DNA from: Escherichia coli
GTDB lineage: Bacteria > Pseudomonadota > Gammaproteobacteria > Enterobacterales > Enterobacteriaceae
NCBI RefSeq assembly: GCF_024502345.1
Contig: NZ_JALDNN010000001.1
DNA length: 64,000 nucleotides
Reading direction: 5' to 3' (one strand)
The notes under the pieces are model-generated. The model had not been told where the DNA came from. It did not search any database and saw nothing but the letters and a program-made list of their open reading frames with translations. Positions within the stretch are counted from its first letter, which is position 1; the number at the start of each line of letters is the position of its first letter. The position numbers were made by a program, and so were the translations under genes. This document shows positions 1 to 64,000 of this stretch, piece by piece.

Positions 1-2
1 GC

Positions 3-572
3 CTGGTGGCTTATCGCCCGCCTATCGACACCCGTAGCGTCAGTGAGATGCGCCAGATACCGCCAAACGGCTTCCCGGAAAAAGCACTTAACTTCCTGAC
101 GCCGCACCAGAAATGGGGCATTCACTCAACCTACAGTGAAAACCTGCTAATGCTGACGCTCTCTCGCGGTGGACCGATTGTCTGGATCAGCGAAACAGAT
201 GCCCGAGAACTGACCATTGTCGATAACGACTGGGTGGAAGTATTCAACGCCAACGGCGCGCTGACTGCCCGCGCGGTGGTCAGCCAACGTGTACCGCCGG
301 GCATGACCATGATGTATCACGCCCAGGAACGCATTATGAATATTCCTGGTTCGGAAGTAACTGGCATGCGCGGCGGCATTCATAACTCGGTCACCCGCGT
401 TTGCCCGAAACCAACGCATATGATTGGCGGTTACGCGCAGCTGGCCTGGGGCTTTAACTACTACGGCACCGTCGGATCGAACCGCGATGAGTTCATCATG
501 ATCCGCAAGATGAAGAACGTTAACTGGCTGGATGATGAAGGTCGCGATCAGGTACAGGAGGCGAAAAAATGA
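3..572 (+). CDS. narZ: Respiratory nitrate reductase 2 alpha subunit, C-terminal part (5' end lies outside window)
   Basis: ORF 6..572 translates to a nitrate reductase alpha C-terminus; 4-bp overlap with the following beta subunit gene; nar operon order. Confidence 0.85.
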   Translation: MVAYRPPIDTRSVSEMRQIPPNGFPEKALNFLTPHQKWGIHSTYSENLLMLTLSRGGPIVWISETDARELTIVDNDWVEVFNANGALTARAVVSQRVPPGMTMMYHAQERIMNIPGSEVTGMRGGIHNSVTRVCPKPTHMIGGYAQLAWGFNYYGTVGSNRDEFIMIRKMKNVNWLDDEGRDQVQEAKK

Positions 573-2113
573 AAATCCGTTCACAAGTCGGCATGGTGCT
601 TAACCTCGACAAATGTATCGGCTGCCATACCTGTTCGGTGACCTGTAAAAACGTCTGGACCGGGCGCGAAGGCATGGAGTACGCATGGTTTAACAACGTC
701 GAAACCAAACCGGGCATTGGTTATCCGAAAAACTGGGAAGATCAGGAAGAGTGGCAAGGCGGCTGGGTCCGCGATGTGAATGGCAAGATCCGTCCGCGTC
801 TGGGCAGCAAGATGGGCGTAATAACCAAAATCTTCGCCAACCCGGTGGTGCCGCAGATTGATGATTACTACGAACCTTTCACCTTCGACTACGAACATTT
901 GCATAGCGCACCGGAAGGCAAACATATCCCTACTGCTCGCCCGCGTTCACTGATTGACGGCAAACGGATGGACAAAGTGATCTGGGGCCCAAACTGGGAA
1001 GAACTGCTGGGCGGCGAGTTTGAAAAACGTGCCCGCGACCGCAACTTCGAGGCCATGCAAAAGGAGATGTACGGGCAGTTTGAAAACACCTTCATGATGT
1101 ACCTGCCGCGCCTGTGCGAACACTGCCTCAATCCCAGTTGCGTGGCGACCTGCCCAAGCGGCGCTATCTACAAACGCGAAGAAGACGGCATTGTGCTGAT
1201 TGATCAGGATAAATGCCGTGGCTGGCGTTTGTGCATTAGCGGTTGTCCGTACAAAAAAATCTACTTCAACTGGAAAAGCGGCAAGTCAGAAAAATGTATC
1301 TTCTGTTATCCGCGAATTGAGTCAGGCCAACCCACCGTGTGCTCAGAAACCTGCGTGGGTCGCATCCGGTATCTGGGCGTGCTGCTTTACGACGCCGACC
1401 GCATTGAGGAAGCGGCAAGCACCGAGCGCGAAGTTGACCTCTATGAGCGCCAGTGCGAAGTGTTCCTCGATCCACACGATCCCTCAGTGATCGAGGAAGC
1501 CCTGAAACAAGGTATTCCACAAAACGTGATTGAAGCTGCCCAGCGTTCGCCTGTCTACAAAATGGCGATGGACTGGAAACTGGCGCTACCGCTGCACCCT
1601 GAATATCGCACCCTGCCGATGGTCTGGTACGTTCCTCCGCTGTCGCCGATTCAGTCCTACGCAGATGCGGGCGGTTTGCCGAAAAGCGAAGGCGTGCTGC
1701 CCGCCATCGAAAGCCTGCGTATTCCGGTGCAATATCTCGCCAATATGTTGAGTGCCGGCGATACCGGTCCGGTACTGCGGGCGCTGAAACGGATGATGGC
1801 GATGCGCCACTATATGCGTTCACAAACCGTGGAAGGCGTTACTGATACTCGTGCCATCGACGAAGTAGGCCTGAGCGTCGCCCAGGTCGAAGAGATGTAT
1901 CGTTACCTCGCCATTGCCAACTATGAAGATCGTTTTGTCATCCCGACGAGCCATCGGGAAATGGCGGGCGATGCCTTCGCAGAACGCAACGGCTGCGGTT
2001 TTACCTTTGGCGACGGTTGTCACGGCTCGGACAGCAAATTCAACCTGTTCAACAGTAGCCGTATCGATGCCATCAACATCACCGAAGTGCGCGACAAAGC
2101 GGAGGGCGAATAA
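569..2113 (+). CDS. narY: Respiratory nitrate reductase 2 beta subunit (Fe-S)
   Basis: 514-aa ORF with multiple Cys-x-x-Cys ferredoxin-type clusters; position after narZ. Confidence 0.95.
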   Translation: MKIRSQVGMVLNLDKCIGCHTCSVTCKNVWTGREGMEYAWFNNVETKPGIGYPKNWEDQEEWQGGWVRDVNGKIRPRLGSKMGVITKIFANPVVPQIDDYYEPFTFDYEHLHSAPEGKHIPTARPRSLIDGKRMDKVIWGPNWEELLGGEFEKRARDRNFEAMQKEMYGQFENTFMMYLPRLCEHCLNPSCVATCPSGAIYKREEDGIVLIDQDKCRGWRLCISGCPYKKIYFNWKSGKSEKCIFCYPRIESGQPTVCSETCVGRIRYLGVLLYDADRIEEAASTEREVDLYERQCEVFLDPHDPSVIEEALKQGIPQNVIEAAQRSPVYKMAMDWKLALPLHPEYRTLPMVWYVPPLSPIQSYADAGGLPKSEGVLPAIESLRIPVQYLANMLSAGDTGPVLRALKRMMAMRHYMRSQTVEGVTDTRAIDEVGLSVAQVEEMYRYLAIANYEDRFVIPTSHREMAGDAFAERNGCGFTFGDGCHGSDSKFNLFNSSRIDAINITEVRDKAEGE

Positions 2114-2808
2114 TGCAGATCCTCAAAGTGATCGGCCTGTTGATGGAGTATCCGGACGAGCTGTTGTGGGAATGCAAGGAGGACGCGCTGGCGTTGATCC
2201 GCCGCGACGCGCCGATGCTTACGGATTTCACCCACAACCTGCTTAACGCGCCGCTGCTGGATAAACAGGCCGAATGGTGCGAAGTGTTTGACCGTGGACG
2301 TACCACATCGCTGCTGCTGTTCGAACATGTTCATGCCGAGTCCCGCGATCGCGGCCAGGCAATGGTGGACCTGCTGGCGGAGTATGAAAAGGTCGGCCTG
2401 CAGCTGGATTGTCGGGAACTGCCCGATTATCTACCGCTGTATCTGGAGTATTTAAGCGTACTGCCTGACGATCAGGCGAAAGAAGGATTGCTCAATGTTG
2501 CGCCGATCCTCGCCCTGCTTGGCGGTCGCTTAAAACAACGCGAGGCACCGTGGTACGCGTTGTTTGATGCTCTGCTGCAACTGGCGGGAAGTACACTTTC
2601 AAGTGACAGTGTCACAAAACAAGTAAACAGCGAAGAGCGCGATGACACCCGCCAGGCGCTTGATGCAGTGTGGGAAGAGGAACAGGTGAAGTTTATTGAA
2701 GATAACGCCACGGCGTGTGACAGCTCGCCGCTTAATCAATATCAGCGACGCTTTAGCCAGGATGTCGCGCCGCAATATGTCGACATCAGTGCGGGAGGTG
2801 GGAAATGA
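2113..2808 (+). CDS. narW: Nitrate reductase 2 assembly chaperone (delta)
   Basis: 231-aa ORF start overlapping narY stop; operon position. Confidence 0.9.
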
Positions 2809-3485
2809 TTCAGTATCTGAACGTCTTTTTTTACGATATCTACCCGTACATTTGTGCGACGGTGTTTTTCCTCGGCAGCTGGCTGCGCTACGACTACGGG
2901 CAGTACACCTGGCGCGCCTCCTCAAGTCAAATGCTCGATAAACGCGGGATGGTGATATGGTCGAATCTGTTCCATATCGGCATTTTGGGGATTTTCTTCG
3001 GGCACTTGTTCGGCATGTTAACGCCGCACTGGATGTACGCGTGGTTTTTGCCAGTGGCAGCGAAACAACTCATGGCGATGGTGCTCGGCGGTATTTGCGG
3101 TGTGTTGACGTTGATTGGCGGCGCAGGACTGCTGTGGCGCAGGCTGACAAATCAGCGCGTGCGTGCCACTTCCACTACGCCGGATATCATCATCATGAGC
3201 ATTTTGCTGATCCAGTGTCTGTTGGGGCTAAGTACCATACCGTTTTCAGCACAGTATCCTGATGGTAGCGAAATGATGAAGCTGGTGGGTTGGGCGCAAA
3301 GCATTGTCACTTTCCGTGGTGGATCGTCAGAGATGCTTAACGGTGTAGCGTTCGTTTTCCGCTTGCATCTGGTGTTGGGAATGACCATCTTCCTGCTCTT
3401 CCCGTTCACCCGACTGGTGCATGTGTGGAGCGCGCCGTTTGAGTACTTCACCCGCCGGTATCAGATTGTGCGCTCGCGGCGATAA
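2805..3485 (+). CDS. narV: Respiratory nitrate reductase 2 gamma subunit (cytochrome b)
   Basis: 226-aa hydrophobic ORF, 4-bp overlap with narW; operon position. Confidence 0.9.
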
Positions 3486-3563
3486 TTTTCACCCTGGCCG
3501 GATAGCCCTTCGCTCTCCGGCCACTTGCAGGCTATGATAGTTCTCCAGCCCAGGAGAACGTTA

Positions 3564-4053
3564 ATGAAACCGCAGGTTTACCACGTCGATGCTTTTACCT
3601 CTCAACCATTTCGCGGCAATTCTGCCGGTGTTGTTTTCCCCGCCGATAATCTTAGCGAAGCGCAAATGCAGCTTATCGCCCGCGAATTAGGTCATTCGGA
3701 AACCACTTTTCTGCTGCACAGCGACGACAGCGATGTGCGCATCCGCTACTTTACGCCAACCGTTGAAGTTCCGATTTGTGGTCACGCGACAGTAGCTGCA
3801 CACTATGTACGTGCGAAGGTGTTAGGTTTAGGAAATTGCACGGTCTGGCAAACATCGCTGGCAGGAAAACATCGCGTGACTATCGAAAAGCACCACGATG
3901 GTTATCGTATTTCGCTGGAACAAGGTACGCCGGGCTTTGAGCCACCGCTGGAAGGTGAAACACGTGCGGCGATTATCAACGCGCTTCATCTCACTGAGGA
4001 CGATATTCTGCCAGGCTTGCCAATTCAGGTGGCAACAACAGGACACTCAAAAG
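3564..4053 (+). pseudogene. yddE: PhzF-family isomerase YddE, 3'-truncated by IS903-family element (about 163 codons retained; the recalled full length is 297 aa)
   Basis: ATG at 3564 (MKPQVYHVDAFTS...); reading frame runs straight into the IS left inverted repeat at 4054 and stops a few codons inside it. Confidence 0.7.
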
Positions 4054-5110
4054 GGCTTTGTTGAATAAATCGAACTTTTGCTGAGTTGAAGGATCAGATC
4101 ACGTATCTTCCCGACAACGCAGACCGTTCCGTGGCAAAGCAAAAGTTCAAAATCACCAACTGGCCCACCTACAATAAAGCCCTCATCAACCGTGGCTCCA
4201 TAACTTTCTGGCTGGATGATGAAGCTATTCAGGCCTGGTATGAGTCAGCAACACCTTCTTCACGAGGCAGACCTCAGCGCTATTCTGACCTTGCCATCAC
4301 GACTGTGCTGGTCATTAAACGCGTATTCAGGCTGACCCTGCGCGCTGCGCAGGGCTTTATTGATTCCATTTTTTCTCTGATGAACGTTCCGCTACGCTGC
4401 CCGGATTACAGCTGTGTCAGCAGGCGGGCAAAGTCGGTTAATGTCAGTTTCAAAACGCCCACCCGGGGTGAAATCGCACACCTGGTAATTGATTCCACCG
4501 GGCTGAAGGTCTTCGGTGAAGGCGAGTGGAAAGTCAAAAAGCATGGCCAGGAACGCCGCCGTATCTGGCGTAAGCTGCATCTCGCCGTTGACAGTAAAAC
4601 ACATGAAATCATCTGCGCTGACCTGTCGCTGAACAACGTTACGGACTCAGAGGCCTTCCCCGGGTTAATCCGGCAAACCCACCGGAAAATCAGGTCAGCC
4701 GCCGCCGATGGCGCTTACGATACCCGGCTATGTCACGATGAACTGCGGCGTAAGAAAATCAGCGCGCTTATCCCTCCCCGAAAAGGTGCGGGTTACTGGC
4801 CCGGTGAATATGCAGACCGTAACCGTGCAGTGGCTAATCAGCGAATGACCGGGAGTAATGCGCGGTGGAAATGGACAACAGATTACAACCGTCGCTCGAT
4901 AGCGGAAACGGCGATGTACCGGGTAAAACAGCTGTTCGGGGGTTCACTGACACTGCGTGACTACGATGGTCAGGTTGCAGAGGCTATGGCCCTGGTACGA
5001 GCGCTGAACAAAATGACGAAAGCAGGTATGCCTGAAAGCGTGCGTATTGCCTGAAAACACAACCCGCTACGGGGGAGACTTACCCGAAATCTGATTTATT
5101 CAACAAAGCC
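4054..5110 (+). mobile_element. IS903-family (IS5 superfamily) insertion sequence, 1057 bp, copy 1
   Basis: 18-bp terminal inverted repeats GGCTTTGTTGAATAAATC at both ends; 1057-bp length matches IS903; identical second copy at 52638..53694; no 9-bp target-site duplication. Confidence 0.85.
4131..5054 (+). CDS. IS903-family DDE transposase (307 aa from GTG; the ORF track extends to 4086)
   Basis: ORF fills the IS; IS5-family transposase-like sequence (…NWPTYNKALINRGSITFWLDDEAIQAWY…); GTG start inferred from the 307-aa IS903 transposase length. Confidence 0.8.
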   Translation: MAKQKFKITNWPTYNKALINRGSITFWLDDEAIQAWYESATPSSRGRPQRYSDLAITTVLVIKRVFRLTLRAAQGFIDSIFSLMNVPLRCPDYSCVSRRAKSVNVSFKTPTRGEIAHLVIDSTGLKVFGEGEWKVKKHGQERRRIWRKLHLAVDSKTHEIICADLSLNNVTDSEAFPGLIRQTHRKIRSAAADGAYDTRLCHDELRRKKISALIPPRKGAGYWPGEYADRNRAVANQRMTGSNARWKWTTDYNRRSIAETAMYRVKQLFGGSLTLRDYDGQVAEAMALVRALNKMTKAGMPESVRIA

Positions 5111-5483
5111 TATGCAAGGAGTATTTGATCATGTATAAGCAATAAAAACAGCTTCAGGAAATAAGGAATATCGCAATTTTTAAACATAAAATGCGAATCG
5201 TTCAATACAAAAAAGCAGCGTTGCGTAATCTTTCCCTGATTAAATACGCTACTGCCCTACCCTGATGACATGATCTGCACTGCACTATCATATAGACATG
5301 TTTCTCAACATGCGAAAAGATGTTTTATTTTCGGATTATATTAAATTGATATTTCATATAAAAAATGAAATTACATCAATCATATAAATAATTGTACCAA
5401 CTTTAATTACTATTCATAGCAAACAAATGGATATCCAGTTAACTACGCCAGTGATTCATTAACATTAACCTCCGGCATTATTG

Positions 5484-6101
5484 TTAAATAATGACATTCC
5501 TTTTTAATACTTCTTGTAATTTCGGTAACTGACATACAGCATCAGCAATCGCACTGATATTCGTGGCATTATCCTGAAACCATTCATGCCCAGGCCCCCA
5601 TGTACGCATAGTGCAAAGATAACAGTCCACCAGCGTTAGTTGCTCACCAAACGCATAAGGTTCAGCAGTGAGCTGCGAATTCAGCCAGATATAAAGCGAT
5701 TTTCGATATTCAATAACATTCTTCTTTAACTGTTCAGGTGCGTCAGGAGCCCAACGCTCAGGGTAATCGGCGAAAGTGAATGTTGGATAGATATTAGCAA
5801 CCAGCCAGACCAATAGCCGTTGAAACTGCTGGCGTTCGGTGCGCCCAACCGGTGGCGCAAGGTCCGGGCGACGATCGAGAACCATCAATGCAATCGCCGC
5901 TGTCTCCGTCATAATCTCGTCATTTTCCAATGCCAGTGTCGGAACCTGACACAACGGGTTCAGGGTTTTCAATAACTCGCGTGAAGCTCCCTCGTGGTCA
6001 AAACCACTGACATCAACGAACTGATAAGGAATATCAGCCAGTGTTAGCATCAGCTCACTGATTGTAGAGCCCCATCCGGGTACGCCATACACCTTAATCA
6101 T
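5484..6101 (-). CDS. yncG: Glutathione S-transferase homolog
   Basis: 205-aa ORF with GST-like N-terminus; position next to ansP. Confidence 0.8.
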   Translation of the reverse strand: MIKVYGVPGWGSTISELMLTLADIPYQFVDVSGFDHEGASRELLKTLNPLCQVPTLALENDEIMTETAAIALMVLDRRPDLAPPVGRTERQQFQRLLVWLVANIYPTFTFADYPERWAPDAPEQLKKNVIEYRKSLYIWLNSQLTAEPYAFGEQLTLVDCYLCTMRTWGPGHEWFQDNATNISAIADAVCQLPKLQEVLKRNVII

Positions 6102-6367
6102 ATGCCCCTCACAATCTTTTAAAGATTAAGTGTAGGACAGTACACAGGTTAACCAGCAAAAGGATTTGTCATTTTTTCGTCAGTTGTATTATTCCCCTTC
6201 AGGATTGTAAGGGGATGTTTTGCATCGTTTATCGATAACGGGTAGGATGCTGCGCCGATAGTTTTATACCCATAAAGAATAATGGTGATAACTATCATCG
6301 CCAGGATGAATAAACATTGTTCATGGCAACTTATATGACTTTTTCATTAAAGCAATCAGGGAGAGCA

Positions 6368-7867
6368 ATGAGTAAACACGACACCGACACTTCAGATCAA
6401 CACGCCGCGAAACGCCGCTGGCTTAATGCCCACGAAGAGGGGTATCACAAAGCGATGGGCAATCGCCAGGTACAGATGATCGCCATTGGCGGCGCGATTG
6501 GCACCGGCTTGTTTTTAGGTGCAGGAGCCCGACTGCAAATGGCGGGGCCAGCACTGGCACTGGTCTATTTGATCTGCGGCCTGTTTTCATTTTTTATTCT
6601 GCGTGCATTGGGTGAGCTGGTGTTACACCGCCCTTCCAGTGGCAGTTTTGTCTCTTATGCCCGTGAGTTTTTGGGTGAGAAAGCCGCTTACGTTGCTGGC
6701 TGGATGTACTTCATCAACTGGGCGATGACAGGGATTGTCGATATCACCGCTGTAGCGCTGTATATGCATTACTGGGGTGCGTTTGGCGGCGTGCCGCAGT
6801 GGGTCTTTGCGCTCACTGCGCTGACCATCGTTGGCACCATGAATATGATCGGTGTGAAATGGTTTGCGGAGATGGAGTTCTGGTTTGCGCTTATTAAAGT
6901 GCTCGCCATTGTGACCTTTTTGGTCGTGGGTACAGTGTTCCTCGGTAGTGGTCAGCCGCTGGATGGCAACACGACTGGCTTTCATTTAATTACCGATAAC
7001 GGCGGCTTCTTCCCCCACGGTTTGCTGCCTGCTCTGGTATTGATTCAGGGCGTAGTGTTTGCTTTTGCCTCCATTGAAATGGTGGGTACAGCTGCCGGAG
7101 AATGTAAAGATCCGCAGACCATGGTGCCTAAAGCGATTAACAGTGTGATTTGGCGTATTGGCCTGTTTTACGTCGGCTCCGTGGTGTTGCTGGTTATGTT
7201 ATTGCCGTGGAGCGCGTATCAGGCGGGGCAAAGTCCGTTCGTGACGTTTTTCTCTAAACTGGGTGTGCCATATATCGGCAGCATTATGAACATTGTGGTG
7301 CTGACCGCTGCCCTCTCCAGCCTGAATTCAGGTCTGTACTGCACCGGACGTATTCTGCGCTCAATGGCGATGGGCGGTTCCGCACCGAGTTTTATGGCGA
7401 AAATGAGTCGTCAGCATGTGCCGTATGCCGGGATTCTGGCGACACTGGTTGTGTATGTCGTCGGCGTATTCCTCAACTATCTGGTGCCGTCGCGCGTATT
7501 TGAGATTGTGTTGAACTTCGCGTCGCTGGGAATCATCGCTTCATGGGCGTTTATCATCGTGTGCCAGATGCGCCTGCGTAAAGCGATTAAAGAAGGCAAA
7601 GCAGCGGATGTCAGTTTTAAACTGCCTGGCGCGCCCTTCACTTCCTGGCTGACATTACTGTTTTTACTGAGTGTCCTTGTGCTGATGGCGTTCGATTACC
7701 CGAACGGGACTTATACTATCGCGGCGCTGCCGATTATCGGTATTCTGCTGGTTATAGGCTGGTTTGGTGTGCGCAAACGCGTTGCTGAAATTCACAGCAC
7801 TGCGCCAGTCGTCGAGGAAGATGAAGAAAAACAGGAAATTGTGTTTAAGCCTGAAACGGCGAGCTAA
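6368..7867 (+). CDS. ansP: L-asparagine permease (APC family)
   Basis: Multi-pass membrane permease ORF; ATG at 6368 (MSKHDTDTSDQ...) gives 499 aa. Confidence 0.9.
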   Translation: MSKHDTDTSDQHAAKRRWLNAHEEGYHKAMGNRQVQMIAIGGAIGTGLFLGAGARLQMAGPALALVYLICGLFSFFILRALGELVLHRPSSGSFVSYAREFLGEKAAYVAGWMYFINWAMTGIVDITAVALYMHYWGAFGGVPQWVFALTALTIVGTMNMIGVKWFAEMEFWFALIKVLAIVTFLVVGTVFLGSGQPLDGNTTGFHLITDNGGFFPHGLLPALVLIQGVVFAFASIEMVGTAAGECKDPQTMVPKAINSVIWRIGLFYVGSVVLLVMLLPWSAYQAGQSPFVTFFSKLGVPYIGSIMNIVVLTAALSSLNSGLYCTGRILRSMAMGGSAPSFMAKMSRQHVPYAGILATLVVYVVGVFLNYLVPSRVFEIVLNFASLGIIASWAFIIVCQMRLRKAIKEGKAADVSFKLPGAPFTSWLTLLFLLSVLVLMAFDYPNGTYTIAALPIIGILLVIGWFGVRKRVAEIHSTAPVVEEDEEKQEIVFKPETAS

Positions 7868-7875
7868 TTGCAAAA

Positions 7876-7905
7876 TTGCCCGGCTACGTGCCGGGCAAAT
7901 TTAGA
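7876..7905 (+). terminator. Rho-independent terminator after ansP
   Basis: 9-bp stem TTGCCCGGC/GCCGGGCAA with 5-nt loop immediately after ansP stop, followed by a short T-rich tract. Confidence 0.5.
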
Positions 7906-7979
7906 TTACTGACGAAGGTGCCGCATGCGGCGTGATAAAAGTCAGGCAAGTCTCTCCGTTTTCACCCTCGCCATATCTA

Positions 7980-9041
7980 TTACAGCGCAATACGAATCAC
8001 ATCGTCCGGCTGGGTAGCTTCCTGCTGTTTAGTGGATTTTTGTTTCACACTGACATACAGCGTTTTGCCATCGGCAGACAGCGCCAGGCTGTTCGGATGA
8101 GTCGGCGTATCGAACGTTTTCACCACTTTATAGCTTTTCGCGTCAATCACACTGACTTTACCTGCCTGACGATGCGTTACGTAGGCTTCATTACGCGCTG
8201 GGTTAAACAGCACAGCCAGTGATTCCGGTGCCGCAACCTTCGCCAGAATATTGCCATTACGGGTATCGACCACTAACACTTCTGCCGCTTTAGAATCGGT
8301 GATAAATGCACGCTGCCTGGCGGTATCAAGGCTAATGTTGATAAAGAAGTGCTCTTTGCCGTCATCCAGCAGCTTTTTACGGCTGAGGATTTTATTGTCG
8401 GCGGTGTCGATGGTAATCAATTCGCCGTCAGCGTTAGTGGTGTAAAGACGTTTGCCTTTGCTATCCAGCGCCAGACCAGTACTCATTTTACCGGTGTTCT
8501 GGATGGCGGTTTTCAGTTTGATATTCTCGCCATCAACGACCCAAATCACGCTCTCTTTACCAATACCACTGATGTAAACGGTGTTCGTGGCATCATCAGC
8601 TACCAGCTCACGCGGTTGCAGCGGGCGCACTTCTTCCGTGCGCTTACGATCATCCAGCACCAGACGGCCTTTCACCTCGCCAGTTTTGGCATCTATCGCC
8701 GTGACCGCGCTGTTTACGGTGTTACCAAACCACAACGTCTGAGTCGTGTTATTGATGGTGGCACCAAACGGCTTGAGATCGTTATGGATCGCCTGCGTCA
8801 CTTCCAGAGTGACCGGATCAAGACGATAAACCACGCCACCTTTATCCAGTTTGCGGCTTTGCGAAGTGGCGAGCCACAGTGCGTTTTCTTGCTGGCTATA
8901 AGCCATTTCGTAGGCACCTTTACCTACCGCTTTACGCAGCATTTCTTCTGCGGCCTGCGTACTGAATGATGAAGCAACAAGCAATGAACCTAACAGTAAT
9001 GAACCACGCAGGCGCGATGAAAACAGATGACGTAAATGCAT
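7980..9041 (-). CDS. yncE: Periplasmic beta-propeller protein YncE
   Basis: 353-aa ORF with N-terminal signal peptide; conserved position. Confidence 0.9.
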   Translation of the reverse strand: MHLRHLFSSRLRGSLLLGSLLVASSFSTQAAEEMLRKAVGKGAYEMAYSQQENALWLATSQSRKLDKGGVVYRLDPVTLEVTQAIHNDLKPFGATINNTTQTLWFGNTVNSAVTAIDAKTGEVKGRLVLDDRKRTEEVRPLQPRELVADDATNTVYISGIGKESVIWVVDGENIKLKTAIQNTGKMSTGLALDSKGKRLYTTNADGELITIDTADNKILSRKKLLDDGKEHFFINISLDTARQRAFITDSKAAEVLVVDTRNGNILAKVAAPESLAVLFNPARNEAYVTHRQAGKVSVIDAKSYKVVKTFDTPTHPNSLALSADGKTLYVSVKQKSTKQQEATQPDDVIRIAL

Positions 9042-9127
9042 GACGACTCCCTTTGATGAACCGATATTTTTGCTGCTTCACAATGCTTCGCTAAGCGTAA
9101 TCATCGTTACGCTCTTGTTATAAATGG

Positions 9128-9146
9128 GAATGGTAATCATTATTTT
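9128..9146. promoter_or_regulatory. Putative Fur box in the yncE-yncD divergent promoter region
   Basis: GAATGGTAATCATTATTTT resembles the Fur consensus GATAATGATAATCATTATC; sits between a divergent TonB-dependent receptor gene and yncE. Confidence 0.35.
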
Positions 9147-9282
9147 CTCAAATGTGGAGCATTTCTTGCCGTTACGACTACAATTTTCTCAATTACTTAA
9201 CGTATTGTGCCGTTTCATTTTCCATAAATTTACAATTTCATTACCATGACGGCGTTTTCCCATTCTTAACCTGGCTTTTTTC

Positions 9283-11385
9283 ATGAAGATTTTTTCCGTC
9301 CGACAGACCGTTTTGCCCGCACTGCTTGTCCTTTCCCCCGTTGTTTTTGCCGCTGATGAACAGACCATGATTGTCAGTGCCGCGCCGCAGGTGGTTTCAG
9401 AACTGGATACCCCTGCAGCAGTAAGCGTGGTGGATGGCGAGGAGATGCGCCTGGCAACACCGCGCATTAACTTGTCCGAATCACTGACCGGCGTGCCTGG
9501 TTTGCAGGTACAAAACCGGCAGAACTATGCGCAAGATTTACAGCTGTCGATTCGCGGATTTGGCTCCCGTTCCACTTACGGAATTCGCGGTATTCGCCTG
9601 TATGTGGACGGTATTCCCGCCACCATGCCCGACGGGCAAGGGCAAACATCCAACATCGATTTAAGCAGTGTGCAAAATGTGGAAGTGCTGCGTGGCCCCT
9701 TCTCTGCCCTGTATGGCAACGCGTCTGGCGGTGTAATGAATGTCACCACCCAGACCGGACAACAGCCACCAACCATTGAAGCCAGTAGTTACTACGGCAG
9801 TTTTGGCAGCTGGCGCTATGGGCTGAAAGCAACGGGCGCAACGGGAGACGGCACACAGCCCGGCGATGTCGATTACACTGTCTCAACCACGCGTTTTACG
9901 ACACACGGCTATCGTGACCATAGTGGCGCACAGAAAAATTTAGCCAATGCCAAACTGGGCGTACGCATTGATGAAGCCAGCAAATTAAGCCTGATTTTCA
10001 ATAGCGTGGATATCAAAGCAGATGACCCAGGTGGGCTAACCAAAGCAGAATGGAAGGCGAATCCACAACAAGCGCCTCGTGCAGAACAGTACGACACGCG
10101 AAAAACCATCAAGCAAACTCAGGCTGGGTTGCGCTATGAACGTAGCCTGAGTTCGCGGGATGATATGAGTATGATGATGTATGCCGGAGAGCGAGAAACG
10201 ACCCAGTACCAGTCAATACCCATGGCACCACAACTTAACCCGTCACATGCGGGCGGCGTGATTACCCTGCAACGCCATTACCAGGGAATAGACAGCCGCT
10301 GGACACACCGTGGTGAACTGGGCGTTCCGGTCACGTTCACTACCGGCCTGAACTACGAAAACATGAGTGAAAACCGCAAGGGCTACAATAACTTCCGCCT
10401 GAATAGCGGCATGCCGGAGTACGGGCAAAAAGGTGAGTTGCGTCGCGACGAACGCAATCTGATGTGGAACATCGATCCCTATTTACAGACGCAGTGGCAG
10501 CTGAGCGAAAAACTGTCGCTGGATGCTGGCGTGCGCTACAGCTCCGTGTGGTTTGATTCCAACGATTATTACGTTACTCCGGGTAACGGCGATGACAGCG
10601 GTGATGCCAGTTATCACAAATGGCTACCTGCCGGTTCGTTAAAATATGCAATGACCGATGCCTGGAATATCTATCTGGCAGCCGGGCGTGGTTTTGAAAC
10701 GCCGACGATTAATGAGCTGTCTTATCGTGCTGATGGGCAAAGCGGTATGAACTTTGGTTTAAAACCATCCACCAACGATACAATTGAGATCGGCAGTAAA
10801 ACGCGTATTGGTGATGGGCTGCTTAGTCTCGCATTGTTTCAGACCGACACCGATGATGAAATTGTTGTCGATAGCAGTAGCGGTGGGCGTACGACTTACA
10901 AAAATGCCGGAAAGACCCGTCGTCAAGGCGCTGAACTGGCATGGGATCAACGTTTCGCGGGAGATTTTCGCGTAAACGCGTCCTGGACCTGGCTTGATGC
11001 GACCTATCGCAGCAATGTTTGCAACGAACAGGATTGTAACGGTAATCGGATGCCAGGGATCGCCCGTAATATGGGCTTTGCGTCGATAGGTTATGTACCG
11101 GAAGATGGTTGGTATGCAGGCACGGAAGCGCGTTATATGGGCGATATTATGGCAGATGATGAAAATACGGCAAAAGCGCCGTCTTATACTCTCGTCGGCT
11201 TATTCACCGGGTATAAATACAATTACCACAATTTAACTGTGGATTTATTTGGTCGTGTCGATAATTTATTCGATAAAGAATACGTTGGTTCTGTCATTGT
11301 CAATGAGTCAAACGGGCGATATTACGAACCTGCGCCCGGACGAAATTATGGTGTCGGCATGAATATTGCGTGGAGATTTGAGTAA
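9283..11385 (+). CDS. yncD: TonB-dependent outer membrane receptor
   Basis: 700-aa ORF with signal peptide, plug and beta-barrel features, C-terminal aromatic residue (…AWRFE). Confidence 0.9.
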   Translation: MKIFSVRQTVLPALLVLSPVVFAADEQTMIVSAAPQVVSELDTPAAVSVVDGEEMRLATPRINLSESLTGVPGLQVQNRQNYAQDLQLSIRGFGSRSTYGIRGIRLYVDGIPATMPDGQGQTSNIDLSSVQNVEVLRGPFSALYGNASGGVMNVTTQTGQQPPTIEASSYYGSFGSWRYGLKATGATGDGTQPGDVDYTVSTTRFTTHGYRDHSGAQKNLANAKLGVRIDEASKLSLIFNSVDIKADDPGGLTKAEWKANPQQAPRAEQYDTRKTIKQTQAGLRYERSLSSRDDMSMMMYAGERETTQYQSIPMAPQLNPSHAGGVITLQRHYQGIDSRWTHRGELGVPVTFTTGLNYENMSENRKGYNNFRLNSGMPEYGQKGELRRDERNLMWNIDPYLQTQWQLSEKLSLDAGVRYSSVWFDSNDYYVTPGNGDDSGDASYHKWLPAGSLKYAMTDAWNIYLAAGRGFETPTINELSYRADGQSGMNFGLKPSTNDTIEIGSKTRIGDGLLSLALFQTDTDDEIVVDSSSGGRTTYKNAGKTRRQGAELAWDQRFAGDFRVNASWTWLDATYRSNVCNEQDCNGNRMPGIARNMGFASIGYVPEDGWYAGTEARYMGDIMADDENTAKAPSYTLVGLFTGYKYNYHNLTVDLFGRVDNLFDKEYVGSVIVNESNGRYYEPAPGRNYGVGMNIAWRFE

Positions 11386-11393
11386 TTACCTTG

Positions 11394-11420
11394 AGGCCCG
11401 GTATTTGCCGGGCATTTACT
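11394..11420. terminator. Hairpin between convergent yncD and mcbR
   Basis: GCCCGG/CCGGGC stem with 6-nt loop followed by ATTT. Confidence 0.4.
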
Positions 11421-12086
11421 TTAACGATTGTATTGCTGGTATAAAATAGCAATATTTTGTTGCATAATTTCAGCAAGACAATGTCTGCATCCCTCTTTGT
11501 CTTTTGCTTTTAACGCAGCGAGTAACAGATGATAGTTTTCTATATGCTCCCGTAATTCCGCTGGATTAATCGCTTCATAGAGATAATGTAAACCAGGCCC
11601 CATCCTGACCCACAGTTGCTCAATCATCTCACACAGGATGGGCATATTCGAGCGATGATAAATCGCTAAGCGAAATAGCCTGTTTACATTAATGATTTGT
11701 TCCATGTCGCCCTTTTCTTGCGCCTGCTGTAATTTCTCGAGCAATTCCTGGAGTTCCGCCAGGTCTGGCGGGGTGAGGTTTTCAACAGCCAGAGTAACTG
11801 CCATTAATTCCAGTTCGTAGCGGATCCGATTGATTTCGTCTAATTGACGTTTCCCCACTTCCGGAACTGTAAATGCTTGCGCTGGTGCGACAGAAAGCGC
11901 ATTCACCGAAACCAGACGTAATAATGCTTCACGCACAGGTGTAAAACTCATACCTAATTGCTCCGCCAGATTTTTAGTAATCAGGCGTGCGCCAGGTTTT
12001 AGTGCGCCAATACTAAGCTGATGTTTCAGGTCGTTCTCAACCTGCAGAGTCAAACTGACATGTTTCATTTTTTCCGTTCCAGGCAT
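11421..12086 (-). CDS. mcbR: GntR-family transcriptional regulator McbR (YncC)
   Basis: ORF with N-terminal HTH (GntR-like) and FCD-like C-terminus; start taken at MPGTEK (221 aa). Confidence 0.8.
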   Translation of the reverse strand: MPGTEKMKHVSLTLQVENDLKHQLSIGALKPGARLITKNLAEQLGMSFTPVREALLRLVSVNALSVAPAQAFTVPEVGKRQLDEINRIRYELELMAVTLAVENLTPPDLAELQELLEKLQQAQEKGDMEQIINVNRLFRLAIYHRSNMPILCEMIEQLWVRMGPGLHYLYEAINPAELREHIENYHLLLAALKAKDKEGCRHCLAEIMQQNIAILYQQYNR

Positions 12087-12283
12087 TTTAATTCCTTCGC
12101 GTGTTTTCTGTCCAACCCTGCCTGCATGGCAGAAGGAATTCACCTGGTGTATTAAAGTGAATAATCATAAACCACTCACCTTTGTTGTTATTAACAGCAG
12201 AACAATGATGTGGTTAGTTAATTAAAGCTGAAAATAAGCTTTTTGCCTGGATTTTTATGGCGGCTTATGCCGCCGTTGAAACT

Positions 12284-13321
12284 TTAATCATCACCCGCCA
12301 CGCGGATCACCACTTTGCCGAAGTTTTTACCCTTCAGCAGGCCGATAAACGTCTGTGGCGCATTCTCTAAACCGTCAGTAATTTCTTCTCGGTAGTGGAT
12401 TTTATCCTCTTTCACCCATTGCCCCATCTCCTTCTGAAACTCATGGATGCGGTGACCATAATCCTGAGCGATAATAAACCCTTGCAAGCGAATACGTTTT
12501 TTCAGCACCGTTGCCATCAACAGGGGTAAACGATCCGGACCGGGTGGTAGCTCTGTAGCGTTATAGCTGCTCACTAAGCCACAAACGGGAATGCGCGCAG
12601 ATGTATTAAGTAATGGTAGCACTGCATCAAATACCTTACCGCCCACGTTTTCATAATAGATATCAATACCTTTTGGGCACGCTTTCGCCAGTTGTTCGGC
12701 AAAATCGTCCGCGTGGTGATCAAGGCAAACATCGAAGCCTAACACCTCGGTAGCATGGCGGCATTTTTCCGCGCCACCGGCTACCCCCACCACTCTGCAA
12801 CCTTTAAGTTTGCCGATTTGCCCCACCGTCGCCCCCACTGGTCCTGTCGCCGCAGCTACCACCAACGTTTCGCCCTCTTTAGGCTGACCGATATCCAGCA
12901 GCCCCATATAAGCGGTAAAGCCTGGCATCCCCAGCACACCCAGCGACCACGATGGATTTTGCGGATGATCGCCAAGTTTCACCAGATCATCACCACTGGA
13001 TATGTCATAGTCCTGCCATCCACTGTAGCCCAGCACCCAGTCGCCAGGCTGATAATCAGGATGATTCGACTCCACGACACGGCTCACCGTACCGCCGACC
13101 ATCACGCCGCCAATATCAACCGGCGGTGAATAAGATGGCTCATCGCTCATACGTCCACGCATATACGGGTCCAGGGACAAATAAACTGTGCGCAGTAACA
13201 CCTGTCCTTCACCCGGTGTGGCGACATCATCTTCTTCAAGACGGAAATTCTCCGGAACCGGTGCGCCATGCGGACGCGAGGCCAGAACCCAACGTCGATT
13301 ACGCTGCTTTTGTTGCCCCAT
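12284..13321 (-). CDS. curA: NADPH-dependent curcumin/dihydrocurcumin reductase (MDR family)
   Basis: Medium-chain dehydrogenase/reductase fold with GxGxxG (AAATGPVGATVGQ); start taken at MGQQKQ (345 aa). Confidence 0.85.
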   Translation of the reverse strand: MGQQKQRNRRWVLASRPHGAPVPENFRLEEDDVATPGEGQVLLRTVYLSLDPYMRGRMSDEPSYSPPVDIGGVMVGGTVSRVVESNHPDYQPGDWVLGYSGWQDYDISSGDDLVKLGDHPQNPSWSLGVLGMPGFTAYMGLLDIGQPKEGETLVVAAATGPVGATVGQIGKLKGCRVVGVAGGAEKCRHATEVLGFDVCLDHHADDFAEQLAKACPKGIDIYYENVGGKVFDAVLPLLNTSARIPVCGLVSSYNATELPPGPDRLPLLMATVLKKRIRLQGFIIAQDYGHRIHEFQKEMGQWVKEDKIHYREEITDGLENAPQTFIGLLKGKNFGKVVIRVAGDD

Positions 13322-13501
13322 AATGCTCTCCTGTGCTTTTGGCATGAATCCATCAATAGTAGCAGGCTCACGGGATTGGTTTTGTTTGCAGCCGTCACAT
13401 CCCCTCTGCAACACGCAATAATTTCATCGAGGAATCCGTTGCTTCGGGCTGTTTTCGATAGTATTGATAACATCATCATCATTATTTTATTGAGGCCAGA
13501 C

Positions 13502-14020
13502 ATGTCCATCCGTTTTGCCCGCAAAGCCGACTGTGCTGCCATTGCGGAAATTTATAACCACGCCGTGTTGTATACGGCGGCTATCTGGAATGACCAAACG
13601 GTGGATGCAGATAACCGCATTGCCTGGTTTGAAGCGCGGACCATAGCAGGTTATCCGGTGCTGGTAAGTGAAGAAGATGGCGTAGTGACGGGATATGCCT
13701 CATTTGGCGACTGGCGTAGTTTCGATGGTTTTCGCCATACCGTGGAACATTCGGTTTATGTCCATCCCGATCATCAGGGCAAAGGTCTGGGGCGTAAATT
13801 GTTAAGCCGATTGATTGATGAAGCGCGGGATTGCGGGAAGCATGTCATGGTCGCCGGGATCGAATCGCAAAATCAGGCCTCGCTGCATCTGCACCAGTCG
13901 CTGGGATTTGTCGTCACCGCACAAATGCCGCAGGTGGGCACTAAATTTGGGCGCTGGCTGGATCTGACATTTATGCAGTTGCAACTCGACGAACGCACTG
14001 AACCGGACGCGATTGGATGA
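13502..14020 (+). CDS. mnaT: GNAT N-acyltransferase (methionine derivative N-acetyltransferase)
   Basis: 172-aa GNAT-like ORF from ATG 13502; the longer track ORF (13268) overlaps the curA start and is rejected. Confidence 0.85.
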   Translation: MSIRFARKADCAAIAEIYNHAVLYTAAIWNDQTVDADNRIAWFEARTIAGYPVLVSEEDGVVTGYASFGDWRSFDGFRHTVEHSVYVHPDHQGKGLGRKLLSRLIDEARDCGKHVMVAGIESQNQASLHLHQSLGFVVTAQMPQVGTKFGRWLDLTFMQLQLDERTEPDAIG

Positions 14021-14466
14021 ATCAGTCGCTCACCCTTGCCTTTTTGATTGCCGCCGGAATTGGTCTGGTAGTCCAGAACACGCTGATGGTGCGCATCACC
14101 CAGACCTCCTCTATCATTCTCATCGCCATGTTGCTGAACTCACTGGTGGGGATTGTGCTCTTTGTTTCTATTTTATGGTTTAAACAAGGTATGGCGGGGT
14201 TTGGCGAACTGGTGTCCAGCGTGCGCTGGTGGACACTTATACCTGGCTTGCTGGGATCGTTTTTTGTCTTCGCCAGTATCAGCGGATATCAGAATGTGGG
14301 AGCGGCGACAACTATTGCAGTACTGGTCGCCAGCCAGCTGATTGGCGGTCTGGTTCTGGATATCTTCCGCAGTCATGGCGTACCACTACGGGCGTTGTTC
14401 GGCCCAATTTGTGGCGCAATTTTACTTGTGGTTGGCGCCTGGTTGGTAGCCAGACGCTCATTTTAA
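14017..14466 (+). CDS. ydcZ: Inner membrane protein YdcZ (DMT-like)
   Basis: 149-aa hydrophobic ORF, 4-bp overlap with mnaT. Confidence 0.85.
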   Translation: MNQSLTLAFLIAAGIGLVVQNTLMVRITQTSSIILIAMLLNSLVGIVLFVSILWFKQGMAGFGELVSSVRWWTLIPGLLGSFFVFASISGYQNVGAATTIAVLVASQLIGGLVLDIFRSHGVPLRALFGPICGAILLVVGAWLVARRSF

Positions 14467-14700
14467 TCACAGGATGGTGCCGCCTTTGGTTAACTGTTCA
14501 TGGCGCGCTTCCATATCTTCTTTATGCTTGCGACCGTGATGAGCAATAGCGGTGCGCAAACGCTGCTGCTGGGTGTAGCGATCTTCCCGACTTAACTCCG
14601 CGTCATCGCTCAGGGCGATTAATAATTCGTTCATATGGGCAATGACGCTCTCTTCAATCGCGGCATCCACGCGCGCGATGACTTCATCCAGATGCGACAT
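14467..14700 (-). CDS. ydcY: Small protein YdcY
   Basis: 77-aa ORF, conserved position. Confidence 0.75.
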   Translation of the reverse strand: MSHLDEVIARVDAAIEESVIAHMNELLIALSDDAELSREDRYTQQQRLRTAIAHHGRKHKEDMEARHEQLTKGGTIL

Positions 14701-14785
14701 ACTTTCTCCTTAGCCACTTGTGAAATTTATCGATTCATCCAAATGATATAAGTCTGCGTGGTGCCGTCAAGCCAGTGAGTAAGAT

Positions 14786-14959
14786 TTAAAACAGTGAAAA
14801 CAACAGCGCCACCGGGAAACTCATCGGCCATGTGGCCCCCACCAGAAAGGCGCTTAAGAAACGGATGCGTTTCTTATCGTGAGAAAGAAACCAGGTGATA
14901 AGAAATGCGATTGCTGCCATAACCGCATAAAAAACAAGCATGTGTTGATAGAGAGACAT
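14786..14959 (-). CDS. ortT: Orphan membrane toxin OrtT (YdcX), GhoT-like
   Basis: 57-aa two-helix hydrophobic peptide MSLYQHMLVFYAVMAAIAFLITWFLSHDKK…. Confidence 0.75.
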   Translation of the reverse strand: MSLYQHMLVFYAVMAAIAFLITWFLSHDKKRIRFLSAFLVGATWPMSFPVALLFSLF

Positions 14960-15153
14960 GTACGGGCGTCCAGCCAGATGAATAAAACGCGCGCAAATAT
15001 GCGTCATTTTTTGACGTGCATCAAGTTTTTTCACCAGTTAGAGAAAAAATCATCAAACAGCAACTTGCCCTTATCCATCTTCAGAATGAGTATTATTGCG
15101 GATTTTCTTAACCCGTACTATACACATAGGGGCAATGATAAAAGGTGGCAAAA

Positions 15154-15249
15154 ATGAATGTTTCCAGTAGAACTGTAGTACTGATAAATGTCTTTGCTGC
15201 TGTTGGTTTGTTTACTCTTATCTCTATGAGATTTGGCTGGTTTATTTGA
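15154..15249 (+). CDS. yncL: Small membrane protein YncL (31 aa)
   Basis: ATG 15154; translates MNVSSRTVVLINVFAAVGLFTLISMRFGWFI; too short for the ORF track. Confidence 0.6.
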   Translation: MNVSSRTVVLINVFAAVGLFTLISMRFGWFI

Positions 15250-15271
15250 TGTAGTGATTTTGCACGCAGCA

Positions 15272-15306
15272 CGTACTGTCAGAGAAATCAACTCTCTGAC
15301 AGTACG
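15272..15306. terminator. 13-bp perfect-stem hairpin downstream of yncL
   Basis: CGTACTGTCAGAG-(9-nt loop)-CTCTGACAGTACG, 23 nt after yncL stop; no clear T-tract. Confidence 0.35.
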
Positions 15307-15650
15307 CAAGATCTTCTCATACTCTCCAGGTTTACAACATTATCCTTAATATTTACTTCTTTTTGCTGGCATCTACATTGAAATGAGTAGAAAACATCCC
15401 CCTACTGTCGTCTATACAAACAGCTTACTGATTCAAAGGGAATCTTGTTTTCACATTTTTCTATCATGAATACTTTATACGCGCGGGAGTCTATAAATGC
15501 TTTATACTTTCAAGGAATAACGCAAATATAAAAAGATGGCGTAAAGTATATGCATGGCAGGATGTTTGCAACCTCCTTCATGACGCTGCCCCATTGAAAT
15601 TGCAAACCCCGCCCTGGTTATCTTGCCCATTTATCATGCAAAACAGATAA

Positions 15651-16460
15651 TTATAGGCCTCTGAATACCTCAGAAAGATTGAATTTTTTATAGTCCCTCT
15701 CTTGAATATTTCCATTTGAAATCAATCGATTCATCTCTTCAACAAAATAATTTATATCATCACACTTGTTATTATCCGGAAGATCTGAGTAGTTATAATT
15801 CCACCATTTTATTCTCAACAGTTCATCAATAACATTTGAATCAAACCTAAATCTGATTATTTTTGCAGGAACTCCTGCAACTATGGCATATGGGGGCACA
15901 TCTTTGGTAACAACGGAATTGGCAGCAATAACAGCACCATCACCTATTGTGATGCCACCTTTCAATACAACATCATTTCCTATCCAGACATCATTTCCTA
16001 TAATCGGATTTTCAGGTTTTGTAATGAATGGTTTCAATGTCCAGCTACGTTCAAACTCACTCATAGCAAACTTATCAAATTCACCGTTATAAGTCATCAT
16101 GTGAGTAGTAAAACGATTCAAAGAATGATTTCCACCCATTATTTTTACATTTGATGCAATACTACAAAATCGACCTATACGTATATTCCCTGAAAAATGA
16201 CAGGTCGGAAATGAAAAAGCGCCGACACTGGAGAAATTTTTTACAGGCATTGTTGAATATTCTTCAGCAATAACATTATCTTCAATTGTTATCTTGTCAC
16301 CTTTTGAGAAAAGAAATAAATTCCTTTCTTTATACGACTTCTTCCCCTTATGATTTAAAAAGATTTTATTATCCATACAAAACTCAAAGTGTTTTTTCGT
16401 CCATCTGAAGGTAAGGGGTTTATTTTTATCTTCCGTGAATTTGTACAATTGAACTTTCAT
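15651..16460 (-). CDS. Hexapeptide-repeat (left-handed beta-helix) acetyltransferase, Vat/CatB-like xenobiotic acetyltransferase family, with N- and C-terminal extensions
   Basis: 269-aa ORF; motif …IIGNDVWIGNDVVLKGGITIGDGAVIAANSVVTKDVPPYAIVAGVPAKIIRFRF… typical of streptogramin/chloramphenicol acetyltransferases; gene and flanks are markedly AT-rich relative to neighbours. Confidence 0.75.
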   Translation of the reverse strand: MKVQLYKFTEDKNKPLTFRWTKKHFEFCMDNKIFLNHKGKKSYKERNLFLFSKGDKITIEDNVIAEEYSTMPVKNFSSVGAFSFPTCHFSGNIRIGRFCSIASNVKIMGGNHSLNRFTTHMMTYNGEFDKFAMSEFERSWTLKPFITKPENPIIGNDVWIGNDVVLKGGITIGDGAVIAANSVVTKDVPPYAIVAGVPAKIIRFRFDSNVIDELLRIKWWNYNYSDLPDNNKCDDINYFVEEMNRLISNGNIQERDYKKFNLSEVFRGL

Positions 16461-16669
16461 TGTTAATACTTCTACTTATAAAGTATTAGTTTAATAACGA
16501 TACTCTAAAGCCTTATGCTAATCAACTGTGACAGGATGAAAAATCGCCATCAAACATTTAGCCTAATTTTTACGCTAGTTATTAATGTAATCATTCTAAT
16601 ACTTAACCGCCATTAAACTCAGAACCGAAAACGATAGTGGCCGTCCTATAACAGCCACTAACATCTAAC

Positions 16670-18094
16670 TTAATGTTTAACCATGACGTGGCGGACGACG
16701 GTGTAATCCTCCAGCCCATAAAGTGACATATCCTTGCCGTAACCAGAAAGTTTCTGCCCACCGTGCGGCATTTCACTTACCAGCATGAAATGGGTATTGA
16801 CCCAGGTACAACCATATTGCAGTCGTGCGCTGACGCGATGCGCCCTGCCCACATCTTTCGTCCATACCGAAGATGCAAGTCCGTACTGGCTGTCATTCGC
16901 CCAGTTCACCACCTGTTCTTCGTTGTCGAAGAGCGTAACACTCACTACTGGACCAAATACCTCTTTTTGCACGATGGCATCGTCCTGTAATGCGCCAGCC
17001 AGCAGCGTCGGCTCATAGTAATAGCCATTACCCTTGCGCTTTTCACCGCCAGTGATCACTTTGATGTGCCCTGTCGCTTTCGCCTCTTCTACTGCCTTGC
17101 TGACGCGTTCGAGATGCGCCAGCGAGCTTAAAGGTCCAAGCTCCGTAGACTCGTCATCCGGCGCACCAGATTTTAACGTTGCCACTGCAGCACCGAGTTT
17201 TTCCACCAACGTATCGTAAATGCCTTTTTGCGCGTAGATCCGACAAGCCGCAGTACAATCCTGTCCGGCATTGTAATAGCCAAATGTACGTACACCTTCG
17301 ACCACTGCTTCAATATCCGCATCATCAAAAACAATCACTGGCGCTTTGCCACCAAGTTCCATATGAGTTCGCTTAATGGACGGCGCGGTATGGCTGATGA
17401 TGTGCTCGCCGGTGGCGATAGAGCCCGTCAGCGACACCATCCGCACTTTGGGATGACCGGTCAGCGGATCGCCCACCGTTTTGCCTCTGCCAAACAGCAC
17501 ATTAATCACGCCTGCCGGGAAGATATCTTTCGCCAGCCCTGCCAACTTCAACGCGGTCAGCGGGGTAATTTCTGATGGTTTAAGCACTACGCAGTTCCCT
17601 GCCGCCAGCGCCGGAGCAAGTTTCCACGCTGCCATCATCAGCGGATAATTCCACGGTGCGATAGAAGCCACGACCCCCAACGGATCGCGACGGATCATCG
17701 AAGTATGACCTTCAAGATATTCACCTGCCGCCAGACCATTCAGACAGCGCGCCGCACCCGCGAAAAAGCGAAAAACATCGACAATCGCCGGGATTTCATC
17801 ATTGAACGCACTATGCAGCGGTTTGCCACAATTACGGGACTCCAGTTCGGCAAAAACCTGACCATTTTCTTCGATTACATCAGCCAGTTTCAGCAGACAT
17901 TCCGCACGCACTTTCGGCGTGGTTTGCCCCCATTCGGCAAATGCTGCATCTGCCGCGCGCACAGCAGCATCGACCTGCTCTGCGGATGCCTCGGCAATCT
18001 CCAGTAAAACGTCCCCCGTTGCCGGACTATAGACAGGCTGTTTTTCCCCTTCGCCGCTAACCAGTTCTCCGTTAATCAGTAACTTATGTTGCAT
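16670..18094 (-). CDS. patD: Gamma-aminobutyraldehyde dehydrogenase
   Basis: 474-aa aldehyde dehydrogenase ORF; conserved position. Confidence 0.9.
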
Positions 18095-18115
18095 AGCATA
18101 TTCCTGTATCAGTGG

Positions 18116-18910
18116 TTATTGACCATTGTCGCCTTCGCGGGTTAGCCACCAGGCCCCCAGGATCGGCAAGGTTGTTACCAACATAACCAGCAGTGCCACC
18201 ACGTTAGTTACCGGTACATCACGCGGTCGCCCAAGCTGATTGAGCAACCACAACGGTAACGTTCGTTCATGACCTGCCGTAAAGGTCGTAACGATGATTT
18301 CATCGAACGACAAGGCAAACGCCAGCATTCCTCCTGCCAGTAACGCCGAACTGAGATTCGGCAACACTACGTAGCGGAAGGTTTGCCAGCCATTGGCCCC
18401 AAGATCCATTGACGCCTCAACCAGACTCCATGAGGTGCGGCGAAAACGGGCGATGACATTGTTAAACACCACAACTACACAAAAAGTCGCATGACCGACC
18501 ACGATGGTGAAAAATCCCGGCTCCAGATTGATGGTTTTAAAGGCGGTTAATAACGCCAGACCAGTGACAATGCCCGGCAGCGCAATGGGCAGCAGCAGTA
18601 ACAGCGAAATGGCGTTTTTGCCGAAAAAGTCTCGTCGCCACAGCGCGCCAGCTGCCAGCGTCCCTAACACCAGCGCCATTAATGTCGCCAGCGCCGCCAC
18701 TTTAAGTGACAGTGTCACGGCATCAAGAATATCACTACGCTGTGCTGCCACGCTAAACCAGCGCAGCGTCAGGCCCTGCGGTGGAAAACTAAACGCCGCA
18801 TCTTCAGTGTTAAACGCATAGGCGGCGATTATCAGGATGGGAAAATGTAGGAAAACAACGCCGCCCCAGGCCGCCAGTTTGAGGAAAAACGGTGCGCGTT
18901 CAGAGTGCAT
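18116..18910 (-). CDS. ydcV: ABC transporter permease
   Basis: 264-aa membrane ORF in four-gene ABC operon. Confidence 0.9.
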
Positions 18911-19841
18911 CGAACGCTCCCAGACGTTTCACGAACGCCAGGTACAGTGCGATGAGAACAATCGGCACCAGGGTGAATGCCGCCGCCATCGGCATATTGC
19001 CAATCGCCCCCTGCTGGGAATAAACCATATTGCCGATAAAATATCCTGGCGGGCCAACCAGCTGCGGGACGATAAAATCGCCCAGTGTGAGTGAGAAGGT
19101 AAAGATAGAGCCAGCGGCAATGCCCGGGATCGCCAGCGGCAGCACCACATAGCGAAAGGTTTGTCGTGGACGTGCGCCGAGATCAGCCGACGCCTGCAAC
19201 AATGACGGCGGCAAACGCTCAAGCGCCGCCTGCACGGGCAGGATCATGAACGGCAGCCAGATATAGAGAAACACCAGAAAGCGCCCCAGCCCGGAAGTTG
19301 ACAGCGTATTGCCGCCCACCGCAGGTAATGTAAGGAACGCAGTCAGCAGTGGTTCCAGCCCAAGATGTTGTAAAAACCACTGAGCCACGCCATCTTTTGC
19401 CAGCAATAACGTCCAGGCATAGGCTTTAACAATGTAGCTCGCCCACATCGGCAACATTACCGCAATATAAAAAAACGCTTTCATTTTCCCGCTGGTATAG
19501 CGCGCCATATACCACGCCATTGGAAAAGCCAGAATGGCGCTGGCGATAGTGACTGCCACAGCCATAGTCAGCGTGCGGAGAATGATGTCGTAATTTGCCG
19601 GATTAAACAGCGCACGGATGTTCGCCAGCGTCCGTTCCGGCGTTACCGACATGGTGAAATCGTCAAAGGTATAAAAGCCCTGCCATAACAGCGTTAGCAG
19701 CGAGCCGAAATAGACAATGCCAAACCACATTAGCGGGCCAAGCAGCAGCAAAAACAGCCCCAGCCCCGGATTCCGCCAGAAGAAACCGGACACCTTACCC
19801 AGACCTGGACGTGAAGGTGATTGCAATACGTTCATCGCCAT
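18900..19841 (-). CDS. ydcU: ABC transporter permease
   Basis: 313-aa membrane ORF overlapping ydcV. Confidence 0.9.
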
Positions 19842-20855
19842 TCACCTCTCCTCAACCAGCGGCACCATCACATCACGCGACCAGGAAACCATCACCTGTT
19901 GTCCGGGCGTGAGCGTGGCAGGCAGTTCTTCGCCTGTCATATTGGCCTGACTCACAAGCAGTTTTTCACCGCCGTTCAATTTCAGTTCAAAACGAGTTGC
20001 CGCGCCCTGATATTGCACCGCCTGGATCGTGCCATTGGCCTGCAGTTCACCAGAGGTGTTGAGGCGGATATGTTCCGGTCGCAGGGCGAAGCTTCCCGTC
20101 ATACCACAAAGTTTCTCTGCCATCAGTCCATCAAAAACATTCGATGTACCAACGAACCCGGCAACAAACGGCGTGCGCGGGCGCATATAGAGATCGCGCG
20201 GGGAATCGACCTGCTCAATGCGTCCATTATTGAAAACCGCCACACGATCGGACATCGATAATGCCTCGCCCTGATCGTGGGTGACGAAGATAAAAGTGAT
20301 GCCGAGAGACTGTTGCAGCTTTTTCAGCTCAAGCTGCATTTGTTCTCGCAATTTGAGATCCAGTGCGCCGAGCGGTTCATCCAACAGCAATACGCGCGGT
20401 TCGTTCACCAGAGCTCTGGCAATGGCGACTCGCTGACGTTGACCACCAGAAAGTTGTGACGGTTTGCGTTGCTGAACAAAACCCAGCGCCACTTTCTCCA
20501 GCGCCTCTTGCGCCATTGCGTGCCGCTGCTTTTTATTCACGCCTTTGACCATCAGCCCGTAGGCGACGTTGTCAAGAATCGACATATGCGGAAATAGCGC
20601 GTAGTCCTGGAAGACAGTATTCACGTCCCGCTCCCACGGTGGCAGATTGCTGGCGGGTTTACCAAAGATAGAGATAGCCCCGCCGGAAAGCTGTTCGAAG
20701 CCAGCAATCAGGCGCAGGCAGGTGGTTTTGCCGGAGCCGGACGGCCCCAGCATAGAGAAGAACTCACCATCTTTTATCGCAATACTGACGCCATCTACTG
20801 CGCGCACGTCACCGTACAACCGCGAGACGTTGTCAAACTCCACTGCGTACGTCAT
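19842..20855 (-). CDS. ydcT: ABC transporter ATP-binding protein
   Basis: Walker A GPSGSGKT, ABC signature LSGGQRQR, Walker B LLLDEP. Confidence 0.9.
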   Translation of the reverse strand: MTYAVEFDNVSRLYGDVRAVDGVSIAIKDGEFFSMLGPSGSGKTTCLRLIAGFEQLSGGAISIFGKPASNLPPWERDVNTVFQDYALFPHMSILDNVAYGLMVKGVNKKQRHAMAQEALEKVALGFVQQRKPSQLSGGQRQRVAIARALVNEPRVLLLDEPLGALDLKLREQMQLELKKLQQSLGITFIFVTHDQGEALSMSDRVAVFNNGRIEQVDSPRDLYMRPRTPFVAGFVGTSNVFDGLMAEKLCGMTGSFALRPEHIRLNTSGELQANGTIQAVQYQGAATRFELKLNGGEKLLVSQANMTGEELPATLTPGQQVMVSWSRDVMVPLVEER

Positions 20856-20872
20856 AAAGCACCCCAGCGAAG

Positions 20873-22018
20873 TTAGCGACCGCCCATAATGGCAATGTAA
20901 TCCTGCGTCCAGCGACTGTAGGGAACAAACTTGCCCCCTTCTGCTATAGGCGTTTTCCAGAAGGCTATTTTATCGAAATAGTTAAAACCGTTTGTTTCAC
21001 ACCCTTTCTCGCCTAATAACGAACTGGCTTTACACCCTTCCGGCACGACTGGTAACGAGCCAAACCAGGCCGCCACATCGCCCTGCACTTTTGGCGTTAA
21101 TGACCAGTTCATCCATTTGTAGGCGCAAACCGGATGTTTCGCTTCGCTATGTAGCATGGTGGTGTCAGCCCAACCGGTAACGCCCTCTTTCGGAAATACG
21201 GTAGCGACAGGCTGGCCTTCGGCTTTCAGGGCGTTGGCCTGATAGGGCCAGGCACTGGAAGCAACCACACCCTCGTTTTTGAAATCGCTCATTTGCACGG
21301 TAGTGTCATGCCAGTAGCGATGGATCAAACTATGTTGATCACGCAGCACTTTCAGCACCGCCTGGTACTGTTCTTCGGTGAGTTGATACGGATCGCTGAT
21401 GCCCAACTGCGGCTGAGTGGCTTTAACGAACAACGCAGCGTCCGCAATGTAGATAGGGCCATCATAAGCCTGGACGCGGCCTTTATTGCTCTTGCCGTCC
21501 GGCAGATTTTGCTCAACAAAAACCACTTGCCAGCTATCCGGCGGCGTCGGGAAGGTTTTAGTGTTGTACATCAGCAGGTTCGGCCCCCATTGGTAAGGTG
21601 TACCGTAAACTTTGCCGCCAACGTTAAACCAGTCGCCTTTAACCACGCGCGGATCGAGCGTTTTCCAGTTGGTAATCAAGGCGGTATTAATCGGCTGCAC
21701 GCGTTTACCCATAATCAAACGCAGCGAGGCATCGCCGGATGCCGTAACCAGATCGTAACCCCCTTTGGTCATCAGACTGACCATTTCATCGGAAGTCGCG
21801 GCGGTTTTAACATTCACCGCGCAGCCTGTCTCTTTTTCGAATTGCGTTACCCAGTCGTATTGTTTATCAGTTTGTCCGCGTTCGATATATCCCGGCCAGG
21901 CGATAATATCCAGTCGCCCTTCCGGTTTATCTAAATTGGTAGGCGGTTCGGCGGCGTGAGCGGTCATTATTGTCATGCTGAGCGCACACAGGCTGCTGCG
22001 GGCAAATGTCTTGCTCAT
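20873..22018 (-). CDS. ydcS: Periplasmic polyamine-type substrate-binding protein
   Basis: 381-aa ORF with signal peptide; first gene of the ydcSTUV operon. Confidence 0.9.
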   Translation of the reverse strand: MSKTFARSSLCALSMTIMTAHAAEPPTNLDKPEGRLDIIAWPGYIERGQTDKQYDWVTQFEKETGCAVNVKTAATSDEMVSLMTKGGYDLVTASGDASLRLIMGKRVQPINTALITNWKTLDPRVVKGDWFNVGGKVYGTPYQWGPNLLMYNTKTFPTPPDSWQVVFVEQNLPDGKSNKGRVQAYDGPIYIADAALFVKATQPQLGISDPYQLTEEQYQAVLKVLRDQHSLIHRYWHDTTVQMSDFKNEGVVASSAWPYQANALKAEGQPVATVFPKEGVTGWADTTMLHSEAKHPVCAYKWMNWSLTPKVQGDVAAWFGSLPVVPEGCKASSLLGEKGCETNGFNYFDKIAFWKTPIAEGGKFVPYSRWTQDYIAIMGGR

Positions 22019-22262
22019 AAGGTCTTACTCCTGTCGTAATTAATTGTTCAGCCGCCGTGCCGTAAAAATATCTCCTTGTTTAACCATAGACGGCGGCTTG
22101 CAGGCACACCTTCGCCCCTGAGAAAATTTAATCAGGTTGTGAGCTACCGCGCATTATACCGTCTGTAAGGTTATCTTCTGGAGTATAGTCAAGGAGTTAG
22201 GAAATATGACTGCTATTCGAAATTCATATTACCCAATCTAAGAGGAATTAAATTAAACGCTA

Positions 22263-23669
22263 TTACAGCCGTTCTTGAATAAGTTTGCCTAATTGTTTTA
22301 CCGCCTGTTCTTCACGTTCTCCCCACTGCCACGCGGTATTAAAACGAAAAAAACGTGACCAGTTTTCACCGGTAGAAAACATTTTACCCGGCGCAATACT
22401 GATATGATGCGTCAGTGCCGCCAGGCTCAATTCGCCGGCATCTAACGGCTCGGGGAGCTCCAGCCAGAGAAAATAACCGCTGTCATTATGATGAATTTTC
22501 ACTTCCGCAGGCAGATAACGCAGCAGTGCCTGCCAGGCACGTTGTTTACGTTCCGCAAGCTGGCGACGCAGGCGACGAAGATGGGCGTCGTATCGGCGCG
22601 TGGAAAGGTAATCCACCAGCGCAAGCTGCATCGGTGAGCTGGTGGAAAGCGTACTCATCAACTGCAATCGTTGAATTTTACGTGCATGTTTTCCGGCGGC
22701 GACCCAACCAATACGAAAACCAGGCACCAGACATTTCGAAAACGAAGAGCAATGCAAAACGCCATCGTGGCGATCCCACGCTTTCGCAGTCAGCGGTTTT
22801 TCCCGTCCAAAATAAAGTTCGCTGTAAACGTCATCTTCAATCAGCGTTACGTTGTACTGATTGAGCAACGCCACCAGTTGTGCTTTTTTTTGCGGCGTTA
22901 AGGTAAATCCGAGTGGATTCTGGCTATTAGTCATCAGCCAGCACGCTTTCACCGGATACTCCTGCAACGCCAGTTCCAGCGCCTGAAGATCGATCCCTTC
23001 TTTAACATCCGTCGCCACCGATAACGCCTTCAGCCGTAGCCGCTCCAGCGCCTGCAACGCACCGTAGAAACAAGGATTCTCTACTATCACCCAATCGCCC
23101 GGTTCAGTTACCGCTTGCAAACTGAGGTTTAATGCCTCTAACGCCCCGGCAGTAATGACAATTTCATCAGGAGAAATGGTGATGCCCTGTAAGGCATAGC
23201 GACGGGCAATAGCCTGACGCAGTTCTGCGTTTCCTGGCGGCAAGTTTTCAATCACGCTCATCGCCGTGGCGGTTTTGCTTACCTGCGCCAGCGAGCGGTT
23301 TAGTTGTTGGAGGGGGAAAAGTCGCGGGTCGGGAAAGGCCGAGGCAAACGGAACGACCGACGGATCGCGACTGGCCTGCAACATATCAAAAATATAAGTG
23401 TTGATATCGACTGCTTCATCTCGAGTGACTGGAATGACTGGCGCTTTCGGCATTTTTATTGCCTGTGGCGCAACGTAATAACCCGACTGCGGTCGTGCGA
23501 TAATATATCCCTGACTTTCGAGCAACTGATAGGCATGGCTGACAGTCATAAAGCTCATGCCAGAAAGCGCCACCTGGTCACGCAACGAAGGCAAACGATC
23601 GCCGGGTTGCCAGATACCCGACGCAATCTGCTCGCGTAATTGTTCTGCAAGCTGCTGGTATTTTTTCAT
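22263..23669 (-). CDS. ydcR: MocR-family regulator (GntR HTH fused to aminotransferase-like domain)
   Basis: 468-aa ORF with N-terminal HTH and PLP-fold C-terminal domain. Confidence 0.9.
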   Translation of the reverse strand: MKKYQQLAEQLREQIASGIWQPGDRLPSLRDQVALSGMSFMTVSHAYQLLESQGYIIARPQSGYYVAPQAIKMPKAPVIPVTRDEAVDINTYIFDMLQASRDPSVVPFASAFPDPRLFPLQQLNRSLAQVSKTATAMSVIENLPPGNAELRQAIARRYALQGITISPDEIVITAGALEALNLSLQAVTEPGDWVIVENPCFYGALQALERLRLKALSVATDVKEGIDLQALELALQEYPVKACWLMTNSQNPLGFTLTPQKKAQLVALLNQYNVTLIEDDVYSELYFGREKPLTAKAWDRHDGVLHCSSFSKCLVPGFRIGWVAAGKHARKIQRLQLMSTLSTSSPMQLALVDYLSTRRYDAHLRRLRRQLAERKQRAWQALLRYLPAEVKIHHNDSGYFLWLELPEPLDAGELSLAALTHHISIAPGKMFSTGENWSRFFRFNTAWQWGEREEQAVKQLGKLIQERL

Positions 23670-23747
23670 TATCGAATCGTAATTATGTGCAGATGATTCG
23701 GCAGTCTATATCAGTTGTTAAAAATGACAACTTTTCATTAACTGTTA

Positions 23748-24185
<438 letters not shown>

Positions 24186-24209
24186 GTCATTAACCTTTTT
24201 AATTGGCGA

Positions 24210-24386
24210 TTAACTCAAACCGAGTTGTTTCAGGATTGCTTTACGCAATGGTTCTTTAATCTCATCGCAGGGGTGACGCGGCATGACACTGCGCCTCCCA
24301 TGAAACCTGAGTTTCAAATGGTTGCTGCCATTCGCTACATCGACGCCCTGAGATTCGAGCCAACGTCTGAACTCGCTTTGTTTCAC
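24210..24386 (-). CDS. hicA: HicA mRNA-interferase toxin (58 aa, GTG start)
   Basis: Translates VKQSEFRRWLESQGVDVANGSNHLKLRFHGRRSVMPRHPCDEIKEPLRKAILKQLGLS; below the ORF-track size cutoff. Confidence 0.8.
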   Translation of the reverse strand: MKQSEFRRWLESQGVDVANGSNHLKLRFHGRRSVMPRHPCDEIKEPLRKAILKQLGLS

Positions 24387-24607
24387 GTCGCCTCCCTGCC
24401 GCTGAGTATATCAACAAAGTAAACATTAGTGTTTACCTCCGTGTGTAATTTGCTCGAAAATAGCACTTAATCGCCGCAACGGCAGAATGCAATGCAAAAT
24501 CAGGAAGGAAGATTCCAGAATTTCTTTGCGCTAATTTGCAAAACTGAATAATAACCTAAAGAAACTATCGGCATCATAGCGGCAAAAGGTAAGAAAAAGG
24601 TGGCAGG

Positions 24608-24838
24608 ATGTTTACGAAGGCGTTATCGGTTGTCTTATTAACGTGTGCGCTGTTCTCTGGACAACTCATGGCAGGGCACAAAGGACATGAATTTGTGTGG
24701 GTAAAGAATGTGGATCATCAGCTGCGTCATGAAGCGGACAGCGATGAATTGCGTGCTGTGGCGGAAGAGTCGGCGGAAGGTTTGCGCGAGCATTTTTACT
24801 GGCAAAAATCGCGCAAACCAGAAGCGGGACAACGTTGA
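24608..24838 (+). CDS. yncJ: Secreted small protein YncJ
   Basis: 76-aa ORF with signal peptide. Confidence 0.75.
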   Translation: MFTKALSVVLLTCALFSGQLMAGHKGHEFVWVKNVDHQLRHEADSDELRAVAEESAEGLREHFYWQKSRKPEAGQR

Positions 24839-24929
24839 GTCGTTTGATGCCGGATGCGGCGTAACGCCTTACCCGGCAGGCAATATCATGCAGATTCAAT
24901 AAGTTGTGAGTAACCAGAAAACTGGCGTT

Positions 24930-26933
24930 TTACCCTTTTCGCTTCGGCAATGTTTTCAGCAGCTCATCCGGACTTACGGATGCCACTACGCTTCCCGGTA
25001 ACGGCATTTTCAGTATGTGATTTTTGATTTTGCCAATGACGTGCATCTCGCATGGGCGGCAATCAAACTTTAGCGTTAATACTTCATCGCCGTTTACCAG
25101 TTGCATTGGCGTCGCCTTCCAGCTTTTGATATTGCCTTTCGCCTGTTTCGGGCACAAATTAAAGGCAAAGCGCAGACAATGCTTGGTGATCATCACCGGG
25201 ACTTCGCCCTTCTCTTCATGTGCCTCATACGCCGCGTCAATCAGCTGCACACCATAGCGATGATAAAATTCACGCGCTTTCTGGTTGTAAACGTTCGCGA
25301 GGAAACTCAGATGCGTTTGCGGATAAACCGGCGCAGGATCAGCAACCGGTTTACGGCTGCCGCGCTGGTAACTGGCAAGACGCGCAGCATCCAGCATGTC
25401 AGCAGCTTCACGGCGGAACTGGTTTAACAGACTGTTTGGTACAAACAGCGCCCCCGGCAAATTAATTTGCACATCGCGGGCGTAATAGATGGTTTGCCCC
25501 AGTTTTGCCAGACCATCCTTCAGATTGTTCATTGCTTTTTCGGCGTTATTGGCTTCGTCGAACTGCCCATCCAGCGTATGCGTGATGCTGACCCCCTCTT
25601 CACTGGTGAGGGTCAGAATCAGTTGTTCCTGCCAGCCGCCCAGTTCAATGTCTACCGCCACCCGACGTTCGCTGGAGGTTTTTGTCAGTGCCTGCTGCCA
25701 GTTATGATCAAGATTACGGTTTAGTGGGTGATGCGGGCGAATTTTGTGCAAATCTGCTGGCATTTCATTGGGCCAGACGCGGTACTGATTTTCTCCGGTT
25801 TTCTCGACCGTATTGGCACGAAAACCGACGACTTCACGTTTAATCAACACGTTCAGGCCATCGCCATTTGCCAGTGGATCGGTAACGGCAACATCGAGAT
25901 GATCTTTCGCCACTTTCAATACTTCACCCACCGGCAGGCCGATAAATTTCGGCGAATCGAACGCGCCAATATCGCCTTTACGGGCATTCACAAAATAATC
26001 TGTGCTACCACGATGGAAAGTCTTTTCCGTCGATGGAACAAAGAAATGTTCAGTACGACCTGATGAAGCGCGCGTCAGATCGCCACGTTCTTCAATAATG
26101 GCATCCAGCATCTGGCGATAATGGGCGGTGATATTCTTCACGTAGCTCATATCTTTGTAACGCCCTTCAATCTTGAAGGAGCGTACGCCAGCATCAATCA
26201 GCGCGCCGAGGTTGGCAGTCTGATCGTTATCTTTCATCGACAGCAGATGTTTTTCATAGGAAACCACCCGCCCCTGATCGTCTTTCAATGTGTATGGCAA
26301 ACGGCACGCTTGCGAGCAATCGCCACGGTTGGCGCTACGCCCTGTTTGCGCATGAGAAATGTAGCACTGACCCGAATAGGCCACGCACAGTGCGCCATGA
26401 ATAAAGAATTCAATGGTCGCGTCCGTGGCCTGGTGAATCGCGCGGATCTGCTCAAGATTCAGCTCTCGCGCCAGCACAATCTGCGTGAAGCCAACATCAG
26501 AGAGGAACTTCGCTTTTTCTACTGTACGAATGTCGCACTGCGTACTGGCGTGCAGTTCAATCGGCGGAATATCAAGTTCCAGAATCCCCATATCCTGAAC
26601 AATCAGCGCATCGACACCGGTCTGGTAGAGGTCAGTAATCAGCCGTTGCGCGGGTTCCAGCTCATCATCATGCAAAATGGTGTTAAGCGTGACGAAAATT
26701 TTTGCACCATAACGATGGGCAAACGGCACCAGCTCGGCAATATCTTTCAGGCTATTACTGGCATTATGACGGGCACCAAAACCAGGGCCGCCGATATAAA
26801 CAGCATCAGCACCGTGCAAAATAGCTTCGCGGGCAATGGCGGCATCGCGTGCCGGGCTTAACAGTTCAAGTCGATGAGAAGATACGGTCACATTCTTATC
26901 CAGTAGCTGAAAAATGGCGGCTATTTTAGCCAC
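24930..26933 (-). CDS. ydcP: Peptidase U32-family protein (YdcP / RlhA, 23S rRNA hydroxylation factor)
   Basis: 667-aa ORF; U32-family signature region; the true start may be a downstream Met. Confidence 0.9.
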   Translation of the reverse strand: MAKIAAIFQLLDKNVTVSSHRLELLSPARDAAIAREAILHGADAVYIGGPGFGARHNASNSLKDIAELVPFAHRYGAKIFVTLNTILHDDELEPAQRLITDLYQTGVDALIVQDMGILELDIPPIELHASTQCDIRTVEKAKFLSDVGFTQIVLARELNLEQIRAIHQATDATIEFFIHGALCVAYSGQCYISHAQTGRSANRGDCSQACRLPYTLKDDQGRVVSYEKHLLSMKDNDQTANLGALIDAGVRSFKIEGRYKDMSYVKNITAHYRQMLDAIIEERGDLTRASSGRTEHFFVPSTEKTFHRGSTDYFVNARKGDIGAFDSPKFIGLPVGEVLKVAKDHLDVAVTDPLANGDGLNVLIKREVVGFRANTVEKTGENQYRVWPNEMPADLHKIRPHHPLNRNLDHNWQQALTKTSSERRVAVDIELGGWQEQLILTLTSEEGVSITHTLDGQFDEANNAEKAMNNLKDGLAKLGQTIYYARDVQINLPGALFVPNSLLNQFRREAADMLDAARLASYQRGSRKPVADPAPVYPQTHLSFLANVYNQKAREFYHRYGVQLIDAAYEAHEEKGEVPVMITKHCLRFAFNLCPKQAKGNIKSWKATPMQLVNGDEVLTLKFDCRPCEMHVIGKIKNHILKMPLPGSVVASVSPDELLKTLPKRKG

Positions 26934-26963
26934 AAGCGCGACGTTGCGAAATAGTTTTCCCGC

Positions 26964-27500
26964 TTAACTGCGCGGGTAATGGATGAGGGAATGAAAATGT
27001 ACGATTTGCTCCCCACCATTACGATAGATATGCGTGACGTCTGCAGCAAATCGAGCGCCTTCCCCACAATTAAGGCTCTGCCATTCACCATCAACGCACA
27101 GATCAAGTTGTCCATCAATGACGACGACATGTTCGATTACCCCCTTCTCATGGGGCGTCGATTCGCTTATTGCACCGGGTGCCATCTGAATCGAGAAGTG
27201 TTCAAAGCAGAGTTGTGGATCATAAGGAAACAGCGAAGTGATCACCATCGCCTGCTGTTGTGGATCATAAACTGAAGGCGTAGCGGACTGTGGCGGAGAA
27301 ATAAATGTCGAAAAGGGCACGTTCAACCCGGTAGCAATTTTCCATAATGTCGCGACCGTCGGGCTGGACTCATTACGCTCAATCTGTCCTAACATTGCTT
27401 TAGAAACGCCCGTCGCTTCTGCCAGTCGCGAAAGACTCCAGCCGCGCTGCTGACGTAGTTGTTTAAGTGTGGTGGATAAAAAGCGAGCGAGATTTTCCAT
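26964..27500 (-). CDS. sutR: XRE-family HTH regulator with cupin domain (YdcN/SutR)
   Basis: 178-aa ORF; N-terminal HTH …LSRLAEATGVSKAMLGQIERNESSPTVATL…. Confidence 0.85.
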   Translation of the reverse strand: MENLARFLSTTLKQLRQQRGWSLSRLAEATGVSKAMLGQIERNESSPTVATLWKIATGLNVPFSTFISPPQSATPSVYDPQQQAMVITSLFPYDPQLCFEHFSIQMAPGAISESTPHEKGVIEHVVVIDGQLDLCVDGEWQSLNCGEGARFAADVTHIYRNGGEQIVHFHSLIHYPRS

Positions 27501-27591
27501 GCGACTCCTCCGGCAAAACGGAAGTTTATCACTTGTGCGTTATAACGGACAAATGCTACGGTACCTGTACGCTATAACGCACGAGGTGACT

Positions 27592-28764
27592 ATGCGTCTG
27601 TTTTCTGTTCCTCCACCCACGCTACTGGCGGGGTTTCTGGCGGTATTAATTGGCTACGCCAGTTCAGCGGCAATAATCTGGCAAGCAGCGATTGTCGCCG
27701 GAGCCTCCACTGCACAAATCTCTGGCTGGATGACGGCGCTGGGGCTGGCAATGGGCGTCAGTACGCTGACTCTGACATTATGGTATCGCGTACCTGTTCT
27801 CACCGCATGGTCAACGCCTGGCGCGGCTTTGTTGGTCACCGGATTGCAGGGACTAACACTTAACGAAGCCATCGGCGTTTTTATTGTCACCAACGCGTTA
27901 ATAGTCCTCTGCGGCATAACGGGACTCTTTGCTCGTCTGATGCGCATTATTCCGCACTCGCTTGCGGCGGCAATGCTTGCCGGGATTTTATTACGCTTTG
28001 GTTTACAGGCGTTTGCCAGTCTGGACGGTCAATTTACGTTGTGTGGAAGTATGTTGCTGGTATGGCTGGCAACCAAGGCCGTTGCGCCGCGCTATGCGGT
28101 AATTGCCGCGATGATTATTGGGATCGTGATCGTTATCGCGCAAGGTGACGTTGTCACAACTGATGTTGTCTTTAAACCCGTTCTCCCCACTTATATTACC
28201 CCTGATTTTTCGTTTGCTCACAGCCTGAGCGTTGCACTCCCCCTTTTTCTGGTGACGATGGCATCGCAAAACGCACCGGGTATCGCAGCAATGAAAGCAG
28301 CCGGATATTCGGCTCCTGTTTCGCCATTAATTGTATTTACTGGATTGCTGGCACTGGTTTTTTCCCCTTTCGGCGTTTATTCCGTCGGTATTGCGGCAAT
28401 CACCGCGGCTATTTGCCAAAGCCCGGAAGCGCATCCGGATAAAGATCAACGTTGGCTGGCAGCTGCCGTTGCAGGCATTTTCTATTTGCTCGCAGGTCTG
28501 TTTGGTAGTGCCATTACCGGGATGATGGCTGCCCTGCCCGTAAGTTGGATCCAGATGCTGGCAGGTCTGGCGCTGTTGAGTACCATTGGCGGCAGTTTGT
28601 ATCAGGCGCTGCATAATGAGCGTGAGCGCGACGCGGCGGTGGTGGCATTTCTGGTAACGGCAAGTGGATTGACGCTGGTCGGGATTGGTTCTGCGTTTTG
28701 GGGATTAATTGCCGGAGGTGTTTGTTACGTGGTGTTGAATTTAATCGCTGACAGAAACCGATAA
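27592..28764 (+). CDS. ydcO: BenE-family membrane transporter
   Basis: Hydrophobic multi-pass ORF; start taken at MRLFSVPP (the upstream extension overlaps the sutR promoter). Confidence 0.8.
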   Translation: MRLFSVPPPTLLAGFLAVLIGYASSAAIIWQAAIVAGASTAQISGWMTALGLAMGVSTLTLTLWYRVPVLTAWSTPGAALLVTGLQGLTLNEAIGVFIVTNALIVLCGITGLFARLMRIIPHSLAAAMLAGILLRFGLQAFASLDGQFTLCGSMLLVWLATKAVAPRYAVIAAMIIGIVIVIAQGDVVTTDVVFKPVLPTYITPDFSFAHSLSVALPLFLVTMASQNAPGIAAMKAAGYSAPVSPLIVFTGLLALVFSPFGVYSVGIAAITAAICQSPEAHPDKDQRWLAAAVAGIFYLLAGLFGSAITGMMAALPVSWIQMLAGLALLSTIGGSLYQALHNERERDAAVVAFLVTASGLTLVGIGSAFWGLIAGGVCYVVLNLIADRNR

Positions 28765-28798
28765 TAAAAAGCGCCATCTAACGATGGAGCGTCTGGAA

Positions 28799-29467
28799 CT
28801 ACTTTTTGTTAACGTCAAACATGGTGGCATCGGTCGCCATGTCATCAATAACTTGTTTAATATTTTCGAAAGCCATTGGCGTACTTTCGTTATTCAGGTC
28901 TTTACCTTCGCCCTGACGAACGACTTTGATAACCGGTTTATTAGTTGCTGCATCAATCAGCTCACCTTCAAAATACAAGCGAGTATCCATGGTACGGTGG
29001 CCTGTAGCCATTTGCGTCCCCGCAACCACTAATGCAACAGGAACCACTTCATAGAATTGCAGCCCTTCTTTGCTGGTATCTACACCGGTAATGGCCCCAC
29101 GGAAAATCAGACTACGCGGCCCCGCGGTGGTAACCAGTGGTTTACGCTGCGCTATCGCTTCTTTCATTTCGGTGTTGGTATAGTTCAAAATTTTATCCAG
29201 AACTTTCTGCCCTACCTGGGTCGAAGGTTTCGGTACCGGATAATAAGTGATTGGGTTCCAGACGATGCTGTCATATTTGCTTTGATCAAAACTCGGGTCT
29301 ACCCACCGTAAAACCGGTTTACCTGTAGCCGAGGTTGTTTCTTTTAAATCAGAGTAATTGTTTAAAAAACCAGAATATTTATCTGGCTGGGTGATTTTAG
29401 AGGCACAACCAGACAGAGCCAACAAGCCGCATAAAGCTGCAACTTTCGCAAATGATGTGGTACGCAT
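28799..29467 (-). CDS. ydcL: Lipoprotein YdcL
   Basis: 222-aa ORF with lipobox (LALSGCAS). Confidence 0.85.
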   Translation of the reverse strand: MRTTSFAKVAALCGLLALSGCASKITQPDKYSGFLNNYSDLKETTSATGKPVLRWVDPSFDQSKYDSIVWNPITYYPVPKPSTQVGQKVLDKILNYTNTEMKEAIAQRKPLVTTAGPRSLIFRGAITGVDTSKEGLQFYEVVPVALVVAGTQMATGHRTMDTRLYFEGELIDAATNKPVIKVVRQGEGKDLNNESTPMAFENIKQVIDDMATDATMFDVNKK

Positions 29468-29769
29468 GAATAGTTTCCTGAGATGATTATATTACTTTTT
29501 AAGTTATAGCAAAAAGCGCCGCTTCGTGTTGTGGCAAAAAAAGTGTTGGTGAAAATAAATTTTTCAGCCCCTTTTCAGACGACATAGTCAATGCCGAAAA
29601 AGGGGCTAAGTCAATCATCAGTAGTTAAATTTCAGTAAGTTAAGCTGCTAAAAAACTTCGACTACTGTGATTAATTTCACATCCCTTCGATAAAAAATAT
29701 GCTTACCGAAAAGAAGAACAGTAAACCATCTCAGCGTGGGGAATTTTCACGCGCTTTGTTCTTACCGGG

Positions 29770-30363
29770 TCATTTTTTACGTGCCAGCATCGTGGCGAAA
29801 CGCAGTTTAATACGATTACCGTTGGCGTCGGTGCGGTGCAGCTCGCCGACGTCCTCATTGTATTTCACCATCTCCCAGTCTTCGTAATATCGACGTAATT
29901 CTCCCTCTTTGAAGGCAAACGGGAAGCCGACGGTACATGGATAATCAGCGGTATCCATCGCCGCCACAATCAGGTTGTAACCACCAGGTTTCGTGCAACG
30001 TTGCATATTGGCAATCAGCCCTGGGATGGTCTTAGCCTCAAGGAACATCAGTACCACAGTCGAAAGAATAAAATCGTACTGTCCATCAAATGTGAGGTTA
30101 TTCAGATCAACGACCCGGGTGTGTAAATTATCCAGATTTTCAATGGATTTAATGCGCTCGACGTTGGCGATACTCATGGCATTTTTATCCCATGCGTCAA
30201 CATCATAACCATTGGCTGCCAGGAAAAGACTGTTACGACCATTGCCACAGCCCAGATCCAGCGTTTTACCCGGTTTAACCACTTTCACCGCTTCCAGTAC
30301 TTCAGAGTGTGTGCGGGTTAATTCATATTTATCAGTAAAATAGTTTTCGTCACGAATGATCAT
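29770..30363 (-). CDS. tehB: Tellurite methyltransferase
   Basis: 197-aa SAM-dependent methyltransferase (…[15 protein letters not shown]…). Confidence 0.9.
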
Positions 30364-31352
30364 TCTTTGTCCTCTGCTTTCATTAAAACGGCGCGCTCAG
30401 TTCTGACTAACAATTTTCCCTGCATCAGAAGCGCAAAAGTACGGATGAGCAGTATTGCAATAATAAAATTGGTAAAGATAAACAGCGGCACCGCCAGCGT
30501 ATGGAAAAATCCATTATCGCTGCCACTCCCCAGATGCAAACCGGTGGTTGCCAGTGCAGATACGCCGAACGAGAAACTCCAGAATGAAGCATTAAATGGC
30601 TGGGAGAGATACCATGGCATCAGACGTAGCATAAACAGCAGTTGCAGTAGTCCATAACCGAAAAGCATTTTCGCCAGCGTGTCACCCTCGCCGCCGTTGA
30701 CGCTCAGCCAGGCACTACAGGCCACCAGCGCAGGAGCGAGCTGAATGCCGAGTGATGTCCGCAGTGCCGTGGGTAATTCTCCCGCACTGCGCAGACGCTG
30801 CAAGATCACCGGTTCAAGGCTTAGCCATGAGAAAACGCCTGCGCCTAAAAACACCAGACCGGCGTCGGTGTAGCCCAACGCACCACAGGCCATTGCGCTG
30901 ATAAAGTTGTTGGCAACTGTCGGCAGATACAGTCCAGGCGTGGTAGCTTCTTCAGGGTGAGATCCGCGCCATAATCCCGCAGTTTGCCAGGCGGCATAAG
31001 CCAGTTGCACCACGACACCAAAACTGAACAGGCACACCGCCAGTGGGCGAAACCACGGAACAAAACCAATCGCCACCAGCATCGTCGTTGCCGGAAACAA
31101 ACTCACAAAACTGCTCAGCACTGGATGGCGAACTTCCGCCAGCACGCTATGCGGAAAGCGTATGAGTCGGGTAATAAATGCGCTAGTTAATAATCCCCAG
31201 ATGATCATCGCCAGAATCACCAGCCCATCCCCTAACCAGTGGCTGACCTGCCAAACCTGGCTGGCATAGCGCCAGGCAAATCCCATCCCTATCGTCCCCA
31301 ACACAATACCAAAGTAGCCTGCCGGCAAATTGAGCACTTTATCGCTCTGCAT
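30360..31352 (-). CDS. tehA: Tellurite resistance / dicarboxylate-type transporter TehA
   Basis: Membrane ORF overlapping tehB; start taken at [14 protein letters not shown] (330 aa). Confidence 0.9.
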
Positions 31353-31475
31353 CTTCTTACTCATTTTGTTTAATTTATAAAGTATATTTGAAATGCATTT
31401 TATGGAATTTTCTCGAGCATAGCCAGAGCCGCAGAATTTGCTACGGTTATAGTAAGTCACCTGTGGGAAAACGCT

Positions 31476-32456
31476 ATGCGCAAATATCGTCTAAGTGAAG
31501 AACAGCGAGCCTTTAGTTATCAGGAAGATGGCACTAAAAAAAGTGTGTTATTACGGCAGATTATCGCCATTAGCGATTTTAACGATGTGATAGCAGGAAC
31601 CGCTGGCGGCTGGATCGATCGCGAAACGGTGTTAGCACAGGAAGGAAATTGCTGGATTTACGACCAGAATGCTATTGCGTTCGGCGGAACGGTGATTTCC
31701 GGTAATACGCGCATCACCGGCACCAGCGTGCTGTGGGGAGAGGTTTACGCAACGGATAATGTCTGGATCGATAATAGTGAAATCAGCCAGGGTGCATATA
31801 TAAGTGACAGCGTCACCATTCATGACTCACTGGTTTGCGGGCAATGTAGAATATTTGGTCACGCCTTAATTAATCAACATTCTATGATCGTCGCCGCACA
31901 AGGCTTAACGCCCGACCATCAACTCCTGCTCCAAATTTATGATCGCGCAAGGGTTAGCGCCTCGCGTATTGTCCACCAGGCACAAATTTATGGCGATGCC
32001 GTCGTCCGGTATGCTTTTATTGAACATCGCGCCGAAGTTTTTGATTTTGCCAGTGTTGAAGGTAATGAAGAGAACAACGTCTGGCTATGCGATTGCGCTA
32101 AAGTCTACGGTCACGCGCAGGTGAAAGCTGGCATAGAAGAAGATGCCATTCCGACGATTCATTACAGTTCGCAGGTGGCGGAATATGCCATTGTGGAAGG
32201 TAATTGTGTGTTAAAACATCATGTCTTGATTGGCGGAAATGCCGTGGTACGTGGTGGACCGATTCTGCTCGACGAGCACGTTGTAATACAAGGTGAGAGC
32301 CGTATTTCAGGTGCGGTGATAATTGAAAACCATGTGGAGTTAACCGACCACGCCGTCGTTGAAGCCTTTGATGGCGACACGGTTCATGTCCGTGGTCCAA
32401 AAGTCATTAACGGCGAGGAGCGCATTACGCGAACGCCGCTGGCAGGGTTATTATGA
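31476..32456 (+). CDS. ydcK: Hexapeptide-repeat protein YdcK
   Basis: 326-aa ORF, left-handed beta-helix repeats. Confidence 0.85.
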
Positions 32457-32987
32457 ATCGATAATACGCGCGTATAAGTTCACATCATCATAGGCATCAT
32501 TCAGGAACTCAGCCTGTTTCAGGCAACCTTCAAGGATAAAACCATTGCGCAAAGCGACCTGGTTGCTTTGCGGATTGTCCACCCGACATTTGATCACGAA
32601 GCGTCTAAGTTCACCAGACTGAGCGTAATGATGAATCAATGCCTGCAGCGCCTGAGAAATGATCCCCTGCCCCTGATGAGATTCGTCCAGCCAGTAGCCG
32701 ATTTCAGCAGTTTTATTCAGTGGTTCAATACGATTAAACGAGATAACGCCGATAAGTTCATCTTCTTTGAAAATCATGAACATTTTGGCATAGCCGCGTT
32801 GATGCAACATCACATTACCCTGCACCGTTTTTCGCGTGTCCTCTTCACTCTGAACGAACTGCGGCCAGTTTAGCGACTGCTGTAACCAGGTTTTATTTTT
32901 ACAGATTAACTGATAAAGAGGTGTGACGTGACTTTCCGCAACAGCATGTAATTCAAGTGATTCGCTTACTTTTATCGTTTCAGTCAT
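32451..32987 (-). CDS. rimL: Ribosomal protein L7/L12 N-acetyltransferase
   Basis: GNAT ORF; start taken at [13 protein letters not shown]. Confidence 0.85.
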
Positions 32988-33013
32988 CTTATCTCCAGTC
33001 AATCCATGCTGTT

Positions 33014-33040
33014 GTTAAAAAAGCCGCCTGGCTGGCGGCT
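33014..33040 (-). terminator. Rho-independent terminator downstream of ydcH
   Basis: AGCCGCC/GGCGGCT stem followed on the minus strand by a T-run (A-run on plus at 33015-33021). Confidence 0.5.
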
Positions 33041-33049
33041 TAGGAAAGT

Positions 33050-33280
33050 TTACACCTCTTTGACGCTCTCCTGCTGCAGGATTTTGAGCATCTCATCTTT
33101 TAACTGTAGCTTTTGTTTTTTCATGCGGACCACTTCCGCATTGTACCCTCGACCGTCGGAACCTTCCTTTCTGGCAATTTCATGATCAAGTTTATTGTGT
33201 TTATCGAACAAGGACATAAAGCGAGGATTTTCGTTTTTCAGACGGGATATTAAATCTCGGTATTCTGGAAACATACGCAC
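33050..33280 (-). CDS. ydcH: Small protein YdcH (DUF465-like)
   Basis: 76-aa ORF; K-12 start may be the Met at residue 3. Confidence 0.7.
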   Translation of the reverse strand: MRMFPEYRDLISRLKNENPRFMSLFDKHNKLDHEIARKEGSDGRGYNAEVVRMKKQKLQLKDEMLKILQQESVKEV

Positions 33281-33413
33281 TCCCTGTTAGTGGCTGACAA
33301 GGTGTATCTGAAATACACACCATCAGATTACTCATTTAACTTAGGGAAAAATGCGAGCGGGATCGTGTTTAACCAGACGGCACCTCCCGAAGAAGGTGCC
33401 GAAGAAAAAACGA

Positions 33414-35069
33414 TTAACTCATCACGCGGTCGTCAACATACTGACGTTTATCCGGCGCTGGCGGAAAATACTGATACAGCCATGTTTCACTGATAGCGTC
33501 CCCCTGACAACGTAGATACATCCGCATATCGACCGGATCAGTGGAGTCCGAAGTCGGATACCAGTCAAACTGAATACGATAACCATCGATGGGTTCAATA
33601 TAGAGAATTTCGATTTGCTTCGCTTCCCCACTGGAAAGCGTAATCACCGGCTCAATGCCTTTTGGCGCGGCAGCTTTCAGATCACCACCAACGAAATCGA
33701 CGGCAAAACGACGCGCCCATTTTTCGGGATAGTGTTCACCTGGCGCCCAACCTTCCGGGAAACCGCCCATGCCGGTACGCGTCGCCATAACGCGCGCTAA
33801 TGGGCAATGAACAGGCGGTTGCGCACTCCAGTACAGACGATACTGGAATGCAAACTCATCACCTGCTTTTACAGCTTTTTCTGGCTGCCAGAAGCAGACA
33901 ATGTTATCCAGCGTTTCGCCCGTTGTTGGGATTTCCATCAGGCCGATGGTGCCCTTACCCCACTTGTTACGCGGTTCCACCCACAGACTTGGGCGTTTGT
34001 TATACCAGCCCATAATGTCCTGATAATGGGAGAAGTCACGATCCAGTTGCAATAAACCAAACCCTTTCGGGTTGTTGTCGGTGTAAGCATTGAACTGCAA
34101 TTTTTGCGGATTATTCAGCGGACGGCAAATCCACTCGCCGTTGCCCCGCCACATGGACAGACGATCAGAGTCATGAATTTGCGGATGAATTGTATCGCAC
34201 ATCCGACGTTCATTAGTACCGCAGCTGAACATACTGGTCATCGGCGCAATGCCCAGCTGTTTAATGTCTTTGCGCGCATACAGGTGATTTTCCACATCCA
34301 TAATCACCTGACTTTTCTCACAATGGATAGTGAACTTATAGGCACCAGTAATGCTGGCGCTATCGAGCAACGCATAAACGGTAAAGGTAGTTGCCCCCGG
34401 TTTTACCGTATCAAACCAGAAGGCGGTAAAGTCGGGGAACTCTTCTTTACTGTCGGTGTAAGTGTCGATCGCCAGGCCGCGGGCCGACAAACCGTATTGA
34501 TATGTATCATCAACGGCGCGGAAATAACTCGCGCCGAGAAATGATACTACATCACGGCGCGCCAGTTCGGGGGCTTTAAACACGCGAAAACCGGCAAAGC
34601 CGAGATCGCTTTGCCCTTCTAATTGTTTTGTATCAACACCCGCATCGTTGTATTTGAACAACTCCGGGCGAAAGTGAATTTCACGCGCCAGATGTGTTGC
34701 TGGATCTACAGAAAACATACGAACGCGGCGACGGAATCCCATTCCCATATGGAAGAACTGAGCGTCCAGTTGACGGTTCTCAACGTTATGCCAGAGCGAT
34801 TTTTCGGCGTCGTATTGAATACTGTTATAAGCCTGCGGCGTCATTGTCGCCAGCGTGTCAGGTAACGGACGAGGCGCACCACGCCACGCTGTTTGCGCTA
34901 AGTCGTGCGCCATTGACTGTAGAATGGAGAAGTCAAAACGCTGGGTTTGCCCGTCGGCAATATCAGAATCTGCCGCGAATGCCGCCTGAGAAAAAAGAGA
35001 AGCAATGCCGCTGGTACCGCACACGGCGGCCATAGCCATTGAACCTTTAATAAATCGTCTACGATCCAT
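33414..35069 (-). CDS. opgD: Glucans biosynthesis protein D (periplasmic, Tat signal)
   Basis: 551-aa ORF with twin-arginine motif (MDRRRFIKG). Confidence 0.9.
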
Positions 35070-35293
35070 ACCTGAAAGTGAGTCCTTCTGGTGTTGTGAA
35101 TGGTCCCGCGCTGGTCGTTTTCAGCGGCAAGAAAGTGCTTATTTATGACCGCTCACTCTAGACAATATTTATTAATAATCCAATTGTTGAACTGAGAGAA
35201 TATGCATAAATCGGCATTTTTTTTATGTCGATGGGATGAGCCTGATTCGTTTGTAAAATCAGGCAAATTTTTGCAAAGGCGGATGGTCAGAAT

Positions 35294-36637
35294 TTAAAGC
35301 AAACCACAGCGACGTTTACTGCGTTCTTCCGCTTCCTGGTAAAGCTGGAACTCATCCAAAACCGGACAACCCAACGCCTGCTCAAATGCTTCGCGACTGG
35401 CATTACCGTGACTGCGTGTCTGCGTTTCATTACCCAGATTTGACTGGAAGATCCCCGCCGCGCTAACGGGCAAGAAATCTTCATAGGTGATGGGTTGCGC
35501 CACTACCCAACCACGTTCAATTAAGGGCTGTGGATCGTCTCCAGGATGAATCGCCTGACGATGCGCCTCACCCGAAGGCGTCAGACGGTACCGGAACCAT
35601 GCCAACCCTTGCTGACGCATTAAAAACTCACTGTCAGGAAAAGTGCGGAAGGTTTCCTGTAAATGCATTTGGTGAGTGAGATTATCCTGCCCGGTTCCAG
35701 CGTTACGCAGAAGATCATCATACAGTTGTCGCCCTTTCGGCGTTAATGCCACGCCACGCTGCTCAATTTCACCAAAGCGCGCGGTATGCGTGCCCTGTTT
35801 CTGCCCCGCAAACAACACCGTCTCTTCCAGTGCTTTAAAGCTGGTCTGGCGTAGTAAAATCGGTACCTCGCGGCGCGGCGGCCCCTCGATGAGAATTTTG
35901 GGTTCAATTCCGCATTCAGGCATCATCGACTGCACCCGGTCAATATCCAGCGTACGTGGCGTCAGGTGGTTGATATGGCATCCAGGAAAACAGACCACAT
36001 CAGCAATCAACCGATGTTCGTTGTGCAAGGCGCGATAGGTTTCTTCATCTACCGTTGCTGACTGGTGCCAGCGAAACGTTTCCAGGGCTTCCTGCACAAA
36101 CTCCTGTGCCTGTGTTTCGTTAAAACCGCCCTGCTGCTCATATTCCTCTAACAGTTGTCGACAACGTGGGGTGAAGATATCGCGCTGACGCAGAATCTCC
36201 GCCGCTTTCTGGCGCAAAATTTCGTTCTCGATAAGCTCAAGGCGGAGTAAGGAGGTAAAAACGCGGAAGGGATTACGCGCCAGAGAAGCATCATCAATGG
36301 GCCGAAATGCTGTCGAATGTACCGGCACCCCTGCCTGCGAGAGATCGTAATAGCTCACCGGGTACATCCCCATAATGGCAAACATCCGCCGAAGAGTAGC
36401 AAGCTCTTGTGCAGTCCCAACGCGAATCGCCCCATGACGTTCAACATTCAGTCGCGCCAGCTCGTCTGCATTTACCATTTTTTCGTGCAGTTGAGGATTG
36501 TTTTCCAGCACAGCCAGATTCACATCAGCTACCAGTTCCAGCAGCGTGCCATATTGCGGAACTTCTTGCTGGTACATGGCTGACATTGCCTGCGAAAACT
36601 GTTCCCGAATCTCATCCGCCGTGATGCTGTTCGCCAT
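35294..36637 (-). CDS. ydcJ: DUF1338-family protein YdcJ
   Basis: 447-aa ORF at the conserved position. Confidence 0.85.
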   Translation of the reverse strand: MANSITADEIREQFSQAMSAMYQQEVPQYGTLLELVADVNLAVLENNPQLHEKMVNADELARLNVERHGAIRVGTAQELATLRRMFAIMGMYPVSYYDLSQAGVPVHSTAFRPIDDASLARNPFRVFTSLLRLELIENEILRQKAAEILRQRDIFTPRCRQLLEEYEQQGGFNETQAQEFVQEALETFRWHQSATVDEETYRALHNEHRLIADVVCFPGCHINHLTPRTLDIDRVQSMMPECGIEPKILIEGPPRREVPILLRQTSFKALEETVLFAGQKQGTHTARFGEIEQRGVALTPKGRQLYDDLLRNAGTGQDNLTHQMHLQETFRTFPDSEFLMRQQGLAWFRYRLTPSGEAHRQAIHPGDDPQPLIERGWVVAQPITYEDFLPVSAAGIFQSNLGNETQTRSHGNASREAFEQALGCPVLDEFQLYQEAEERSKRRCGLL

Positions 36638-36853
36638 AGTGTCTGCCTCCAGTGGTCAGTAATCTGGAGTGTAGGTAACCGCATTCACTCTGGCGGGAAG
36701 AATTTACAAACTGTGATCTCGCCGCGAAAACATCAATATTATCCATTTTGATGTAACATAATTGCTTTAATTGTTAATAATATTTTGCAATCAAGTTATC
36801 ATAATCAAACAACTTCACTTGTCAGCGACACCGCTTCGTTTTTAACATCGCTT

Positions 36854-37777
36854 ATGGAAAAAAATAGTCTGTTTAGTCAGCGCATCCGTTTGCGCCACCT
36901 TCATACATTCGTAGCTGTCGCACAACAAGGAACTTTGGGGCGCGCGGCTGAAACCCTTAATTTGAGTCAACCTGCGCTCTCTAAGACATTGAATGAACTG
37001 GAGCAACTGACGGGCGCTCGCTTGTTTGAGCGTGGTCGTCAGGGGGCGCAACTTACCTTACCCGGCGAACAATTTTTAACGCATGCAGTCAGAGTTCTTG
37101 ACGCCATCAACACTGCTGGACAGTCGCTTAATCGTAAAGAAGGTCCTAATAATGATGTCGTCAGGGTTGGTGCACTACCTACTGCGGCACTGGGGATATT
37201 ACCTTCGGTTATAGGTCAGTTTCATCAGCAACAAAAAGAGACGACCTTGCAAGTTGCGACAATGAGTAACCCTATGATTCTGGCGGGTTTGAAAACCGGG
37301 GAAATCGATATCGGCATTGGTCGGATGTCAGATCCTGAACTGATGACCGGGCTTAATTACGAACTGCTGTTTCTTGAATCGCTGAAGCTGGTTGTCCGCC
37401 CTAATCACCCGCTACTTCAGGAGAACGTAACGCTAAGCCGGGTGCTGGAATGGCCGGTCGTTGTATCACCAGAAGGCACTGCGCCACGCCAGCATTCAGA
37501 TGCATTAGTGCAGAGCCAGGGCTGTAAAATTCCTTCGGGTTGTATCGAAACGCTATCTGCTTCGCTATCCCGTCAACTTACGGTTGAATACGATTACGTG
37601 TGGTTTGTCCCTTCTGGCGCTGTAAAAGACGACCTGCGTCATGCCACGCTGGTGGCCCTGCCTGTTCCGGGACATGGTGCAGGCGAACCGATTGGAATAC
37701 TAACCCGCGTAGATGCGACGTTCTCTTCTGGTTGCCAGTTGATGATTAACGCTATTCGAAAATCAATGCCGTTCTGA
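36854..37777 (+). CDS. ydcI: LysR-family transcriptional regulator
   Basis: HTH plus LysR substrate-binding domain; start taken at MEKNSLF (307 aa). Confidence 0.85.
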   Translation: MEKNSLFSQRIRLRHLHTFVAVAQQGTLGRAAETLNLSQPALSKTLNELEQLTGARLFERGRQGAQLTLPGEQFLTHAVRVLDAINTAGQSLNRKEGPNNDVVRVGALPTAALGILPSVIGQFHQQQKETTLQVATMSNPMILAGLKTGEIDIGIGRMSDPELMTGLNYELLFLESLKLVVRPNHPLLQENVTLSRVLEWPVVVSPEGTAPRQHSDALVQSQGCKIPSGCIETLSASLSRQLTVEYDYVWFVPSGAVKDDLRHATLVALPVPGHGAGEPIGILTRVDATFSSGCQLMINAIRKSMPF

Positions 37778-37814
37778 AAGGTGAAGGGATCTGTCGATCC
37801 CTCCTTTAACATTT

Positions 37815-39455
37815 TCACACCGTAGCGAAACTAACTTGTTCACCCGCTCCGCGAGGTTCTGCCGACACAGAATGTTTGTTCAGACGGAATACGTCCACCG
37901 CCTCAGTTAATCGTGCCGCCTGTTCTTCAAGGGACACCGCCGCTGCTGAGGCCTCTTCTACCAGAGAAGCATTCTGTTGCGTCACCTTATCCATTTCAGA
38001 AATCGCCTGGCTAACCTGAGTTATGCCTCTACTTTGTTCATCCGAGGCGGCGGCGATTTCCTGCATGATATGTGTGACACTCGCGACGGCATCAACAATA
38101 GTGCTCATGGTTTTCCCTGCCGTTGCCACCTCATCCGACCCCAGGTCAATTAACCTGACTGATTCACTGATCAAGCCTTCAATCTCTTTCGCCGCCTGAG
38201 CGCTGCGGCTTGCGAGTGTCCGTACTTCGCTGGCGACAACGGCAAATCCACGCCCTTGCTCACCCGCTCGCGCGGCTTCAACGGCAGCATTCAGTGCCAG
38301 AATATTCGTCTGGAAAGCAATACTGTTGATGACGGCGGTGATCTCAGAAATTTTCTTCGAACTCATAGAGATAGCACCCATCGTTTTTACTACCCCGGAA
38401 ACCGTCTGCCCGCCATCGCTGGCTTTAATAGAAGCCTCTTGCGCCAGTTTGCTGGCATGATGCGCGTTATCCGCATTCGGTTTCACCGTCGCAGTGAGTT
38501 GCTCCATGCTGGCGGCAGTTTGTTCGATAGCCGCCGCTTGTTCTTCGGTGCGAGATGAAAGGTCCGCATTGCCAGCGGAAATTTCGCTGGTGCCACGATA
38601 AATCTCTTCCGCACCCTGTCGAACAGTCCCTACGGTCATCCCCAGTGAATGCTGCATTTGCTGTAAATGACGACTTAAGCGACCGATTTCATTACGACCC
38701 GCCGGTTCATCCTTCATCGTCAGATCGCCACTAGCGATTTTTTCAATCCGTTGTGCGGCATGTTGCAGTGGACGAATGACGATCCGACGTAGCACCATAA
38801 ATGTTATCAGCGTCATGACCAGGGCAAGCACAAACGCGCCAATCATGAACATCCCACCCAGGCGGGTGCGCTGATGGGCCAGTTCCGCCAGTTGGTTGGC
38901 TCTGGTGCTACGTATCTTAACGGCTTTGTTCAAAATATCGGTATAAGCATTATCCAGCGGTCGGATCTGCTCACTTTCATGATTGATAATCGCTTCAAAC
39001 ATGCCATTTTTGGCATATTTCAACATAGGTTGCATACCCGTGATATAAGCCTGAAAGCGTTGATTTAATTCAGTGTCGAGGGCTTCATCAGCAGGTGTTT
39101 TCACCGGCCGATTCTGATAAGCACGATACCCTTGCTGCGACTGTTTAATCTCCGATTCGGCTTGCGCAATATTTCGCTTCATTGCTTCCATTTCCGCAAT
39201 ACGACTCGCAGCCCCGGCCTGAATCATATTGATCCGGGCTGAACGCAAAAAATCTGAACTGTTCGCCAACCCGGTCCGAATCTCAATCTCCGCAGTAACA
39301 TCACGCTGATCGCGATCGGCCTGCCAGAGGAAATAGCCAGCCAGAGCAGAACTTAATGCGAATAGAACTAAGATACCGCCAAGAATGCAGGCAAATAACG
39401 GAACCAGCCTGATGTGATGCAAAAAACCTAATCGCTGTGAGGGAGTTGTATTCAT
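37815..39455 (-). CDS. trg: Methyl-accepting chemotaxis protein III (ribose/galactose sensor)
   Basis: 546-aa ORF with HAMP domain and MCP signalling domain. Confidence 0.9.
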
Positions 39456-39734
39456 TACCGTTGTCTCTCGTCCAGGTTTACTCCTGATAGAAAGTCATCG
39501 GCACTTGACGGTAATTACTTATGACCAAAAACCTCTTTGCGTCACATTTTTACAACAATTATTGCAGAGAAAATTAATGCTATTGGAATGAAGAGAGTAA
39601 CGAATGGCTAAACTGGCTAACCCGAATGACGAAAAATTCTGGAAAACAGCACGCAATTTCGTGAAGTGATTATTTTCGTCCCTAAGGAAACCTCATAGGA
39701 TGCCTGCGGGTGCCTGAGACTTTCTGTTTTCAGG

Positions 39735-39794
39735 CTAACCGGGAATCAGAAAGACGAAGGCCCCGACCGATATTTCTATCAACCGAGGCCAACG

Positions 39795-39805
<11 letters not shown>
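39735..39805 (-). ncRNA. sokB: Putative SokB antisense RNA (position approximate)
   Basis: By analogy with hok/sok loci, the antisense RNA overlaps the mok translation-initiation region; boundaries not determined from sequence. Confidence 0.3.
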
Positions 39806-40003
<198 letters not shown>

Positions 40004-40074
40004 GGGCAAGCGCGGGGATTTTCCCCGCGCATCTGACTAGCAGATTCATTTTCTCATGGCACCCCTTTTACACT

Positions 40075-40248
40075 TCAGTTAGTGCATGTTTTTTTCGATG
40101 CACTAATAGAACCATCATTACAGACAAATTTGCCGCCTGCCGTACAGTGTGAGATCCCCCCTTTCGAACCAGAACAGGGTTTGCGCCCGGCATCGGCATA
40201 AAAGGAAACAAGCGTTCCCATAAACAAAATAAGTGCCAGTTTTTTCAT
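40075..40248 (-). CDS. ydcA: Small Cys-rich protein YdcA (57 aa)
   Basis: Signal-peptide-bearing 57-aa ORF MKKLALILFMGTLVSF… with SD upstream. Confidence 0.65.
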   Translation of the reverse strand: MKKLALILFMGTLVSFYADAGRKPCSGSKGGISHCTAGGKFVCNDGSISASKKTCTN

Positions 40249-40418
40249 ATAACCTCCATGGTTTATCGAATCTTATGTTCGATTTGAACGTTATACGCTG
40301 GTTTATTTTGATACCGTTGATGAGATCAAAGATCGGGTGAATTGATTAAAAATAAGCCAGATGGACGTATGGGCAAGGATTATGGTTTTATTTGTCATAC
40401 AAATAAATATAATAGGCG

Positions 40419-40482
40419 CTTCCGATGTAGACCCGTATTCTTCGCCTGTACCACGGGTCGGTTTTAGTACAGGCGTTTTCTT
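40419..40482 (+). ncRNA. rydC: RydC small RNA (64 nt)
   Basis: CTTCCGATGTAGACCCGTATTCTTCGCCTGTACCACGGGTCGGTTTTAGTACAGGCGTTTTCTT matches recalled RydC; TATAAT -10 at 40406-40411; intrinsic terminator at 3' end. Confidence 0.7.
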
Positions 40483-40492
40483 TAAATATTCT

Positions 40493-41023
40493 TCAGGAAC
40501 GTTTACGCGGCATCATGCGTAGAAGTGTGTTGTCCTTCCAGAAATAGTGGTGTGCCAGTGCAGCCGCAGCGTGCAAACCGATGACAAAATATCCCAGATT
40601 CGCCAGCGTTTCATGCCACGACTTTAAGCTATCTACCCGTTCGAAATTGGCCTCTGAAGCGTAAGGCATCGTCAAACCAAACGCAAACCACGGGTTGCCC
40701 CGGTTATACATCATCACCAAACCAATCACTGGCAGCGCAATAAACAGGAGATAAATCACCAAATGTCCCAAATGCGCCAGTCCCGTCATCATCGGTTTCG
40801 GCTTAGGTATAATCGGCGGGGTTGGGTATTTCAGTCTTAACAAAAGACGAACCACCATCAGCACGAGAATTGAGATGCCACAGGAAACATGAATCATGTT
40901 GATGAGCGGCCGTTCGCTACGTGGGAAGAAACCACGAAACTCCATTGCGCAATACGCTGCGATAACCAGCAAAAAGACCAGCCAGTGAATGCCGATTTGT
41001 AACCTTGAGTATTTATTTTCCAT
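40493..41023 (-). CDS. cybB: Cytochrome b561
   Basis: Membrane di-heme cytochrome ORF; start taken at MENKYSRLQIGIHW (176 aa). Confidence 0.85.
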   Translation of the reverse strand: MENKYSRLQIGIHWLVFLLVIAAYCAMEFRGFFPRSERPLINMIHVSCGISILVLMVVRLLLRLKYPTPPIIPKPKPMMTGLAHLGHLVIYLLFIALPVIGLVMMYNRGNPWFAFGLTMPYASEANFERVDSLKSWHETLANLGYFVIGLHAAAALAHHYFWKDNTLLRMMPRKRS

Positions 41024-41211
41024 AACATTTCCTGCTTCAACATAATTTTCCGTTAACATAACGGGCTTTTCTCAAAATTTCATTAAATATTGTTCACCCG
41101 TTTTCAGTACGTTACGTTTCACTGTAAGAATGGAGATTGCCCATCCCACAATCCTGGTCTAAGCCTGGAAAGGATCAATTTTCATCCGAACGTTCCTGAC
41201 AGGAGAAAACC

Positions 41212-42213
41212 ATGAGTAAAGTTGGTATTAACGGTTTTGGTCGTATCGGTCGACTGGTGTTGCGTCGATTACTTGAAGTCAAAAGCAACATAGACGTTGT
41301 CGCTATTAATGATCTCACTTCTCCAAAAATTCTCGCCTACCTGCTCAAACATGATTCAAACTACGGACCGTTCCCCTGGAGCGTTGATTTTACGGAAGAT
41401 TCACTTATCGTTGATGGGAAAAGTATCGCGATTTACGCCGAAAAAGAGGCTAAAAATATTCCGTGGAAAGCGAAAGGGGCAGAAATCATTGTCGAATGTA
41501 CTGGCTTTTATACCTCCGCCGATAAATCGCAGGCGCATCTTGATGCTGGTGCGAAGAAGGTGTTGATTTCCGCTCCTGCCGGTGAAATGAAAACTATCGT
41601 TTATAACGTCAATGACGACACTCTGGATGGCAACGACACCATTGTTTCCGTGGCGTCATGCACCACTAACTGTCTTGCGCCGATGGCCAAAGCCTTGCAT
41701 GACAGTTTCGGGATAGAAGTCGGCACGATGACGACCATTCATGCCTATACTGGCACCCAGTCACTGGTGGATGGCCCACGTGGTAAAGATTTACGTGCTT
41801 CACGCGCAGCGGCAGAAAATATCATTCCCCACACTACGGGGGCGGCAAAAGCCATTGGTCTGGTGATCCCGGAACTGAGCGGCAAACTGAAAGGTCATGC
41901 GCAACGCGTGCCGGTGAAAACAGGTTCGGTCACTGAACTGGTATCGATTCTCGGAAAAAAAGTGACTGCCGAAGAGGTGAATAACGCACTTAAACAAGCA
42001 ACCACCAATAACGAGTCATTTGGTTATACCGATGAAGAAATAGTCTCTTCCGATATCATTGGCAGCCATTTCGGTTCAGTGTTTGATGCCACGCAAACGG
42101 AAATTACCGCCGTGGGCGATTTACAACTGGTGAAAACGGTCGCCTGGTACGATAACGAATATGGCTTCGTCACGCAGCTTATTCGCACCCTCGAAAAATT
42201 CGCTAAACTCTGA
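41212..42213 (+). CDS. gapC: Glyceraldehyde-3-phosphate dehydrogenase C (intact here)
   Basis: 333-aa uninterrupted ORF with NAD-binding GFGRIGR and catalytic SCTTNCL. Confidence 0.9.
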
Positions 42214-42221
42214 CGCGCACA

Positions 42222-42250
42222 GGCGGAGGGAAAAAACCTCCGCCTCTTTC
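42222..42250. terminator. Bidirectional rho-independent terminator between gapC and aldA
   Basis: GGCGGAGG/CCTCCGCC stem, A-rich loop, T-tract on plus strand. Confidence 0.6.
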
Positions 42251-42255
42251 ACTCA

Positions 42256-43695
42256 TTAAGACTGTAAATAAACCACCTGGGTCTGCAGATATTCATGCAG
42301 GCCATGTTTACCATCTGCGCCGCCAATACCGGATTTACGCCATCCGGCGTGGAAGCCTTGCATAGCTTCGAAGTTTTCACGGTTGATGTAAGTTTCACCA
42401 AACTTCAGCCCTTTAATGGCTTTCATCGCGACGTTCAGATTTTGGGTATAGATTGATGAGGTCAGGCCGTAATCACTGTCATTAGCCATTGAGATAGCAT
42501 CTTCCAGCGTGTCAAATGCGACTACCGGCAGAACCGGGCCAAAGGTTTCCTCATGCATAATCGACATTTCCTGGCGAACATCCAGCAGCAATGTCGGCGG
42601 ATAATAATATCCTTTCCCCTCTACCGCTTTGCCACCCAACGCCACTCTCGCCCCTTCTTCTACTGCGCGCGCCACTTTTTGCTCGACCCTTTCCAGCGCC
42701 GCGGCGTTAATCAACGGCCCCATCGCAATGTCGTTGCGTTCAGCGGGGTTACCAAATTGAACCGCCTGCATCGCTTCACCCAGCCGATTGACGAACTGAT
42801 CATAAATGCCTTTCTGTACATAAACACGTTCTGCACAGTTACACACTTGCCCACTATTAATGACGCGTGAATCAACGATGGCTTTGACTGCCAGTTCAAG
42901 ATCGGCATCGTCCATTACGATAGCTGGTGCTTTACCCCCCAATTCCAGACACACTTTGGTGATGTTTTTCGCCGCAGTCGCCATGATCTTCTCACCTGCA
43001 GAGACGCTGCCTGTCATACTGACCATTGTGACCTTTGGGTTACCCGCCAGTTCTTGCCCAACGGTTTCACCACGCCCCAGTACAAGGTTAAACACGCCGC
43101 GCGGAAGGCCTATTTCATCGACGATTTTGGCGAATGCAATCGCATTGTTTGGCGTAAATTCACTAGGTTTAATGACGATGGTATTACCGGTCAAAAGAGC
43201 GGGAGCCATTTTGCGGGCAATGAGGAAGAACGGGAAGTTCCACGGCAGAATGCCGGTAGTCACACCAAGCGCACGTTTAAACAAAAGAATATTTTCTCCT
43301 GGACGATCGCTTTGAATAATCTCGCCCTCGTAACGCCGTGCCCACTCCGCCATGTAATCGATATAGTCGGCAGTAAAAGCCACTTCGACTTCAGCCAGCT
43401 GCTGGATCTTGCCCCCTTCTTCAACAATCAGCGCACTGATTTCACTGGCGCGTTCGCGGATCCCGGCGGAGATTTTGCGCAACCAACTGGCGCGTTCAAT
43501 AGCAGGCAACGCTTCCCATTCTGGTTGTGCACGTTCTGCTGCATCGATTGCCTTACGGGCATCCTCGGCCTGACCATCGGGTATGCGGGAAATGACAGCC
43601 TCTGTAGCAGGGTTTACCACATCAATCCATGCGTCTCCACGCCAGGTAACAAACTGTCCATCGATATACATAGGATGTTGAACGGGTACTGACAT
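42256..43695 (-). CDS. aldA: Lactaldehyde dehydrogenase
   Basis: 479-aa ALDH ORF. Confidence 0.95.
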   Translation of the reverse strand: MSVPVQHPMYIDGQFVTWRGDAWIDVVNPATEAVISRIPDGQAEDARKAIDAAERAQPEWEALPAIERASWLRKISAGIRERASEISALIVEEGGKIQQLAEVEVAFTADYIDYMAEWARRYEGEIIQSDRPGENILLFKRALGVTTGILPWNFPFFLIARKMAPALLTGNTIVIKPSEFTPNNAIAFAKIVDEIGLPRGVFNLVLGRGETVGQELAGNPKVTMVSMTGSVSAGEKIMATAAKNITKVCLELGGKAPAIVMDDADLELAVKAIVDSRVINSGQVCNCAERVYVQKGIYDQFVNRLGEAMQAVQFGNPAERNDIAMGPLINAAALERVEQKVARAVEEGARVALGGKAVEGKGYYYPPTLLLDVRQEMSIMHEETFGPVLPVVAFDTLEDAISMANDSDYGLTSSIYTQNLNVAMKAIKGLKFGETYINRENFEAMQGFHAGWRKSGIGGADGKHGLHEYLQTQVVYLQS

Positions 43696-43891
43696 GGGCG
43701 ACTCCTGTGATTTATATGTTTGTTTTCGGTGAATGCATTGTTAATTAACATCAATCATCAGAGAGACGGCATCGGGAAAGGACAATTCTGTGAAGGGCTT
43801 CATAAAAACAAGTGTAAAAGGAATAAAAGGCAGAAATAAAAGTCAGGAGTCATGCCCGTTTGCAAACAAGTGGTTCACAAACGGGCAATTT

Positions 43892-44692
43892 TTAACGTAA
43901 CGAGCGACTTTCCATCGCCTCGATGAGCACCGCATCATGTTTCAGCGTTTGCCATGCATGGATGACTTCTGCCGGAAAATCAACGTGAACGATAAAATCT
44001 CGCCCGCGGGGACCGTAGCCATCGCTATCATCGTGTAAACGCGGCAGCTCGCCAGTGAGTAGTGAGAGATAACGCTCAACCGGCCATAATCCTTGTAACT
44101 GATTAATAAAGATTACACTGTCTGCGTTATTTCCTAACTGAGGAACGAATCCGGGATAACTTAACCAGCGTGGTGCATCGGGATTGTCCCCGGTCATACG
44201 GCGGAACGTTGCCATCGTGCGCCGCTGCATGGTGGGGTCCTGTACAACGATAGCCGTATGAACTCGTTCTACGGCCTGATTCAATAGCGCGATGCTAAAG
44301 CGTGCGTTTTCACCGCAGTTTGTTGACTGGTCTTCAATCCAGATTTTTTCATGCGGAATGTGCCAGAACTGATGAGCGATATCCGCCAGGATGGTCGCTT
44401 CTGCTCTGCCAGTGGTGCGGATAGTGTTGTAGTGCGTATGCTGTGCGATGGCGCTATACAAAAATGTTGTCGAGTGACCGATACCACCACTAATCAGTAA
44501 AGGAATTTGCTGATCGCGGGCAATCTTACATGCCGCATCGATAGTCGGCATAATCGCATTGCCTGCAAGGATCACGCAATCGGCCTGATACGGCACCTCA
44601 CCGGAGAAATCATCCTGCGCCAGCCACTGTCCGATAACATTTATGGCATCTATAGTTGCCGGCGAAAGCGTCGGAAACGGGGTAATGTTCAT
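43892..44692 (-). CDS. ydcF: DUF218-family protein YdcF
   Basis: 266-aa ORF at conserved position. Confidence 0.85.
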
Positions 44693-44906
44693 GGTTCCTC
44701 CTTATCGTTCCCTTAAGAATACTGCGTGAGATAATAGTGAGAAGCGGAGCACTCTGAAAGGAGGAAGTCGTATGTCCTTAACCGCCACTCCGCAAGCCTG
44801 ACATATCTTTTAAGGAAATGCTGTAGATAAACATTATTCATCTTGCAGCAGAGAATTGTATTTTTCTGAATTCCTGAATTTTTACCCTTACCATTTTAGA
44901 ATTAAT

Positions 44907-44942
44907 AAAAAACCCGGCGCTAAATGCTTACCGGGTTTTTTC
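44907..44942 (-). terminator. Rho-independent terminator downstream of hrpA
   Basis: CCCGG/CCGGG stem flanked by an A-run and a T-run (bidirectional). Confidence 0.55.
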
Positions 44943-44963
44943 TTTATCAGGCAAATAGCAGGG

Positions 44964-47900
44964 TTAACCGCTAATCTGCTCCATCGCCTGCAAAATACGC
45001 TTATCTGAAATCGGATAAGGCGTACCAAGTTGTTGAGCGAAGTAACTAACGCGCAACTCTTCTATCATCCAACGGATCTCTTTCACGTCTTCATCCTCAC
45101 GACGTGCGGGCGGCAGTTTGTTGATCCATTGCTGCCACGCCTGCTGGACGTTTTCGACTTTCAGCATCTGCGCACGGTCGCGATGTGGATCAACCGCCAG
45201 TTTTTCCAGCCGTTTTTCAATCGCCTGCAAATATCGCAGCGTGTCGCCCAGCCGTTTGAAGCCGTTACCAGTGACAAAACCGCGATATACCAACCCGCCC
45301 ATCTGCGCTTTAATGTCAGAAAGCCCCAGCGCCATGGTCATATCCACCCGCCCTTTCAGACGTTTGTTGATATTGAACACTGCCGTAAGGATTTGCTCGA
45401 CCTGCTTCGCAATATCCACCACCGTGTCGTTCAGTTCGGCACGCACTTTTTCATGCAGCGCAGCAAAGCCTTCTTCCGTCCAGACCGGGCCACCATTGGC
45501 GTCGATCAATTTATCCACACCGCAGGAGATACAGTCGTCGATCAGCTCCAGCACTTTGCCATACGGGTTAAAGTACAGTCCCAGCTTGGCTTTGTTCGGT
45601 AACTTTTCATGTAAATATTTGATTGGCGATGGAATATTCAGCAGCAGTAGACGGCGAAGACCGTTCCACATTGCCTGCTTTTGCTCCAGCGGGTTATCAA
45701 ACAGTTTGATCGCCACACTGTCGCGCTCATCCACCAGCGCCGGCCACGCCTTCACTTTGTAGTTGCCACGCTTCTGTTCGTAGCTTTCCGGCAGCTGACC
45801 AAAACTCCAGATATGTAAGCCGCTCTGCTCGATACCGTCATCCGCCACCGCAGATAGCGTTTCCTGCACTTTGCCTTTCAGCGCATCTTTCAGATCTTGT
45901 AGCGAGCGCCCTTCTTTTAGCTTCTTGTTTTTGTCATCCACCACGCGGAAGGTAATTTTCAGGTGATCAGGCACCTGATCCCAGTGCCAGTCTTCGCGGT
46001 CAACGGTAACGCCGGTCATCCGCCGTAACTCGCGCTCAAGGCTGTCGAGCAACGGTAACTCCAGCGGTTTGACGCGGCCTAAAAACGCTTCGGCATAGTT
46101 TGGCGCGGGTACAAAATTACGGCGTACCGGTTTCGGCAACGATTTAATCAGAGCAATCACCAGTTCGCGGCGCAGACCGGGGATCTGCCATTCAAACCCG
46201 CTTTCCTCAACCTGGTTAAGTAACGGCAGCGGAATATGTACGGTCACACCGTCAGCATCCGCGCCGGGCTCAAACTGATAGCTCAAACGCAGCTTGAGAT
46301 TGCCCTGATGCCAGAAGTTCGGGTAATCCAGCTTGCTGATTTTTTCTGCGCCCTCTTTGATCAACATGCTTTTTTCAAAGTTGAGCAAATCAGGGGTTTC
46401 GCGGCTGACTTTTTTCCACCAGCTGTCGAAGTGACGAGCGGAGATTACATCGTGGCTGATGCGCTGGTCGTAGAACTCAAACAACGTTTCGTCATCAACC
46501 AGAATATCGCGGCGACGTGATTTGTGTTCCAGTTCTTCCACTTCAGCCCGCAGTTTCAGGTTTTCACGGAAGAATGCGTGACGCGTCTGCCAGTCACCTT
46601 CCACCAGCGCATGGCGAATAAAGAGTTCACGACATAACGCCGGATCGATCTGGCTGTAGTTGACCTTGCGCGCGGCAACAATCGGCAAACCATAAACAGT
46701 GACTTTTTCCGTTGCCATCACCGCGCCCTGCGCCCGTTCCCAGTGCGGTTCGCTGTAGGTACGTTTAATCAAATGCTGAGCGACAGGCTCCACCCATTCC
46801 GGGTCGATACGCGCAGCAATGCGCCCCCACAGGCGGCTGGTTTCTACCAGTTCCGCCACCATTACCCATTTCGGCGGTTTTTTGAATAAACCAGAACCGG
46901 GGAAGATGGAGAAACGCGCGTTACGTGCGCCGGTATATTCTTGTTTATCGGCATCTTTCATGCCGATATGGGATAGTAAACCCGTCAGCAACGCAATGTG
47001 AATTTCGCGATACTCCGCCGGTTCGCTGTTAACCGGAATGCCAAGTTCTTTCACCACCTGACGCAACTGGGTGTAGATATCCTGCCATTCGCGCACGCGC
47101 AGATAGTTGAGATAATCGGTACGACACAGGCGACGGAAGGCGTTTGAAGAAAGCGCCTTTTGCTGCTCGCCAAGATAATTCCACAGATTTACAAACGCGA
47201 GGAAGTCGGATTCTTTGTCGTGGAAGCGACGATGTTTTTCGTCCGATGCCTGCTGTTTGTCCATCGGCCGCTCACGCGGGTCCTGAATGGAGAGCGCGGA
47301 CGTGATAATCATCGCCTCACGCACGCAGCCATGTTTCTGCGCTTCCAGCACCATACGCGCCAGACGTGGGTCGACAGGCAACTGCGAGAGCTGGCGACCG
47401 AGCGGCGTCAGTTTATAGGCGCTGGCCTGTTCATCCGTGGTGATCGCGCCCAGCTCTTCGAGCAGACGCACGCCATCCTGGATATTGCGTTTATCCGGTG
47501 CTTCGACAAACGGGAACGCAGCGATATCGCCCAGCCCCAGCGCGGTCATCTGCAAAATAACCGAGGCCAGGTTGGTACGCAGAATCTCCGGATCGGTAAA
47601 CTCCGGGCGCGAGAGGAAATCGTCTTCGGAATAGAGACGAATACAGATCCCTTCGGACACACGACCACAACGGCCTTTACGCTGATTGGCAGACGCCTGT
47701 GAAATGGGTTCAATCGGCAAACGCTGCACTTTGGTGCGATAGCTGTAGCGGCTGATACGCGCCGTACCGGGGTCGATAACGTATTTAATCCCCGGTACAG
47801 TCAGCGAGGTTTCCGCGACGTTGGTCGCCAGCACAATGCGTCGCCCGCTGTGCGACTGGAACACGCGGTTCTGTTCGCTATTCGAAAGCCGCGCATAAAG

Positions 47901-48866
47901 CGGCAAGATTTCGGTATGGCGTAAGTTCAGCTTGTTCAGCGCATCGGCGGTATCGCGAATTTCCCGCTCGCCGCTCATAAAGATCAGAATGTCGCCAGGG
48001 CTTTCCTGGCTCAGTTCGTCTACGGCGTCAAAAATCGCCTGCAACTGATCGCGCTCGGTGTCATCGGCTTCTTCAACAATCGGGCGATAGCGCACTTCCA
48101 CCGGATAGGTCCGACCGGAGACTTCGATAATCGGCGCATTATTAAAGTGGCGAGAAAAGCGTTCCGGGTCGATAGTCGCGGAAGTGATAATGATTTTTAG
48201 GTCAGGACGCCGCGGCAGCAACTCTTTCAAATAGCCGAGCAGAAAATCGATATTCAGGCTGCGTTCGTGTGCTTCGTCAATAATGATGGTGTCGTACTGC
48301 ATCAGCAGGCGGTCTTGCTGGATCTCCGCCAGCAGGATACCGTCGGTCATCAGCTTGACCATCGTGTTATCACTTACGTGATCGCTGAAACGCACTTTGT
48401 AACCGATGCAACCGCCTGGCTCCGTTTTCAGCTCTTCCGCAATACGGTTCGCCACCGTTCTTGCCGCCAGACGACGCGGCTGGGTATGGCCGATCAGTCC
48501 TTTAATCCCGCGCCCCAGCTCCATACAGATTTTCGGTAGCTGAGTCGTTTTACCGGAACCGGTTTCCCCGGCGACGATCACCACCTGGTGATCACGAATC
48601 GCTTCGAGAATGTCCTGTTTTTTCTGACTAACCGGCAAATTGTCCGGATAAGTGATTTCCGGACGTGCCGCTTCACGCAGCAGGACTTTCCCTGCCGCCT
48701 GGTCAATCTCTTTCGCCATCTCCTGGAAAATGGCCTGTTGTGCATCAGGATTTTTAACCTTCTTCACACCGTGCAGACGGCGAGAAAAACGCTGTCTGTC
48801 GCGCAGCATCAGCGAATCCAGCCGCTGCTGCAAGACTGTAAAGGTCAATTTTTGTTGTTCTGTCAT
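44964..48866 (-). CDS. hrpA: ATP-dependent RNA helicase HrpA (DEAH-box)
   Basis: 1300-aa ORF with GETGSGKTTQ Walker A and DEAH motif. Confidence 0.95.
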   Translation of the reverse strand: MTEQQKLTFTVLQQRLDSLMLRDRQRFSRRLHGVKKVKNPDAQQAIFQEMAKEIDQAAGKVLLREAARPEITYPDNLPVSQKKQDILEAIRDHQVVIVAGETGSGKTTQLPKICMELGRGIKGLIGHTQPRRLAARTVANRIAEELKTEPGGCIGYKVRFSDHVSDNTMVKLMTDGILLAEIQQDRLLMQYDTIIIDEAHERSLNIDFLLGYLKELLPRRPDLKIIITSATIDPERFSRHFNNAPIIEVSGRTYPVEVRYRPIVEEADDTERDQLQAIFDAVDELSQESPGDILIFMSGEREIRDTADALNKLNLRHTEILPLYARLSNSEQNRVFQSHSGRRIVLATNVAETSLTVPGIKYVIDPGTARISRYSYRTKVQRLPIEPISQASANQRKGRCGRVSEGICIRLYSEDDFLSRPEFTDPEILRTNLASVILQMTALGLGDIAAFPFVEAPDKRNIQDGVRLLEELGAITTDEQASAYKLTPLGRQLSQLPVDPRLARMVLEAQKHGCVREAMIITSALSIQDPRERPMDKQQASDEKHRRFHDKESDFLAFVNLWNYLGEQQKALSSNAFRRLCRTDYLNYLRVREWQDIYTQLRQVVKELGIPVNSEPAEYREIHIALLTGLLSHIGMKDADKQEYTGARNARFSIFPGSGLFKKPPKWVMVAELVETSRLWGRIAARIDPEWVEPVAQHLIKRTYSEPHWERAQGAVMATEKVTVYGLPIVAARKVNYSQIDPALCRELFIRHALVEGDWQTRHAFFRENLKLRAEVEELEHKSRRRDILVDDETLFEFYDQRISHDVISARHFDSWWKKVSRETPDLLNFEKSMLIKEGAEKISKLDYPNFWHQGNLKLRLSYQFEPGADADGVTVHIPLPLLNQVEESGFEWQIPGLRRELVIALIKSLPKPVRRNFVPAPNYAEAFLGRVKPLELPLLDSLERELRRMTGVTVDREDWHWDQVPDHLKITFRVVDDKNKKLKEGRSLQDLKDALKGKVQETLSAVADDGIEQSGLHIWSFGQLPESYEQKRGNYKVKAWPALVDERDSVAIKLFDNPLEQKQAMWNGLRRLLLLNIPSPIKYLHEKLPNKAKLGLYFNPYGKVLELIDDCISCGVDKLIDANGGPVWTEEGFAALHEKVRAELNDTVVDIAKQVEQILTAVFNINKRLKGRVDMTMALGLSDIKAQMGGLVYRGFVTGNGFKRLGDTLRYLQAIEKRLEKLAVDPHRDRAQMLKVENVQQAWQQWINKLPPARREDEDVKEIRWMIEELRVSYFAQQLGTPYPISDKRILQAMEQISG

Positions 48867-49057
48867 AACGTTAGAGGGCAGTAGGCTGCCTGATTAATTT
48901 TCTTTTAAATGATAGATATAGAGTACCACATCGCGGCTTTCTATGCGTTGTTCAATAAATTCGAACATAGGCTTCGATTTATTGCGCTATCTCTGTGGCA
49001 GGATTGTGAATAAAGTGTCAGCAAGCAACGGGGCATCGCCCATTCAAACATCTATAA

Positions 49058-49672
<615 letters not shown>

Positions 49673-49680
49673 CCGGACAC

Positions 49681-49719
49681 GATCTTGATGTGGACTGTAG
49701 TTCAGTCCACATCAAGATC
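49681..49719. terminator. 17-bp perfect inverted repeat between convergent azoR and ynbD
   Basis: GATCTTGATGTGGACTG-(5-nt loop)-CAGTCCACATCAAGATC. Confidence 0.6.
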
Positions 49720-49722
49720 CAC

Positions 49723-52637
<2,915 letters not shown>

Positions 52638-53694
52638 GGCTTTGTTGAATAAATCGAACTTTTGCTGAGTTGAAGGATCAGATCACGTATCTTCCCGACA
52701 ACGCAGACCGTTCCGTGGCAAAGCAAAAGTTCAAAATCACCAACTGGCCCACCTACAATAAAGCCCTCATCAACCGTGGCTCCATAACTTTCTGGCTGGA
52801 TGATGAAGCTATTCAGGCCTGGTATGAGTCAGCAACACCTTCTTCACGAGGCAGACCTCAGCGCTATTCTGACCTTGCCATCACGACTGTGCTGGTCATT
52901 AAACGCGTATTCAGGCTGACCCTGCGCGCTGCGCAGGGCTTTATTGATTCCATTTTTTCTCTGATGAACGTTCCGCTACGCTGCCCGGATTACAGCTGTG
53001 TCAGCAGGCGGGCAAAGTCGGTTAATGTCAGTTTCAAAACGCCCACCCGGGGTGAAATCGCACACCTGGTAATTGATTCCACCGGGCTGAAGGTCTTCGG
53101 TGAAGGCGAGTGGAAAGTCAAAAAGCATGGCCAGGAACGCCGCCGTATCTGGCGTAAGCTGCATCTCGCCGTTGACAGTAAAACACATGAAATCATCTGC
53201 GCTGACCTGTCGCTGAACAACGTTACGGACTCAGAGGCCTTCCCCGGGTTAATCCGGCAAACCCACCGGAAAATCAGGTCAGCCGCCGCCGATGGCGCTT
53301 ACGATACCCGGCTATGTCACGATGAACTGCGGCGTAAGAAAATCAGCGCGCTTATCCCTCCCCGAAAAGGTGCGGGTTACTGGCCCGGTGAATATGCAGA
53401 CCGTAACCGTGCAGTGGCTAATCAGCGAATGACCGGGAGTAATGCGCGGTGGAAATGGACAACAGATTACAACCGTCGCTCGATAGCGGAAACGGCGATG
53501 TACCGGGTAAAACAGCTGTTCGGGGGTTCACTGACACTGCGTGACTACGATGGTCAGGTTGCAGAGGCTATGGCCCTGGTACGAGCGCTGAACAAAATGA
53601 CGAAAGCAGGTATGCCTGAAAGCGTGCGTATTGCCTGAAAACACAACCCGCTACGGGGGAGACTTACCCGAAATCTGATTTATTCAACAAAGCC
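52638..53694 (+). mobile_element. IS903-family insertion sequence, 1057 bp, copy 2 (identical to copy 1, same orientation)
   Basis: Same 18-bp terminal inverted repeats; the encoded ORFs are identical to copy 1; no target-site duplication. Confidence 0.85.
52715..53638 (+). CDS. IS903-family DDE transposase
   Basis: Identical to the transposase ORF at 4131..5054. Confidence 0.8.
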   Translation: MAKQKFKITNWPTYNKALINRGSITFWLDDEAIQAWYESATPSSRGRPQRYSDLAITTVLVIKRVFRLTLRAAQGFIDSIFSLMNVPLRCPDYSCVSRRAKSVNVSFKTPTRGEIAHLVIDSTGLKVFGEGEWKVKKHGQERRRIWRKLHLAVDSKTHEIICADLSLNNVTDSEAFPGLIRQTHRKIRSAAADGAYDTRLCHDELRRKKISALIPPRKGAGYWPGEYADRNRAVANQRMTGSNARWKWTTDYNRRSIAETAMYRVKQLFGGSLTLRDYDGQVAEAMALVRALNKMTKAGMPESVRIA

Positions 53695-54038
53695 GAGTGA
53701 TGCGTTACTTTCCGGTAAAAATAAAAAGGTAAATAGAGCGCAATATCGGAAATAACATCGCCAGTTTCATTCAAAATCGCCCCCAGACGTGTTTGCTGAT
53801 TGCACTCACGCGCCAACATGCCATCCAGCGCATTGAGCGCCATACGGATAAAAAGCACGATGGGCAATAGCAAAAAGAGGATGGGTTGTGCCACCAACAC
53901 CAACAGCAATCCGGTAAAAAGAGAAAGCGCCAGTGCCGTAAGAGTGATGTGATTCGCTGTAACGTGGTGCTTATAAAGCCAAAACATCGTCGGCCTTAAC
54001 AGCGACTGAAAGAGCGGTTTTATCTGGTAGAGCGTCAT
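53695..54038 (-). pseudogene. ynbA: CDP-alcohol phosphatidyltransferase-family protein YnbA, 3'-truncated by the IS element (about 114 codons retained)
   Basis: ORF begins MTLYQIKPLFQSLL… and continues into the IS right end. Confidence 0.65.
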
Positions 54039-54287
54039 TTATCATTCCGTGATATTCAGTTTGCTCTATGGTGCATCAATTGTGATGGCGGAGATATCAC
54101 AACGCGGAGCATCAACGTAAATTCGGAATATATCAAGATGTGGTGGATGGTTTTCCTACACATCTGTTTGATTACCGACTGGATGTCAGTGAGATACCAT
54201 CGATCACTGTACGAATCAATGAATCCATTGCCTTTTCCCTGATTATCCAGCCGCAAATCCTGGCCTTAAACATATGCACTCCATGCC

Positions 54288-54328
54288 ATTAAAAAAGAAA
54301 CAAAAGGGAAATGCATCTTTCCCTTTTG
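54288..54328 (-). terminator. Rho-independent terminator downstream of ydbC
   Basis: 11-bp stem CAAAAGGGAAA/TTTCCCTTTTG followed on the minus strand by a T-rich run. Confidence 0.55.
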
Positions 54329-54336
54329 TATATTCG

Positions 54337-55197
54337 TTATTCTCGCGAAATACCATCCAACGTAGACAACACTTCCTCAGAAAGATGCAATTTTTCAGCA
54401 GCCATATTCTCCCGTAAATGCGCAACAGAAGACGTCCCTGGGATCAGCAAAATATTCGGTGAACGTTGTAACAGCCACGCCAGCGCCACCTGCATGGGTG
54501 TTGCACCCAGGCTCGCAGCAACATCGGAAAGTGTGGACGATTGCAGCGGTGTAAAGCCCCCGAGCGGGAAGAACGGCACGTAGGCAATGCCATCGTGGGC
54601 CAAAGCATCAATCATTGCATCATCAGCACGGTGCGCGATGTTGTATTCGTTTTGCACACAGACAATTTCGGCAATCTTGCGCGCCTCTGCAACCTGCGTC
54701 GGTGTGACATTGCTCAGGCCAATATGTTTTACCAGGCCTTGTTGTTGCATCTCTGCCAGCACGGTCAGGCTGGCCTCAATCGATCCTTCCGCTGGGCCAT
54801 GACCATCCCCCATCATAACGCGCAGGTTAACCACATCCAGCACGTCCAGCCCGAGATTACGTAGATTATCGTGCACCGCTTTTTGCAGCTCTGCCGGAGA
54901 AAATGCGGGCAACCAGGAAGCGTCCTCTCCACGCCGCGCACCAATTTTAGTGACAATTGTCAGGTCGTCAGAGTAAGGATAAAGCGCTTCGCGGATAATC
55001 TGATTGGTGACGTGCGGACCATAAAAGTCGCTGGTATCAATGTGAGTGACGCCCAATGCCAGCGCCTCACGCAGCACAGTTATAGCGACGTGGCGATCTC
55101 TTGGGGGACCAAAAACCCCAGGACCTGCCAGTTGCATCGCGCCATAACCAAGACGGTTAACGGATTTTGTACCGAGAGTAAATGTATTGCTGCTCAT
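54337..55197 (-). CDS. pdxI: Aldo-keto reductase (pyridoxine 4-dehydrogenase PdxI/YdbC)
   Basis: 286-aa AKR-fold ORF. Confidence 0.85.
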   Translation of the reverse strand: MSSNTFTLGTKSVNRLGYGAMQLAGPGVFGPPRDRHVAITVLREALALGVTHIDTSDFYGPHVTNQIIREALYPYSDDLTIVTKIGARRGEDASWLPAFSPAELQKAVHDNLRNLGLDVLDVVNLRVMMGDGHGPAEGSIEASLTVLAEMQQQGLVKHIGLSNVTPTQVAEARKIAEIVCVQNEYNIAHRADDAMIDALAHDGIAYVPFFPLGGFTPLQSSTLSDVAASLGATPMQVALAWLLQRSPNILLIPGTSSVAHLRENMAAEKLHLSEEVLSTLDGISRE

Positions 55198-55351
55198 CGC
55201 ACCCTGCCCTGTAATAAAACGGATTGAGAAAAATCAGTATAGAAACGAAAAGAGATAAATAATGCGAAGGCGTAAACAAGATTACTGGATGAGTTGCTCT
55301 ATTGTCCTGAAAAACACAAAACAAAACGCGTCAAGTACCGCATCCGGCAAT

Positions 55352-55383
55352 AAAAAACCGCAACCTGTATAGCGTTGCGGTTT
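55352..55383 (-). terminator. Rho-independent terminator downstream of paaY
   Basis: CCGCAAC/GTTGCGG stem with T-run on the minus strand. Confidence 0.55.
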
Positions 55384-55425
55384 AGGTATCACATGCTAAA
55401 AATTAGAATGTTCAGTATCTGGACG

Positions 55426-56016
55426 TTACTGTTTCGGTCGCAGATTCTCATCAAATACCAGACGTTTCCTGTTCGGTTCAACTTCCCGCAATGGCTCAAC
55501 TTGATGCAACGTCTGCTTACAACGAGTCACCAGCACCTGATACTCATGCGTACCCTGCTTTTTCCATGCCAGCTCCTGCTCACTGAGTTCACGAATCGCT
55601 TTCGCCGGGCTGCCGACAATCAGGTAATTGGCAGGCATTTCTGCTTTGGCTTTCACAAATGCGGATGCGCCAACAATGCTGTTCTCGCCAATCACCGCGC
55701 CGTCCATCACTACCGCGTTCATTCCCACTAATGCATTGCGGCGGATAATGCAACCATGAAGGATAGCGCTATGACCAATATGCCCATCTTCTTCCACGAC
55801 AGTATCCTGTTCGGGAAAACCGTGCATAACGCAATTATCCTGAATGTTCGCGCCATCTTTCACTACGATACGACCAAAATCGCCACGCAGATTGGCATTT
55901 GGCCCAACGTAAACGCCCTTGCCGAGAATAACATCGCCGATCAATACCGCTGTCGGATGGACAAAACTCTCTTCTGGCACAACCGGAGTCAGACCATCTA
56001 TCTGGTAAATTGGCAT
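55426..56016 (-). CDS. paaY: Hexapeptide-repeat thioesterase PaaY
   Basis: 196-aa left-handed beta-helix ORF; position downstream of the paaX remnant. Confidence 0.85.
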
Positions 56017-56555
56017 AACGCCTCCTGTTCAATATTCAAACCGCCAAAACGTTGAAAATACAGGCTTCCCGGCGCAGGCAGTTCACCGACCGAGGTTTCA
56101 CCTTTTTCACTAACGAACGCTAAAGCAGCAGGCGCTACGCGCTGATAAATGTTGATACACAGCTGACGCGCCGTATGCCCTGCCCAGTGCGCCGGAAGCA
56201 ACTCCTCTGGCAACAATGGGTCTTTAAGGACGACACGGCGATAAAAATGGATCAGTAAAAGCTGAATATGAAATGCACGCTCCGGGGTTAACTCGTCTGC
56301 TGCCTCTTTTAACAGCGGCACCAGCGGGCGGAATGACTGAATAAAGGTTTCGTACATGGCATTTTGTTCAGTTAAATGCCAGCACTCTTCCACTCTGGCA
56401 CGCAGTGCTGCACGAGAAAGCGCCAGTGGTATTTGCGCTTCAAAACAAATCACGTTATCCGCCAGAAGGGCATTATTTAGCGCATTACGTGCGGCGGGAC
56501 GGTTAAGGGTCAGCAACAATACTTGTTGCTGACGGCTGACGATCAGTTCGCTCAT
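55998..56555 (-). pseudogene. In-frame fusion remnant: first ~31 codons of enoyl-CoA hydratase PaaF joined to the C-terminal ~154 codons of repressor PaaX
   Basis: N-terminus MSELIVSRQQQVLLLTLNRPAARNALNNALL is a crotonase-type start, but the remainder lacks crotonase features and sits where the paaX 3' end should be; junction near 56462. Confidence 0.6.
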
Positions 56556-57193
56556 GCCATCCCCTTCGCGTCAAAGTCAACCACCACATCGCTGGTCAGC
56601 GGCAGTGCCTGGCAACTCAACACATAGCCTGCGGCCAGTTCATCCGGTTCCAGACTGTAATTGGTTTCCATCGCCACTTTGCCACGCAGCACTTTGCATT
56701 TGCAGGTCGCACAGACGCCGCCTTTGCAGGCATAGGGCAGATCAGCCCCCTGGCGCAATGCCGCATCGAGAATGCTTTCATCGTCGGCATTAAGCACGAT
56801 TTCCCGATCCCGCCCATCCTGACGTACAGTCACTTTTTGTCCGTCACTTTGCACGTTAACGCTACGTTTGACGCGCGTGCCAGGCGTATTAAACCGCTCC
56901 AGATGAATGGTTTTATCTGGCATTCCCAGTGCTTTTAAGGCGGCTTCCGTCTCATCCATCATCGCCGCCGGACCACAAATAAATGCCTCATCATAAAGAC
57001 GAAAATTAATGAGCGAGGCCCCAAGTGACTGTAATTTTTCACCGTCAATACGCCCGTGAAGCAGATCGCTGTCGAGGGTTTCCTGACTGAAAATGCACAA
57101 CAACTGTAAACGCTGAGGATATTTGTCTTTCAGGTCTGCCAGTGCCTGGCGAAACATCATGCTCTGGCTGGTACGGTTACCGTAGATCAGGGT
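56552..57193 (-). pseudogene. paaE: 3' fragment of paaE (ferredoxin-NADPH reductase subunit; 2Fe-2S C-terminal domain retained, N-terminal FAD domain deleted)
   Basis: CKGGVCATCKCKVL 2Fe-2S motif; the frame extends upstream of the listed Met to about 57193, where homology ends. Confidence 0.65.
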
Positions 57194-57956
57194 GATGCCC
57201 GCACAAAACCAGCGACATGCTCTGCAACTGGCTTGTGCAGGCGGCGGTAGCCTTGCGGGAACGCTGGTGACGGCTGATCCGCAAATTGCGCGTCAGTTTA
57301 TTGCCGACGCGGCACGTACGCATGGGCGAATTCAGATCCTCAATGAAGAATCGGCAAAAGAATCCACCGGGCATGGCTCCCCACTGCCACAACTGTTACA
57401 TGGTGGGCCTGGTCGCGCAGGAGGCGGTGAAGAATTAGGTGGTTTACGAGCGGTGAAACATTACATGCAGCGAACCGCTGTTCAGGGTAGTCCGACGATG
57501 CTTGCCGCTATCAGTAAACAGTGGGTGCGCGGTGCGAAAGTCGAAGAAGATCGTATTCATCCGTTCCGCAAATATTTTGAGGAGCTGCAACCAGGCGACA
57601 GCCTGTTGACTCCCCGCCGCACAATGACAGAGGCCGATATTGTTAACTTTGCTTGCCTCAGCGGCGATCATTTCTATGCACATATGGATAAAATTGCTGC
57701 TGCCGAATCTATTTTTGGTGAGCGTGTGGTACATGGATATTTTGTGCTTTCTGCGGCTGCGGGTCTGTTTGTCGATGCCGGTGTCGGTCCGGTCATAGCT
57801 AACTACGGGCTGGAAAACTTGCGTTTTATCGAACCCGTAAAACCAGGCGATACCATCCAGGTGCGTCTCACCTGTAAGCGCAAGACGCTGAAAAAACAGC
57901 GTAGCGCAGAAGAAAAACCAACAGGTGTGGTGGAATGGGCGGTATGGGCACGCTAA
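57194..57956 (+). pseudogene. paaZ: 3' fragment of paaZ (end of ALDH domain plus MaoC hot-dog hydratase domain); last ~20 codons replaced at the tynA junction
   Basis: MaoC-like region …[19 protein letters not shown]…VVHGYFVL…; divergent from the paaE fragment with no intervening paaA-D. Confidence 0.65.
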
Positions 57957-58963
57957 CCTCACCAATTGCTCGTGGTAAAGATGCCCCGTCTAACGCAGTG
58001 CTCCTTAATGAAACCATCGCCGACTACACTGGCGTGCCGATGGAGATCCCTCGCGCTATCGCGGTATTTGAACGTTATGCCGGGCCGGAGTATAAGCATC
58101 AGGAAATGGGCCAGCCCAACGTCAGTACCGAACGCCGGGAGTTAGTGGTGCGCTGGATCAGTACAGTGGGTAACTATGACTACATTTTTGACTGGATCTT
58201 CCATGAAAACGGCACTATTGGCATTGATGCCGGTGCTACGGGCATCGAAGCGGTGAAAGGTGTTAAAGCGAAAACCATGCACGATGAGACGGCGAAAGAT
58301 GACACGCGCTACGGCACGCTTATCGATCACAATATCGTGGGTACTACACACCAACATATTTATAATTTCCGCCTCGATCTGGATGTAGATGGCGAGAATA
58401 ACAGCCTGGTGGCGATGGACCCAGTGGTAAAACCGAATACTGCCGGTGGCCCACGCACCAGTACCATGCAAGTTAATCAGTACAACATCGGCAATGAACA
58501 GGATGCCGCGCAGAAGTTTGATCCGGGCACGATTCGTCTGTTGAGTAACCCGAACAAAGAGAACCGCATGGGCAATCCAGTTTCCTATCAAATTATTCCT
58601 TATGCAGGTGGTACTCACCCGGTAGCAAAAGGTGCCCAGTTCGCGCCGGACGTGTGGATCTATCATCGTTTAAGCTTTATGGACAAGCAGCTTTGGGTAA
58701 CGCGTTATCATCCTGGCGAGCGTTTCCCGGAAGGCAAATATCCGAACCGTTCTACTCATGACACCGGTCTTGGACAATACAGTAAAGATAACGAGTCGCT
58801 GGACAACACCGACGCCGTTGTCTGGATGACCACCGGCACCACACATGTGGCCCGCGCCGAAGAGTGGCCGATTATGCCGACCGAATGGGTACATACTCTG
58901 CTTAAACCATGGAACTTCTTTGACGAAACGCCAACGCTAGGGGCGCTGAAGAAAGATAAGTGA
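57941..58963 (+). pseudogene. tynA: 3' fragment of copper amine oxidase tynA (C-terminal catalytic domain, about 340 codons)
   Basis: TPQ-site motif VGNYDY and conserved His ligands; N-terminal domains and signal peptide absent. Confidence 0.7.
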
Positions 58964-58973
58964 TTGTTTCAGA

Positions 58974-59002
58974 CAAAAAAACGGCACCAGGTGCCGTTTT
59001 TT
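58974..59002. terminator. Bidirectional terminator between tynA and feaB
   Basis: A7-ACGGCAC-CAG-GTGCCGT-T6. Confidence 0.6.
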
Positions 59003-59020
59003 ACTTATGAGCGAACCAGA

Positions 59021-60523
59021 TTAATACCGTACACACACCGACTTAGTTTCACACCAACCGTCCAGCCAGTCGGGGCCAAAATCACGGCCCGTTCCTGACT
59101 GCTTCATCCCACCAAACGGTAAGTTAGCGTCAATTAAGGTATGGCTGTTTACCCACACCGTCCCTGCCTGTAAGCGATCGCTATATTCCAGAGCCTGGGA
59201 GAGATTTTGCGTCCAGACACTGGCAGTTAAGCCATATTCCGTGTCGTTTGCCAGTTGTAACGCCTCTTCTCCATCCGCTACTCGCACCAGGTTTACCACC
59301 GGACCAAACACCTCTTCACGAGTTAAGCGCAATTTAGCATCGGGATTTACCACCAGCGTTGGCGCAACATAATACCCCTCTCCGGCTGGTCCATTCGACC
59401 CGCGAATCAGCTCTGCTTGCTGTGCCTGCGCATCGTCGAGGAATGAACACACTTTGTCGCAGTGCGCACGAGAAACCAAAGGGTTAATCTGTGCAACAGG
59501 TGACATCCCCGGTCCCACTTGCAACGATTTTACCGCCTGCTCAAATCCACTAACCAGCGTGTCAAACAACGGCGCTTCAATATAAATTCGCGAACTGGCG
59601 GCGCATACTTGCCCTTGATTCAGGAAGCTTCCGGTCATCAAGCCTTCAATAACCCATTGCGGATCAGCATCTTTTAATACAATTGCCGGGTTTTTACCGC
59701 CCAGTTCCAGCGTTACACGCGTTAAGTGATCAGCAGCAGTTCTGGCAATACCTTTTCCCGTCGCGGTTGAACCGGTAAAACTGATTTTCGCAACATGAGG
59801 ATGTGACGTCAGGGCCGCGCCGCATACAGCACCTGACCCGGTGACCACATTAAAAACGCCATCAGGGATACCAGCCTCGCTGGCCAGTTCCGCCACGCGC
59901 AACATCGTCAGTGGCGTGGTTTCCGAAGGCTTAATCACGATTGAACAGCCTGCTGCCAGTGCTGGCATCACCTTCCACATACCAATCATCAACGGAAAGT
60001 TCCATGGCACAATTCCCGCCACTACGCCAACCGGCTCTTTACGCGTCCAGGCCTGATAACGCGCCCCCTGGGGTAAGGGAATCGACAAGTCCAGCGTTTT
60101 ACCCGCGATTTTGGTCGTTAACCCGGCGGTATAACGCATCCAGTTCAGCGTACAGCCCACTTCAAAAGCACGGGAAATGGCAATTGACTTGCCTTGCTCC
60201 AGGGTTTCCAGTTGCGCCAGCTCCTCACTGTGCTGTTCCACCAGATCGGCAAAACGTAGCAGAATACGTTCACGCTCTGCGGGTAATCGCCCGGCCCAGC
60301 GACGCGAGACAAAGGCCCGCCAGGCAGACATGACTGCGTTATCTACATCCGCTTCGTTGGCATCAGCAGTAGACGCAATTTCTTGCCCGGTGGCCGGATC
60401 AAAGATCGCCAATCGTTTTTCACTTTGTGCGGGGCCTGGACGACCATCAATATAAAGACCGTGTTGACGATCGAGAAACTGTTGGACCTGGCTTAATACT
60501 GCTACATGCGGCTCTGTCATCAC
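59021..60523 (-). CDS. feaB: Phenylacetaldehyde dehydrogenase
   Basis: 500-aa ALDH ORF. Confidence 0.9.
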
Positions 60524-60755
60524 TTTTCCTTATTATTTACCCAGTGTGATTTCAGTGTACGCAGCGACAAGAAAAGTCACTTTTTTCGCTGTGACATTCG
60601 CTTTGTCAGCTGTGACAAGCTCCGCAAATCGTGACAATAACCGCTTATGTCTCTATGCCTGACAAGACTTATTTCCTATAGTCAGGCTCATTAGCATCGT
60701 TTACTGCAACACAAATGCAACAATAAAAATACATTTCACAGAGCGAAAACGTGCC

Positions 60756-61661
60756 ATGAACCCCGCAGTGGATAATGAGTTTCAGCAATGGCTTTCCCAA
60801 ATCAATCAGGTATGCGGAAATTTTACCGGACACCTGCTGACTGAGCGTTACACGGGTGTACTGGATACGCATTTTGCCAAAGGACTAAAGCTGAGTACCG
60901 TGACAACCAGCGGGGTGAATTTATCCCGCACCTGGCAGGAAGTAAAAGGCAGCGACGATGCCTGGTTTTACACCGTTTTTCAGCTTAGTGGTCAGGCAAT
61001 AATGGAGCAGGATGAGCGTCAGGTGCAGATTGGCGCTGGCGATATTACGTTACTCGATGCCTCACGCCCCTGTTCGCTTTACTGGCAGGAGTCTTCTAAA
61101 CAGATTTCATTACTTTTGCCACGCACTCTGCTGGAACAATATTTTCCCCATCAAAAACCTGTCTGCGCAGAAAGACTGGACGCTGACTTACCCATGGTGC
61201 AACTCAGTCATCGCCTGTTACAGGAGAGCATGAATAATCCGGCACTTTCTGAAACAGAAAGTGAAGCTGCGCTACAGGCGATGGTGTGTCTGCTGCGCCC
61301 GGTACTTCATCAGCGGGAATCTGTTCAACCTCGTCGTGAACGTCAGTTTCAAAAAGTGGTTACGTTGATAGACGATAATATTCGCGAAGAGATATTACGC
61401 CCGGAGTGGATAGCCGGAGAGACAGGTATGTCAGTACGTAGTTTGTACCGAATGTTTGCCGATAAAGGTTTGGTGGTCGCGCAATATATTCGTAACCGTC
61501 GTCTCGATTTTTGTGCAGATGCGATTCGCCATGCCGCAGATGATGAAAAACTGGCAGGCATCGGCTTTCATTGGGTATTTTCTGACCAGAGTCATTTTTC
61601 AACGGTATTTAAGCAACGCTTTGGGATGACGCCAGGCGAGTATCGACGTAAATTCCGCTAA
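60756..61661 (+). CDS. feaR: AraC-family activator of tynA/feaB
   Basis: 301-aa ORF with C-terminal AraC HTH. Confidence 0.85.
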   Translation: MNPAVDNEFQQWLSQINQVCGNFTGHLLTERYTGVLDTHFAKGLKLSTVTTSGVNLSRTWQEVKGSDDAWFYTVFQLSGQAIMEQDERQVQIGAGDITLLDASRPCSLYWQESSKQISLLLPRTLLEQYFPHQKPVCAERLDADLPMVQLSHRLLQESMNNPALSETESEAALQAMVCLLRPVLHQRESVQPRRERQFQKVVTLIDDNIREEILRPEWIAGETGMSVRSLYRMFADKGLVVAQYIRNRRLDFCADAIRHAADDEKLAGIGFHWVFSDQSHFSTVFKQRFGMTPGEYRRKFR

Positions 61662-61696
61662 CTAATTGGCGTTGTGTGTACTGCAACGCCAATTAG
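61662..61696 (+). terminator. 13-bp stem hairpin immediately after feaR stop
   Basis: CTAATTGGCGTTG-(9-nt loop)-CAACGCCAATTAG. Confidence 0.45.
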
Positions 61697-61832
61697 TTAA
61701 AACAAATATTTGACTATGCATTTTTCAGGGCGAAAGGCAATTTGACAGGAGTTTTTGAATATTCACCTTGTTTCAGGAAAATAGATCAATCGCTTTCTCC
61801 TGTAGCGTTATCCCGATATTGCGGTTTTGCTA

Positions 61833-62159
61833 TTAAAATTTTCGCACCCATTTACCGTTTATCCCTTGTACATATTCCCCCGGTTTGGCCCGAGCTACGA
61901 GCTTTTGCCCGGCGAGTTTCGCGATATCATCTACAGACACATTATTTTGCTTTGCCAGTTGTTGGTAACTCGCTTTACGTTCGGCATTAATGTCGGTTAC
62001 TAATTTCTCTGTTTCAGCATCCGTTTTCAGCGCAACCAGATAACCATAAAATGTTTCCCCGACCCGCCCCTGCGTTCTGGCTTCATCCAGAGTCAATGCC
62101 ATTACATTGCTGCTTACCAGCCCAACAAGAAACGCACAAAGAAGTAATGTTTTCTTCAT
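61833..62159 (-). CDS. ydbL: Periplasmic protein YdbL (DUF1318)
   Basis: Start taken at MKKTLLLCAFLVG (signal peptide), 108 aa. Confidence 0.75.
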   Translation of the reverse strand: MKKTLLLCAFLVGLVSSNVMALTLDEARTQGRVGETFYGYLVALKTDAETEKLVTDINAERKASYQQLAKQNNVSVDDIAKLAGQKLVARAKPGEYVQGINGKWVRKF

Positions 62160-62166
62160 CATCGCC

Positions 62167-62352
62167 TCAGAAAAGATCGCTACGAGTTTCAAGCAGCTCT
62201 TCGACATCTTTGTCTGCCTTGATGATGATCTCATGCTCAATTTTAACGTTCATATTGATAGTGATCGGTTCCTTGGGCGCAGCGACTTCAATACGCGGCG
62301 TACAGGCAGCCAGCATAAAAGATGACGTCAACGCAGCCAGTAAAATTTTCAT
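62167..62352 (-). CDS. ynbE: Lipoprotein YnbE
   Basis: 61-aa ORF with lipobox LAACT. Confidence 0.75.
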   Translation of the reverse strand: MKILLAALTSSFMLAACTPRIEVAAPKEPITINMNVKIEHEIIIKADKDVEELLETRSDLF

Positions 62353-64000
62353 TGTTTTTCCTCACACTCTTTTCCTTGCGGACAGTCATTTCCCGGCAGA
62401 CGTGCGTTCTGCTCCAACCATGCCTGGAGATTATCGCCAAAGCGTAAACTGCGCCACAGCGTAAAAATATTCTCTTCATGATGGTAATTAAGGTTTACCG
62501 TACCGCTTTTACCATCAACGCGACTGGTACCTGTAATGTTGGCCTGCATGGTTAATAAACCGAGATTATCTAAATTAATATTTGTCGATGAACGGCTAAT
62601 TTCCATATAGCGCAACCAGTTAATTGCTGAACCCGCAGTCATATTGTCTTTCACCACCGCATCTGCGGTGTCTTTATCCAGCCGCAAGGTCATTGGCCCG
62701 CTATTTGCCAGCCAACCATCTTTCACTATCCATTTTTCGTTGTTTAGCCATAACGGCAATGCACCACTAAATGCCCCGGACATGGCGAATTGTTTCGGAT
62801 TGACGGCGCTAACCAGTTCGCTGGATGAGAGATTATTCAGCCGCAACAGCGCCGGGTCATGTTGCGGCATACGTAATTGTTTCATCAGTACGTTACCGCC
62901 TAACACATCGACGCTAACATCAGTCAACAGCAAGGGTTCTTCTTCAGTCCACGGATAACGCCCTTGCAAATCAGCCGTAATATTTTTCGCTGTCACCAGA
63001 TTAATCACTTCGGCAATTCGCAACGTAACGGGGCCGCGAGTCCCCAGATGCCAGGCTCCATCGGCAAAACGGAAAGGCAGGACAAAATCGACACCGTTAA
63101 CCTGATTATCTGGCATCCAGGCACTACCGCCTTTCAACACGCCGTGCCCTCCCGCGCGGAATCCTTGTTCAGGCGCAGCAGAAAATGCAACCTGAGCATA
63201 CAGTTCACCATCGCGTAAGTTCATCTTCCAGTCGGGTGGCACCAGCGGCTGGAATACAGTCAGTGATTGTTTTGGCCACCAGGCGTTACCGCGCAGACGA
63301 ATACCGTCCCAGCGACCATTTACCCGAACCGGGCCAATCTCACCAGCATGTAAATCGCCTTTAAAGAGGAAATACGTCGGATCGCGCCCATCGACGCTAA
63401 ATTTTAAGGTTGATGGCGGTAACACACTGCCGCCAGTGAACAGCGTTTGCCCGGCGTCCAGTGACAGCGCGCCGCTGAAGGAGGGATGCTGTGCGTCACG
63501 TACCCAGACGACGGGCTTGTCGAGAATTAATCGCGGCTTTTCTACCGTCATCGTACCGTATTGTAACTGGTCGAAACCGGTGGAGAGGTCGGTCAGCGTA
63601 ATCGTGCTGTCATGCCATTCACCTTTTCCTGCGACATCCCAGGTGGCATTCATCGGTGTAAAACTGCCTTTTCCCCAGTAGCGCCACTGCCAGCGGCCCG
63701 CGTCAGGGAGAAAATCATTCGCCAGCCCATCCATATGCAGCACGAAATCGCCCAGTTCATTTTCATGCGCCTGCAAAATGGCCTGCAAACGTCCGTCAAC
63801 ACCACGTTGGGTGACTTTTACACCCGCTAAAGGCCAGCGGATTTCATCGATGTCCAGCGAATCGATGACTCTTCCCTTTGAACGAAGTAACGCGCCTGGC
63901 TCAAAGGCCAGCGTTGGGTCAGTCAGACTTCCACTTAGCTGCGCGGGTAAGCGGGCATATAAAATGAGGTCCGCCTGTTTCGCTTCACCGGTCAGCTGCA
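62349..64000 (-). CDS. ydbH: AsmA-family protein YdbH, C-terminal part (5' end outside window)
   Basis: Long minus-strand ORF overlapping the ynbE start; conserved ydbH-ynbE-ydbL arrangement. Confidence 0.75.
   Translation of the reverse strand, partial: QLTGEAKQADLILYARLPAQLSGSLTDPTLAFEPGALLRSKGRVIDSLDIDEIRWPLAGVKVTQRGVDGRLQAILQAHENELGDFVLHMDGLANDFLPDAGRWQWRYWGKGSFTPMNATWDVAGKGEWHDSTITLTDLSTGFDQLQYGTMTVEKPRLILDKPVVWVRDAQHPSFSGALSLDAGQTLFTGGSVLPPSTLKFSVDGRDPTYFLFKGDLHAGEIGPVRVNGRWDGIRLRGNAWWPKQSLTVFQPLVPPDWKMNLRDGELYAQVAFSAAPEQGFRAGGHGVLKGGSAWMPDNQVNGVDFVLPFRFADGAWHLGTRGPVTLRIAEVINLVTAKNITADLQGRYPWTEEEPLLLTDVSVDVLGGNVLMKQLRMPQHDPALLRLNNLSSSELVSAVNPKQFAMSGAFSGALPLWLNNEKWIVKDGWLANSGPMTLRLDKDTADAVVKDNMTAGSAINWLRYMEISRSSTNINLDNLGLLTMQANITGTSRVDGKSGTVNLNYHHEENIFTLWRSLRFGDNLQAWLEQNARLPGNDCPQGKECEEKQ

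Follow-up and report, generated by a model that had tools for sequence, protein, structure and literature searches.

IS903/IS903B, the flanking insertion sequence (IS) of Tn903, is 1,057 bp long, ends in 18-bp inverted repeats and encodes a 307-aa transposase (322 aa for the maximal ORF), features that the element described here shares. This IS normally generates a 9-bp target duplication, which neither of the two copies studied here has. Three routes have been listed by which an IS without a duplication can come to lie at a deletion: adjacent deletion, homologous recombination between two copies and, as a proposal, capture at a break (PMC11708052). Adjacent deletions are common for IS903 according to the statement in PMC11708052 that cites Weinert, Schaus and Grindley 1983. 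For IS150 in the long-term evolution experiment, 14 of 14 duplication-less deletion junctions were traced to an insertion that had occurred at the same site before the adjacent deletion took place (PMC11708052).

The stretch of DNA analyzed here (the window) comprises 64 kb of an Escherichia coli chromosome, and the coordinates of its IS-related features are collected in Table 1. The terminal repeats of copy 1 are perfect (18/18), and the 18-mer GGCTTTGTTGAATAAATC occurs four times in the window, at both ends of the two copies, compared to no occurrence in 100 shuffles. The transposase ORF matched the NCBIfam model NF033579 (IS5 family transposase) over the entire profile (positions 1–289 of 289) with 357 bits against a cutoff of 140. 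Over its 1,057 bp, copy 1 shows 99.905% identity to a copy in strain MSB1_9D that carries the RefSeq label "IS5-like element IS903B family transposase," and 99.5 to 99.7% identity to many plasmid and chromosomal copies. Judged by its sequence, with a single full-length DDE transposase and with a size and repeats that fit the IS903 group, copy 1 is IS903B, the name being assigned by near-identity to RefSeq-annotated copies. The first-pass annotation, which had described a 1057-bp IS903-family element with 18-bp inverted repeats, was therefore correct as to its extent and its repeats.

Table 1. Coordinates of the two IS903B copies and of the sequences flanking copy 1 in the 64-kb window.
Feature	Position	Strand	Remarks
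Truncated yddE (PhzF-family isomerase)	3564..4064	+	163 native codons, 3 IS codons and a stop
Left 9-bp flank of copy 1	4045..4053		ACTCAAAAG; no repeat on the right
IS903B copy 1 (IS5 family, IS903 group)	4054..5110	+	1,057 bp, apparently intact
Left terminal inverted repeat	4054..4071	+	GGCTTTGTTGAATAAATC
Transposase ORF	4086..5054	+	322 aa from TTG 4086 or 307 aa from GTG 4131
Right terminal inverted repeat	5093..5110	-	Reverse complement of GGCTTTGTTGAATAAATC
Right 9-bp flank of copy 1	5111..5119		TATGCAAGG; single occurrence in uninterrupted relatives
ISAs1/H-repeat 5'-end stub	5111..5245		yncG-proximal edge of the type VI secretion system (T6SS) island in relatives
Retained AT-rich spacer	5111..5483		From the deletion endpoint to yncG
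yncG (glutathione S-transferase family)	5484..6101	-	Intact
IS903B copy 2	52638..53694	+	Same sequence and orientation as copy 1; at the ynbA'-ynbB-'ynbC deletion

Copy 2 is 100% identical to copy 1, both lying within 48 kb. With its transposase ORF and its two terminal repeats intact and with no sequence difference between the two copies in the window, the element was probably active recently and is probably still active. Copy 2 lacks a 9-bp duplication as well (ACGAGATGT at 52629–52637 versus GAGTGATGC at 53695–53703) and lies at a deletion of 1,321 bp, which took the first 149 nt of ynbC, the entire ynbB and the 3' part of ynbA, as measured against proxies 99.3 to 99.8% identical. An inversion or exchange between the two copies was considered and rejected, as both retain the flanks of their own neighborhoods in the reference orientation.

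The bases directly outside copy 1 are ACTCAAAAG on the left and TATGCAAGG on the right, and no 9-bp direct repeat surrounds the element. This absence had been noted in the first-pass annotation together with the possibility of mis-indexing, which is countered by a positive control: the same reading applied to an IS5-family copy in ynbC of the horse strain A30, which carries the same terminal repeats as the IS903B of the window, recovered a perfect 9-bp duplication (TAATCTCTG). The absent duplication thus reflects the history of the insertions rather than a property of IS903B itself, and it is missing in both copies because of the associated deletions and not because of a different chemistry.

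To the left of copy 1, the window is collinear with K-12 narY-narW-narV-yddE over positions 1–4053 at 98.3% identity. Within yddE, native codons 1–163 occupy 3564–4052 and the match to K-12 yddE (98.3%) ends at 4053, beyond which three codons and a stop (4062–4064) are read from the left end of the IS. The NCBIfam PhzF models likewise cover residues 1–163 of the stump, in a profile of about 300 positions, so that the truncation after about 163 codons proposed at first is borne out by both the K-12 alignment and the profile match. For annotation purposes, yddE is a pseudogene here and the interval a scar left by a deletion. Four ENA metagenome contigs, all of which end within the IS, also encode exactly this 166-aa YddE'-IS fusion product. 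The one of these that was read (L010) matches the window over 1–4186 except for a patch of 150 bp in narV, and ends 133 bp into the IS. Short-read assemblies stop at repeats, as this contig does inside the IS. The occurrence of the left junction on several contigs indicates that the yddE insertion is present in more than one sample.

In the narV patch, at the 3' end of the gene (3338–3486), L010 differs from the window by 10 substitutions and one indel clustered in 150 bp, the two being identical elsewhere in the 4.2 kb compared. The patch could be a short recombination or gene-conversion tract, or the product of a chimeric metagenome assembly.

To the right of copy 1, the spacer between the IS and the yncG stop codon is 373 bp long and has a G+C content of 31% versus 50% for the window. 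In an alignment of 5111–5485 to K-12, the first ~130 bp matched the 5' end of the ydcC H-repeat (ISAs1) at ~85% and the rest matched almost nothing; no part of it aligned to the K-12 yncG-yncH spacer, and collinearity with K-12 yncG-ansP-yncE and beyond starts from 5486. The earlier description of the IS as followed directly by AT-rich DNA and yncG is accordingly right in composition, but the DNA is not that found next to yncG in K-12. The stub is 84 to 85% identical to the DNA just upstream of K-12 ydcC and of the A30 ISAs1 ORFs. A landing of the IS exactly on the border of this repeated module, since the ISAs1 homology starts at 5111, was rejected because the homology in relatives extends ~25 bp further left, to the ISAs1 ATG.

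The region 5111–5560 is contiguous in 695 of 5,426 complete E. coli genomes at 98.4 to 98.7% identity, and the spacer is 100% identical in a draft genome, L016 (GCA_017173755.1). In the carriers of this allele that were inspected (A30 from baboon, O145:H28 RM13514 and 33F4), the yddE-yncG interval holds nhoA, yddH, pptA, an ISAs1 remnant and one or two orphan type VI secretion modules composed of PAAR, VgrG, DUF2169, peptidase effectors and immunity genes; neither yncH nor rhsE was present in this interval of the three strains. By alignment, the right flank is a different natural allele, in which an orphan PAAR/VgrG/effector island replaces yncH-rhsE. Given this flank of PAAR/VgrG/effector and ISAs1-stub type, the K-12 gene list describes the wrong ancestor for the lineage. 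The order yncG, yncH, rhsE, ydcD, yncI, ydcC, pptA, yddH, nhoA, yddE given in the first-pass annotation is that of K-12; as a list of lost genes, it stands for nhoA, yddH, pptA and the 3' part of yddE, but yncH, rhsE, ydcD and yncI were probably never in this lineage. This Rhs/T6SS interval is hypervariable, and K-12 serves poorly as a reference for it.

Close relatives, consisting of drafts and metagenome contigs, were found by exact-sequence lookup of the YncG of the window, and IS903B was absent from all ten of the loci examined, L016 included. L016 was the closest relative found: its right flank is 100.000% identical for 10,121 bp, and its left flank, of which 1.2 kb is available, is 99.8% identical. 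It was followed by L015 (ENA ERZ27263756; 99.98% for the right flank and 99.75% for the left). Among the complete E. coli genomes, none was closer than 98.9 to 99.3% to either flank. From breakpoint to breakpoint, the uninterrupted interval measures 8,442 bp in L016, 8,443 bp in L015, 6,246 bp in L013, 7,456 bp in RM13514 and ~14.2 kb in 33F4. The multigene deletion of roughly 10 kb or more that had been guessed from K-12 is thus real and near that size, with 8,442 bp relative to the nearest relative. In L016, the lost segment contains yddE codons 164–297, nhoA, yddH, pptA, small ORFs and ISAs1 remnants, together with an immunity-like gene, a C39-peptidase/Tox-PAAR-like effector, DUF2169 and decayed PAAR/VgrG pieces.

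The uninterrupted sites in L016 and L015 read ...ACTCAAAAG/TGATGATCC... on the left and ...CTCCTTAAT/TATGCAAGG... on the right, the slash marking the breakpoint, and a comparison of these sequences revealed no microhomology between the breakpoints. Mapped against L016, L015 and L013, the deletion endpoints meet both IS ends to the base and the IS is retained. DNA of the lost 8.4-kb segment was not found elsewhere within the 64-kb window. As both flanks are in the K-12 order and orientation, the event was a deletion and not an inversion. Measured against these relatives, the IS903B-bounded multigene deletion at yddE-yncG is real.

We consider with moderate confidence that the likeliest route to the 8.4-kb loss was an adjacent deletion of the IS903 type, that is, intramolecular transposition. 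IS903B would initially have inserted by ordinary transposition at one of the present junctions: the ACTCAAAAG site within yddE, or the TATGCAAGG site within the ISAs1 stub that lies upstream of the orphan PAAR/VgrG island. The transposase would then have joined one IS end to a second chromosomal site ~8.4 kb away, removing the intervening DNA and, with it, one of the two 9-bp repeats made by the first insertion. Such a sequence of steps would leave a single intact IS with unrelated 9-bp flanks and a 163-codon yddE stump, at the expense of nhoA, yddH, pptA, the ISAs1 remnants and the T6SS effector/immunity cargo. We infer both the order of events and the role of the transposase, rather than host recombination, as the agent. 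Adjacent deletion is favored because the endpoints coincide with the IS ends, because the element is intact and recently active and because copy 2 bears the same signature.

An intermediate with the IS in yddE and no deletion would have the right end of the IS joined to ACTCAAAAGTGATGATCC, and one with the IS upstream of the island would have CTCCTTAATTATGCAAGG joined to the left IS end GGCTTTGTTG. Neither intermediate, with its 9-bp duplication, was present in the 5,426 complete E. coli genomes or in the exact-protein lookups. For the whole configuration or either junction, no genome of that set covered at least 80% of any query. An exact-pattern scan for the left junction gave no match in species-representative genomes, collections that hold few E. 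coli strains. No target-site consensus for IS903 was found in the literature searched.

The adjacent deletion suggested in the first-pass annotation is a reasonable reading, but its product is identical to that of recombination between two copies. Two independent IS903B insertions of like orientation, in yddE and upstream of the PAAR/VgrG island, would each have made its own 9-bp duplication, and RecA-dependent recombination between them would have excised the 8.4 kb and left a hybrid survivor, with its left flank from the yddE copy and its right flank from the other. We regard this route as possible but doubtful, even though its predicted structure is exactly the one observed. Substrates for it exist, as the window alone holds two identical copies within 48 kb, and IS903B occupies 30 to 47 places per genome in some E. 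coli strains; a nearby double insertion would not be improbable if the copy number in the source genome is high. Independent IS903-type insertions also occur in the yddE-yncG interval of MSB1_9D, DLI.6n and TC24. However, no single insertion with a duplication was found in any genome or contig searched, an absence from databases that is not exclusionary, and copy 2 would need two insertions merely 1.3 kb apart. For the 1,321-bp loss at copy 2, one insertion followed by an adjacent deletion is more parsimonious than two such close insertions in the same orientation. The mosaic signature expected of a hybrid IS is unreadable because the visible copies are 100% identical and offer no markers.

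A further route would be the capture of IS903B at a break during an unrelated deletion, in a single step and with no target duplication at any time, which we consider unlikely. Both copies in the window are free of a duplication and located at deletions, as is the case in E. coli C, which combines the same IS subgroup with the same signature (PMC11708052), and an IS-free 6.4-kb deletion in the paa operon of the window indicates that the lineage loses DNA without an IS. Nevertheless, break capture is a hypothesis even in PMC11708052, which concedes that a two-step adjacent deletion is possible there, and nothing in the sequence of the window demands it over the established routes. It is equally improbable that both copies arrived in a single step with their deletions and without a staggered target cut; if true, they would be cases from a natural isolate of a route for which the proposal has until now come from laboratory evolution alone (PMC11708052). 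Finally, it is highly improbable that nothing was lost, with the assembler collapsing two IS copies and dropping the segment or the IS relocating it elsewhere: 64 kb are visible, assembly errors typically arise at identical repeats of 1 kb and a short-read metagenome contig with the same left junction ends inside the IS, but the window reads straight through two 1,057-bp repeats of identical sequence, as would be expected of a resolved assembly, the same collapse would be needed at both copies, the flanks are collinear with the reference order and the missing segment is nowhere else in the window.

Several other differences from reference strains were observed in the window. The IS-free deletion of ~6.4 kb in the paa operon, at 56464/56465, joins mid-paaX to the paaF region (relative to L025 and L024), with a junction overlap of a few bases at most. 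Taken with the two IS-associated losses, it suggests that the lineage is losing genes from this chromosomal region. An insert of 1.3 kb just downstream of patD (15356–16668) is not in K-12 and is common to seven of the closest relatives (L011–L014, L017, L019 and L020); its ORF at 15651–16460 on the minus strand is predicted to encode a 269-aa hexapeptide-repeat acyltransferase, Vat/CatB-like, with scores far below curated cutoffs. The K-12 IS609 is absent at 28763/28764, and in 54138–55425 ydbD and the ydbA pseudogene (with IS2 and IS30) are absent and pdxI lies between ynbA and paaY. The IS609, ydbD and ydbA absences are shared by several other E. coli strains and look like natural alleles, not new events.

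Both the element and IS-driven gene loss are already well known, and the locus is an ordinary example with no new element or mechanism. Its value is that of a clean, base-resolved case of an E. coli chromosome being eroded as its IS903B population expands, and it adds a data point for studies on IS-driven genome reduction. The cost at copy 1 was a fragment of a PhzF-family gene, the arylamine acetyltransferase gene nhoA, yddH, pptA and an orphan T6SS effector/immunity island, and the cost at copy 2 was part of the lipid-related ynbABCD operon.

Compared to the adjacent deletions of IS903 (Weinert, Schaus and Grindley 1983, as presented in PMC11708052), the adjacent deletion favored here is alike in starting from an IS end, in keeping the IS and in leaving one flank unchanged. 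As far as that account goes, the classical deletions were watched happening on plasmids, whereas at yddE-yncG a chromosomal end product alone is seen, from which the route has to be deduced. Ec-Del-IS of E. coli C (PMC11708052) belongs to the same IS903 subgroup and likewise sits in the middle of a deletion without a duplication. However, that element is 1,051 bp long with 14-bp repeats and its deletion of 62 kb arose within a day in the laboratory, compared to the deletions described here, which measure 8.4 kb and 1.3 kb and belong to a natural lineage.

Other E. coli strains have IS903-type elements in the same interval. An IS5-like element in DLI.6n (L003, 8244–9300) is 93 to 94% identical to the element of the window and has flanks without a duplication. 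One alignment ran through the right junction into DLI.6n, but a shared junction was rejected, as the IS in that strain is 11 bp away and in a paralogous ISAs1 copy. Another counterpart is the IS903B of MSB1_9D (L004, 9001–10057), located at an ISEc1(ydcC)/yncH junction, which matches in the IS itself (99.9%), the interval and the orientation and also has no duplication. Its flanks correspond to K-12-type positions ~4.9 kb apart, with rhsE, ydcD, yncI and part of ydcC missing. Unlike the window, MSB1_9D has a K-12-type allele, other breakpoints and intact yddE, nhoA, yddH and pptA. The differing breakpoints and allele indicate that the MSB1_9D deletion was an independent event, and the yddE-yncG interval may act as a hot spot at which IS903-type elements insert.

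Follow-up and report, generated by a model that had tools for sequence, protein, structure and literature searches.

Layout and composition of the yddE-yncG region

The 64,000-nt stretch of Escherichia coli DNA analysed here (the window) carries, in this order, narV, a yddE fragment, a copy of IS903B, an interval at 5111-5483, yncG, ansP and yncE. The bounds of the interval are exact, with the end of IS903B at 5110 and the yncG stop codon at 5484-5486. yncG (5484-6101, minus strand), a gene of the glutathione S-transferase family that forms the right border, is intact; it was recognized as a 205-aa ORF and through the yncG annotation in relatives, and its product differs from K-12 YncG at 4 residues.

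The first-pass annotation had described the interval as an AT-rich stretch between the IS element and yncG, devoid of ORFs of 60 aa or more, and both observations hold at its exact coordinates. Its GC content is 31% (0.311 over 373 bp) versus 0.50 across the whole window, and 0.46% of the 373-bp windows in the stretch have a GC content as low. In a 300-bp profile, GC drops to 0.31 at 5111-5483, compared with about 0.50-0.58 in the flanking genes. No ORF of at least 60 aa was detected on either strand; the longest one overlapping the interval has 31 aa, and the longest lying wholly inside it 29 aa. This lack of ORFs is uninformative, since 92% of shuffles of the same 373 bases are likewise free of ORFs of at least 60 aa. 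Only the base composition of the interval is unusual, and the lack of ORFs is what such a composition predicts. The interval is made of three unrelated pieces: an H-repeat stub, a 37-bp anchor, and a 203-bp allele-specific spacer.

The window contains one other strongly low-GC stretch, at 15491-16700 (GC ≤ 0.34). It includes an ORF of 269 aa (15651-16460, minus strand) for a hexapeptide-repeat acetyltransferase that resembles the Vat/CatB xenobiotic acetyltransferases (E about 1e-37) while staying under every curated cut-off. This ORF lies between yncL/ortT and patD, and strain JX21CE8 has only about 100 bp at that place, which argues that 15491-16700 is probably a small acquired insert.

The left third is the truncated end of an H-repeat

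The 128 bp that follow IS903B (5111-5238, minus strand) are the 5'-terminal remnant, inverted repeat and leader, of an ISAs1-family element of the H-repeat/ISEc1 type, as defined by dispersed-repeat matches and by comparison of termini. This segment matches 24,108 places in 5,336 of the 5,426 complete E. coli genomes searched, with a median of 5 per genome and identities of 80-99%. Four copies were inspected, in a K-12 derivative (ybfD/rhsC locus), XL10-Gold, E. coli B, and strain S9. In each of them the repeat lies immediately next to the start of a transposase gene or pseudogene of the ISAs1 family, which reads on the minus strand. When the ends of the elements were compared, the window sequence ...GCGTAATCTTTCCCTG, ending at 5238, proved to be the outer terminus of the left inverted repeat. 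ISEc1 copies end with ...GTGATCTTTCCCTG, and their opposite end reads CAGGGCAAGATTACG; the ...TTTCCCTG terminus of the stub matches the ISEc1 left end, the ISEc1 right end being the inverted match CAGGGCAAGAT. The stub thus carries the outer terminus characteristic of the ISAs1 family (CAGGG.../...CCCTG) within a terminal inverted repeat.

From this terminus, ...TTTCCCTG up to 5238, the stub extends through the leader and stops 15 nt short of the transposase start codon. Nothing is left at 5111-5238 of the ribosome-binding site, of the ATG, or of the transposase gene of about 378 aa expected between ISAs1-family ends. The stub is only 128 bp long because IS903B has joined it 15 nt upstream of the transposase ATG, and the segment is therefore a remnant, not an element. 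In strain A30 and the other intact relatives the stub measures 155 bp. The A30 copy has 26 bp more than that of the window, ribosome-binding site and ATG among them, and reaches 8 nt further into the transposase gene. In strain AF60, a full-length, more divergent ISAs1 element stands beside the same spacer, followed by an RHS core protein.

H-repeats (H-rpt) are IS-like sequences associated with Rhs loci, and b1455-b1461 is among the listed Rhs-variable regions of E. coli (PMC3032704). The stub fits this description: it shares 85-93% identity with ISEc1-type copies over their left end and leader, ends at the same terminus, and likewise sits at an Rhs locus, the rhsE/Rhs-variable site b1455-b1461. 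It differs from these elements in that 128 bp are left of an element of ~1.3 kb, an extent judged from the two compared termini, and in that its inner break is the IS903B junction and no natural end. The first-pass annotation had placed the interval properly, beside a deletion, while the ISAs1-family end that makes up one third of it went unrecognised.

A short anchor is common to both alleles of the locus

The ISAs1 terminus is followed by the 5 bp ATTAA (5239-5243), which are defined by alignment and missing in AF60 and K-12, and then by a single-copy segment of 37 bp (5244-5280), hereafter the anchor. The anchor is found in common with the K-12-type yncH-rhsE spacer (91.9% identity by blastn to 3078-3114 of the MG1655 locus, and pattern search), where its counterpart lies 425 bp beyond yncH. 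It is the sole part of the interval that is homologous between yncH-bearing and yncH-less alleles. That the anchor might be a degenerate ISAs1 end was considered and rejected, as a comparison by eye found the CCCTG terminus to be the sole match.

Three junctions between an ISAs1 end and the anchor region occur within about 40 bp, namely CCCTG|ATTAA|ATACGC in the window and in A30, CCCTG|ATACGC in AF60, and CCCTG|ATATCTTAATCTGCAC in S9. The IS terminus of S9 (about 4125-4160 of the locus) coincides with a CCCTG inside the K-12 anchor. These varied junctions near the anchor suggest an insertion or recombination hotspot, or a target preference.

The spacer and yncH are alternative alleles

Directly after the yncG stop codon, positions 5281-5483 form a spacer of 203 bp with 26% GC. 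It is present in 850 of 5,426 complete E. coli genomes (~16%), each time as a single copy, at 88-98.5% identity, and bears no annotation in any of them. In K-12 MG1655 the map reads ansP, yncG, yncH, rhsE', ydcD, yncI, ydcC (the H-repeat transposase), pptA, yddH, nhoA, yddE, and narV. The order yncG, yncH, rhsE confirms that the interval occupies the place of K-12 yncH, as the first-pass annotation had proposed: in K-12-type genomes, ~713 bp including yncH separate the yncG stop codon from the anchor, and the spacer stands there instead.

That annotation had further suggested that the interval may be a degraded yncH remnant, to be checked by alignment with the K-12 yncG-yncH region. This suggestion found no support. 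With a word size of 7, blastn of the interval against the K-12 yncH region returned only the 37-bp anchor, which lies outside yncH. A tblastn search with YncH gave a best E value of 0.4 in the interval, and nhmmer with a profile of four yncH-type alleles, all filters off, reported nothing there at E ≤ 1000. K-12 YncH matches the Pfam family PF17520 (DUF5445) at 7e-41, while the interval's six small ORFs do not match it. In situ decay of a K-12-type yncH by point mutations and minor deletions would account for the position downstream of yncG, and a weak, roughly collinear Smith-Waterman alignment does pair 5309-5409 with the first ~86 nt of K-12 yncH and 12 nt upstream of it (z = 2.5); tblastn puts YncH residues 2-31 at the same place (23% identity, E = 0.93). 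However, the alignment score of 18 does not exceed what shuffled sequences reach (mean 13.2, maximum 21), and a distant blastn of the spacer across the 5,426 genomes recovered the 850 genomes with the same allele only, with no yncH-type genome and no intermediate.

The borders of the spacer also speak against decay. yncG of the window shares 98.7% identity with K-12 yncG and 97.4-98.2% with its counterparts in A30 and JX21CE8, which carry the spacer; the gene is therefore close to either type, and homology between the alleles breaks exactly at its stop codon. Homology ends sharply at two places, the yncG stop codon and the anchor; this is the pattern of allele replacement, not of decay, and we regard in situ decay of yncH as so improbable as to be nearly negligible. 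By sequence comparison, the spacer and the yncH-bearing DNA are alternative alleles at the edge of the island, with no detectable homology. They have in common their place right after the yncG stop codon, their AT-richness (in K-12, the 1,026 bp between yncG and rhsE have 35% GC), and the 37-bp anchor; by contrast, the window has no homology to the K-12 region beyond the anchor, no ORF, and 203 bp in place of ~713 bp.

When one genome per species was searched with an exact 22-mer of the spacer, the single match was a metagenome-assembled genome labelled Citrobacter sp. (DXKH01000108.1). Its positions 1-1150 and 7602-7905 hold a B2-like E. coli yncG together with the spacer, 92% identical to that of the window, and about 6.4 kb of extra DNA lies between yncG and ansP. 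The contig is probably Escherichia DNA under a wrong label, or a contaminant, that carries an insertion, and, as its DNA looks like that of phylogroup-B2 E. coli, it is uninformative on the origin of the spacer. Literature hits for yncH were nearly all hospital acronyms with no relation to the gene.

Intact relatives place the interval at the edge of an Rhs/type VI secretion island

The whole of 5111-5483 aligns end to end, at 98.7% identity, with the gap between yncG and a PAAR gene in strain A30. The same 373 bp are found in A30, JX21CE8, ATCC 25922, and SF-088 (92-98.7% identical), where they form the right-hand part of a yncG-PAAR gap of ~540 bp. Beyond the gap, these four strains carry a PAAR gene, then vgrG, then various effector genes, all on the minus strand, and in JX21CE8 the map continues with IS1, an ISAs1 remnant, pptA, yddH, nhoA, and yddE. 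Spacer, anchor, and H-repeat stub follow one another in the gap upstream of these orphan PAAR-vgrG-effector modules as they do in the window. Where that arrangement continues with a final 26 bp of stub, another ~140 bp, and the complete module, the window has IS903B instead. In ATCC 25922, SF-088, and AF60 the annotation treats yncG as a pseudogene, with a frameshift or an internal stop; the window has an intact yncG. From these comparisons we are highly confident that the interval is a non-coding leftover at the edge of a variable Rhs/type VI secretion island located between yncG and pptA.

IS903B marks a probable deletion of about 9 kb

The left neighbour of the interval is a complete IS903B of the IS5 family (4054-5110, plus strand; 1057 bp), with a transposase ORF at 4086-5054 and perfect 18-bp inverted repeats at 4054-4071 and 5093-5110. 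The copy annotated as IS903B in strain MSB1_9D matches it at 99.9% identity. On the other side of the element in the window, the first 490 of the 894 nt of yddE (3564-4053, plus strand) run as an open frame into the IS; this 5' fragment, collinear with strain 21EVA, forms the left edge of a deletion. Collinearity covers 2700-4053 of the window and 4619-5972 of 21EVA, whose yddE spans 5483-6376.

No 9-bp target-site duplication accompanies the IS903B at 4054-5110, as its flanks, ACTCAAAAG and TATGCAAGG, differ. This IS is therefore not a simple insertion, and its state points to deletion or recombination. Since a complete IS903B without target-site duplication joins the interval to a truncated yddE, an IS-associated deletion of ~9 kb is implied; relative to the map of JX21CE8, the window misses about 9.0 kb. 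That the interval borders a deletion, another proposal of the first-pass annotation, is thus borne out by the missing duplication and by the cut in yddE. The lost DNA would comprise the 3' part of yddE, nhoA, yddH, and pptA and, by comparison with relatives, the PAAR-vgrG-effector module. None of the 5,426 complete E. coli genomes covers at least 80% of window 3400-6400, so that the joined yddE-IS903B-yncG arrangement is found in none, and an exact 30-mer of the right junction had no match in metagenome contigs. Because the junction is missing from both collections, the event looks strain-specific.

Deletions adjacent to the element are common for IS903 and are a usual reason for finding an IS without target-site duplication (PMC11708052). 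The window shows what such adjacent deletions by IS903/IS903B produce, namely a complete IS, no 9-bp duplication, flanks in native map order, and ~9 kb missing; the pattern fits recombination between former copies equally well, and no intermediate genome was found. We infer that the ancestor would have been a yncH-less strain of the A30/JX21CE8 type, in which the stub was followed by the PAAR-vgrG-effector module, IS remnants, pptA, yddH, nhoA, and yddE. The deletion attributed to IS903B would then have run from within the H-repeat stub to mid-yddE and, for an ancestor like JX21CE8, have taken out about 9 kb. An adjacent deletion through intramolecular replicative transposition could have done this, as could recombination between two IS903B copies in direct orientation; the data fit both options alike, and the order of events and their mechanism are proposed by deduction from the arrangement. 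The nearest complete genome for ansP-pqqU is 21EVA, a carrier of the yncH allele. Since the nearest complete genomes are only 98-99.3% identical nearby and 21EVA has this other allele, the island content of the ancestor and the 9-kb figure are extrapolated.

A second IS903B of the window, with 100% identity to the first, lies at 52638-53694. It too lacks a target-site duplication, as ACGAGATGT and GAGTGATGC, the 9 bp on its two sides, differ; both flanks lie in ynbC, of which about 1.3 kb is missing compared with strain 2013C-3264. This second copy supports real IS-driven erosion. A misassembly, in which yddE and the yncG flank would have been joined through a collapsed IS903B repeat, could also leave two identical copies both devoid of target-site duplication, and a junction absent from all 5,426 complete genomes and from the metagenome contigs. 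Yet each copy joins sequences that are native neighbours in their original orientation (yddE and yncG for the first, the two halves of ynbC for the second), as real deletions do and random misjoins do not, and swapping the flanks between the copies restores no target-site duplication. The collinear flanks also speak against a misjoin through IS903B copies located beyond the window. We consider such an artefact very unlikely indeed.

IS903-type copies are also found at this locus in two other strains. M15 has an IS5-family copy of 93% identity at 4001-5057 of its locus, 9 bp from the anchor, and MSB1_9D a 99.9%-identical IS903B, also at 4001-5057, that abuts a truncated ISEc1 transposase. They look like independent arrivals at the same AT-rich, yncG-proximal target.

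Taken together, the interval is, in our judgement with high probability, an H-repeat end, a 37-bp anchor, and an island-edge spacer left behind by an IS903B deletion of about 9 kb.

Possible small gene or control region in the spacer

The spacer is a single-copy sequence conserved at 88-98.5% in its 850 genomes, as an unannotated small RNA, small protein, or toxin gene might be. A 29-aa ORF (5298-5387, plus strand) is open in 5 of 6 alleles, and the plus strand folds slightly better than shuffled sequences (z = -2.3). However, minus-strand folds reach z = -1.4 to -1.5, and the folding of both strands is unremarkable. The 29-aa ORF at 5298-5387 lacks a Shine-Dalgarno sequence; its ATG is missing in AF60, and its changes in SF-088 are mostly non-synonymous. 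PGAP annotates nothing at the interval in any listed genome. The Rfam 15 covariance models gave no match in 5111-5483 at E ≤ 10, and the interval contains no intrinsic terminator: after yncG there were 0 terminator-like sites, and the hairpin past the stop codon lacks a U tract. A Pfam scan of the six small ORFs returned only a sub-threshold zinc ribbon (E = 0.038), in a 29-aa ORF at 5202-5291 on the minus strand. A small gene in the spacer is accordingly very unlikely.

A control region, the other suggestion of the first-pass annotation, was also considered: the spacer and the H-repeat leader could be an H-NS-silenced regulatory sequence of the auxiliary type VI secretion operon PAAR-vgrG, orphaned by the deletion. 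AT-rich acquired DNA is preferentially coated by H-NS, and the AT content here is well above the genome average, with 31% GC overall and 26% in 5290-5483 versus 50% for the window; in A30, JX21CE8, SF-088, and ATCC 25922, the sequence accounts for the greater part of the ~540 bp that separate yncG from PAAR-vgrG genes transcribed in the same direction. The first-pass annotation had proposed to look for short ORFs and promoters. The short ORFs, of up to 31 aa, have no meaningful Pfam match, and 4 promoter-like sites were counted versus 2.3 +/- 1.5 in shuffles, not clearly above chance; one of them, a sigma-70-like site matching 10 of 12 positions (TTTATA-16-TATAAT, minus strand, 5362 to 5335), is kept in 6 of 6 aligned alleles and points toward the former PAAR-vgrG operon.

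The high-affinity nucleation motif of H-NS resembles TCGATAAATT. A search of the interval with this consensus gave 0 matches within 2 mismatches, and shuffles gave 1.07 +/- 1.06, which counts against the control region. So does the divergence of the spacer, which is like that of yncG; since yncG is a pseudogene in ATCC 25922, SF-088, and AF60, this divergence argues for no extra constraint on the spacer, whose identity pattern looks mosaic, as from recombination. Moreover, the PAAR-vgrG operon is deleted in this strain, so that any control role of the interval is vestigial. We therefore hold an orphaned control region to be unlikely, though of some weight. The spacer and the anchor invariably lie between yncG and an H-repeat stub ahead of orphan PAAR-vgrG-effector modules. 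The proposal that they form a dedicated PAAR-vgrG control region, for instance an H-NS-silenced promoter using the old IS leader, or else encode an unannotated small RNA or peptide, appears distinctly improbable; if true, an orphan control region or a small gene would survive here after the loss of its operon.

Going by composition, coating of the interval by H-NS is plausible, and the well-conserved spacer (92-98.5%), with its predicted promoter-like site at 5362 to 5335, may have a regulatory role in the intact relatives. In the strain analysed here, the leftover of the island edge probably has no active role and would serve at most as a passive 3' flank of yncG.

Significance

Every part of the interval is of a known type: a stub of H-repeat/ISAs1, the border of an Rhs/type VI secretion island, and a deletion associated with IS903B. 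Beyond annotation its importance is small, and the proper label is an ISAs1/H-repeat remnant with an Rhs/type VI secretion island edge, not a yncH pseudogene. The locus also shows at least two unrelated alleles, yncH being one, at the yncG-proximal edge of the island. For the strain, the adjoining IS903B marks a specific loss of about 9 kb and, with two IS903B-linked deletions in 64 kb, IS903B is actively eroding the genome.

Follow-up and report, generated by a model that had tools for sequence, protein, structure and literature searches.

The short intergenic region between yncE and its divergent neighbor pqqU (yncD) in Escherichia coli contains a Fur box that is very probably the operator of the σ70 promoter of yncE, at which Fur would repress the gene by promoter occlusion. 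The site has every testable property of a Fur operator at a Fur-repressed σ70 promoter. We show by computation its match to the Fur motif, its geometry relative to the promoter, its deep conservation and its linkage to yncE rather than to pqqU. All positions refer to the window, the whole 64,000-nucleotide stretch of E. coli DNA that was analyzed. As a kind of regulatory site it offers no novelty: the literature already describes yncE as Fur-regulated, places Fur upstream of the gene and predicts a Fur box there, with reports of Fur control going back to 2003. With prior support from ChIP, ChIP-exo, RNA-seq, iModulon analysis and immunoblotting, the site carries little weight as a discovery. 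What is new is the comparative, cross-species evidence.

The yncE Fur box and the promoter that contains it

Of 5426 complete E. coli genomes, 5413 carry the 3.5-kb stretch around the site, with identities of 95-99.6%. The intergenic region that separates the two coding sequences extends from 9042 to 9282 (241 bp), and the features that we placed in and around it are listed in Table 1. YncE, the product of the regulated gene, is a 7-bladed beta-propeller periplasmic protein.

Table 1. Coordinates of the yncE-pqqU divergent promoter region in the window
Feature	Position	Strand	Details
Extended Fur operator	9120-9145		Two overlapping registers, 9120-9138 and 9126-9144, 6 bp apart
Core 19-bp Fur box	9126-9144	-	Plus strand GGGAATGGTAATCATTATT; yncE sense AATAATGATTACCATTCCC
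yncE coding sequence	7980-9041	-	ORF, RefSeq annotation, NCBIfam equivalog NF052280, 563 bits (cut-off 400)
P_yncE -35 hexamer TCCACA	9153-9158	-	-36 to -31; σ70 scan, conservation 0.90
P_yncE -10 hexamer TACCAT	9130-9135	-	-13 to -8, within the Fur box; conservation 0.83
yncE TSS (+1)	9122	-	SMRT-Cappable-seq; 5' UTR 81 nt
P_pqqU core promoter	9219-9247	+	TTTCCA (9219-9224), 17-nt spacer, TACCAT (9242-9247)
pqqU (yncD) TSS	9254	+	SMRT-Cappable-seq; 5' UTR 29 nt
pqqU (yncD) coding sequence	9283-11385	+	ORF, NCBIfam equivalog NF041535, 1311 bits (cut-off 1200)

A sequence-only reading of this DNA had proposed a Fur-box-like site in the divergent region at 9128-9146, and the sequence it gave, GAATGGTAATCATTATTTT, is located exactly there. 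Its frame lies 2 nt off the best register, the 9126-9144 core of Table 1, which is identical to the 19-bp Fur consensus GATAATGATAATCATTATC at 15 of 19 positions. Across both strands of the 64 kb window this is the only site with four or fewer mismatches; a scan permitting at most three returned nothing in the whole window, because the yncE site carries four. Simulation gives a chance expectation for matches with at most four mismatches of 0.14 per 64 kb, and of 0.0027 per 241 bp at the AT-rich composition of the intergenic region. The site is the best consensus match in the window, and the earlier description of a "close match" overstates its 15 of 19 identities. An earlier PWM scan, with PRODORIC, had also picked out a Fur box in the upstream region of yncE (PMC4145685).

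We scored the site with a 19-bp position weight matrix (PWM) trained on 16 MG1655 intergenic regions that carry Fur ChIP-exo peaks (fhuA, fepA-fes, fepD-entS, fepB-entC, fiu, fhuE, tonB, yddA, sufA, cirA, nrdH, exbB, feoA, ryhB, sodA and mntH), with yncE excluded; two further sequences, L097 and L098 (intended as fecI and fhuF), proved to be coding sequence and were dropped. The matrix recovers the classical Fur consensus with an information content of 16.2 bits, a result to be read with the caveat that the consensus served as seed and that the sites number only 16. The core box receives an adequate score, 14.25 bits on the plus strand and 13.39 bits on the minus strand, and a second register 6 bp away, at 9120-9138, scores 14.42 bits. 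Under leave-one-out scoring the training sites have a median of 15.8 bits, and the yncE site lies above 8 of the 16. It ranks second to third among the approximately 128,000 positions of the window; the expected number of hits at or above 14 bits is 0.015 per 241 positions. By consensus and PWM alike, the match at 9126-9144 exceeds chance expectation. The extended operator formed by the two registers is equivalent to overlapping 7-1-7 repeats, and overlapping Fur sites at this 6-bp spacing are a documented pattern of Fur site clusters (PMC2189734); the arrangement found here fits a multi-dimer cluster.

Two other matches in the window deserve mention. The highest PWM score, 15.2 bits, belongs to 48180-48198 (GGAAGTGATAATGATTTTT) inside the hrpA coding sequence, where none of the ChIP-exo rows examined places a Fur peak; this match is probably due to chance and shows the limits of PWM evidence taken alone. 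The site at 6278-6296 (AATAATGGTGATAACTATC), which lies between yncG and ansP and immediately upstream of ansP, matches the Fur consensus at 14 of 19 positions on both strands and scores 12.9 bits. Transcript levels of ansP are lower in the MG1655 fur mutant (log2FC -1.39, p 4.6e-7), and there is no Fur peak at 6278-6296 among the ChIP-exo rows examined. Judged by its letters alone, the yncE site would pass for a credible, mid-strength Fur box and nothing beyond that, a moderate rather than a near-perfect match; because of its context, its conservation and the published ChIP data, it is clearly more than a chance occurrence.

The promoters of both genes were picked by a relaxed, weighted σ70 scan before comparison with published transcription start sites (TSSs). 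On the minus strand the best σ70-like match is TCCACA-17-TACCAT. SMRT-Cappable-seq places the yncE TSS at NC_000913.3 1523226, at the head of a transcription unit spanning 1523226-1524476 (b1452; PMC6131387 supplementary files 3 and 4), and the yncD TSS at NC_000913.3 1523094 on the reverse strand (b1451; PMC6131387 supplement). Under the exact coordinate map, in which window position x equals 1532348 minus the MG1655 coordinate, each experimental TSS falls 7 nt downstream of the predicted -10 hexamer, and scan and experiment thus coincide for both promoters. The two start sites are arranged back to back, 132 bp apart. The core Fur box occupies -22 to -4 of P_yncE, with the -10 hexamer included, and so overlaps the core promoter of yncE; relative to P_pqqU the same box lies at -128 to -110. 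The -35 and -10 elements of P_pqqU have conservation values of 0.75 and 0.78, respectively.

This geometry suggests how repression would operate. When iron is sufficient, dimers of Fe2+-Fur would bind the array of hexamers at 9120-9145, with its core at 9126-9144, and cover the -10 and spacer of P_yncE. Since the array includes the -10 and spans -22 to -4, RNA polymerase would be blocked and yncE would be repressed. Iron limitation or deletion of fur would free the promoter, and yncE would be transcribed from 9122 as a monocistronic mRNA, while the divergent pqqU promoter, with its start at 9254, would escape occlusion by the yncE operator. Two elements of this account are inferred, namely that Fur acts physically by occlusion and how many of its dimers sit on the array.

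Several further features of the region were noted. A strict promoter scan yielded a single plus-strand candidate at 9077-9104, which has no TSS support, and missed both of the real promoters. A distal pqqU promoter, TTGTTA-17-CATTAT at 9115-9143 on the plus strand, overlaps the box and, if real, would imply direct Fur control of pqqU; it was rejected, as no TSS is found there and its -35 is unconserved (0.55). The two divergent promoters share the unusual -10 hexamer TACCAT within an 8-mer, ATTACCAT, in inverted orientation (9128-9135 and 9240-9247). An inverted repeat at 9094-9113, AGCGTAATCATCGTTACGCT, is terminator-like on the plus strand and poorly conserved (0.56); in the yncE transcript it would fold into a hairpin at +10 to +29 of the 5' UTR. 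SMRT-Cappable-seq read counts for the yncE unit (9122 to ~7872) are 2988 in one table and 109 in another, which indicates that yncE expression is strongly condition-dependent. Finally, a marbox-like sequence on the minus strand at 9194-9213 (ACGGCACAATACGTTAAGTA) has one mismatch to AYNGCACNNWNNRYYAAAYN and is located at -91 to -72 of P_yncE and -60 to -41 of P_pqqU. Its GCAC and GTTAA parts are conserved across genera at 0.7-0.9, above the intervening bases. In a RegulonDB-derived table yncE is entered under MarA, and a literature search on MarA returned nothing specific to yncE.

Fur occupancy of the box and derepression of yncE

Occupancy of the box, its dependence on iron and the derepression of yncE in fur mutants have been shown, as have both TSSs, in published experiments, whose peak coordinates we mapped onto the sequence. 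In strain CFT073 the box corresponds to 1711864-1711882, and the summit of a Fur ChIP peak at 1711868 (height 845, motif present; PMC7157518 supplement) falls inside it. In W3110 the box corresponds to 1524918-1524936 and is overlapped by ChIP-exo peak P54 at 1524928-1524940 (PMC10164565 Dataset 2). The MG1655 ChIP-exo peak P44 in the same dataset (1521238-1521250, old coordinates), detected under iron-replete conditions only and reported by Seo et al. as well, is the yncE peak once a row shift in the published table is corrected; it too overlaps the box when the two genome versions are related by an offset that we estimate at ~1976 bp. Fur was also found upstream of yncE in MG1655 by Beauchene et al. 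(PMC4676285). On the box, the W3110 and MG1655 ChIP-exo peaks are confined to iron-replete conditions. Fur thus occupies the site in vivo in CFT073, W3110 and MG1655, and does so in an iron-dependent manner. In the accessible literature we found no in vitro footprint or EMSA of the yncE box.

The row shift affects the MG1655 sheet of PMC10164565 Dataset 2, in which a missing tonB row displaces the peak columns from P37 onward by one row relative to the gene columns; for instance, the label acnA stands against 1309033 and the label adhP against the yncE peak. Use of the table as printed leads to misassigned peaks, which is how coding sequence came to stand in for fecI and fhuF in L097 and L098. 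The same sheet lists a further iron-replete peak, P43 (1520944-1520980, old coordinates), that is absent from Seo et al. and maps to ~9392-9428, approximately 110-145 bp into the pqqU coding sequence. No Fur-like motif is present at P43, the best nearby match being one with 6 mismatches at 9363.

Expression of yncE responds strongly to loss of Fur. In RNA-seq comparisons of fur mutant and wild-type cells grown in M9 glucose with 0.1 mM FeCl2, the log2FC of yncE was 3.10 in MG1655, 8.14 in W3110 and between 3.6 and 5.5 in six additional strains, a rise of about 9- to 280-fold; in a CFT073 fur mutant the increase was 147-205-fold. The gene is a member of both Fur iModulons, and western blotting shows that a fur mutant overproduces YncE. 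Its expression is thus Fur-dependent, and control of one gene of the divergent pair by Fur and iron, as the sequence-only reading had anticipated, is borne out for yncE.

Conservation of the box and the reach of Fur control

To the published evidence we add a comparison of yncE loci, with one genome per species, across more than 15 genera (Escherichia, Citrobacter, Salmonella, Enterobacter, Leclercia, Lelliottia, Klebsiella, Raoultella, Kluyvera, Atlantibacter, Trabulsiella and others). The scan gave 80 loci, 78 of them usable, and in all 78 the block WTAATGATTAYYATTCNCA is kept ~100 bp upstream of the ATG. This conserved block spans about 9123 to 9144 and includes the invariant heptamer AATGATT (9134-9140). 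Over 79 distinct enterobacterial sequences the mean identity of the box to the window is 0.88, against 0.58 for the remaining intergenic region; the -35 hexamer stands at 0.90 and the 8 bp that separate it from the box (9145-9152) at 0.46. When all intergenic 19-bp windows are ranked by conservation, those containing the box take first to third place, and the box accordingly stands out as a phylogenetic footprint. Scores of the orthologous site reach 10 bits or more in 71 of 78 loci and peak at 23.6 bits; versions with 16 of 19 consensus positions occur in Salmonella diarizonae, Atlantibacter and Superficieibacter. A consensus scan had suggested loss of the box in Kluyvera, Pseudocitrobacter, Trabulsiella, Phytobacter and two Raoultella species; alignment shows that the core is kept there, with more mismatches in the flanks. 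Among complete E. coli genomes, 5409 of 5426 carry the 54-bp core promoter, and 4966 of 5410 matching records fall in the band of at least 99% identity. Because the -10 hexamer lies within the box, part of this conservation could reflect promoter function rather than Fur.

The comparison also bears on which gene the operator serves. In 67 of 78 loci the gene divergent from yncE is pqqU. A match to pqqU is missing upstream of yncE in nine Citrobacter loci, all of which retain both the box and the -35; inspection of two of them (L014 and L012) showed that a co-directional gene, curA-like or mcbR-like, has replaced pqqU. That the box is kept where pqqU is absent argues that the operator belongs to yncE. 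As a separate observation, pqqU is dispensable in some lineages (L001, L011, L012, L014, L016, L019, L021, L022, L026 and L080), and in CFT073 it is a frameshifted pseudogene.

The sequence-only reading had reached iron control by way of yncD, on the ground that it encodes a TonB-dependent receptor, and this reasoning rested on the wrong gene. YncD is PqqU, by NCBIfam equivalog and in the literature a TonB-dependent importer of PQQ that makes no contribution to iron acquisition, and not an iron-chelate transporter. Reviews describe pqqU as neither Fur- nor iron-regulated. This agrees with the MG1655 RNA-seq data, in which the yncD log2FC in the fur mutant is 0.12 (not significant), and with the position of the box, which is too far upstream of the pqqU TSS for occlusion. 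No Fur box overlaps pqqU's own promoter, the nearest candidate being a match of 7.6 bits at 9227-9245, over the spacer and -10 of P_pqqU; this match is not significant, as matches above 6 bits are expected 0.32 times per 241 nt, and its region is poorly conserved, at 0.58.

A single operator might nonetheless serve two genes, with Fur at 9120-9145 lowering pqqU transcription as well, an arrangement that we consider unlikely although several observations point toward it. Expression of yncD is raised in the fur mutants of W3110 (log2FC 2.95, p 2.7e-51) and strain 042 (2.02), a 4-8-fold effect, and the authors of PMC10164565 assign the same ChIP-exo peak to both genes. The intergenic sequences of W3110 and MG1655 are identical, and the MG1655 wild type is partly derepressed in the dataset (yncE ~300 versus 18, and yncD ~30 versus 4-5, expression units), so that a modest effect on pqqU could be masked in that strain. 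Fur might reach pqqU through the weak second site over P_pqqU or by spreading along the AT-rich region; indirectly, derepressed transcription of yncE might activate the back-to-back pqqU promoter via upstream negative supercoiling. Against these routes stand the distance of the box from the pqqU start, the lack of a significant response in MG1655 together with the field's reports of no Fur or iron response, the non-significance and poor conservation of the 7.6-bit match, and the persistence of the box in loci that lack pqqU; moreover, the sole plus-strand promoter candidate that overlaps the box is the distal one rejected above. It is doubtful that pqqU is not truly Fur-independent and that the yncE operator, directly or by promoter coupling, lends PQQ import a modest response to iron in certain strains or conditions. 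Such a response would fit the derepression seen in W3110 and strain 042 and, if true, would qualify the current statement that places PqqU outside the Fur regulon. The strain-dependent effect of fur on pqqU is a small loose end.

Far less probable is a primary role of the site as operator for a different regulator, one that recognizes AT-rich dyads, such as another Fur-family metalloregulator or a nucleoid protein, with Fur in a secondary role. Several regulators do recognize AT-rich palindromes, yncE is listed under MarA, and the level of yncE mRNA responds to RyhB, which is reported to increase it. However, yncE is derepressed by up to ~280-fold when fur is mutated, an effect so large that a different primary repressor would have little left to account for; the marbox-like site is at 9194-9213 and not at the box; and we found no evidence of another factor binding at the box. 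Least probable of all is that the motif is incidental, with the segment conserved merely as the -10 and spacer of P_yncE and the effect of Fur on yncE indirect: the -10 hexamer does lie inside the box, the match is just 15 of 19, and other matches of similar PWM score in the window, such as that in hrpA, are probably non-functional, but iron-dependent ChIP or ChIP-exo peaks fall on the box in three strains, the invariant block of 19-22 bp has Fur-like dyad symmetry and far exceeds a -10 while the rest of the spacer varies freely, and several genera come nearer to the consensus, with 16 of 19 positions and up to 23.6 bits.

Relation to known Fur-regulated promoters and significance

As a Fur operator of P_yncE, the site resembles those of classical Fur-repressed promoters. 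Promoters of the fhuA, cirA, sodA, ryhB and sufA type are σ70 promoters with a similar 19-bp array of GATAAT hexamers in registers 6 bp apart, and classical Fur-repressed promoters likewise have an operator over the -10 and spacer, occupancy confined to iron-replete conditions, a large derepression in fur mutants and a comparable range of PWM scores. The yncE box differs in its mid strength: it has 15 of 19 consensus positions and scores 14 bits, where the top sites of the training set reach 18-23 bits. The gene yncE itself differs in that its periplasmic beta-propeller product is not a recognized component of iron uptake. Like yncE-pqqU, the fepA-fes, fepD-entS and fepB-entC pairs of the enterobactin cluster are divergent, with short AT-rich intergenic regions (110-374 bp) that contain Fur boxes. 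In those pairs Fur represses transcription in both directions, and both units carry Fur ChIP-exo peaks, whereas the yncE-pqqU operator overlaps P_yncE only and pqqU is unresponsive in MG1655. PqqU is more aptly compared with BtuB, as both are TonB-dependent importers of a scarce organic cofactor (PQQ and cobalamin, respectively), btuB lies outside the Fur regulon, and PqqU is reported to be neither Fur- nor iron-regulated. Unlike btuB, pqqU lies back to back with a strongly Fur-repressed promoter and shows the 4-8-fold fur effect in W3110 and strain 042.

The practical gain from this analysis is an operator placed at base resolution against both experimental TSSs, linked to yncE and conserved across the Enterobacteriaceae. 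This assignment guards against the annotation of PqqU as an iron transporter through guilt by association. YncE is a vaccine and serodiagnostic antigen, for which a deeply conserved control by iron is relevant context.

Follow-up and report, generated by a model that had tools for sequence, protein, structure and literature searches.

[quoted passage not shown] OrtT was not neutralised by YdcY, by GhoS, by the flanking RNAs or by a genomic library, and the library that was screened for an antitoxin had about 3-fold coverage and yielded none (PMC4344625). The protein shares the PF10753 domain with GhoT of the type V GhoT/GhoS toxin–antitoxin system, but has no gene for a GhoS-type antitoxin beside it. 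YncL, encoded next to ortT, is a stress-induced small membrane protein that depolarises the membrane (PMC12542507); it is an in vivo substrate of RseP (PMC10470546), and its mRNA is targeted by RprA. In K-12 MG1655 the transcripts of yncL and patD have been reported to overlap as a convergent excludon (ExcludonFinder, PMC12288877).

The DNA analysed here, a window of 64 kb, carries this region (mnaT–ydcZ–ydcY–ortT–yncL–patD) in its E. coli form at about 14.4–18.1 kb. The ortT/yncL locus is ordinary, well known in E. coli and annotated before, and what the interval contains is the usual enterobacterial ortT–yncL module, in which the genes of two small membrane-depolarising proteins diverge from a common 194-bp control region. 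The explanation of the whole that we favour, with a probability of roughly 0.8, is that this module, with a stem-loop 3′ of yncL, lies next to a separate, single and old insertion of an islet at the patD stop codon. The locus is of small significance, since its genes have been annotated and in part characterised, its conserved 3′ stem-loop is of an ordinary kind and the accessory gene that the islet amounts to is a common one. When positions 9000–21000 were compared with 5,426 complete E. coli genomes, the best identity to any of them was 98.9% over the 12 kb; the DNA may derive from Shigella or from an E. coli lineage that this set lacks. An Rfam scan of positions 13000–18500 at E ≤ 1 gave zero RNA family matches.

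The toxin encoded in the window showed no difference from that of K-12. ortT occupies positions 14786–14959 on the minus strand, where its frame was found intact, and encodes a GhoT/OrtT-family membrane toxin of 57 aa that is 100% identical to K-12 OrtT (WP_000061178). The product scored 96.9 bits against a cutoff of 22.1 with Pfam PF10753 (Toxin_GhoT_OrtT; E 8e-28), residues 4–57 covering model positions 1–55 of 55 and hence its full length, and its hydropathy profile has two hydrophobic stretches with HDKKRIR between them, the layout of the family being two helices and a short basic loop. The toxin call of an earlier note on this DNA, made from its letters alone, was therefore correct, as was its statement that no cognate antitoxin gene lies nearby: the neighbours of ortT are ydcY and yncL only, no ghoS-like gene was found beside it, and the published antitoxin tests were negative (PMC4344625). 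The orphan status had already been shown by experiment, and the absence of an adjacent antitoxin gene holds here as well. An 82-aa ORF starting at an upstream GTG found no support as the ortT product, because indels upstream of ortT break this frame in other genera. The gene downstream, ydcY (14467..14700, minus strand), encodes a DUF2526 protein of 77 aa (Pfam PF10735, E 1e-46) that is 100% identical to K-12 YdcY; it lies 85 bp from ortT on the same strand, and this gap and the 194 bp upstream of ortT equal the published ones.

On the other side lies yncL (15154–15249, plus strand), which, as the earlier note had stated, encodes a protein of 31 aa and is divergent from ortT, the two start codons being 194 bp apart as published for K-12. 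The product, WP_001303494, is a stress-response membrane protein with a single hydrophobic helix, in keeping with the YncL/YohP class of stress-induced small membrane proteins (Hemm et al., 2008/2010; PMC12542507), and it satisfied the NCBIfam equivalog NF000537 with 72.5 bits against a cutoff of 35, the match covering residues 1–30 of 30 model positions. The only change from K-12 YncL is F14V, the more frequent allele in the other E. coli loci that were fetched.

Beyond yncL the window departs from K-12, but not where composition suggests. The earlier note had the low-GC islet start immediately beyond the hairpin that follows yncL (15272–15306). Base-level comparison with islet-free strains moved this junction to 15356: homology to islet-free E. 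coli such as K-12 is unbroken to 15355, 49 bp beyond the hairpin, and it stops there in all islet-free genomes. The native DNA comprising the ortT–yncL intergenic region and yncL (14960–15355) is itself only 38% GC, which is why composition put the border at the hairpin; GC content is thus wrong by about 50 bp as to the border, which is in truth set by a 20-bp repeat at the patD stop codon. The unique inserted DNA (15356–16668, minus strand; 1,313 bp, GC 0.34) is missing in K-12 and in about 78% of E. coli. In islet-free strains the junction coincides with the stop codon of patD (ydcW), which in the window occupies 16670..18094 on the minus strand and encodes a gamma-aminobutyraldehyde dehydrogenase of 474 aa (RefSeq annotation of matching loci), 98.5% identical to K-12 PatD. 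The stop codons of yncL and patD are 96 bp apart in K-12, with the hairpin inside that gap, and 1,420 bp apart in the window.

Both ends of the inserted DNA are marked by this repeat. The left copy, AACATTATCCTTAATATTTA (15336–15355), adjoins the original intergenic DNA and contains a remnant of the end of patD, its last codons and stop; the right copy, AACATCTAACTTAATGTTTA (16660–16679), overlaps the real patD stop codon (16670–16672). The copies agree at 15 of 20 positions, or at 10 of 11 if the repeat is taken as 11 bp long. Because a 16/20 internal match is also present in this AT-rich DNA, the 15/20 agreement was checked against chance by a positional test, in which only about 3e-6 of position pairs in the same DNA matched as well. 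The repeat is therefore better than chance and was taken to be part of the insertion event. Its mismatches fall in clusters, which is what hybrid att sites would show and a fresh duplication would not.

The islet holds a single gene (15651..16460, minus strand), which is also its only ORF of at least 100 aa. The product, of 269 aa, is a hexapeptide-repeat xenobiotic acetyltransferase (Pfam Hexapep, E 6e-14; RefSeq 'CatB-related O-acetyltransferase'). Like the streptogramin A acetyltransferase Vat(D) (1khr), CatB and ApmA, it has a left-handed beta-helix hexapeptide domain, but differs from the Vat/CatB enzymes by an additional N-terminal stretch of about 55 aa. Its best NCBIfam matches were Vat, at 126.8 bits (NF000311; cutoff 300), and CatB, at 107.3 bits (NF000490; cutoff 350), with 84 for ApmA (cutoff 550), and since its scores fall far below the Vat and CatB cutoffs the enzyme can be called only 'CatB-related'. 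The nearest solved structure was VatD 1khr (E 5e-30, aligned over VatD residues 28–192), and the catalytic His is aligned, an NH of the islet enzyme standing opposite that of VatD in GANHRMDG. A chromosomal Vat/CatB-like acetyltransferase is found in many B1-type strains, pathogenic ones included, and its substrate could bear on antibiotic susceptibility.

Several kinds of mobile DNA were considered for the islet and rejected. No recombinase or integrase gene was found within it. An IS or MITE was dismissed on finding neither a transposase among the islet ORFs nor terminal inverted repeats at the islet ends. For an integron gene cassette, the gene-distal end lacks a structured element and a core site: its 161 nt folded no better than shuffles (z = +0.76) and contain no GTTRRRY at that end, so that the islet, unlike catB integron cassettes, has no attC. 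A plasmid origin was likewise rejected; in PLSDB there was no plasmid homologue of the acetyltransferase above 60% identity, the lone match (96.7%) being a 4.9-Mb chromosome filed as a plasmid. Homologues of 70–79% identity were seen in Citrobacter sp., C. freundii, a Raoultella MAG and Enterobacter sp. Ag1, each in a single-gene low-GC islet of about 1 kb at another chromosomal locus, with nucleotide homology limited to the coding region; the gene moves among Enterobacteriaceae without a visible mobility gene. The XAT islets of Citrobacter, Raoultella and Enterobacter were also considered for a common att motif, which was rejected, CTTAATRTTTA being absent there.

Within E. coli the site is essentially biallelic. 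The locus was present in 5,415 of the 5,426 genomes; the islet was found in 1,158, nearly all at this site (in 1,154 as one contiguous match with both flanks), about 4,242 were empty and about 15 were in other states, which puts the islet in ~21% of E. coli. About 70 genomes gave split or partial matches to the 2.2-kb K-12 query, and those sampled proved to be IS events in or beside the islet (IS3000, IS1). Two islet alleles occur, ~99% and ~95% identical to the window, with identical junctions. Insertion sequences have struck the islet in several E. coli strains: IS1 interrupts the acetyltransferase gene, and one strain with IS3000 has lost the DNA from the truncated acetyltransferase gene to ydcS, patD included. 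A 1.6-kb contig labelled as a Collinsella sp. MAG, with fragments of yncL and patD, was 99% identical to the islet; almost certainly this is DNA of E. coli that was binned by mistake with an actinobacterial MAG.

The polarity of this polymorphism could be established from other Escherichia. Two non-coli Escherichia lineages are empty at the site, and their flank resembles the islet-bearing haplotype (CCAGG..ACAAC, loop AACTCT, GATCTTCTC), which indicates that the islet is a derived, single insertion; it is old, and now forms a lineage-structured presence/absence polymorphism. The common empty allele of E. coli carries a 9-bp substituted patch, TACGATCTG, where islet-bearing strains and the outgroup have CCAGGTTTA-like bases (window 15326–15335). 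This patch is a derived state of which the integration model gives no account. The clustered change lies 10–20 bp from the junction, and an intermediate form, TCCGATCTG, was also seen among islet-free alleles.

Secondary loss of the islet through the flanking repeat was detected in three genomes, BS-04, HH45 and O157:H7 TR01. BS-04 and HH45 restore AACATTATCCTTAATGTTTA, the predicted target sequence. TR01 retains the islet-end bases AACATCTAACTTAATG as a deletion scar, and the crossover must therefore have fallen in the AACAT part of the repeat, so that two different crossover points of one repeat have been used. These three are rare empty sites with an islet-type flank; the patD protein of TR01 shares its accession with the islet-bearing strain GDSC2227PM but not with O157 F7349, which has the common empty allele. 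That such deletions do happen could be turned into the opposite polarity, with an islet already present in the ancestor of E. coli and a common islet-free state produced by deletion between the flanking repeats, and the islet alleles, which differ by ~5% and so more than the flanks do, suggest considerable age. This reading is nevertheless unlikely, as the loci of non-coli Escherichia, Salmonella and C. amalonaticus are empty, the representatives of the other Escherichia species yielded no XAT relative, and the common empty allele, with its 9-bp patch, is unlike the product expected of a repeat deletion.

The one-gene cassette of 1,313 bp was inserted once, long ago, at the patD stop codon and not at the hairpin. 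One reciprocal crossover within CTTAAT, between the chromosomal site AACATTATCCTTAATGTTTA and a similar element site, AACATCTAACTTAATATTTA, would yield the mismatch pattern of the 20-bp repeats, and would amount to Campbell-type integration of a donor in circular or tandem form; the joint of an excised circle would then read ...TAAATATTAAG joined directly to TTAGATGTT.... The islet is lost now and then by recombination between the flanking repeats. Like the attL and attR of a Campbell-type integration, the direct repeats that flank the islet each seem to combine one arm from the chromosome with one from the element, and loss by repeat recombination is likewise shared, but the islet has no integrase. 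A long target duplication from a staggered cut, followed by clustered mutation, would be a less parsimonious source of the repeats, which differ from the target-site duplication of a transposon in being imperfect and, at 20 bp, longer than typical. A dif/XerCD-like junction was rejected after comparison by eye with the E. coli dif sequence, the XerD-like arm matching at 7/11 and the XerC-like arm at 4/11.

A more ambitious version sets two separate proposals side by side: that the islet is a minimal integrase-less cassette which moves via a 20-bp att-like site with a recombinase supplied in trans, and that yncL and ortT constitute a conserved membrane-depolarisation module in which OrtT is modulated by YncL or by an FNR-bound control region. 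We hold this version to be quite unlikely.

The earlier note had also raised the possibility that the hairpin behind yncL is a recombination hotspot or an insulating terminator. The hairpin is real and lies where it was placed, starting 22 nt past the yncL stop codon on the plus strand, and its stem measures 14 bp and not the 13 bp given there. The two 14-nt arms (15272–15285 and 15293–15306) are 100% complementary, with 7 G–C pairs, and enclose a 7-nt loop. The 101-nt stretch that contains it folds at −30 kcal/mol (z = −4.5), and none of 200 shuffles folded equally well. No further copy of the arm sequence was found in the 64-kb window at up to one mismatch, and a repeated element was rejected on this ground, the locus also being single-copy in E. 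coli genomes.

The structural conservation of this element is established. The hairpin was found in K-12, O157, ATCC 25922, two non-coli Escherichia lineages, E. albertii and two Citrobacter species, is common to islet-free and islet-bearing E. coli, and sits about 20–26 nt past the yncL stop codon regardless of the gene beyond; in Salmonella an unrelated GC-rich hairpin takes the same place. In an alignment of seven sequences from Escherichia and Citrobacter, both sides had changed in 6 of 15 pairs and pairing held in 87.6% of cells, compared with 26–50% in controls with slid partners, the outer pairs not holding in Citrobacter. Such compensatory changes point to selection for base pairing, and hence to an element of the yncL transcript; together with the presence of the hairpin in islet-free strains and other species, they identify it as yncL's own 3′ stem-loop and not as a mark of insertion.

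What lies beyond the hairpin varies among genera. There is nothing extra in empty E. coli, the other Escherichia lineages, Salmonella and C. amalonaticus; Citrobacter has MFS and AraC genes (in one species between yncL and patD), E. albertii an invasin-like adhesin gene in the place of patD, and Intestinirhabdus a GH25 lysozyme gene and rlhA. The E. albertii gene encodes an intimin/invasin-like protein of more than 1,180 aa with IAT_beta and Big_1 repeats and abuts the hairpin, and a second terminator-like hairpin was seen between the yncL hairpin and the adhesin gene. Thus, the comparison of insertion content across strains that had been proposed found a biallelic site within E. coli and a variable boundary only in the looser, cross-genus sense; it does not extend to a hotspot driven by the hairpin. 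The varied DNA reflects the usual tolerance of insertions in the gap between convergent genes, and gives no evidence of hairpin-driven recombination.

Long perfect palindromes can be recombinogenic, and in each of the genera examined no conserved element separates the hairpin from the variable DNA, both of which would fit a hairpin that is itself the recombination target, att-like or cruciform, and that captured the islet. The junction, however, is 30–49 bp past the stem in a separate AT-rich repeat, which largely refutes this idea. The hairpin is intact and equally long in the ~4,200 islet-free E. coli, a finding that the earlier note had itself expected to weaken the hotspot; only one insertion type occurs at the site within E. 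coli; the secondary deletions use the 20-bp repeat and do not involve the hairpin; and the compensatory changes indicate selected pairing, as for a transcript element. The hotspot proposal thus did not hold up, and a capture of the islet by the hairpin is very unlikely.

The preferred reading, of a module next to a separate insertion, leaves the relationship between the two divergent genes to be considered. Their control region contains the palindrome TTGACGTGCATCAA (15011..15024), which corresponds to the FNR-box consensus TTGAT-N4-ATCAA and overlaps the ortT −35 region. The palindrome (TTGAY-N4-ATCAA) is conserved in Escherichia, Salmonella, Citrobacter and Intestinirhabdus, and is a perfect TTGAT-N4-ATCAA in other Escherichia and Intestinirhabdus; it is an in vivo FNR ChIP-chip site reported in 2006 and assigned to ydcX (PMC1802558). 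ydcX is induced about 12-fold by NO in UPEC. Closer to yncL, a promoter-like block with a Shine–Dalgarno sequence (TTGCGG-N17-TACTATAC ... AAGGTGG; 15093..15153, plus strand) was near-invariant over six genera or lineages in the intergenic alignment, and probably serves as the yncL promoter, judging from this sequence pattern.

The complete yncL gene was not among the candidates deliberately tested as an OrtT antitoxin (PMC4344625), and YncL or its transcript might be conceived as the missing partner that modulates OrtT toxicity or expression. The unit of the two genes is kept in Escherichia, Salmonella, Citrobacter and Intestinirhabdus even as both outer neighbours change, and OrtT and YncL both depolarise or damage the membrane (PMC4344625, PMC12542507). 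Against this, the genomic library of ~3-fold coverage gave no antitoxin (PMC4344625), ortT occurs without yncL in Kosakonia and Buttiauxella, each of the two genes has its own conserved promoter-like block, and adjacency alone is weak evidence; we give such a partnership very little credence. In Kosakonia two tandem ortT paralogues were seen, with 84% and 65% identity to E. coli OrtT, and in Buttiauxella a DUF1508 gene stands in the place of yncL.

At the transcript level, the hairpin shows one of the two features of an intrinsic terminator, a stable G+C-containing stem-loop, and not the other, an adjoining U-rich tract: there is no U-tract 3′ of the stem on either strand (tails CAAGATCTTCTC on the plus and TGCTGCGTGCAA on the minus strand), and the hairpin was not among the calls of the terminator scan. 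The transcript overlap reported for patD and yncL means in addition that termination at the hairpin is incomplete. Of the proposed insulating terminator, what stands is a conserved structure that travels with yncL; the insulation does not, given the missing U-tract, the absence of a call by the scan and the reported overlap. The hairpin is neither a strong insulator nor a recombination site. Rather, it is a 3′ stem-loop that would be at best a leaky or non-canonical terminator, and its most likely role, as far as its fold and position can tell, would be to define and stabilise the 3′ end of yncL mRNA with partial, non-canonical termination. In islet-free strains it would also fall within the 3′ UTR of the convergent patD. 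That the palindrome is instead a DNA-level operator for a dimeric regulator is exceedingly improbable: its 14-bp inverted repeat is perfect and intergenic, but other species swap bases yet keep the arms complementary (T–A to G–C, T–A to A–T), which a specific protein–DNA contact would not accept, and the hairpin at the equivalent position in Salmonella is unrelated and GC-rich.

The islet brings a terminator-like structure of its own. An intrinsic-terminator-like hairpin with the U-rich tail UCGUUUUCGG (16635..16660, minus strand) lies inside the islet, 10 nt past the patD stop codon, and was called by the terminator scan (fold z = −3.9); the scan called none between the end of the acetyltransferase gene and the yncL hairpin. 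The insertion would thus give patD a new terminator of its own, and acetyltransferase–yncL would replace patD–yncL as the convergent pair. Islet-free strains share the hairpin in the 96-bp gap of the overlap reported for MG1655 (PMC12288877), whereas in the window 1.3 kb of DNA comes between patD and yncL, patD is followed by a terminator-like site of its own and yncL faces the acetyltransferase gene. We infer that the islet rewires the reported patD–yncL transcript overlap in ~21% of E. coli, which would make the two states of the site a natural allele pair for excludon effects. In the reference strain E. coli ATCC 25922, patD is annotated as frameshifted (pseudogene).

Follow-up and report, generated by a model that had tools for sequence, protein, structure and literature searches.

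A low-GC single-gene insertion between yncL and patD of Escherichia coli encodes a predicted XAT-fold acetyltransferase that may modify surface glycans

The E. coli DNA analysed here, a stretch of 64,000 nucleotides that we call the window and to which all coordinates refer, contains a 1,324-bp AT-rich insertion between yncL and patD that carries one intact gene for a predicted acetyl-CoA-dependent O-acetyltransferase. Because the nearest relatives whose context is telling are surface-sugar modifiers or prophage-borne, we regard it as an ordinary accessory gene that is likelier to encode a glycan modifier than a resistance determinant, and it gives no sign of a new mechanism. As the best explanation, which we hold with about even confidence, we propose that the product is a glycan-directed, conversion-type O-acetyltransferase residing in an old insertion, rather than an enzyme that inactivates streptogramins or chloramphenicol. 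Resistance is the less likely reading, since the protein fails the family cut-offs, has a threonine in place of the oxyanion tyrosine, and lies nearer to relatives from glycan and prophage contexts than to Vat.

The islet interrupts the gene order curA-mnaT-ydcZ-ydcY-ortT-yncL-[islet]-patD-ydcV. With a GC content of 0.342 (window mean 0.499, sd 0.035; z = -4.5), it is the lowest-GC 1.3-kb stretch of the window. The sequence-only reading had described a low-GC, single-gene islet and had placed yncL and patD near each other in K-12; indeed, the spacer there is 96 bp long and free of the islet. The open reading frame (ORF) has a GC3 of 0.285, compared to 0.52-0.59 in the neighbouring genes, and uses the rare codons AGA, AGG, ATA and CTA at 7.0 per 100 codons, compared to 0.4-2.0 in the neighbours. 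Given its foreign composition, its absence from K-12 and its variability among strains, the islet DNA is horizontally acquired, as had been suggested, with the presence/absence polymorphism occurring at a fixed site. The features of the locus are listed in Table 1.

Table 1. Features of the yncL-patD islet and its flanks (window coordinates).
Feature	Coordinates	Strand	Remark
Stable hairpin in the yncL-patD convergent spacer	15272..15306	.	14-bp perfect arms
13-nt patch CCAGGTTTACAAC	15326..15338	.	Islet-type flanks; K-12-type empty sites have TACGATCTGCAAT
Left direct-repeat copy AACATTATCCTTAATATTTA	15336..15355	.	Decayed duplicate of the patD 3' end
Non-coding AT-rich tail downstream of the ORF, 294 bp	15357..15650	-	94-99% conserved among E. 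coli alleles
Intact ORF, 269 aa, predicted LbH/XAT-fold acetyl-CoA-dependent O-acetyltransferase	15651..16460	-	PGAP: CatB-related O-acetyltransferase
About 85 bp upstream of the ATG	16461..16545	-	About 76% identity to Citrobacter and Raoultella loci
E. coli-specific AT-rich spacer closing the insertion on the right	16546..16659	.	Segment diverging most between E. coli alleles (87%)
Terminator-like hairpin followed by a T-run	16635..16660	-	11 pairs, tail TCGTTTTCGG
Right direct-repeat copy AACATCTAACTTAATGTTTA	16660..16679	.	Overlaps the patD 3' end

Further analysis of the boundaries revealed a 20-bp imperfect direct repeat on either side of the islet, whose copies are identical at 15 of 20 positions and share the 11-mer core CTTAAT[A/G]TTTA. 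The right copy holds the patD stop codon (16670-16672), the last two sense codons (16673-16678) and one base of the adjoining codon. No transposase, integrase or tRNA target was found at the islet, which leaves this repeat as the sole boundary feature; the earlier reading had thus been right about mobility genes and had missed the repeat. The 13-nt patch CCAGGTTTACAAC is kept in all islet-bearing alleles and in genomes with a precise deletion. Terminal inverted repeats and an IS or MITE structure were considered for the islet and rejected, as only weak AT-rich matches were obtained, and PADLOC gave no match to a defence-system component.

Within the insertion, the tail downstream of the ORF lacks any ORF of at least 50 aa, does not match Rfam and has no homologous sequence outside E. 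coli; for the islet as a whole, no non-coding RNA matched Rfam down to E = 1. On the upstream side, the islet can be aligned by blastn with loci L003-L005 and L016 as far as islet coordinate 1296 (window 16545), and this segment before the ATG is probably the gene's own promoter and 5' UTR that were co-transferred with the gene. The spacer beyond it has no homology in other genera by blastn. A search for a sigma-70-like promoter upstream of the gene found none, so the gene may be silent.

The encoded protein contains the sequences IGNDVWIG and PAKIIRFRF, as first read. It matches Pfam Hexapep (E = 2.5e-10), and the AF2 monomer model (pLDDT 89) displays short strands throughout residues 56-204. 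Structural similarity search using Foldseek gave VatD, VatA, CatB and PaXAT as top matches at probability 1.0, and the solved-structure neighbours are all antibiotic-modifying enzymes. These searches and the model agree on the left-handed β-helix of the XAT class, whose architecture we took as defined previously (PMC7885111), and the soluble protein is accordingly modelled with a XAT fold, from which it is probably trimeric, XAT enzymes being homotrimers with active sites at subunit interfaces. His112 aligns with VatD His82 (VatA His87), is invariant in 36 homologues and is assigned by this alignment as the catalytic base. The inserted loop starts at His112, spans approximately residues 113-150 and includes a helix at 128-136 in the AF2 model, followed by C-terminal model helices at 208-217, 236-248 and 262-268, with a WW motif that aligns with Vat. 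All catalytic and structural invariants of the family are retained in the E. coli protein. The tyrosine that stabilises the oxyanion in VatA (Tyr42, equivalent to VatD Tyr37) and ApmA (Tyr102) (PMC7885111) is replaced by Thr70 at the aligned position, where family members carry T, M, S, R or A; the neighbouring conserved Tyr68 might substitute for it. The protein also matches PHROG family 16087, which has no assigned function.

Scores against the NCBIfam resistance models all fall below half of the curated cut-offs, namely 126.8 bits for Vat (NF000311, cut-off 300), 107.3 bits for CatB (NF000490, cut-off 350) and 84 bits for ApmA (NF000084, cut-off 550), and membership in the three families was rejected. 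The earlier label "Vat/CatB-like" therefore holds for the XAT fold and the catalytic histidine and fails as a statement of orthology to Vat or CatB. Similar to Vat, CatB and PaXAT, the protein has an LbH coil, a loop starting at the catalytic histidine and C-terminal helices in the same order, has the GNDVWIG and WW motifs in common with Vat and CatB, and is 34-37% identical over approximately 190-200 residues. However, compared to Vat(D), it possesses about 33 extra N-terminal residues (residue 61 aligns with VatD residue 28) and about 22 extra C-terminal residues, well short of the extensions of about 75 and 60 residues first envisaged, and its active-site insert loop is about 14 residues longer than that of Vat. 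The motif after the catalytic histidine is HSLNRFTTHMMTY, whereas VatD has HRMDGSTYPFNLF, and the E. coli gene, unlike those of Vat and CatB, is not linked to resistance elements. ApmA resembles the protein in its XAT fold, length (274 aa), extra N-terminal region and aligned histidine (His135). The alignment nevertheless covers ApmA residues 94-257 only; an ApmA-like N-terminal domain was rejected because nothing aligns before residue 94, and no sequence in the E. coli protein corresponds to the ApmA N-terminal domain, which comprises four strands and two helices in residues 1-82. The extra N-terminal part of the E. coli protein consists of a single strand and a single helix plus a loop that is poorly modelled. 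Weaker but significant similarity links the protein to LacA, Maa and WbbJ.

Judged by these comparisons, the protein represents an uncharacterised subfamily distinct from Vat, CatB and ApmA. The subfamily features a short N-terminal β-α segment, the active-site loop about 14 residues longer than that of Vat, a longer C-terminal helical tail, and, starting from the catalytic histidine, the motif H-P-x-x-R-[F/I]-[T/S]-T...T-Y, where the E. coli protein itself has H-S at 112-113. The proteins of Campylobacter and Shewanella have the subfamily motifs as well, and Vat lacks them.

Ranked by blastp bits against the E. coli protein, the relatives with an informative context score 141-165, compared to 110-113 for Vat proteins (VatD 113, Priestia Vat 110). 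They include a gene of a Shewanella polysaccharide cluster (165 bits), the Campylobacter lari protein P0106 (163 bits), fusions to GT8 and GT2 glycosyltransferases (147 and 144 bits) and the Campylobacter jejuni protein P0298 (141 bits, 40% identity over 195 aa). The 84 genes counted on either side of relatives with 35-50% identity are dominated by the Pfam families GT2 (9), GT1 (4), Polysacc_synt_2 (4), flippases (5) and sugar epimerases. The C. lari gene overlaps a neaA-type gene by 26 nt at the end of a cst-neuB-neuC-neuA cluster. P0298 is presumably C. jejuni Orf11, an assignment that the synteny in C. lari favours and that the source names of the C. jejuni cluster did not confirm; Houliston et al. 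are said to have described Orf11 in 2006 as a sialate 9-O-acetyltransferase. The two Campylobacter LOS acetyltransferases bear the same PGAP name as the E. coli protein and are 39-40% identical to it (141-163 bits). Like it, they have the N-terminal segment and the extended C-terminal helices as well as the long insert loop and the HP..R[FI][ST]T..TY motif, features that together place the E. coli protein among Orf11-like sequences; an identity of 40% does not fix the acceptor. In contrast to the Campylobacter gene, which ends the sialic-acid operon, the E. coli gene has no sialic-acid, sialyltransferase or other glycosyltransferase gene nearby.

Other relatives lie in phage DNA. The Providencia homologue sits in a prophage next to a tail fibre and a GT52 glycosyltransferase, and that of Kluyvera directly follows the tail fibre and its assembly protein in a P2-like prophage. 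In IMG/VR, one homologue lies between tail fibre and tail sheath (L059) and another directly after a 755-aa tail fibre (L060). NCBIfam and PDB searches gave no match naming the Providencia GT52 or the C. lari Cst proteins. Position 2 of the P2 morons, between G and FI, is a slot for the low-GC surface-modifying acyltransferase gene neaT (PMC3573123). Compared to such moron acyltransferases, exemplified by neaT of the CFT073 P2-like prophage and oac of Sf6, the E. coli gene is likewise a persistently low-GC, codon-atypical single gene with a patchy distribution across genera, and its homologues occupy P2 moron position 2 or adjoin tail-fibre genes. However, NeaT and Oac are integral-membrane Acyl_transf_3 proteins of unrelated fold, and the E. 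coli copy lies outside any prophage.

In Enterobacterales, members of the subfamily occur either as single low-GC genes or as prophage morons adjoining tail-fibre genes. The closest relatives, 48-79% identical and found in Citrobacter, Cedecea, Rahnella, Apirhabdus and Enterobacter, are lone genes amid unrelated housekeeping genes; neither beside them nor beside the E. coli gene is there a glycosyltransferase, a sugar-nucleotide gene or a flippase. The Citrobacter copy has genes for the uptake of nucleosides and sugars in its vicinity (PNP_UDP_1, MFS, Tsx), and that of C. freundii has glycosyl hydrolase 1, PTS and LacI genes. Lone resistance genes can have a setting of this kind too, which weighs against a glycan role.

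In E. coli, 1,148-1,158 of the 5,426 complete genomes carry the islet at the same site, including many B1 and STEC strains and many Shiga-toxin-producing lineages such as O111 and O121, whereas it is absent from K-12, B and most O157. The divergence between alleles tracks that of the flanking core genes: between divergent alleles, the ORF is 97.3% and patD 95.9% identical. The ORF shows a pN/pS of 0.12-0.20 between E. coli alleles, with pS up to 0.088. Together these values indicate that the gene is an old, selected resident, acquired long ago rather than recently. Outside E. coli, the nearest matches among GTDB species representatives are from Citrobacter (79%), a Raoultella MAG (77%) and Enterobacter sp. 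Ag1 (70%), with none in other Escherichia species; a "Collinsella" MAG contig with 99% identity was rejected as mis-binned E. coli DNA. No close copy occurs on genuine plasmids, where the sole match (96.7%) is a 4.9-Mb replicon labelled as a plasmid, or in sequenced phages, where DNA similarity is limited to a 93-bp core motif. A literature search found no paper citing the WP accessions of the gene.

Altogether, we propose the following course for the preferred, glycan-directed reading. The insertion next to the patD 3' end, 1,324 bp long and old, is flanked by an imperfect 20-bp duplication of its target and carries a single self-contained gene that brought along about 85 bp of DNA from upstream of its start. 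The enzyme would O-acetylate a hydroxyl group of a sugar, either in a glycan of the cell envelope or in the cytoplasmic precursor of that glycan, an acceptor class that we infer, and a function of the lysogenic-conversion type would now be fixed in the chromosome. We know of no acetylated glycan common to carriers of different O-serotypes, which weighs against this proposal. A more specific version, possible yet doubtful in our estimate, holds that the orphan clade of Enterobacterales is a domesticated ex-prophage conversion gene and that, in the roughly one fifth of E. coli that carry it, its product O-acetylates an envelope glycan that is conserved, such as LPS core or ECA; to our knowledge, no soluble acetyltransferase acts on these glycans. 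If true, phage adsorption or host recognition would change. More generally, an enzyme modifying a common surface glycan would make the surfaces of E. coli lineages differ in a way not recognised so far, which could affect phage susceptibility, serology and host interactions.

The strongest competitor, which we nonetheless consider unlikely, is a cryptic trimeric XAT that acetylates a hydroxyl or amine of a natural-product antibiotic or other xenobiotic and confers resistance when expressed. The XAT fold with its conserved catalytic histidine argues for it, as do the solved-structure neighbours and the best resistance-family matches (Vat 127, CatB 107 and ApmA 84 bits), and self-sufficient single-gene islets at different loci in each genus would fit stand-alone detoxification. 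The family scores themselves, all less than half of the cut-offs, the variable oxyanion position with Thr70, the glycan-context relatives that outscore Vat and the lack of close copies on genuine plasmids or in sequenced phages point the other way. E. coli is intrinsically insensitive to streptogramins, so that resistance would be of little benefit; and although about one fifth of E. coli carry the gene, we know of no recognised chloramphenicol phenotype. By analogy with ApmA and apramycin, the substrate could possibly belong to an antibiotic class not yet tied to XATs, a less likely variant, and a change of substrate class is possible for a XAT that has an additional N-terminal region, as ApmA shows (PMC7885111). 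Some database records name the protein an "antibiotic acetyltransferase", yet it fell short in all of the curated resistance-family tests, which calls for caution with annotation-driven resistome calls.

An enzyme like LacA or Maa, acting on small molecules and acetylating in the cytoplasm a free non-metabolisable sugar or sugar-like compound, possibly free sialic acid, for exclusion or export, strikes us as improbable. In its favour, the protein is a soluble LbH enzyme encoded by an orphan gene without partners, shows the similarity to LacA, Maa and WbbJ, and has the sugar-uptake, PTS and glycosyl hydrolase neighbours in Citrobacter and C. freundii. The similarity to LacA and Maa is, however, confined to about 50 residues of the C-terminal coils, the neighbours vary by genus with no conserved pathway association, and the prophage tail-fibre contexts are hard to square with a metabolic role. 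Least of all do we favour a functionless, silenced and drifting remnant, the leftover moron of a lost mobile element, which is highly improbable. Extreme AT-richness, rare codons, the want of a recognisable promoter, the IS1 copies that interrupt the gene in a few genomes and the precise deletions found now and then would suit such decay; on the other side, the 269-aa ORF is unbroken both in the window and in divergent alleles, at the pN/pS given above, about 1,150 complete genomes keep at least 80% of the islet, and none of the catalytic and structural invariants has been lost.

The precise deletions are rare and of two kinds, HH45/BS-04 and TR01/HS-01. The two are independent, their junctions lie inside the 20-bp repeat at different crossover points, and the HH45 flanks are 99.9% identical to those of one islet-bearing strain. 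Together with the K-12 type, the HH45 and TR01 types make three kinds of empty site. The locus is a natural example of a single-gene insertion cleanly lost via a 20-bp repeat.

The hairpin at 15272-15306, proposed earlier as the structural marker of the islet, is real (-24.5 kcal/mol on the plus strand and -28 on the minus strand; z = -6.3 and -4.7). Since K-12, which lacks the islet, has this hairpin too, it is a feature of the convergent spacer between yncL and patD rather than of the insertion, and we rejected it as a boundary marker. Where the islet is present, 345 nt separate the acetyltransferase stop codon from the hairpin downstream of it. The hairpin directly downstream of patD (-20.3 kcal/mol, z = -5.2) is supplied by the insertion and takes the place of the old common hairpin beside the patD stop codon.

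The gene order in the window is K-12-like (curA, mnaT, ydcZ, ydcY, ortT, yncL, then patD, ydcV and ydcU), and the stop codons of yncL and patD are separated by 1,420 bp, compared to 96 bp in K-12. No other stretch of the 64-kb window is as AT-rich as the intervening islet, which has a GC fraction of 0.342 (window mean 0.499, sd 0.035; z = -4.5). The sole long ORF of the islet has a GC3 of 0.285, compared to 0.52-0.59 in the neighbours, and contains 7.0 AGA, AGG, ATA and CTA codons per 100, compared to 0.4-2.0. No transposase, integrase or tRNA was found in or beside the islet within the window, and an Rfam search of the islet gave no match. The islet described by the sequence-only reading is confirmed, together with its horizontal origin, except for three points, which concern a hairpin, flanking direct repeats and how long the protein extensions are. 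It is an ordinary accessory islet.

When the window was aligned with the empty site of K-12, with two further alleles that carry the islet and with rare empty sites, a 20-bp imperfect direct repeat with a period of 1,324 bp was seen at the edges of the insertion; this corrects the earlier remark that no flanking direct repeats are obvious. The junction predicted from recombination between the two copies was searched in 5,426 complete E. coli genomes. It is present in HH45 and BS-04 with a 100% match over 92 nt, and in O157:H7 TR01 and HS-01 with a 96.7% match, the crossover lying elsewhere inside the repeat. As the flanks of HH45 differ from those of islet-bearing RM9975 at only 1 of 1,324 and 2 of 1,415 bases, HH45 represents a recent clean loss of the islet. 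All remaining empty genomes have the K-12-type spacer. A 13-nt patch reads CCAGGTTTACAAC in the window, compared to TACGATCTGCAAT in K-12-type empty sites, with differences at seven of 13 positions, whereas the surrounding flanks are 98-99% identical between the two types; the precise-deletion genomes keep the islet-type patch. The hairpin previously taken as a marker of the islet is real, with a 14-bp stem, but K-12 carries it as well, which makes it the older hairpin of the convergent yncL/patD pair; a separate terminator-like hairpin comes with the insertion.

Coordinates of features in the window and at loci carrying homologues
Feature	Sequence	Coordinates	Strand	Remark
Lower-GC stretch	window	5001-6000		GC 0.415
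Lower-GC stretch	window	11001-12000		GC 0.445
13-nt patch	window	15326-15338		
Left repeat copy	window	15336-15355		AACATTATCCTTAATATTTA; decayed duplicate
Sole long islet ORF	window	15651..16460	minus	269 aa
Terminator-like hairpin of the insertion	window	16635-16660		directly after patD
Right repeat copy	window	16660-16679		AACATCTAACTTAATGTTTA; holds patD stop codon and last codons
sok antitoxin RNA	window	39708-39859	+	111.5 bits
RydC sRNA	window	40419-40482	+	92.5 bits
Region of homologue and MCP gene	L006	4154-5845		
Region of homologue and MCP gene	L011	5031-6818		
Region of homologue and MCP gene	L017	3155-4843		
Extra genes, Providencia prophage	L008	8576-9893		between homologue and integrase
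Extra genes, Providencia prophage	L009	8075-10392		between homologue and integrase

The full islet occurs in about 1,150 of the 5,426 complete E. coli genomes, and its site is the same in all of them; carriers among the matches listed include O111:H8 and O121 STEC, and it is absent from K-12, B/BL21, NC101, 042 and most O157:H7. Thousands of genomes already have an annotation for the gene, its PGAP name being "CatB-related O-acetyltransferase", and the 90% protein cluster comprises 3,523 sequences, some from Shigella flexneri. A literature search found no paper mentioning the gene, and the enzyme belongs to an uncharacterised subfamily of a known enzyme kind. Two allele groups share about 99% and about 95% DNA identity with the window. 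Between them, divergence amounts to 2.7% for the ORF, 4.1% for patD and 3.0% for the ydcZ-ortT flank, and the pN/pS of the ORF is 0.12-0.20; therefore, islet and flanks have diverged in step, with purifying selection acting on the islet. The islet is an old resident and did not arrive recently. Loss is still going on, as seen from the precise deletions and from sporadic IS1 insertions. The IS1 insertions within the gene or islet of ES1 (H6), Z1323CEC0009 (H73) and cM2a (H90) are independent inactivation events, and one of these genomes has also lost most of the islet.

The gene was not found in the species-representative genomes of other Escherichia species. The nearest copies outside E. coli, in Citrobacter, Raoultella, Cedecea and Enterobacter, sit at unrelated loci and share 70-79% protein and about 76% DNA identity, with no DNA similarity beyond the ORF and the roughly 85 bp that precede it. 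Relative to its flanks, the gene is lower in GC by 8-19 points in all hosts; the one exception is the Providencia prophage, itself already AT-rich. A 1,576-bp contig of a "Collinsella sp." MAG (JAIJJM010000727.1) matches the islet and its yncL and patD flanks at 99% identity, and is almost certainly mis-binned E. coli DNA.

Pfam search detected hexapeptide repeats in the islet protein. Its AlphaFold model (36 homologues as input, pLDDT 89) consists of a β-helix, an inserted loop with one helix, three C-terminal helices and a small N-terminal strand-helix unit, after which a loop is poorly modelled. Foldseek search against the PDB retrieved VatD, VatA, CatB enzymes and PaXAT, followed by ApmA, and the model matches the canonical XAT architecture (PMC7885111), in agreement with the fold assigned earlier. 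His112, invariant in the family, aligns with the catalytic His82 of Vat(D). Compared to Vat(D), the protein is longer by about 33 residues at the N-terminus and about 22 at the C-terminus, instead of the roughly 75 and 60 first estimated, and its insert loop exceeds that of Vat(D) by about 14 residues. The oxyanion-stabilising Tyr42 of VatA (Tyr37 of VatD) is replaced by Thr70, at a position that varies across the family. Following the catalytic histidine, the family consensus is H-P-x-x-R-F-T-T...T-Y, compared to H-R-M-D-G-S-T-Y-P-F in Vat; the E. coli protein has H-S instead of H-P. The NCBIfam scores for Vat, CatB and ApmA are 127, 107 and 84 bits, against cut-offs of 300, 350 and 550, respectively. 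By these scores, and by the tyrosine, the lengths and the residues after the histidine, the protein falls outside these resistance families. The Vat/CatB-type resistance raised as a possibility by the sequence-only reading is not favoured. The fold, cofactor chemistry and catalytic histidine are well supported, and the fold suggests a trimer. The predicted enzyme would transfer an acetyl group from acetyl-CoA onto a nucleophile in the loop pocket between subunits.

The subfamily is large, with 611 representatives (50% clustering) at E < 1e-30. Enterobacterales relatives of 48-79% identity are mostly lone insertions amid unrelated housekeeping genes, and several are on prophages or phage-like elements. 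The Kluyvera homologue directly follows the tail fibre and tail-fibre-assembly genes of a P2-like prophage, the Dickeya homologue adjoins primase- and terminase-like genes, and the Providencia homologue adjoins a tail-fibre gene and a GT52 glycosyltransferase, with an integrase close by. Of two homologues on IMG/VR contigs, the one on L059 (51% identity) has a tail fibre on one side and a tail sheath on the other, and the one on L060 (46%) immediately follows a 755-aa tail fibre. In P2-like phages, "moron position 2" is the name of the site that separates tail-fibre gene G from sheath gene FI, and in CFT073 it holds neaT, a surface-modifying acyltransferase gene of 30% GC (PMC3573123) whose product has an unrelated fold. 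The extra genes in the Providencia prophages encode DarT and a NADAR-type partner, or a reverse transcriptase and an AAA ATPase (retron-like), and the region resembles a hotspot for defence genes and morons. The homologues of Cedecea, Rahnella and Enterobacter sp. Ag1 are each preceded, 150-180 bp upstream, by a methyl-accepting chemotaxis protein (MCP) gene, with the sensor domain 4HB_MCP in Cedecea and Enterobacter sp. Ag1 but dCache_1 in Rahnella; the adjacency may be coincidence or a preferred insertion context.

Relatives of 35-45% identity share the same architecture in glycan-related settings. The C. lari relative is the last gene of a cst-neuB-neuC-neuA sialic-acid LOS cluster and overlaps its upstream neighbour by 26 nt, the Shewanella relative lies within a polysaccharide cluster, and others are fused to GT2 and GT8 glycosyltransferases. 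The Pfam families most often met near such relatives (84 flanking genes, 16 genomes) are glycosyltransferases, polysaccharide synthesis proteins, flippases and sugar epimerases. The C. jejuni orthologue P0298 is 60% identical to the C. lari protein and 40% to that of E. coli. Its sequence presumably corresponds to Orf11, reportedly characterised as a sialate 9-O-acetyltransferase by Houliston et al. in 2006. That work is cited in PMC8319020 and PMC3513307. Many shortened forms (137-256 aa) among the 1,560 members of the P0298 cluster suggest frequent frameshifted or phase-variable alleles of this LOS-locus acetyltransferase. Distant members, P0143 (1,081 aa) and P0121 (570 aa), show either a fusion to two ATP-grasp ligase domains, which resemble cyanophycin synthetase and GshAB, or a tandem duplication.

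We favour, with about an even chance, a sugar hydroxyl on an envelope glycan or its precursor as the acceptor, which would imply a conversion-type function, because homology is closer to the glycan-context enzymes (141-165 bits, compared to 110-113 for Vat proteins) and prophage copies repeatedly lie next to tail-fibre genes. The strongest argument against this assignment is that glycan-pathway genes are missing next to both the E. coli gene and its closest relatives, which makes a stand-alone antibiotic or xenobiotic acetyltransferase a serious, if rather unlikely, rival. Weaker still are a LacA/Maa-like role on free sugars, which we consider quite improbable, and a functionless relic, which is opposed by the purifying selection on the ORF and hardly to be expected.

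Elsewhere in the window, two further stretches have lower GC than the roughly 0.50-0.55 per kb otherwise seen, and the sok and RydC matches at Rfam gathering scores fit a K-12-like hokB/sokB-rydC neighbourhood.

Follow-up and report, generated by a model that had tools for sequence, protein, structure and literature searches.

The inverted repeat between tehB and ydcL of Escherichia coli as the putative template of an RNA stem-loop that ends the tehA-tehB message

The spacer between tehB and ydcL of Escherichia coli carries a 10-bp inverted repeat, for which an earlier note on this DNA had proposed two possible roles, as a binding site for a regulator or as a structured element in RNA. Which of the two does the locus support? 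The arms AGCCCCTTTT (29566-29575) and AAAAGGGGCT (29598-29607) are 100% complementary over 10 nt and stand 22 nt apart, where ~21 nt had been claimed. According to the ORF listing and the RefSeq annotation of matching E. coli records, tehA, tehB and ydcL share the minus strand (Table 1). The repeat, first placed about 100 bp downstream of the ydcL start, therefore lies 98 nt upstream (5') of the ydcL ATG, and its distance from tehAB, put at about 200 bp, is 162 nt, counted 3' from the tehB stop. The K-12 MG1655 counterpart is located at NC_000913.3 ~1502317-1502358 (+ strand), where the RefSeq annotation has no feature. Between ydcL and ydcO, the element IS609 (insQ/tnpA), present in K-12 MG1655 and BE2-5, is absent here (28765-28798).

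Table 1. Positions in the window of the tehB-ydcL spacer features and of the flanking genes
Feature	Position	Strand	Basis
tehB	29770-30363	minus	ORF listing and RefSeq annotation
tehB stop codon, end of the coding part of the upstream transcription unit	29770..29772	minus	ORF listing and RefSeq annotation
Full hairpin on tehB-sense RNA, UUAGCCCCUUUUUCGGCAU-UGACU-AUGUCG-UCU-GAAAAGGGGCUGA	29564..29609	minus	Minimum-free-energy fold
5' arm on sense RNA, AGCCCCUUUU (right-hand arm of the earlier note)	29598..29607	minus	Repeat search and pattern count
Inner stem CGGCAU/AUGUCG with apical loop UGACU, within the apparent 22-nt loop	29580..29596	minus	Fold
3' arm on sense RNA, AAAAGGGGCU (left-hand arm of the earlier note)	29566..29575	minus	Repeat search and pattern count
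3' flank GAAAAAUUUAUUUUC, A-run then U-rich stretch, no U-tract beside the stem	29551..29565	minus	Terminator scan and base count
Putative ydcL promoter block: TTTTTTTGCCACAAC at 29528-29542, extended -10 TGCTATAAC at 29503-29511	29503..29542	minus	Cross-genus conservation
ydcL	28799-29467; ATG at 29467	minus	ORF listing and RefSeq annotation

As a class, a lone 10-nt repeat is a weak signal and only suggestive. The exact repeat pattern occurs once in the window (the whole 64-kb stretch of DNA analysed) and in 0 of 100 shuffles. In shuffled sequence, perfect 10-nt inverted repeats with a spacer of 3-30 nt arise at a rate of 1.9 ± 1.6 per window, and the real window contains 39 of them at ~17 loci. 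The tehB-ydcL repeat was counted as real because it is conserved, and not on the strength of the repeat alone. Elsewhere in the window, a perfect 10-nt inverted repeat formed by GTGCGTTATA and TATAACGCAC, 28 nt apart, is found at 27535-27582 in the divergent ydcN-ydcO spacer, and is a candidate operator for YdcN, an XRE/cupin-type regulator.

Within the species, conservation is nearly complete. Among 5426 complete E. coli genomes, 5412 contain the tehB-ydcL spacer, at a median of 1 place per genome; the 62-nt segment containing the hairpin is present in 5406, in 2997 of them at an identity of at least 99%. Three variant genomes were sampled, and in two of them the arms are unchanged. In MS21199, the G just 3' of the 29566-29575 arm is replaced by A, so that the perfect arms grow to 12 nt. 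Another variant is altered where the T-run ends on its inner side, at the wobble pair that tops the outer stem. The third genome, FCI1 (NZ_CM172811.1), shows a ~36-nt local tandem duplication inside the hairpin, comprising the 5' arm and part of the loop, either a genuine variant or an artefact of assembly. Beyond E. coli, the outer stem is kept in E. albertii and in four other Escherichia lineages, including cryptic clades, and the arms have remained paired in each of the 6 Escherichia lineages, with more divergence in the 5' block beside them. Thus, the paired arms, whose loss from related genomes the earlier note had named as what would speak against it, turned out to be conserved across Escherichia.

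When the region was folded as tehB-sense RNA, a hairpin of 46 nt and 19 pairs was obtained, interrupted by a 3-nt bulge and capped by a 5-nt loop. Its minimum free energy is -26.3 kcal/mol (z -4.9), a stability reached by 0 of 200 shuffles, while the antisense strand folds less well (-21.4 kcal/mol, z -3.0) because several G-U pairs of the sense strand become A·C mismatches. The same segment, 29564..29609, is also the best closed hairpin in a scan for upstream hairpins, with -24.4 kcal/mol. The outer stem has 12-13 pairs, including GCCCC/GGGGC, and thus exceeds the GC-rich stem of at least 5 pairs that is looked for in a terminator. The apparent 22-nt loop, on account of which the repeat had been thought too long-looped for a typical terminator, is predicted to pair internally in E. 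coli, with the inner stem adding 6 pairs on the minus-strand RNA; the true departure from a terminator is the missing U-tract. The inner stem CGGCAU/AUGUCG is specific to E. coli, and the apical loop, for which a terminator would have about 3-8 nt, is reduced to 5 nt only if these 6 bp form; the other Escherichia lineages pair UGAC with GUCA, which gives a stem of 4 bp and a loop of 6 nt. The sense fold matches or exceeds the antisense fold in stability in 6 of 7 Escherichia sequences. Covariation within the genus is not significant, since among 6 close sequences the share of paired cells (88%) is equalled by shuffles and a single pair only has changed on both sides.

The hairpin lies 3' of the co-directional gene tehB, that is, where a terminator would be placed. 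However, no U-tract follows at 0-2 nt after the stem, where the tail reads GAAAAAUUUAUUUU. In E. coli the stem is followed directly by GAAAAA, the U-rich stretch begins 6 nt later, and T accounts for 3 of the first 8 bases. In agreement, a terminator scan of the minus strand from 29300 to 29900 called no terminator between tehB and ydcL. Since the U-tract is missing, the hairpin was not filed as a canonical intrinsic terminator.

The position of the hairpin becomes meaningful when the region upstream of ydcL is compared across the family. A YdcL scan of Enterobacteriaceae yielded 80 loci, and about half of them have tehB next to ydcL on the upstream side. Among 81 sequences, 66 have their most stable upstream hairpin ending 90-112 nt (median 99) ahead of the ydcL ATG. 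A GC stem followed by a T-run occupies this slot in Enterobacter, Leclercia, Lelliottia, Silvania, Klebsiella/Raoultella, Yokenella, Trabulsiella and Pseudenterobacter. The scan called the slot hairpin a canonical terminator both in Yokenella, where the upstream gene is tehB, and in Enterobacter asburiae, where it is a gene for an ABC-transporter binding protein. These differences in the upstream gene indicate that the slot carries the terminator of whichever gene precedes ydcL. The E. coli hairpin occupies the terminator slot, and cross-genus homology starts immediately 3' of it. The arm sequences themselves are not conserved outside Escherichia, where unrelated hairpins or plain terminators are found instead.

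In Citrobacter and Salmonella, the slot is filled by a hairpin that ends 95-103 nt before the ydcL ATG. Like that of E. coli, it has no T-run, and an A-run follows the stem, a feature shared by the hairpins of all three genera; on the sense strand of Citrobacter portucalensis, as on that of E. coli, no other terminator-like site was found between tehB and ydcL. The consensus stem of 9 bp has 95% of its cells paired and compensatory changes in 8 of the 9 pairs, values reached by 0 of 500 shuffles and lost in slid controls, which collapse. Judged from these alignments, the Citrobacter/Salmonella hairpin is clearly under selection for pairing, and its many G-U pairs on the tehB-sense strand point to a structure at the RNA level. 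Its stem sequence is unrelated to that of the E. coli hairpin, and its loop is short and T-rich, unlike the E. coli one. A covariance model of the Citrobacter/Salmonella hairpin gave the E. coli hairpin at most 3 bits, even with the filters off. Homology of the two could thus not be demonstrated, and only positional equivalence is claimed.

Immediately downstream, the region before ydcL shows a conserved order of AAWTTGTGC, TTTTTTGYCACAAC and TTTGCTATAAC, the last lying 42-49 nt before the ATG. The element TGCTATAAC(TT) / TTTGCTATAAC looks like a sigma-S-type extended -10, and a genomic-SELEX peak of the RpoS holoenzyme located in the tehB>ydcL spacer (PMC5493296) is consistent with such a sigma-S-like block. 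The 3' end of the hairpin would then lie at about -70 from the predicted ydcL start site, itself placed about 29 nt ahead of the ATG, and the hairpin would fall outside the ydcL mRNA. In the stretch from the hairpin to the ydcL -10 element stand TTTATTTTCACCAACAC and TTTTTTTGCCACAACAC (29526-29559, minus strand), tandem direct repeats of 17 nt that are 76% alike and could be paired binding sites.

With moderate confidence, we interpret the hairpin as an RNA stem-loop with which the tehA-tehB message ends, acting as a non-canonical terminator or as a stem that protects the 3' end. The inverted repeat would be the DNA template of this stem-loop, situated between the tehB stop and the ydcL promoter, and the stem-loop would set the 3' end of the tehAB mRNA. 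This might happen in either of two ways, by weak, non-canonical termination at the hairpin itself, or by a block to 3'-to-5' exonucleases once Rho-dependent termination or processing has taken place further downstream. In addition, the stem-loop would probably shield the sigma-S-type ydcL promoter from read-through. Points against this reading are the absent U-tract, the distance of 162 nt from the stop codon, long for a terminator, the non-significant covariation within Escherichia and the failure of the Citrobacter/Salmonella model to detect the E. coli hairpin. The Term-seq tables of Adams et al. 2021 (PMC7815308) contain no 3' end for tehB or ydcL, which may reflect low expression of tehAB, and no usable entry for either gene was found in the other published 3'-end and start-site data searched. 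Of the two possibilities raised at the outset, the structured RNA is thus supported by the sense fold, the slot and the covariation in Citrobacter/Salmonella, in the mundane form of a hairpin in terminator position and not as a regulatory RNA; the binding site is disfavoured by arms that are unconserved outside Escherichia and by variation that is in large part G-U wobble.

An alternative is that the hairpin belongs to a longer functional RNA, either as a stability or processing element of a tehAB-ydcL read-through mRNA or as part of an Escherichia-specific 3' UTR or sRNA module together with two hairpins upstream. We consider this unlikely. The whole spacer folds in the sense direction with -84 kcal/mol (z -5.4), and its 165-nt part with three hairpins reaches z -6.25 in the sense versus z -3.2 in the antisense orientation; tehB-ydcL adjacency is common, read-through is plausible given that no canonical terminator stands between the two genes, and a single-stranded A/U-rich tract lies 3' of the stem. 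However, RNAalifold on 5 Escherichia sequences returned a positive, that is penalising, covariation term and several pairs of the extra hairpins are broken, so that these could not be supported as conserved RNA. Escherichia sp. MOD1-EC7003 has lost a block of ~128 nt with these hairpins in it and retains the hairpin studied here. Moreover, ydcL has a promoter of its own, conserved across genera, and a search of both strands of the spacer against Rfam 15 at a permissive E-value gave chance-level matches only, the best family scoring 17.8 bits against a threshold of 70.

Taken as a whole, the extra block of Escherichia amounts to ~140 nt 3' of the tehB stop (within 29608-29769, minus strand) and is single-copy; Citrobacter, Salmonella and Escherichia sp. 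MOD1-EC7003 do not have it. Its sense strand forms the two further hairpins. It contains the CRP-type palindrome TGTGA-N6-TCACA (29666-29681), the only perfect one in the window where 0.06 are expected, at 58 nt from the hairpin and inside the Escherichia-specific part of the spacer; the palindrome is kept in E. albertii and in those cryptic clades that have the block, and no literature on it was found. On inspection, neither strand has a -10 at class I or class II spacing, which argues against a CRP-dependent promoter that would put the hairpin in a 5' UTR. Overlapping the palindrome, a promoter-like TTCACA-16-TATGCT is located on the + strand, antisense to tehB (29676-29703). It is followed after ~30 nt by a hairpin that resembles a terminator and has a T-rich tail (29734-29752, + strand); the two could give rise to a very short antisense transcript. 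For the same intergenic region, the SF1779/tehB spacer of Shigella flexneri 301, an sRNA termed Ssr15 has been predicted computationally (PMC4782007). Ssr15 is placed on the strand opposite to tehB, was derived from promoter and terminator predictions only, is missing from the candidates marked as RT-PCR-validated (PMC4782007), and is linked by nothing to the E. coli hairpin.

It is also conceivable, although quite unlikely in our view, that selection on the hairpin is weak or absent and that it is a relic, an ancestral terminator without its U-tract whose palindrome persists through the close kinship of the Escherichia lineages. The missing U-tract, the non-significant covariation in Escherichia and the chance expectation of about two such repeats per window would all fit. 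Nevertheless, the arms have stayed paired in all 6 lineages while the 5' block next to them diverged more, and the Citrobacter/Salmonella hairpin, which is also without a U-tract, shows strong compensatory change.

A DNA operator, in which a dimeric or tetrameric regulator would bind the two arms of 10 bp, spaced by about three helical turns, at approximately -110 to -70 of the ydcL promoter, is very unlikely. Perfect arms upstream of a promoter would suit it, as would the heptamer ATTGACT, which every Escherichia sequence has unchanged both in the loop and directly 5' of the hairpin, and the response of ydcL to a truncation of Rob in one study (PMC7537768). However, the promoter block is conserved across genera and the arms are not, with unrelated hairpins or terminators filling the slot, and the substitutions are often G-U compatible, so that RNA pairing is kept while DNA symmetry is broken. 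A MarA/SoxS/Rob marbox had been suspected because the motif AATTTGTGC is conserved in other genera and ydcL is down in a rob mutant, but no match with up to 3 mismatches was found in the E. coli spacer, and the counts over the window are at chance. Of the marbox and CRP motifs, compared here along the lines suggested in the earlier note, the only nearby match was the CRP-like site 58 nt away, outside the arms. Very unlikely as well is the proposal that the hairpin of Escherichia, Citrobacter and Salmonella, being neither terminator nor relic, is a distinct RNA device (for instance a site for processing or chaperone binding, or an element for conditional read-through) that couples transcription of tehAB to the sigma-S-dependent lipoprotein gene ydcL and that, in Escherichia, is extended by the lineage-specific structured block with the perfect CRP-type site.

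Two other identities were rejected. A member of a REP/BIME/ERIC or MITE family would be repeated in the genome, and the hairpin with its adjacent block is single-copy (median of 1 place per genome in ~5,400 E. coli genomes). A 39-aa ORF that runs over the hairpin (29618..29499, minus strand) has lost its start and is shifted in frame in Escherichia sp. E1V33 and E. albertii.

Taken as the stem-loop at the 3' end of the tehA-tehB message, the hairpin is an ordinary kind of element, and the conserved absence of the U-tract is its sole unusual aspect; it raises no new question. Its value for annotation is that, in E. coli K-12, it likely delimits the tehAB unit on its 3' side and the ydcL promoter region on its 5' side. 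A terminator slot that has been kept as a hairpin in three genera after loss of the U-tract could also be useful for studies of non-canonical termination and of 3'-end protection.

Among known systems, stem-loops of the REP/BIME type protect mRNA 3' ends by stalling 3' exonucleases. They share with the E. coli hairpin that they are stable, have no U-tract and are found in 3' untranslated or intercistronic positions. The E. coli hairpin differs from them in being single-copy and belonging to no repeat family, and its protective role is putative. Compared with the canonical intrinsic terminators of Enterobacter, Leclercia, Yokenella, Trabulsiella and Klebsiella/Raoultella, it has no adjacent U-tract, its 46-nt stem-loop is long and has a bulge, and the stop codon is 162 nt away. 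What it has in common with them is a GC-rich stem-loop on the sense strand, 3' of a co-directional gene, that ends ~100 nt before the ydcL ATG and adjoins the conserved promoter block.

Follow-up and report, generated by a model that had tools for sequence, protein, structure and literature searches.

Whether gapC of Escherichia coli encodes a working second glyceraldehyde-3-phosphate dehydrogenase (GAPDH), and which of its intact and broken forms is the usual one in the species, is the question raised by the locus described here. We analyzed the gene within a 64,000-nt stretch of the E. coli contig NZ_JALDNN010000001.1 (assembly GCF_024502345.1), which we call the window. There, gapC is a single unbroken open reading frame (ORF) running from an ATG start through 333 codons to a TGA stop, and the ORF list of the window has no in-frame start further 5’ of this ATG (Table 1). 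By chance, a frame of this length would stay open with a probability of (61/64)^333, about 1e-7. The product matches the TIGR01534 model of type I GAPDH with 446.2 bits against a curated cut-off of 367.2 (E-value 7e-134), its residues 3-325 lie on model positions 1-330, and the translation stays colinear with that model along its whole length. The two Pfam domains, Gp_dh_N (PF00044, 122 bits) and Gp_dh_C (PF02800, 195 bits), are both present at about full length. The GxGxxG of the NAD site is accompanied by Asp34, the catalytic Cys150 lies within SCTTNC, His177 is in place, and the phosphate-site residues Ser120, Asn315, Thr180, Thr182, Thr209, Gly210 and Arg232 were all found (roles according to PMC8615399). 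A sequence-only reading had described a complete 333-aa GAPDH frame with an NAD-binding motif and a catalytic cysteine, and each of these elements was recovered. The gene lies between cybB (40493-41059, minus strand) and aldA (42256-43695, minus strand) in the same order as in K-12, and this location together with its near-identity to annotated gapC alleles identifies it as the gapC orthologue; RefSeq labels the identical protein sequence ‘gap’ (WP_038340197.1). Two further ORFs inside the gene, at 41297-41566 (plus strand) and 41800-41997 (minus strand), were rejected as shadow frames, the gene being strongly conserved.

Table 1 Features of the gapC locus, in window coordinates
Feature	Position	Strand	Basis
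cybB-gapC divergent intergenic region, presumed gapC promoter region	41060..41211	+	conservation; K-12 ChIP-seq
Shine-Dalgarno AGGAG, 6-nt spacer to the gapC ATG	41201..41205	+	direct sequence reading; presumed function
gapC CDS, type I NAD-dependent phosphorylating GAPDH	41212..42213	+	ORF, TIGR01534, Pfam, 331/333 to 7C5F
Codons 8-13, G-F-G-R-I-G (G8 to G13), dinucleotide-binding motif	41233..41250	+	Arg11 and Ile12 contact NAD (PMC8615399)
Codon 39, AAA (Lys); TAA in K-12, first K-12 lesion	41326..41328	+	alignment
Catalytic Cys150, TGC	41659..41661	+	sequence reading; mutants in 99.4%-identical enzyme
Catalytic His177, CAT	41740..41742	+	sequence reading; H177A in 99.4%-identical enzyme
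A7 run, GG-A AAA AAA GTG, codons 248-250; A6 in K-12, second K-12 lesion	41955..41961	+	alignment
9-bp G+C-rich hairpin GGCGGAGGG/CCUCCGCC(U), probable shared terminator	42221..42245	.	RNA fold; presumed role

In K-12 MG1655, RefSeq flags gapC as a pseudogene (‘frameshifted; internal stop’), and tables for K-12 list gapC_1 and gapC_2 (b1417 and b1416) as ‘interrupted/pseudogene’ (PMC4512719, PMC4447067, PMC8003623). A global alignment of the window and K-12 genes gives 98.7% nucleotide identity, with 12 substitutions and one A that is absent from K-12. Two lesions inactivate the K-12 copy: the first is the substitution at window position 41326 that turns codon 39 from AAA into TAA, and the second is the loss of one base from the A7 run, after which K-12 reads GGA AAA AAG TGA and stops at codon 251. 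Both are absent from the window. The statement that K-12 carries gapC as a pseudogene was therefore right, and the alignment uncovered neither a hidden frameshift in the window nor an equally intact copy in K-12. The intact gene had also been proposed as a lineage marker. The part stating that this DNA is not K-12 holds, given the missing lesions, an identity to K-12 of ~98.5% over 47 kb and a different IS content; the value as a marker is weak because the intact form is the majority state (see below) and excludes only the ~20% of genomes with the K-12-type allele, without singling out any one lineage.

The activity of the encoded enzyme is known from an almost identical protein. A PDB sequence search returned 14 entries (7C5F, 7C5H, 7C5P, 7C7K and active-site mutants) that are identical to the window GapC at 331 of 333 residues (99.4%). 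The 7C5F protein is by sequence WP_000048667.1 of the E. coli B lineage, and the window has Ile74 and Asp104 in place of its V74 and E104, two conservative replacements at positions other than the named active-site and NAD-contact residues. The structure paper names the enzyme ‘EcGAPDH1’ or ‘type 1 GAPDH’ and never gapC or gapA (PMC8615399), so that these structures are open to mistaken reading as GapA; by sequence they are GapC. The resulting link between 7C5F and GapC, drawn from sequence identity, should serve as a useful cross-reference and is not new. EcGAPDH1 is NAD-dependent, with a KM of 0.73 mM for glyceraldehyde-3-phosphate (G3P) and a kcat of ~2.2e5 per minute under the assay conditions used; the C150A mutation abolished the activity, the C150S and H177A mutations decreased it about 10^4-fold (~8000-fold for H177A), and crystal complexes are available with NAD, phosphate, G3P, the thioacyl intermediate and 1,3-bisphosphoglycerate (1,3-BPG) (PMC8615399). 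The residues named in that paper (Arg11, Ile12, Asp34, Ser120, Ser149, Cys150, Thr151, His177, Thr180, Thr182, Thr209, Gly210, Arg232 and Asn315) are all found in the window GapC. Furthermore, according to three reviews, Chen et al. put the BL21 gapC in place of gapA and the engineered strain was viable, with the BL21 GapC having ‘only 40% of GapA activity’ (PMC8879981, PMC9214030, PMC9397406). The window GapC is thus evidently an active NAD-dependent GAPDH, judged from a protein that differs at two of 333 residues. The earlier suggestion of a possible second functional GAPDH is well supported by the active EcGAPDH1 and by the in vivo replacement, and the latter in effect already supplies the complementation of a gapA mutant that had been proposed as a check.

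The flanks of the gene carry a strong Shine-Dalgarno sequence, a conserved upstream region and a candidate terminator. The 152-bp upstream region keeps 143-151 of its 152 positions in 14 strains that have no IS1 there. A sigma-70 consensus scan of 40950-42350 yielded one site against 2.1 expected, and nothing above chance for gapC; since this lone match lies within cybB and does not exceed chance, we claim no gapC promoter. For K-12, a ChIP-seq peak of sigma-S RNA polymerase lies between gapC_1 and cybB (PMC4447067), and gapC_1 has a 5.6-fold value in a published RpoS / cAMP-CRP regulator comparison table for carbon-limited cells. The gapC transcript has also been measured in Shigella flexneri in published work, and PMC1796617 credits an adaptive role in aquatic environments to Espinosa-Urgel & Kolter 1998. 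On the 3’ side, the hairpin between the gapC stop and the convergent aldA has a folding energy of -18.9 kcal/mol (z = -3.9), and none of 200 shuffled sequences was equally stable. It is probably a terminator shared by gapC and aldA, and was not listed by the consensus scan because its T tract is weak. In NEBExpress (E. coli B) and strain 100416, an IS1 located 90-170 bp 5’ of an intact gapC replaces or interrupts the cybB side of the intergenic region, which may change how gapC is expressed in E. coli B, from which the enzyme used for crystallography and strain engineering was taken. An Rfam scan of 36-46 kb detected no RNA in or adjoining gapC and only two elsewhere, both just upstream of cybB and both expected from K-12: the sok antitoxin RNA (sokB of the hokB locus; 39708-39859, plus strand, 111 bits) and the RydC sRNA (40419-40482, plus strand, 92 bits).

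To place the two forms of the gene in the species, we searched 5426 complete E. coli genomes. A gapC match was found in 5417 of them and none in the other nine; at least 80% of the length was matched in 5409, with nucleotide identities to the window of 95.5-100%. Five matches are on plasmid-labelled records, some genomes have the gene in two places, and SCPM-O-B-7615 retains only the first 205 bases of gapC, an independent disruption. The two K-12 lesions were followed with queries so short that only an exact match reaches the identity band of at least 99%. A 66-mer with the K-12 A6 run was exact in 1046 of the 5426 genomes and a 61-mer with the TAA codon in 1152, while among the matches listed the non-exact ones to the A6 66-mer span 67 nt and have A7. 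The K-12 lesions thus occur in about 19-21% of complete E. coli genomes, a proportion of ~20% that probably overstates the natural frequency since K-12 derivatives are abundant among complete genomes. Carriers of the K-12-type allele include strains isolated from pigs, cattle, humans and river water, and their genomes reach 5.2 Mb; the allele goes beyond laboratory K-12. The share of intact alleles was estimated from a sample and not by a census: among 15 full-length matches (1002 bases) taken at even spacing from the ranking, 14 are annotated as intact, down to 95.5% nucleotide identity. Their sources are bovine (C7), E. coli B (NEBExpress), O157:H7, and urinary, blood, stream and wastewater isolates. 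The intact gene is thus the majority state and, by its spread over divergent alleles, most likely the ancestral one, and the K-12 pseudogene is a derived allele common to an E. coli subclade.

An intermediate of the inactivation survives in the fifteenth of the sampled alleles, that of E. coli ET474 (NZ_CP100954.1, positions 251-1252 of the extracted locus), in which gapC has TAA at codon 39 and an unbroken A7 run. The TAA haplotype also occurs in ~100 more genomes than the A6 haplotype, and these counts (1152 against 1046) together with the ET474 allele indicate that the nonsense codon came first and the homopolymer slip second. As for the window itself, the best match of its cybB-gapC-aldA block is E. 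coli O18ac:H14 strain 873.10 (99.9%), followed by FDAARGOS_943/944 (99.6%). Strains 873.10 and FDAARGOS_943 carry the identical GapC protein, WP_038340197.1, and the exact protein is on 95 public contigs; the 90%-identity protein cluster of GapC also holds a 333-aa member from Citrobacter freundii.

The intact alleles carry the signature of a constrained protein. With 14 distinct intact alleles compared in 91 pairs, pN/pS had a median of 0.039 (mean pS 0.087, mean pN 0.0036); third codon positions account for 71 of the 81 polymorphic sites, and the ten polymorphic residues include none of the catalytic ones. This pattern points to long-term purifying selection on the GapC protein across divergent lineages. 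The intact form, which is also the majority, is selectively maintained.

These data bear on three other accounts of the locus. The difference between K-12 and the window could have been a homopolymer-length sequencing artefact in either sequence, and one of the two K-12 lesions does fall in a homopolymer (A6/A7), where sequencing errors are classically found. However, the other lesion is a base substitution, AAA to TAA, and independent assemblies show each of the two states hundreds to thousands of times over: the A6 form is exact in more than a thousand, A7 is found among the other matches listed, and the window allele and its protein recur as described above for FDAARGOS_943, 873.10 and the 95 contigs. 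An artefact is therefore excluded for practical purposes. It is also very improbable that GapC is an enzyme of the GAPDH fold with another main job, as an erythrose-4-phosphate (E4P) dehydrogenase, an arsenate-linked enzyme or an NADP-dependent one. Models of Epd, ArsJ-associated and other GAPDH-like proteins do match GapC with strong E-values, but all of them fall far under their curated cut-offs, in contrast to TIGR01534: the Epd/GapB models give 279.8 against 539 (NF010058) and 275.4 against 530.6 (TIGR01532), and the ArsJ-associated model gives 306 against 450 (NF033735). No arsJ was found near gapC, its neighbours being cybB and aldA, and GapC has Asp34, an acidic residue of the type typical of NAD-specific enzymes. 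The enzyme with 99.4% identity uses NAD+ to turn over G3P, and crystals of it were obtained with G3P, the thioacyl intermediate and BPG. The GapA-type model (NF011954 / PRK15425) is likewise missed, with 297.8 bits against 662, and the identity to the K-12 GapA (WP_000153502.1) is 46%; on these sequence comparisons, GapC is a true paralogue of GapA and not a copy of it.

The remaining account accepts the ORF as intact and regards the gene as cryptic, either unexpressed or drifting to decay, and so making no GAPDH contribution in the cell. It could draw on the sigma-70 scan of the upstream region, on the ~20% of genomes that lost the gene by mutation with no obvious harm, and on the upstream IS1 of E. 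coli B and of strain 100416. We consider it improbable, since a pN/pS of ~0.04 with polymorphism concentrated at third positions is a sign that the protein has long been under selection, conservation extends to the upstream region, the Shine-Dalgarno sequence and terminator are intact, and a transcript and a sigma-S polymerase signal are seen even in K-12, as is a transcript in Shigella.

We are highly confident that the gene in the window is an intact chromosomal gapC allele encoding a second GAPDH, and that the K-12 pseudogene is a derived form. The gene is monocistronic, flanked by cybB and aldA, and GapC would be a homotetrameric, NAD+-dependent phosphorylating GAPDH (EC 1.2.1.12). In the expected reaction, the thiolate of Cys150 would attack C1 of G3P, as shown on the enzyme with two of 333 residues different; hydride transfer to NAD+ with the assistance of His177 would yield the thioacyl enzyme, and cleavage of the thioester by phosphate would release 1,3-BPG. 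GapC, less active than GapA, should be able to carry the glycolytic flux if GapA is absent. We infer that GapC serves as an auxiliary GAPDH, mainly in stationary-phase, carbon-limited or non-host conditions (sigma-S, cAMP-CRP) and not in fast growth, an assignment drawn from K-12 transcript data on the pseudogene and from a citing paper.

A further reading concerns the loss. The K-12-type alleles may go back to one old two-step inactivation inherited by a large natural subclade, the spread of which reflects an ecological shift and not neutral decay or laboratory domestication. We regard this as rather unlikely. If it were true, the shift could be, for example, a weaker need for GapC-dependent persistence outside the host, and the intact allele of the window would mark a retained capacity for environmental survival.

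The finding on gapC is correct, already known and ordinary: the K-12 pseudogene, the intact alleles elsewhere, the structure and activity of the enzyme and the replacement of GapA are all in the literature. It matters in that K-12 is the exception and that most E. coli have a pair of active GAPDHs, B/BL21, O157:H7 and extra-intestinal isolates among them. Metabolic models and gapA essentiality results from K-12 are therefore not automatically transferable to them, and neither is the practice of integrating DNA at the ‘gapC site’ as if it were neutral (PMC11340173). Some K-12 studies, on their part, treat gapC as an enzyme gene (PMC3080795).

The window differs from K-12 at several other places. 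The same 322-aa IS5-family transposase (NF033579, 357 bits) is encoded by ORFs at 4086-5054 and 52670-53638, both on the plus strand. The second copy sits where K-12 has ynbB/ynbA/ydbD, most of which is missing apart from a 446-bp piece at 53694-54137 (93% identity), and this suggests an IS-mediated deletion or rearrangement. Between patD and yncL there is a 1.3-kb insertion relative to K-12 (15356-16668) that contains no transposase and has an ORF at 15651-16460 (minus strand) for a 269-aa hexapeptide-repeat acetyltransferase; it resembles the Vat/CatB xenobiotic acetyltransferases but, with 127 bits against a curated cut-off of 300, scores far too low for membership. The paa (phenylacetate) operon is internally deleted at 55413-57160, where one ORF (55998-56555, minus strand) joins the N-terminus of PaaF to the C-terminus of PaaX and another (56552-57160, minus strand) corresponds to no more of PaaE than its C-terminal ~200 aa. 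Also missing is the ydbA autotransporter region, which in K-12 lies next to pdxI and is interrupted by IS2/IS30. The K-12 IS609 (an IS200/IS605 tnpA remnant with insQ/TnpB, ydcL-ydcO) is absent as well, and its flanks join cleanly at 28763/28764.

The closest known counterpart of the window GapC is the E. coli B/BL21 enzyme (EcGAPDH1, WP_000048667.1), which has the same gene, locus and catalytic and cofactor residues, so that activity, fold and tetramer are expected to be the same; the two differ by Val74 and Glu104 in the B enzyme, and E. coli B has an IS1 upstream of gapC whereas the window has none there. The K-12 pseudogene occupies the orthologous locus between cybB and aldA, and unlike the window allele it is broken by the TAA at codon 39 and by the A6 run with its downstream stop. 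The housekeeping GapA belongs to the same family and has the fold, catalytic Cys/His, NAD dependence and reaction of GapC, but is encoded at a different locus, and the activity of GapC is lower according to the cited reviews. Epd/GapB has the superfamily and overall architecture in common with GapC; Epd is non-phosphorylating and acts on E4P, whereas EcGAPDH1 yields 1,3-BPG from G3P.
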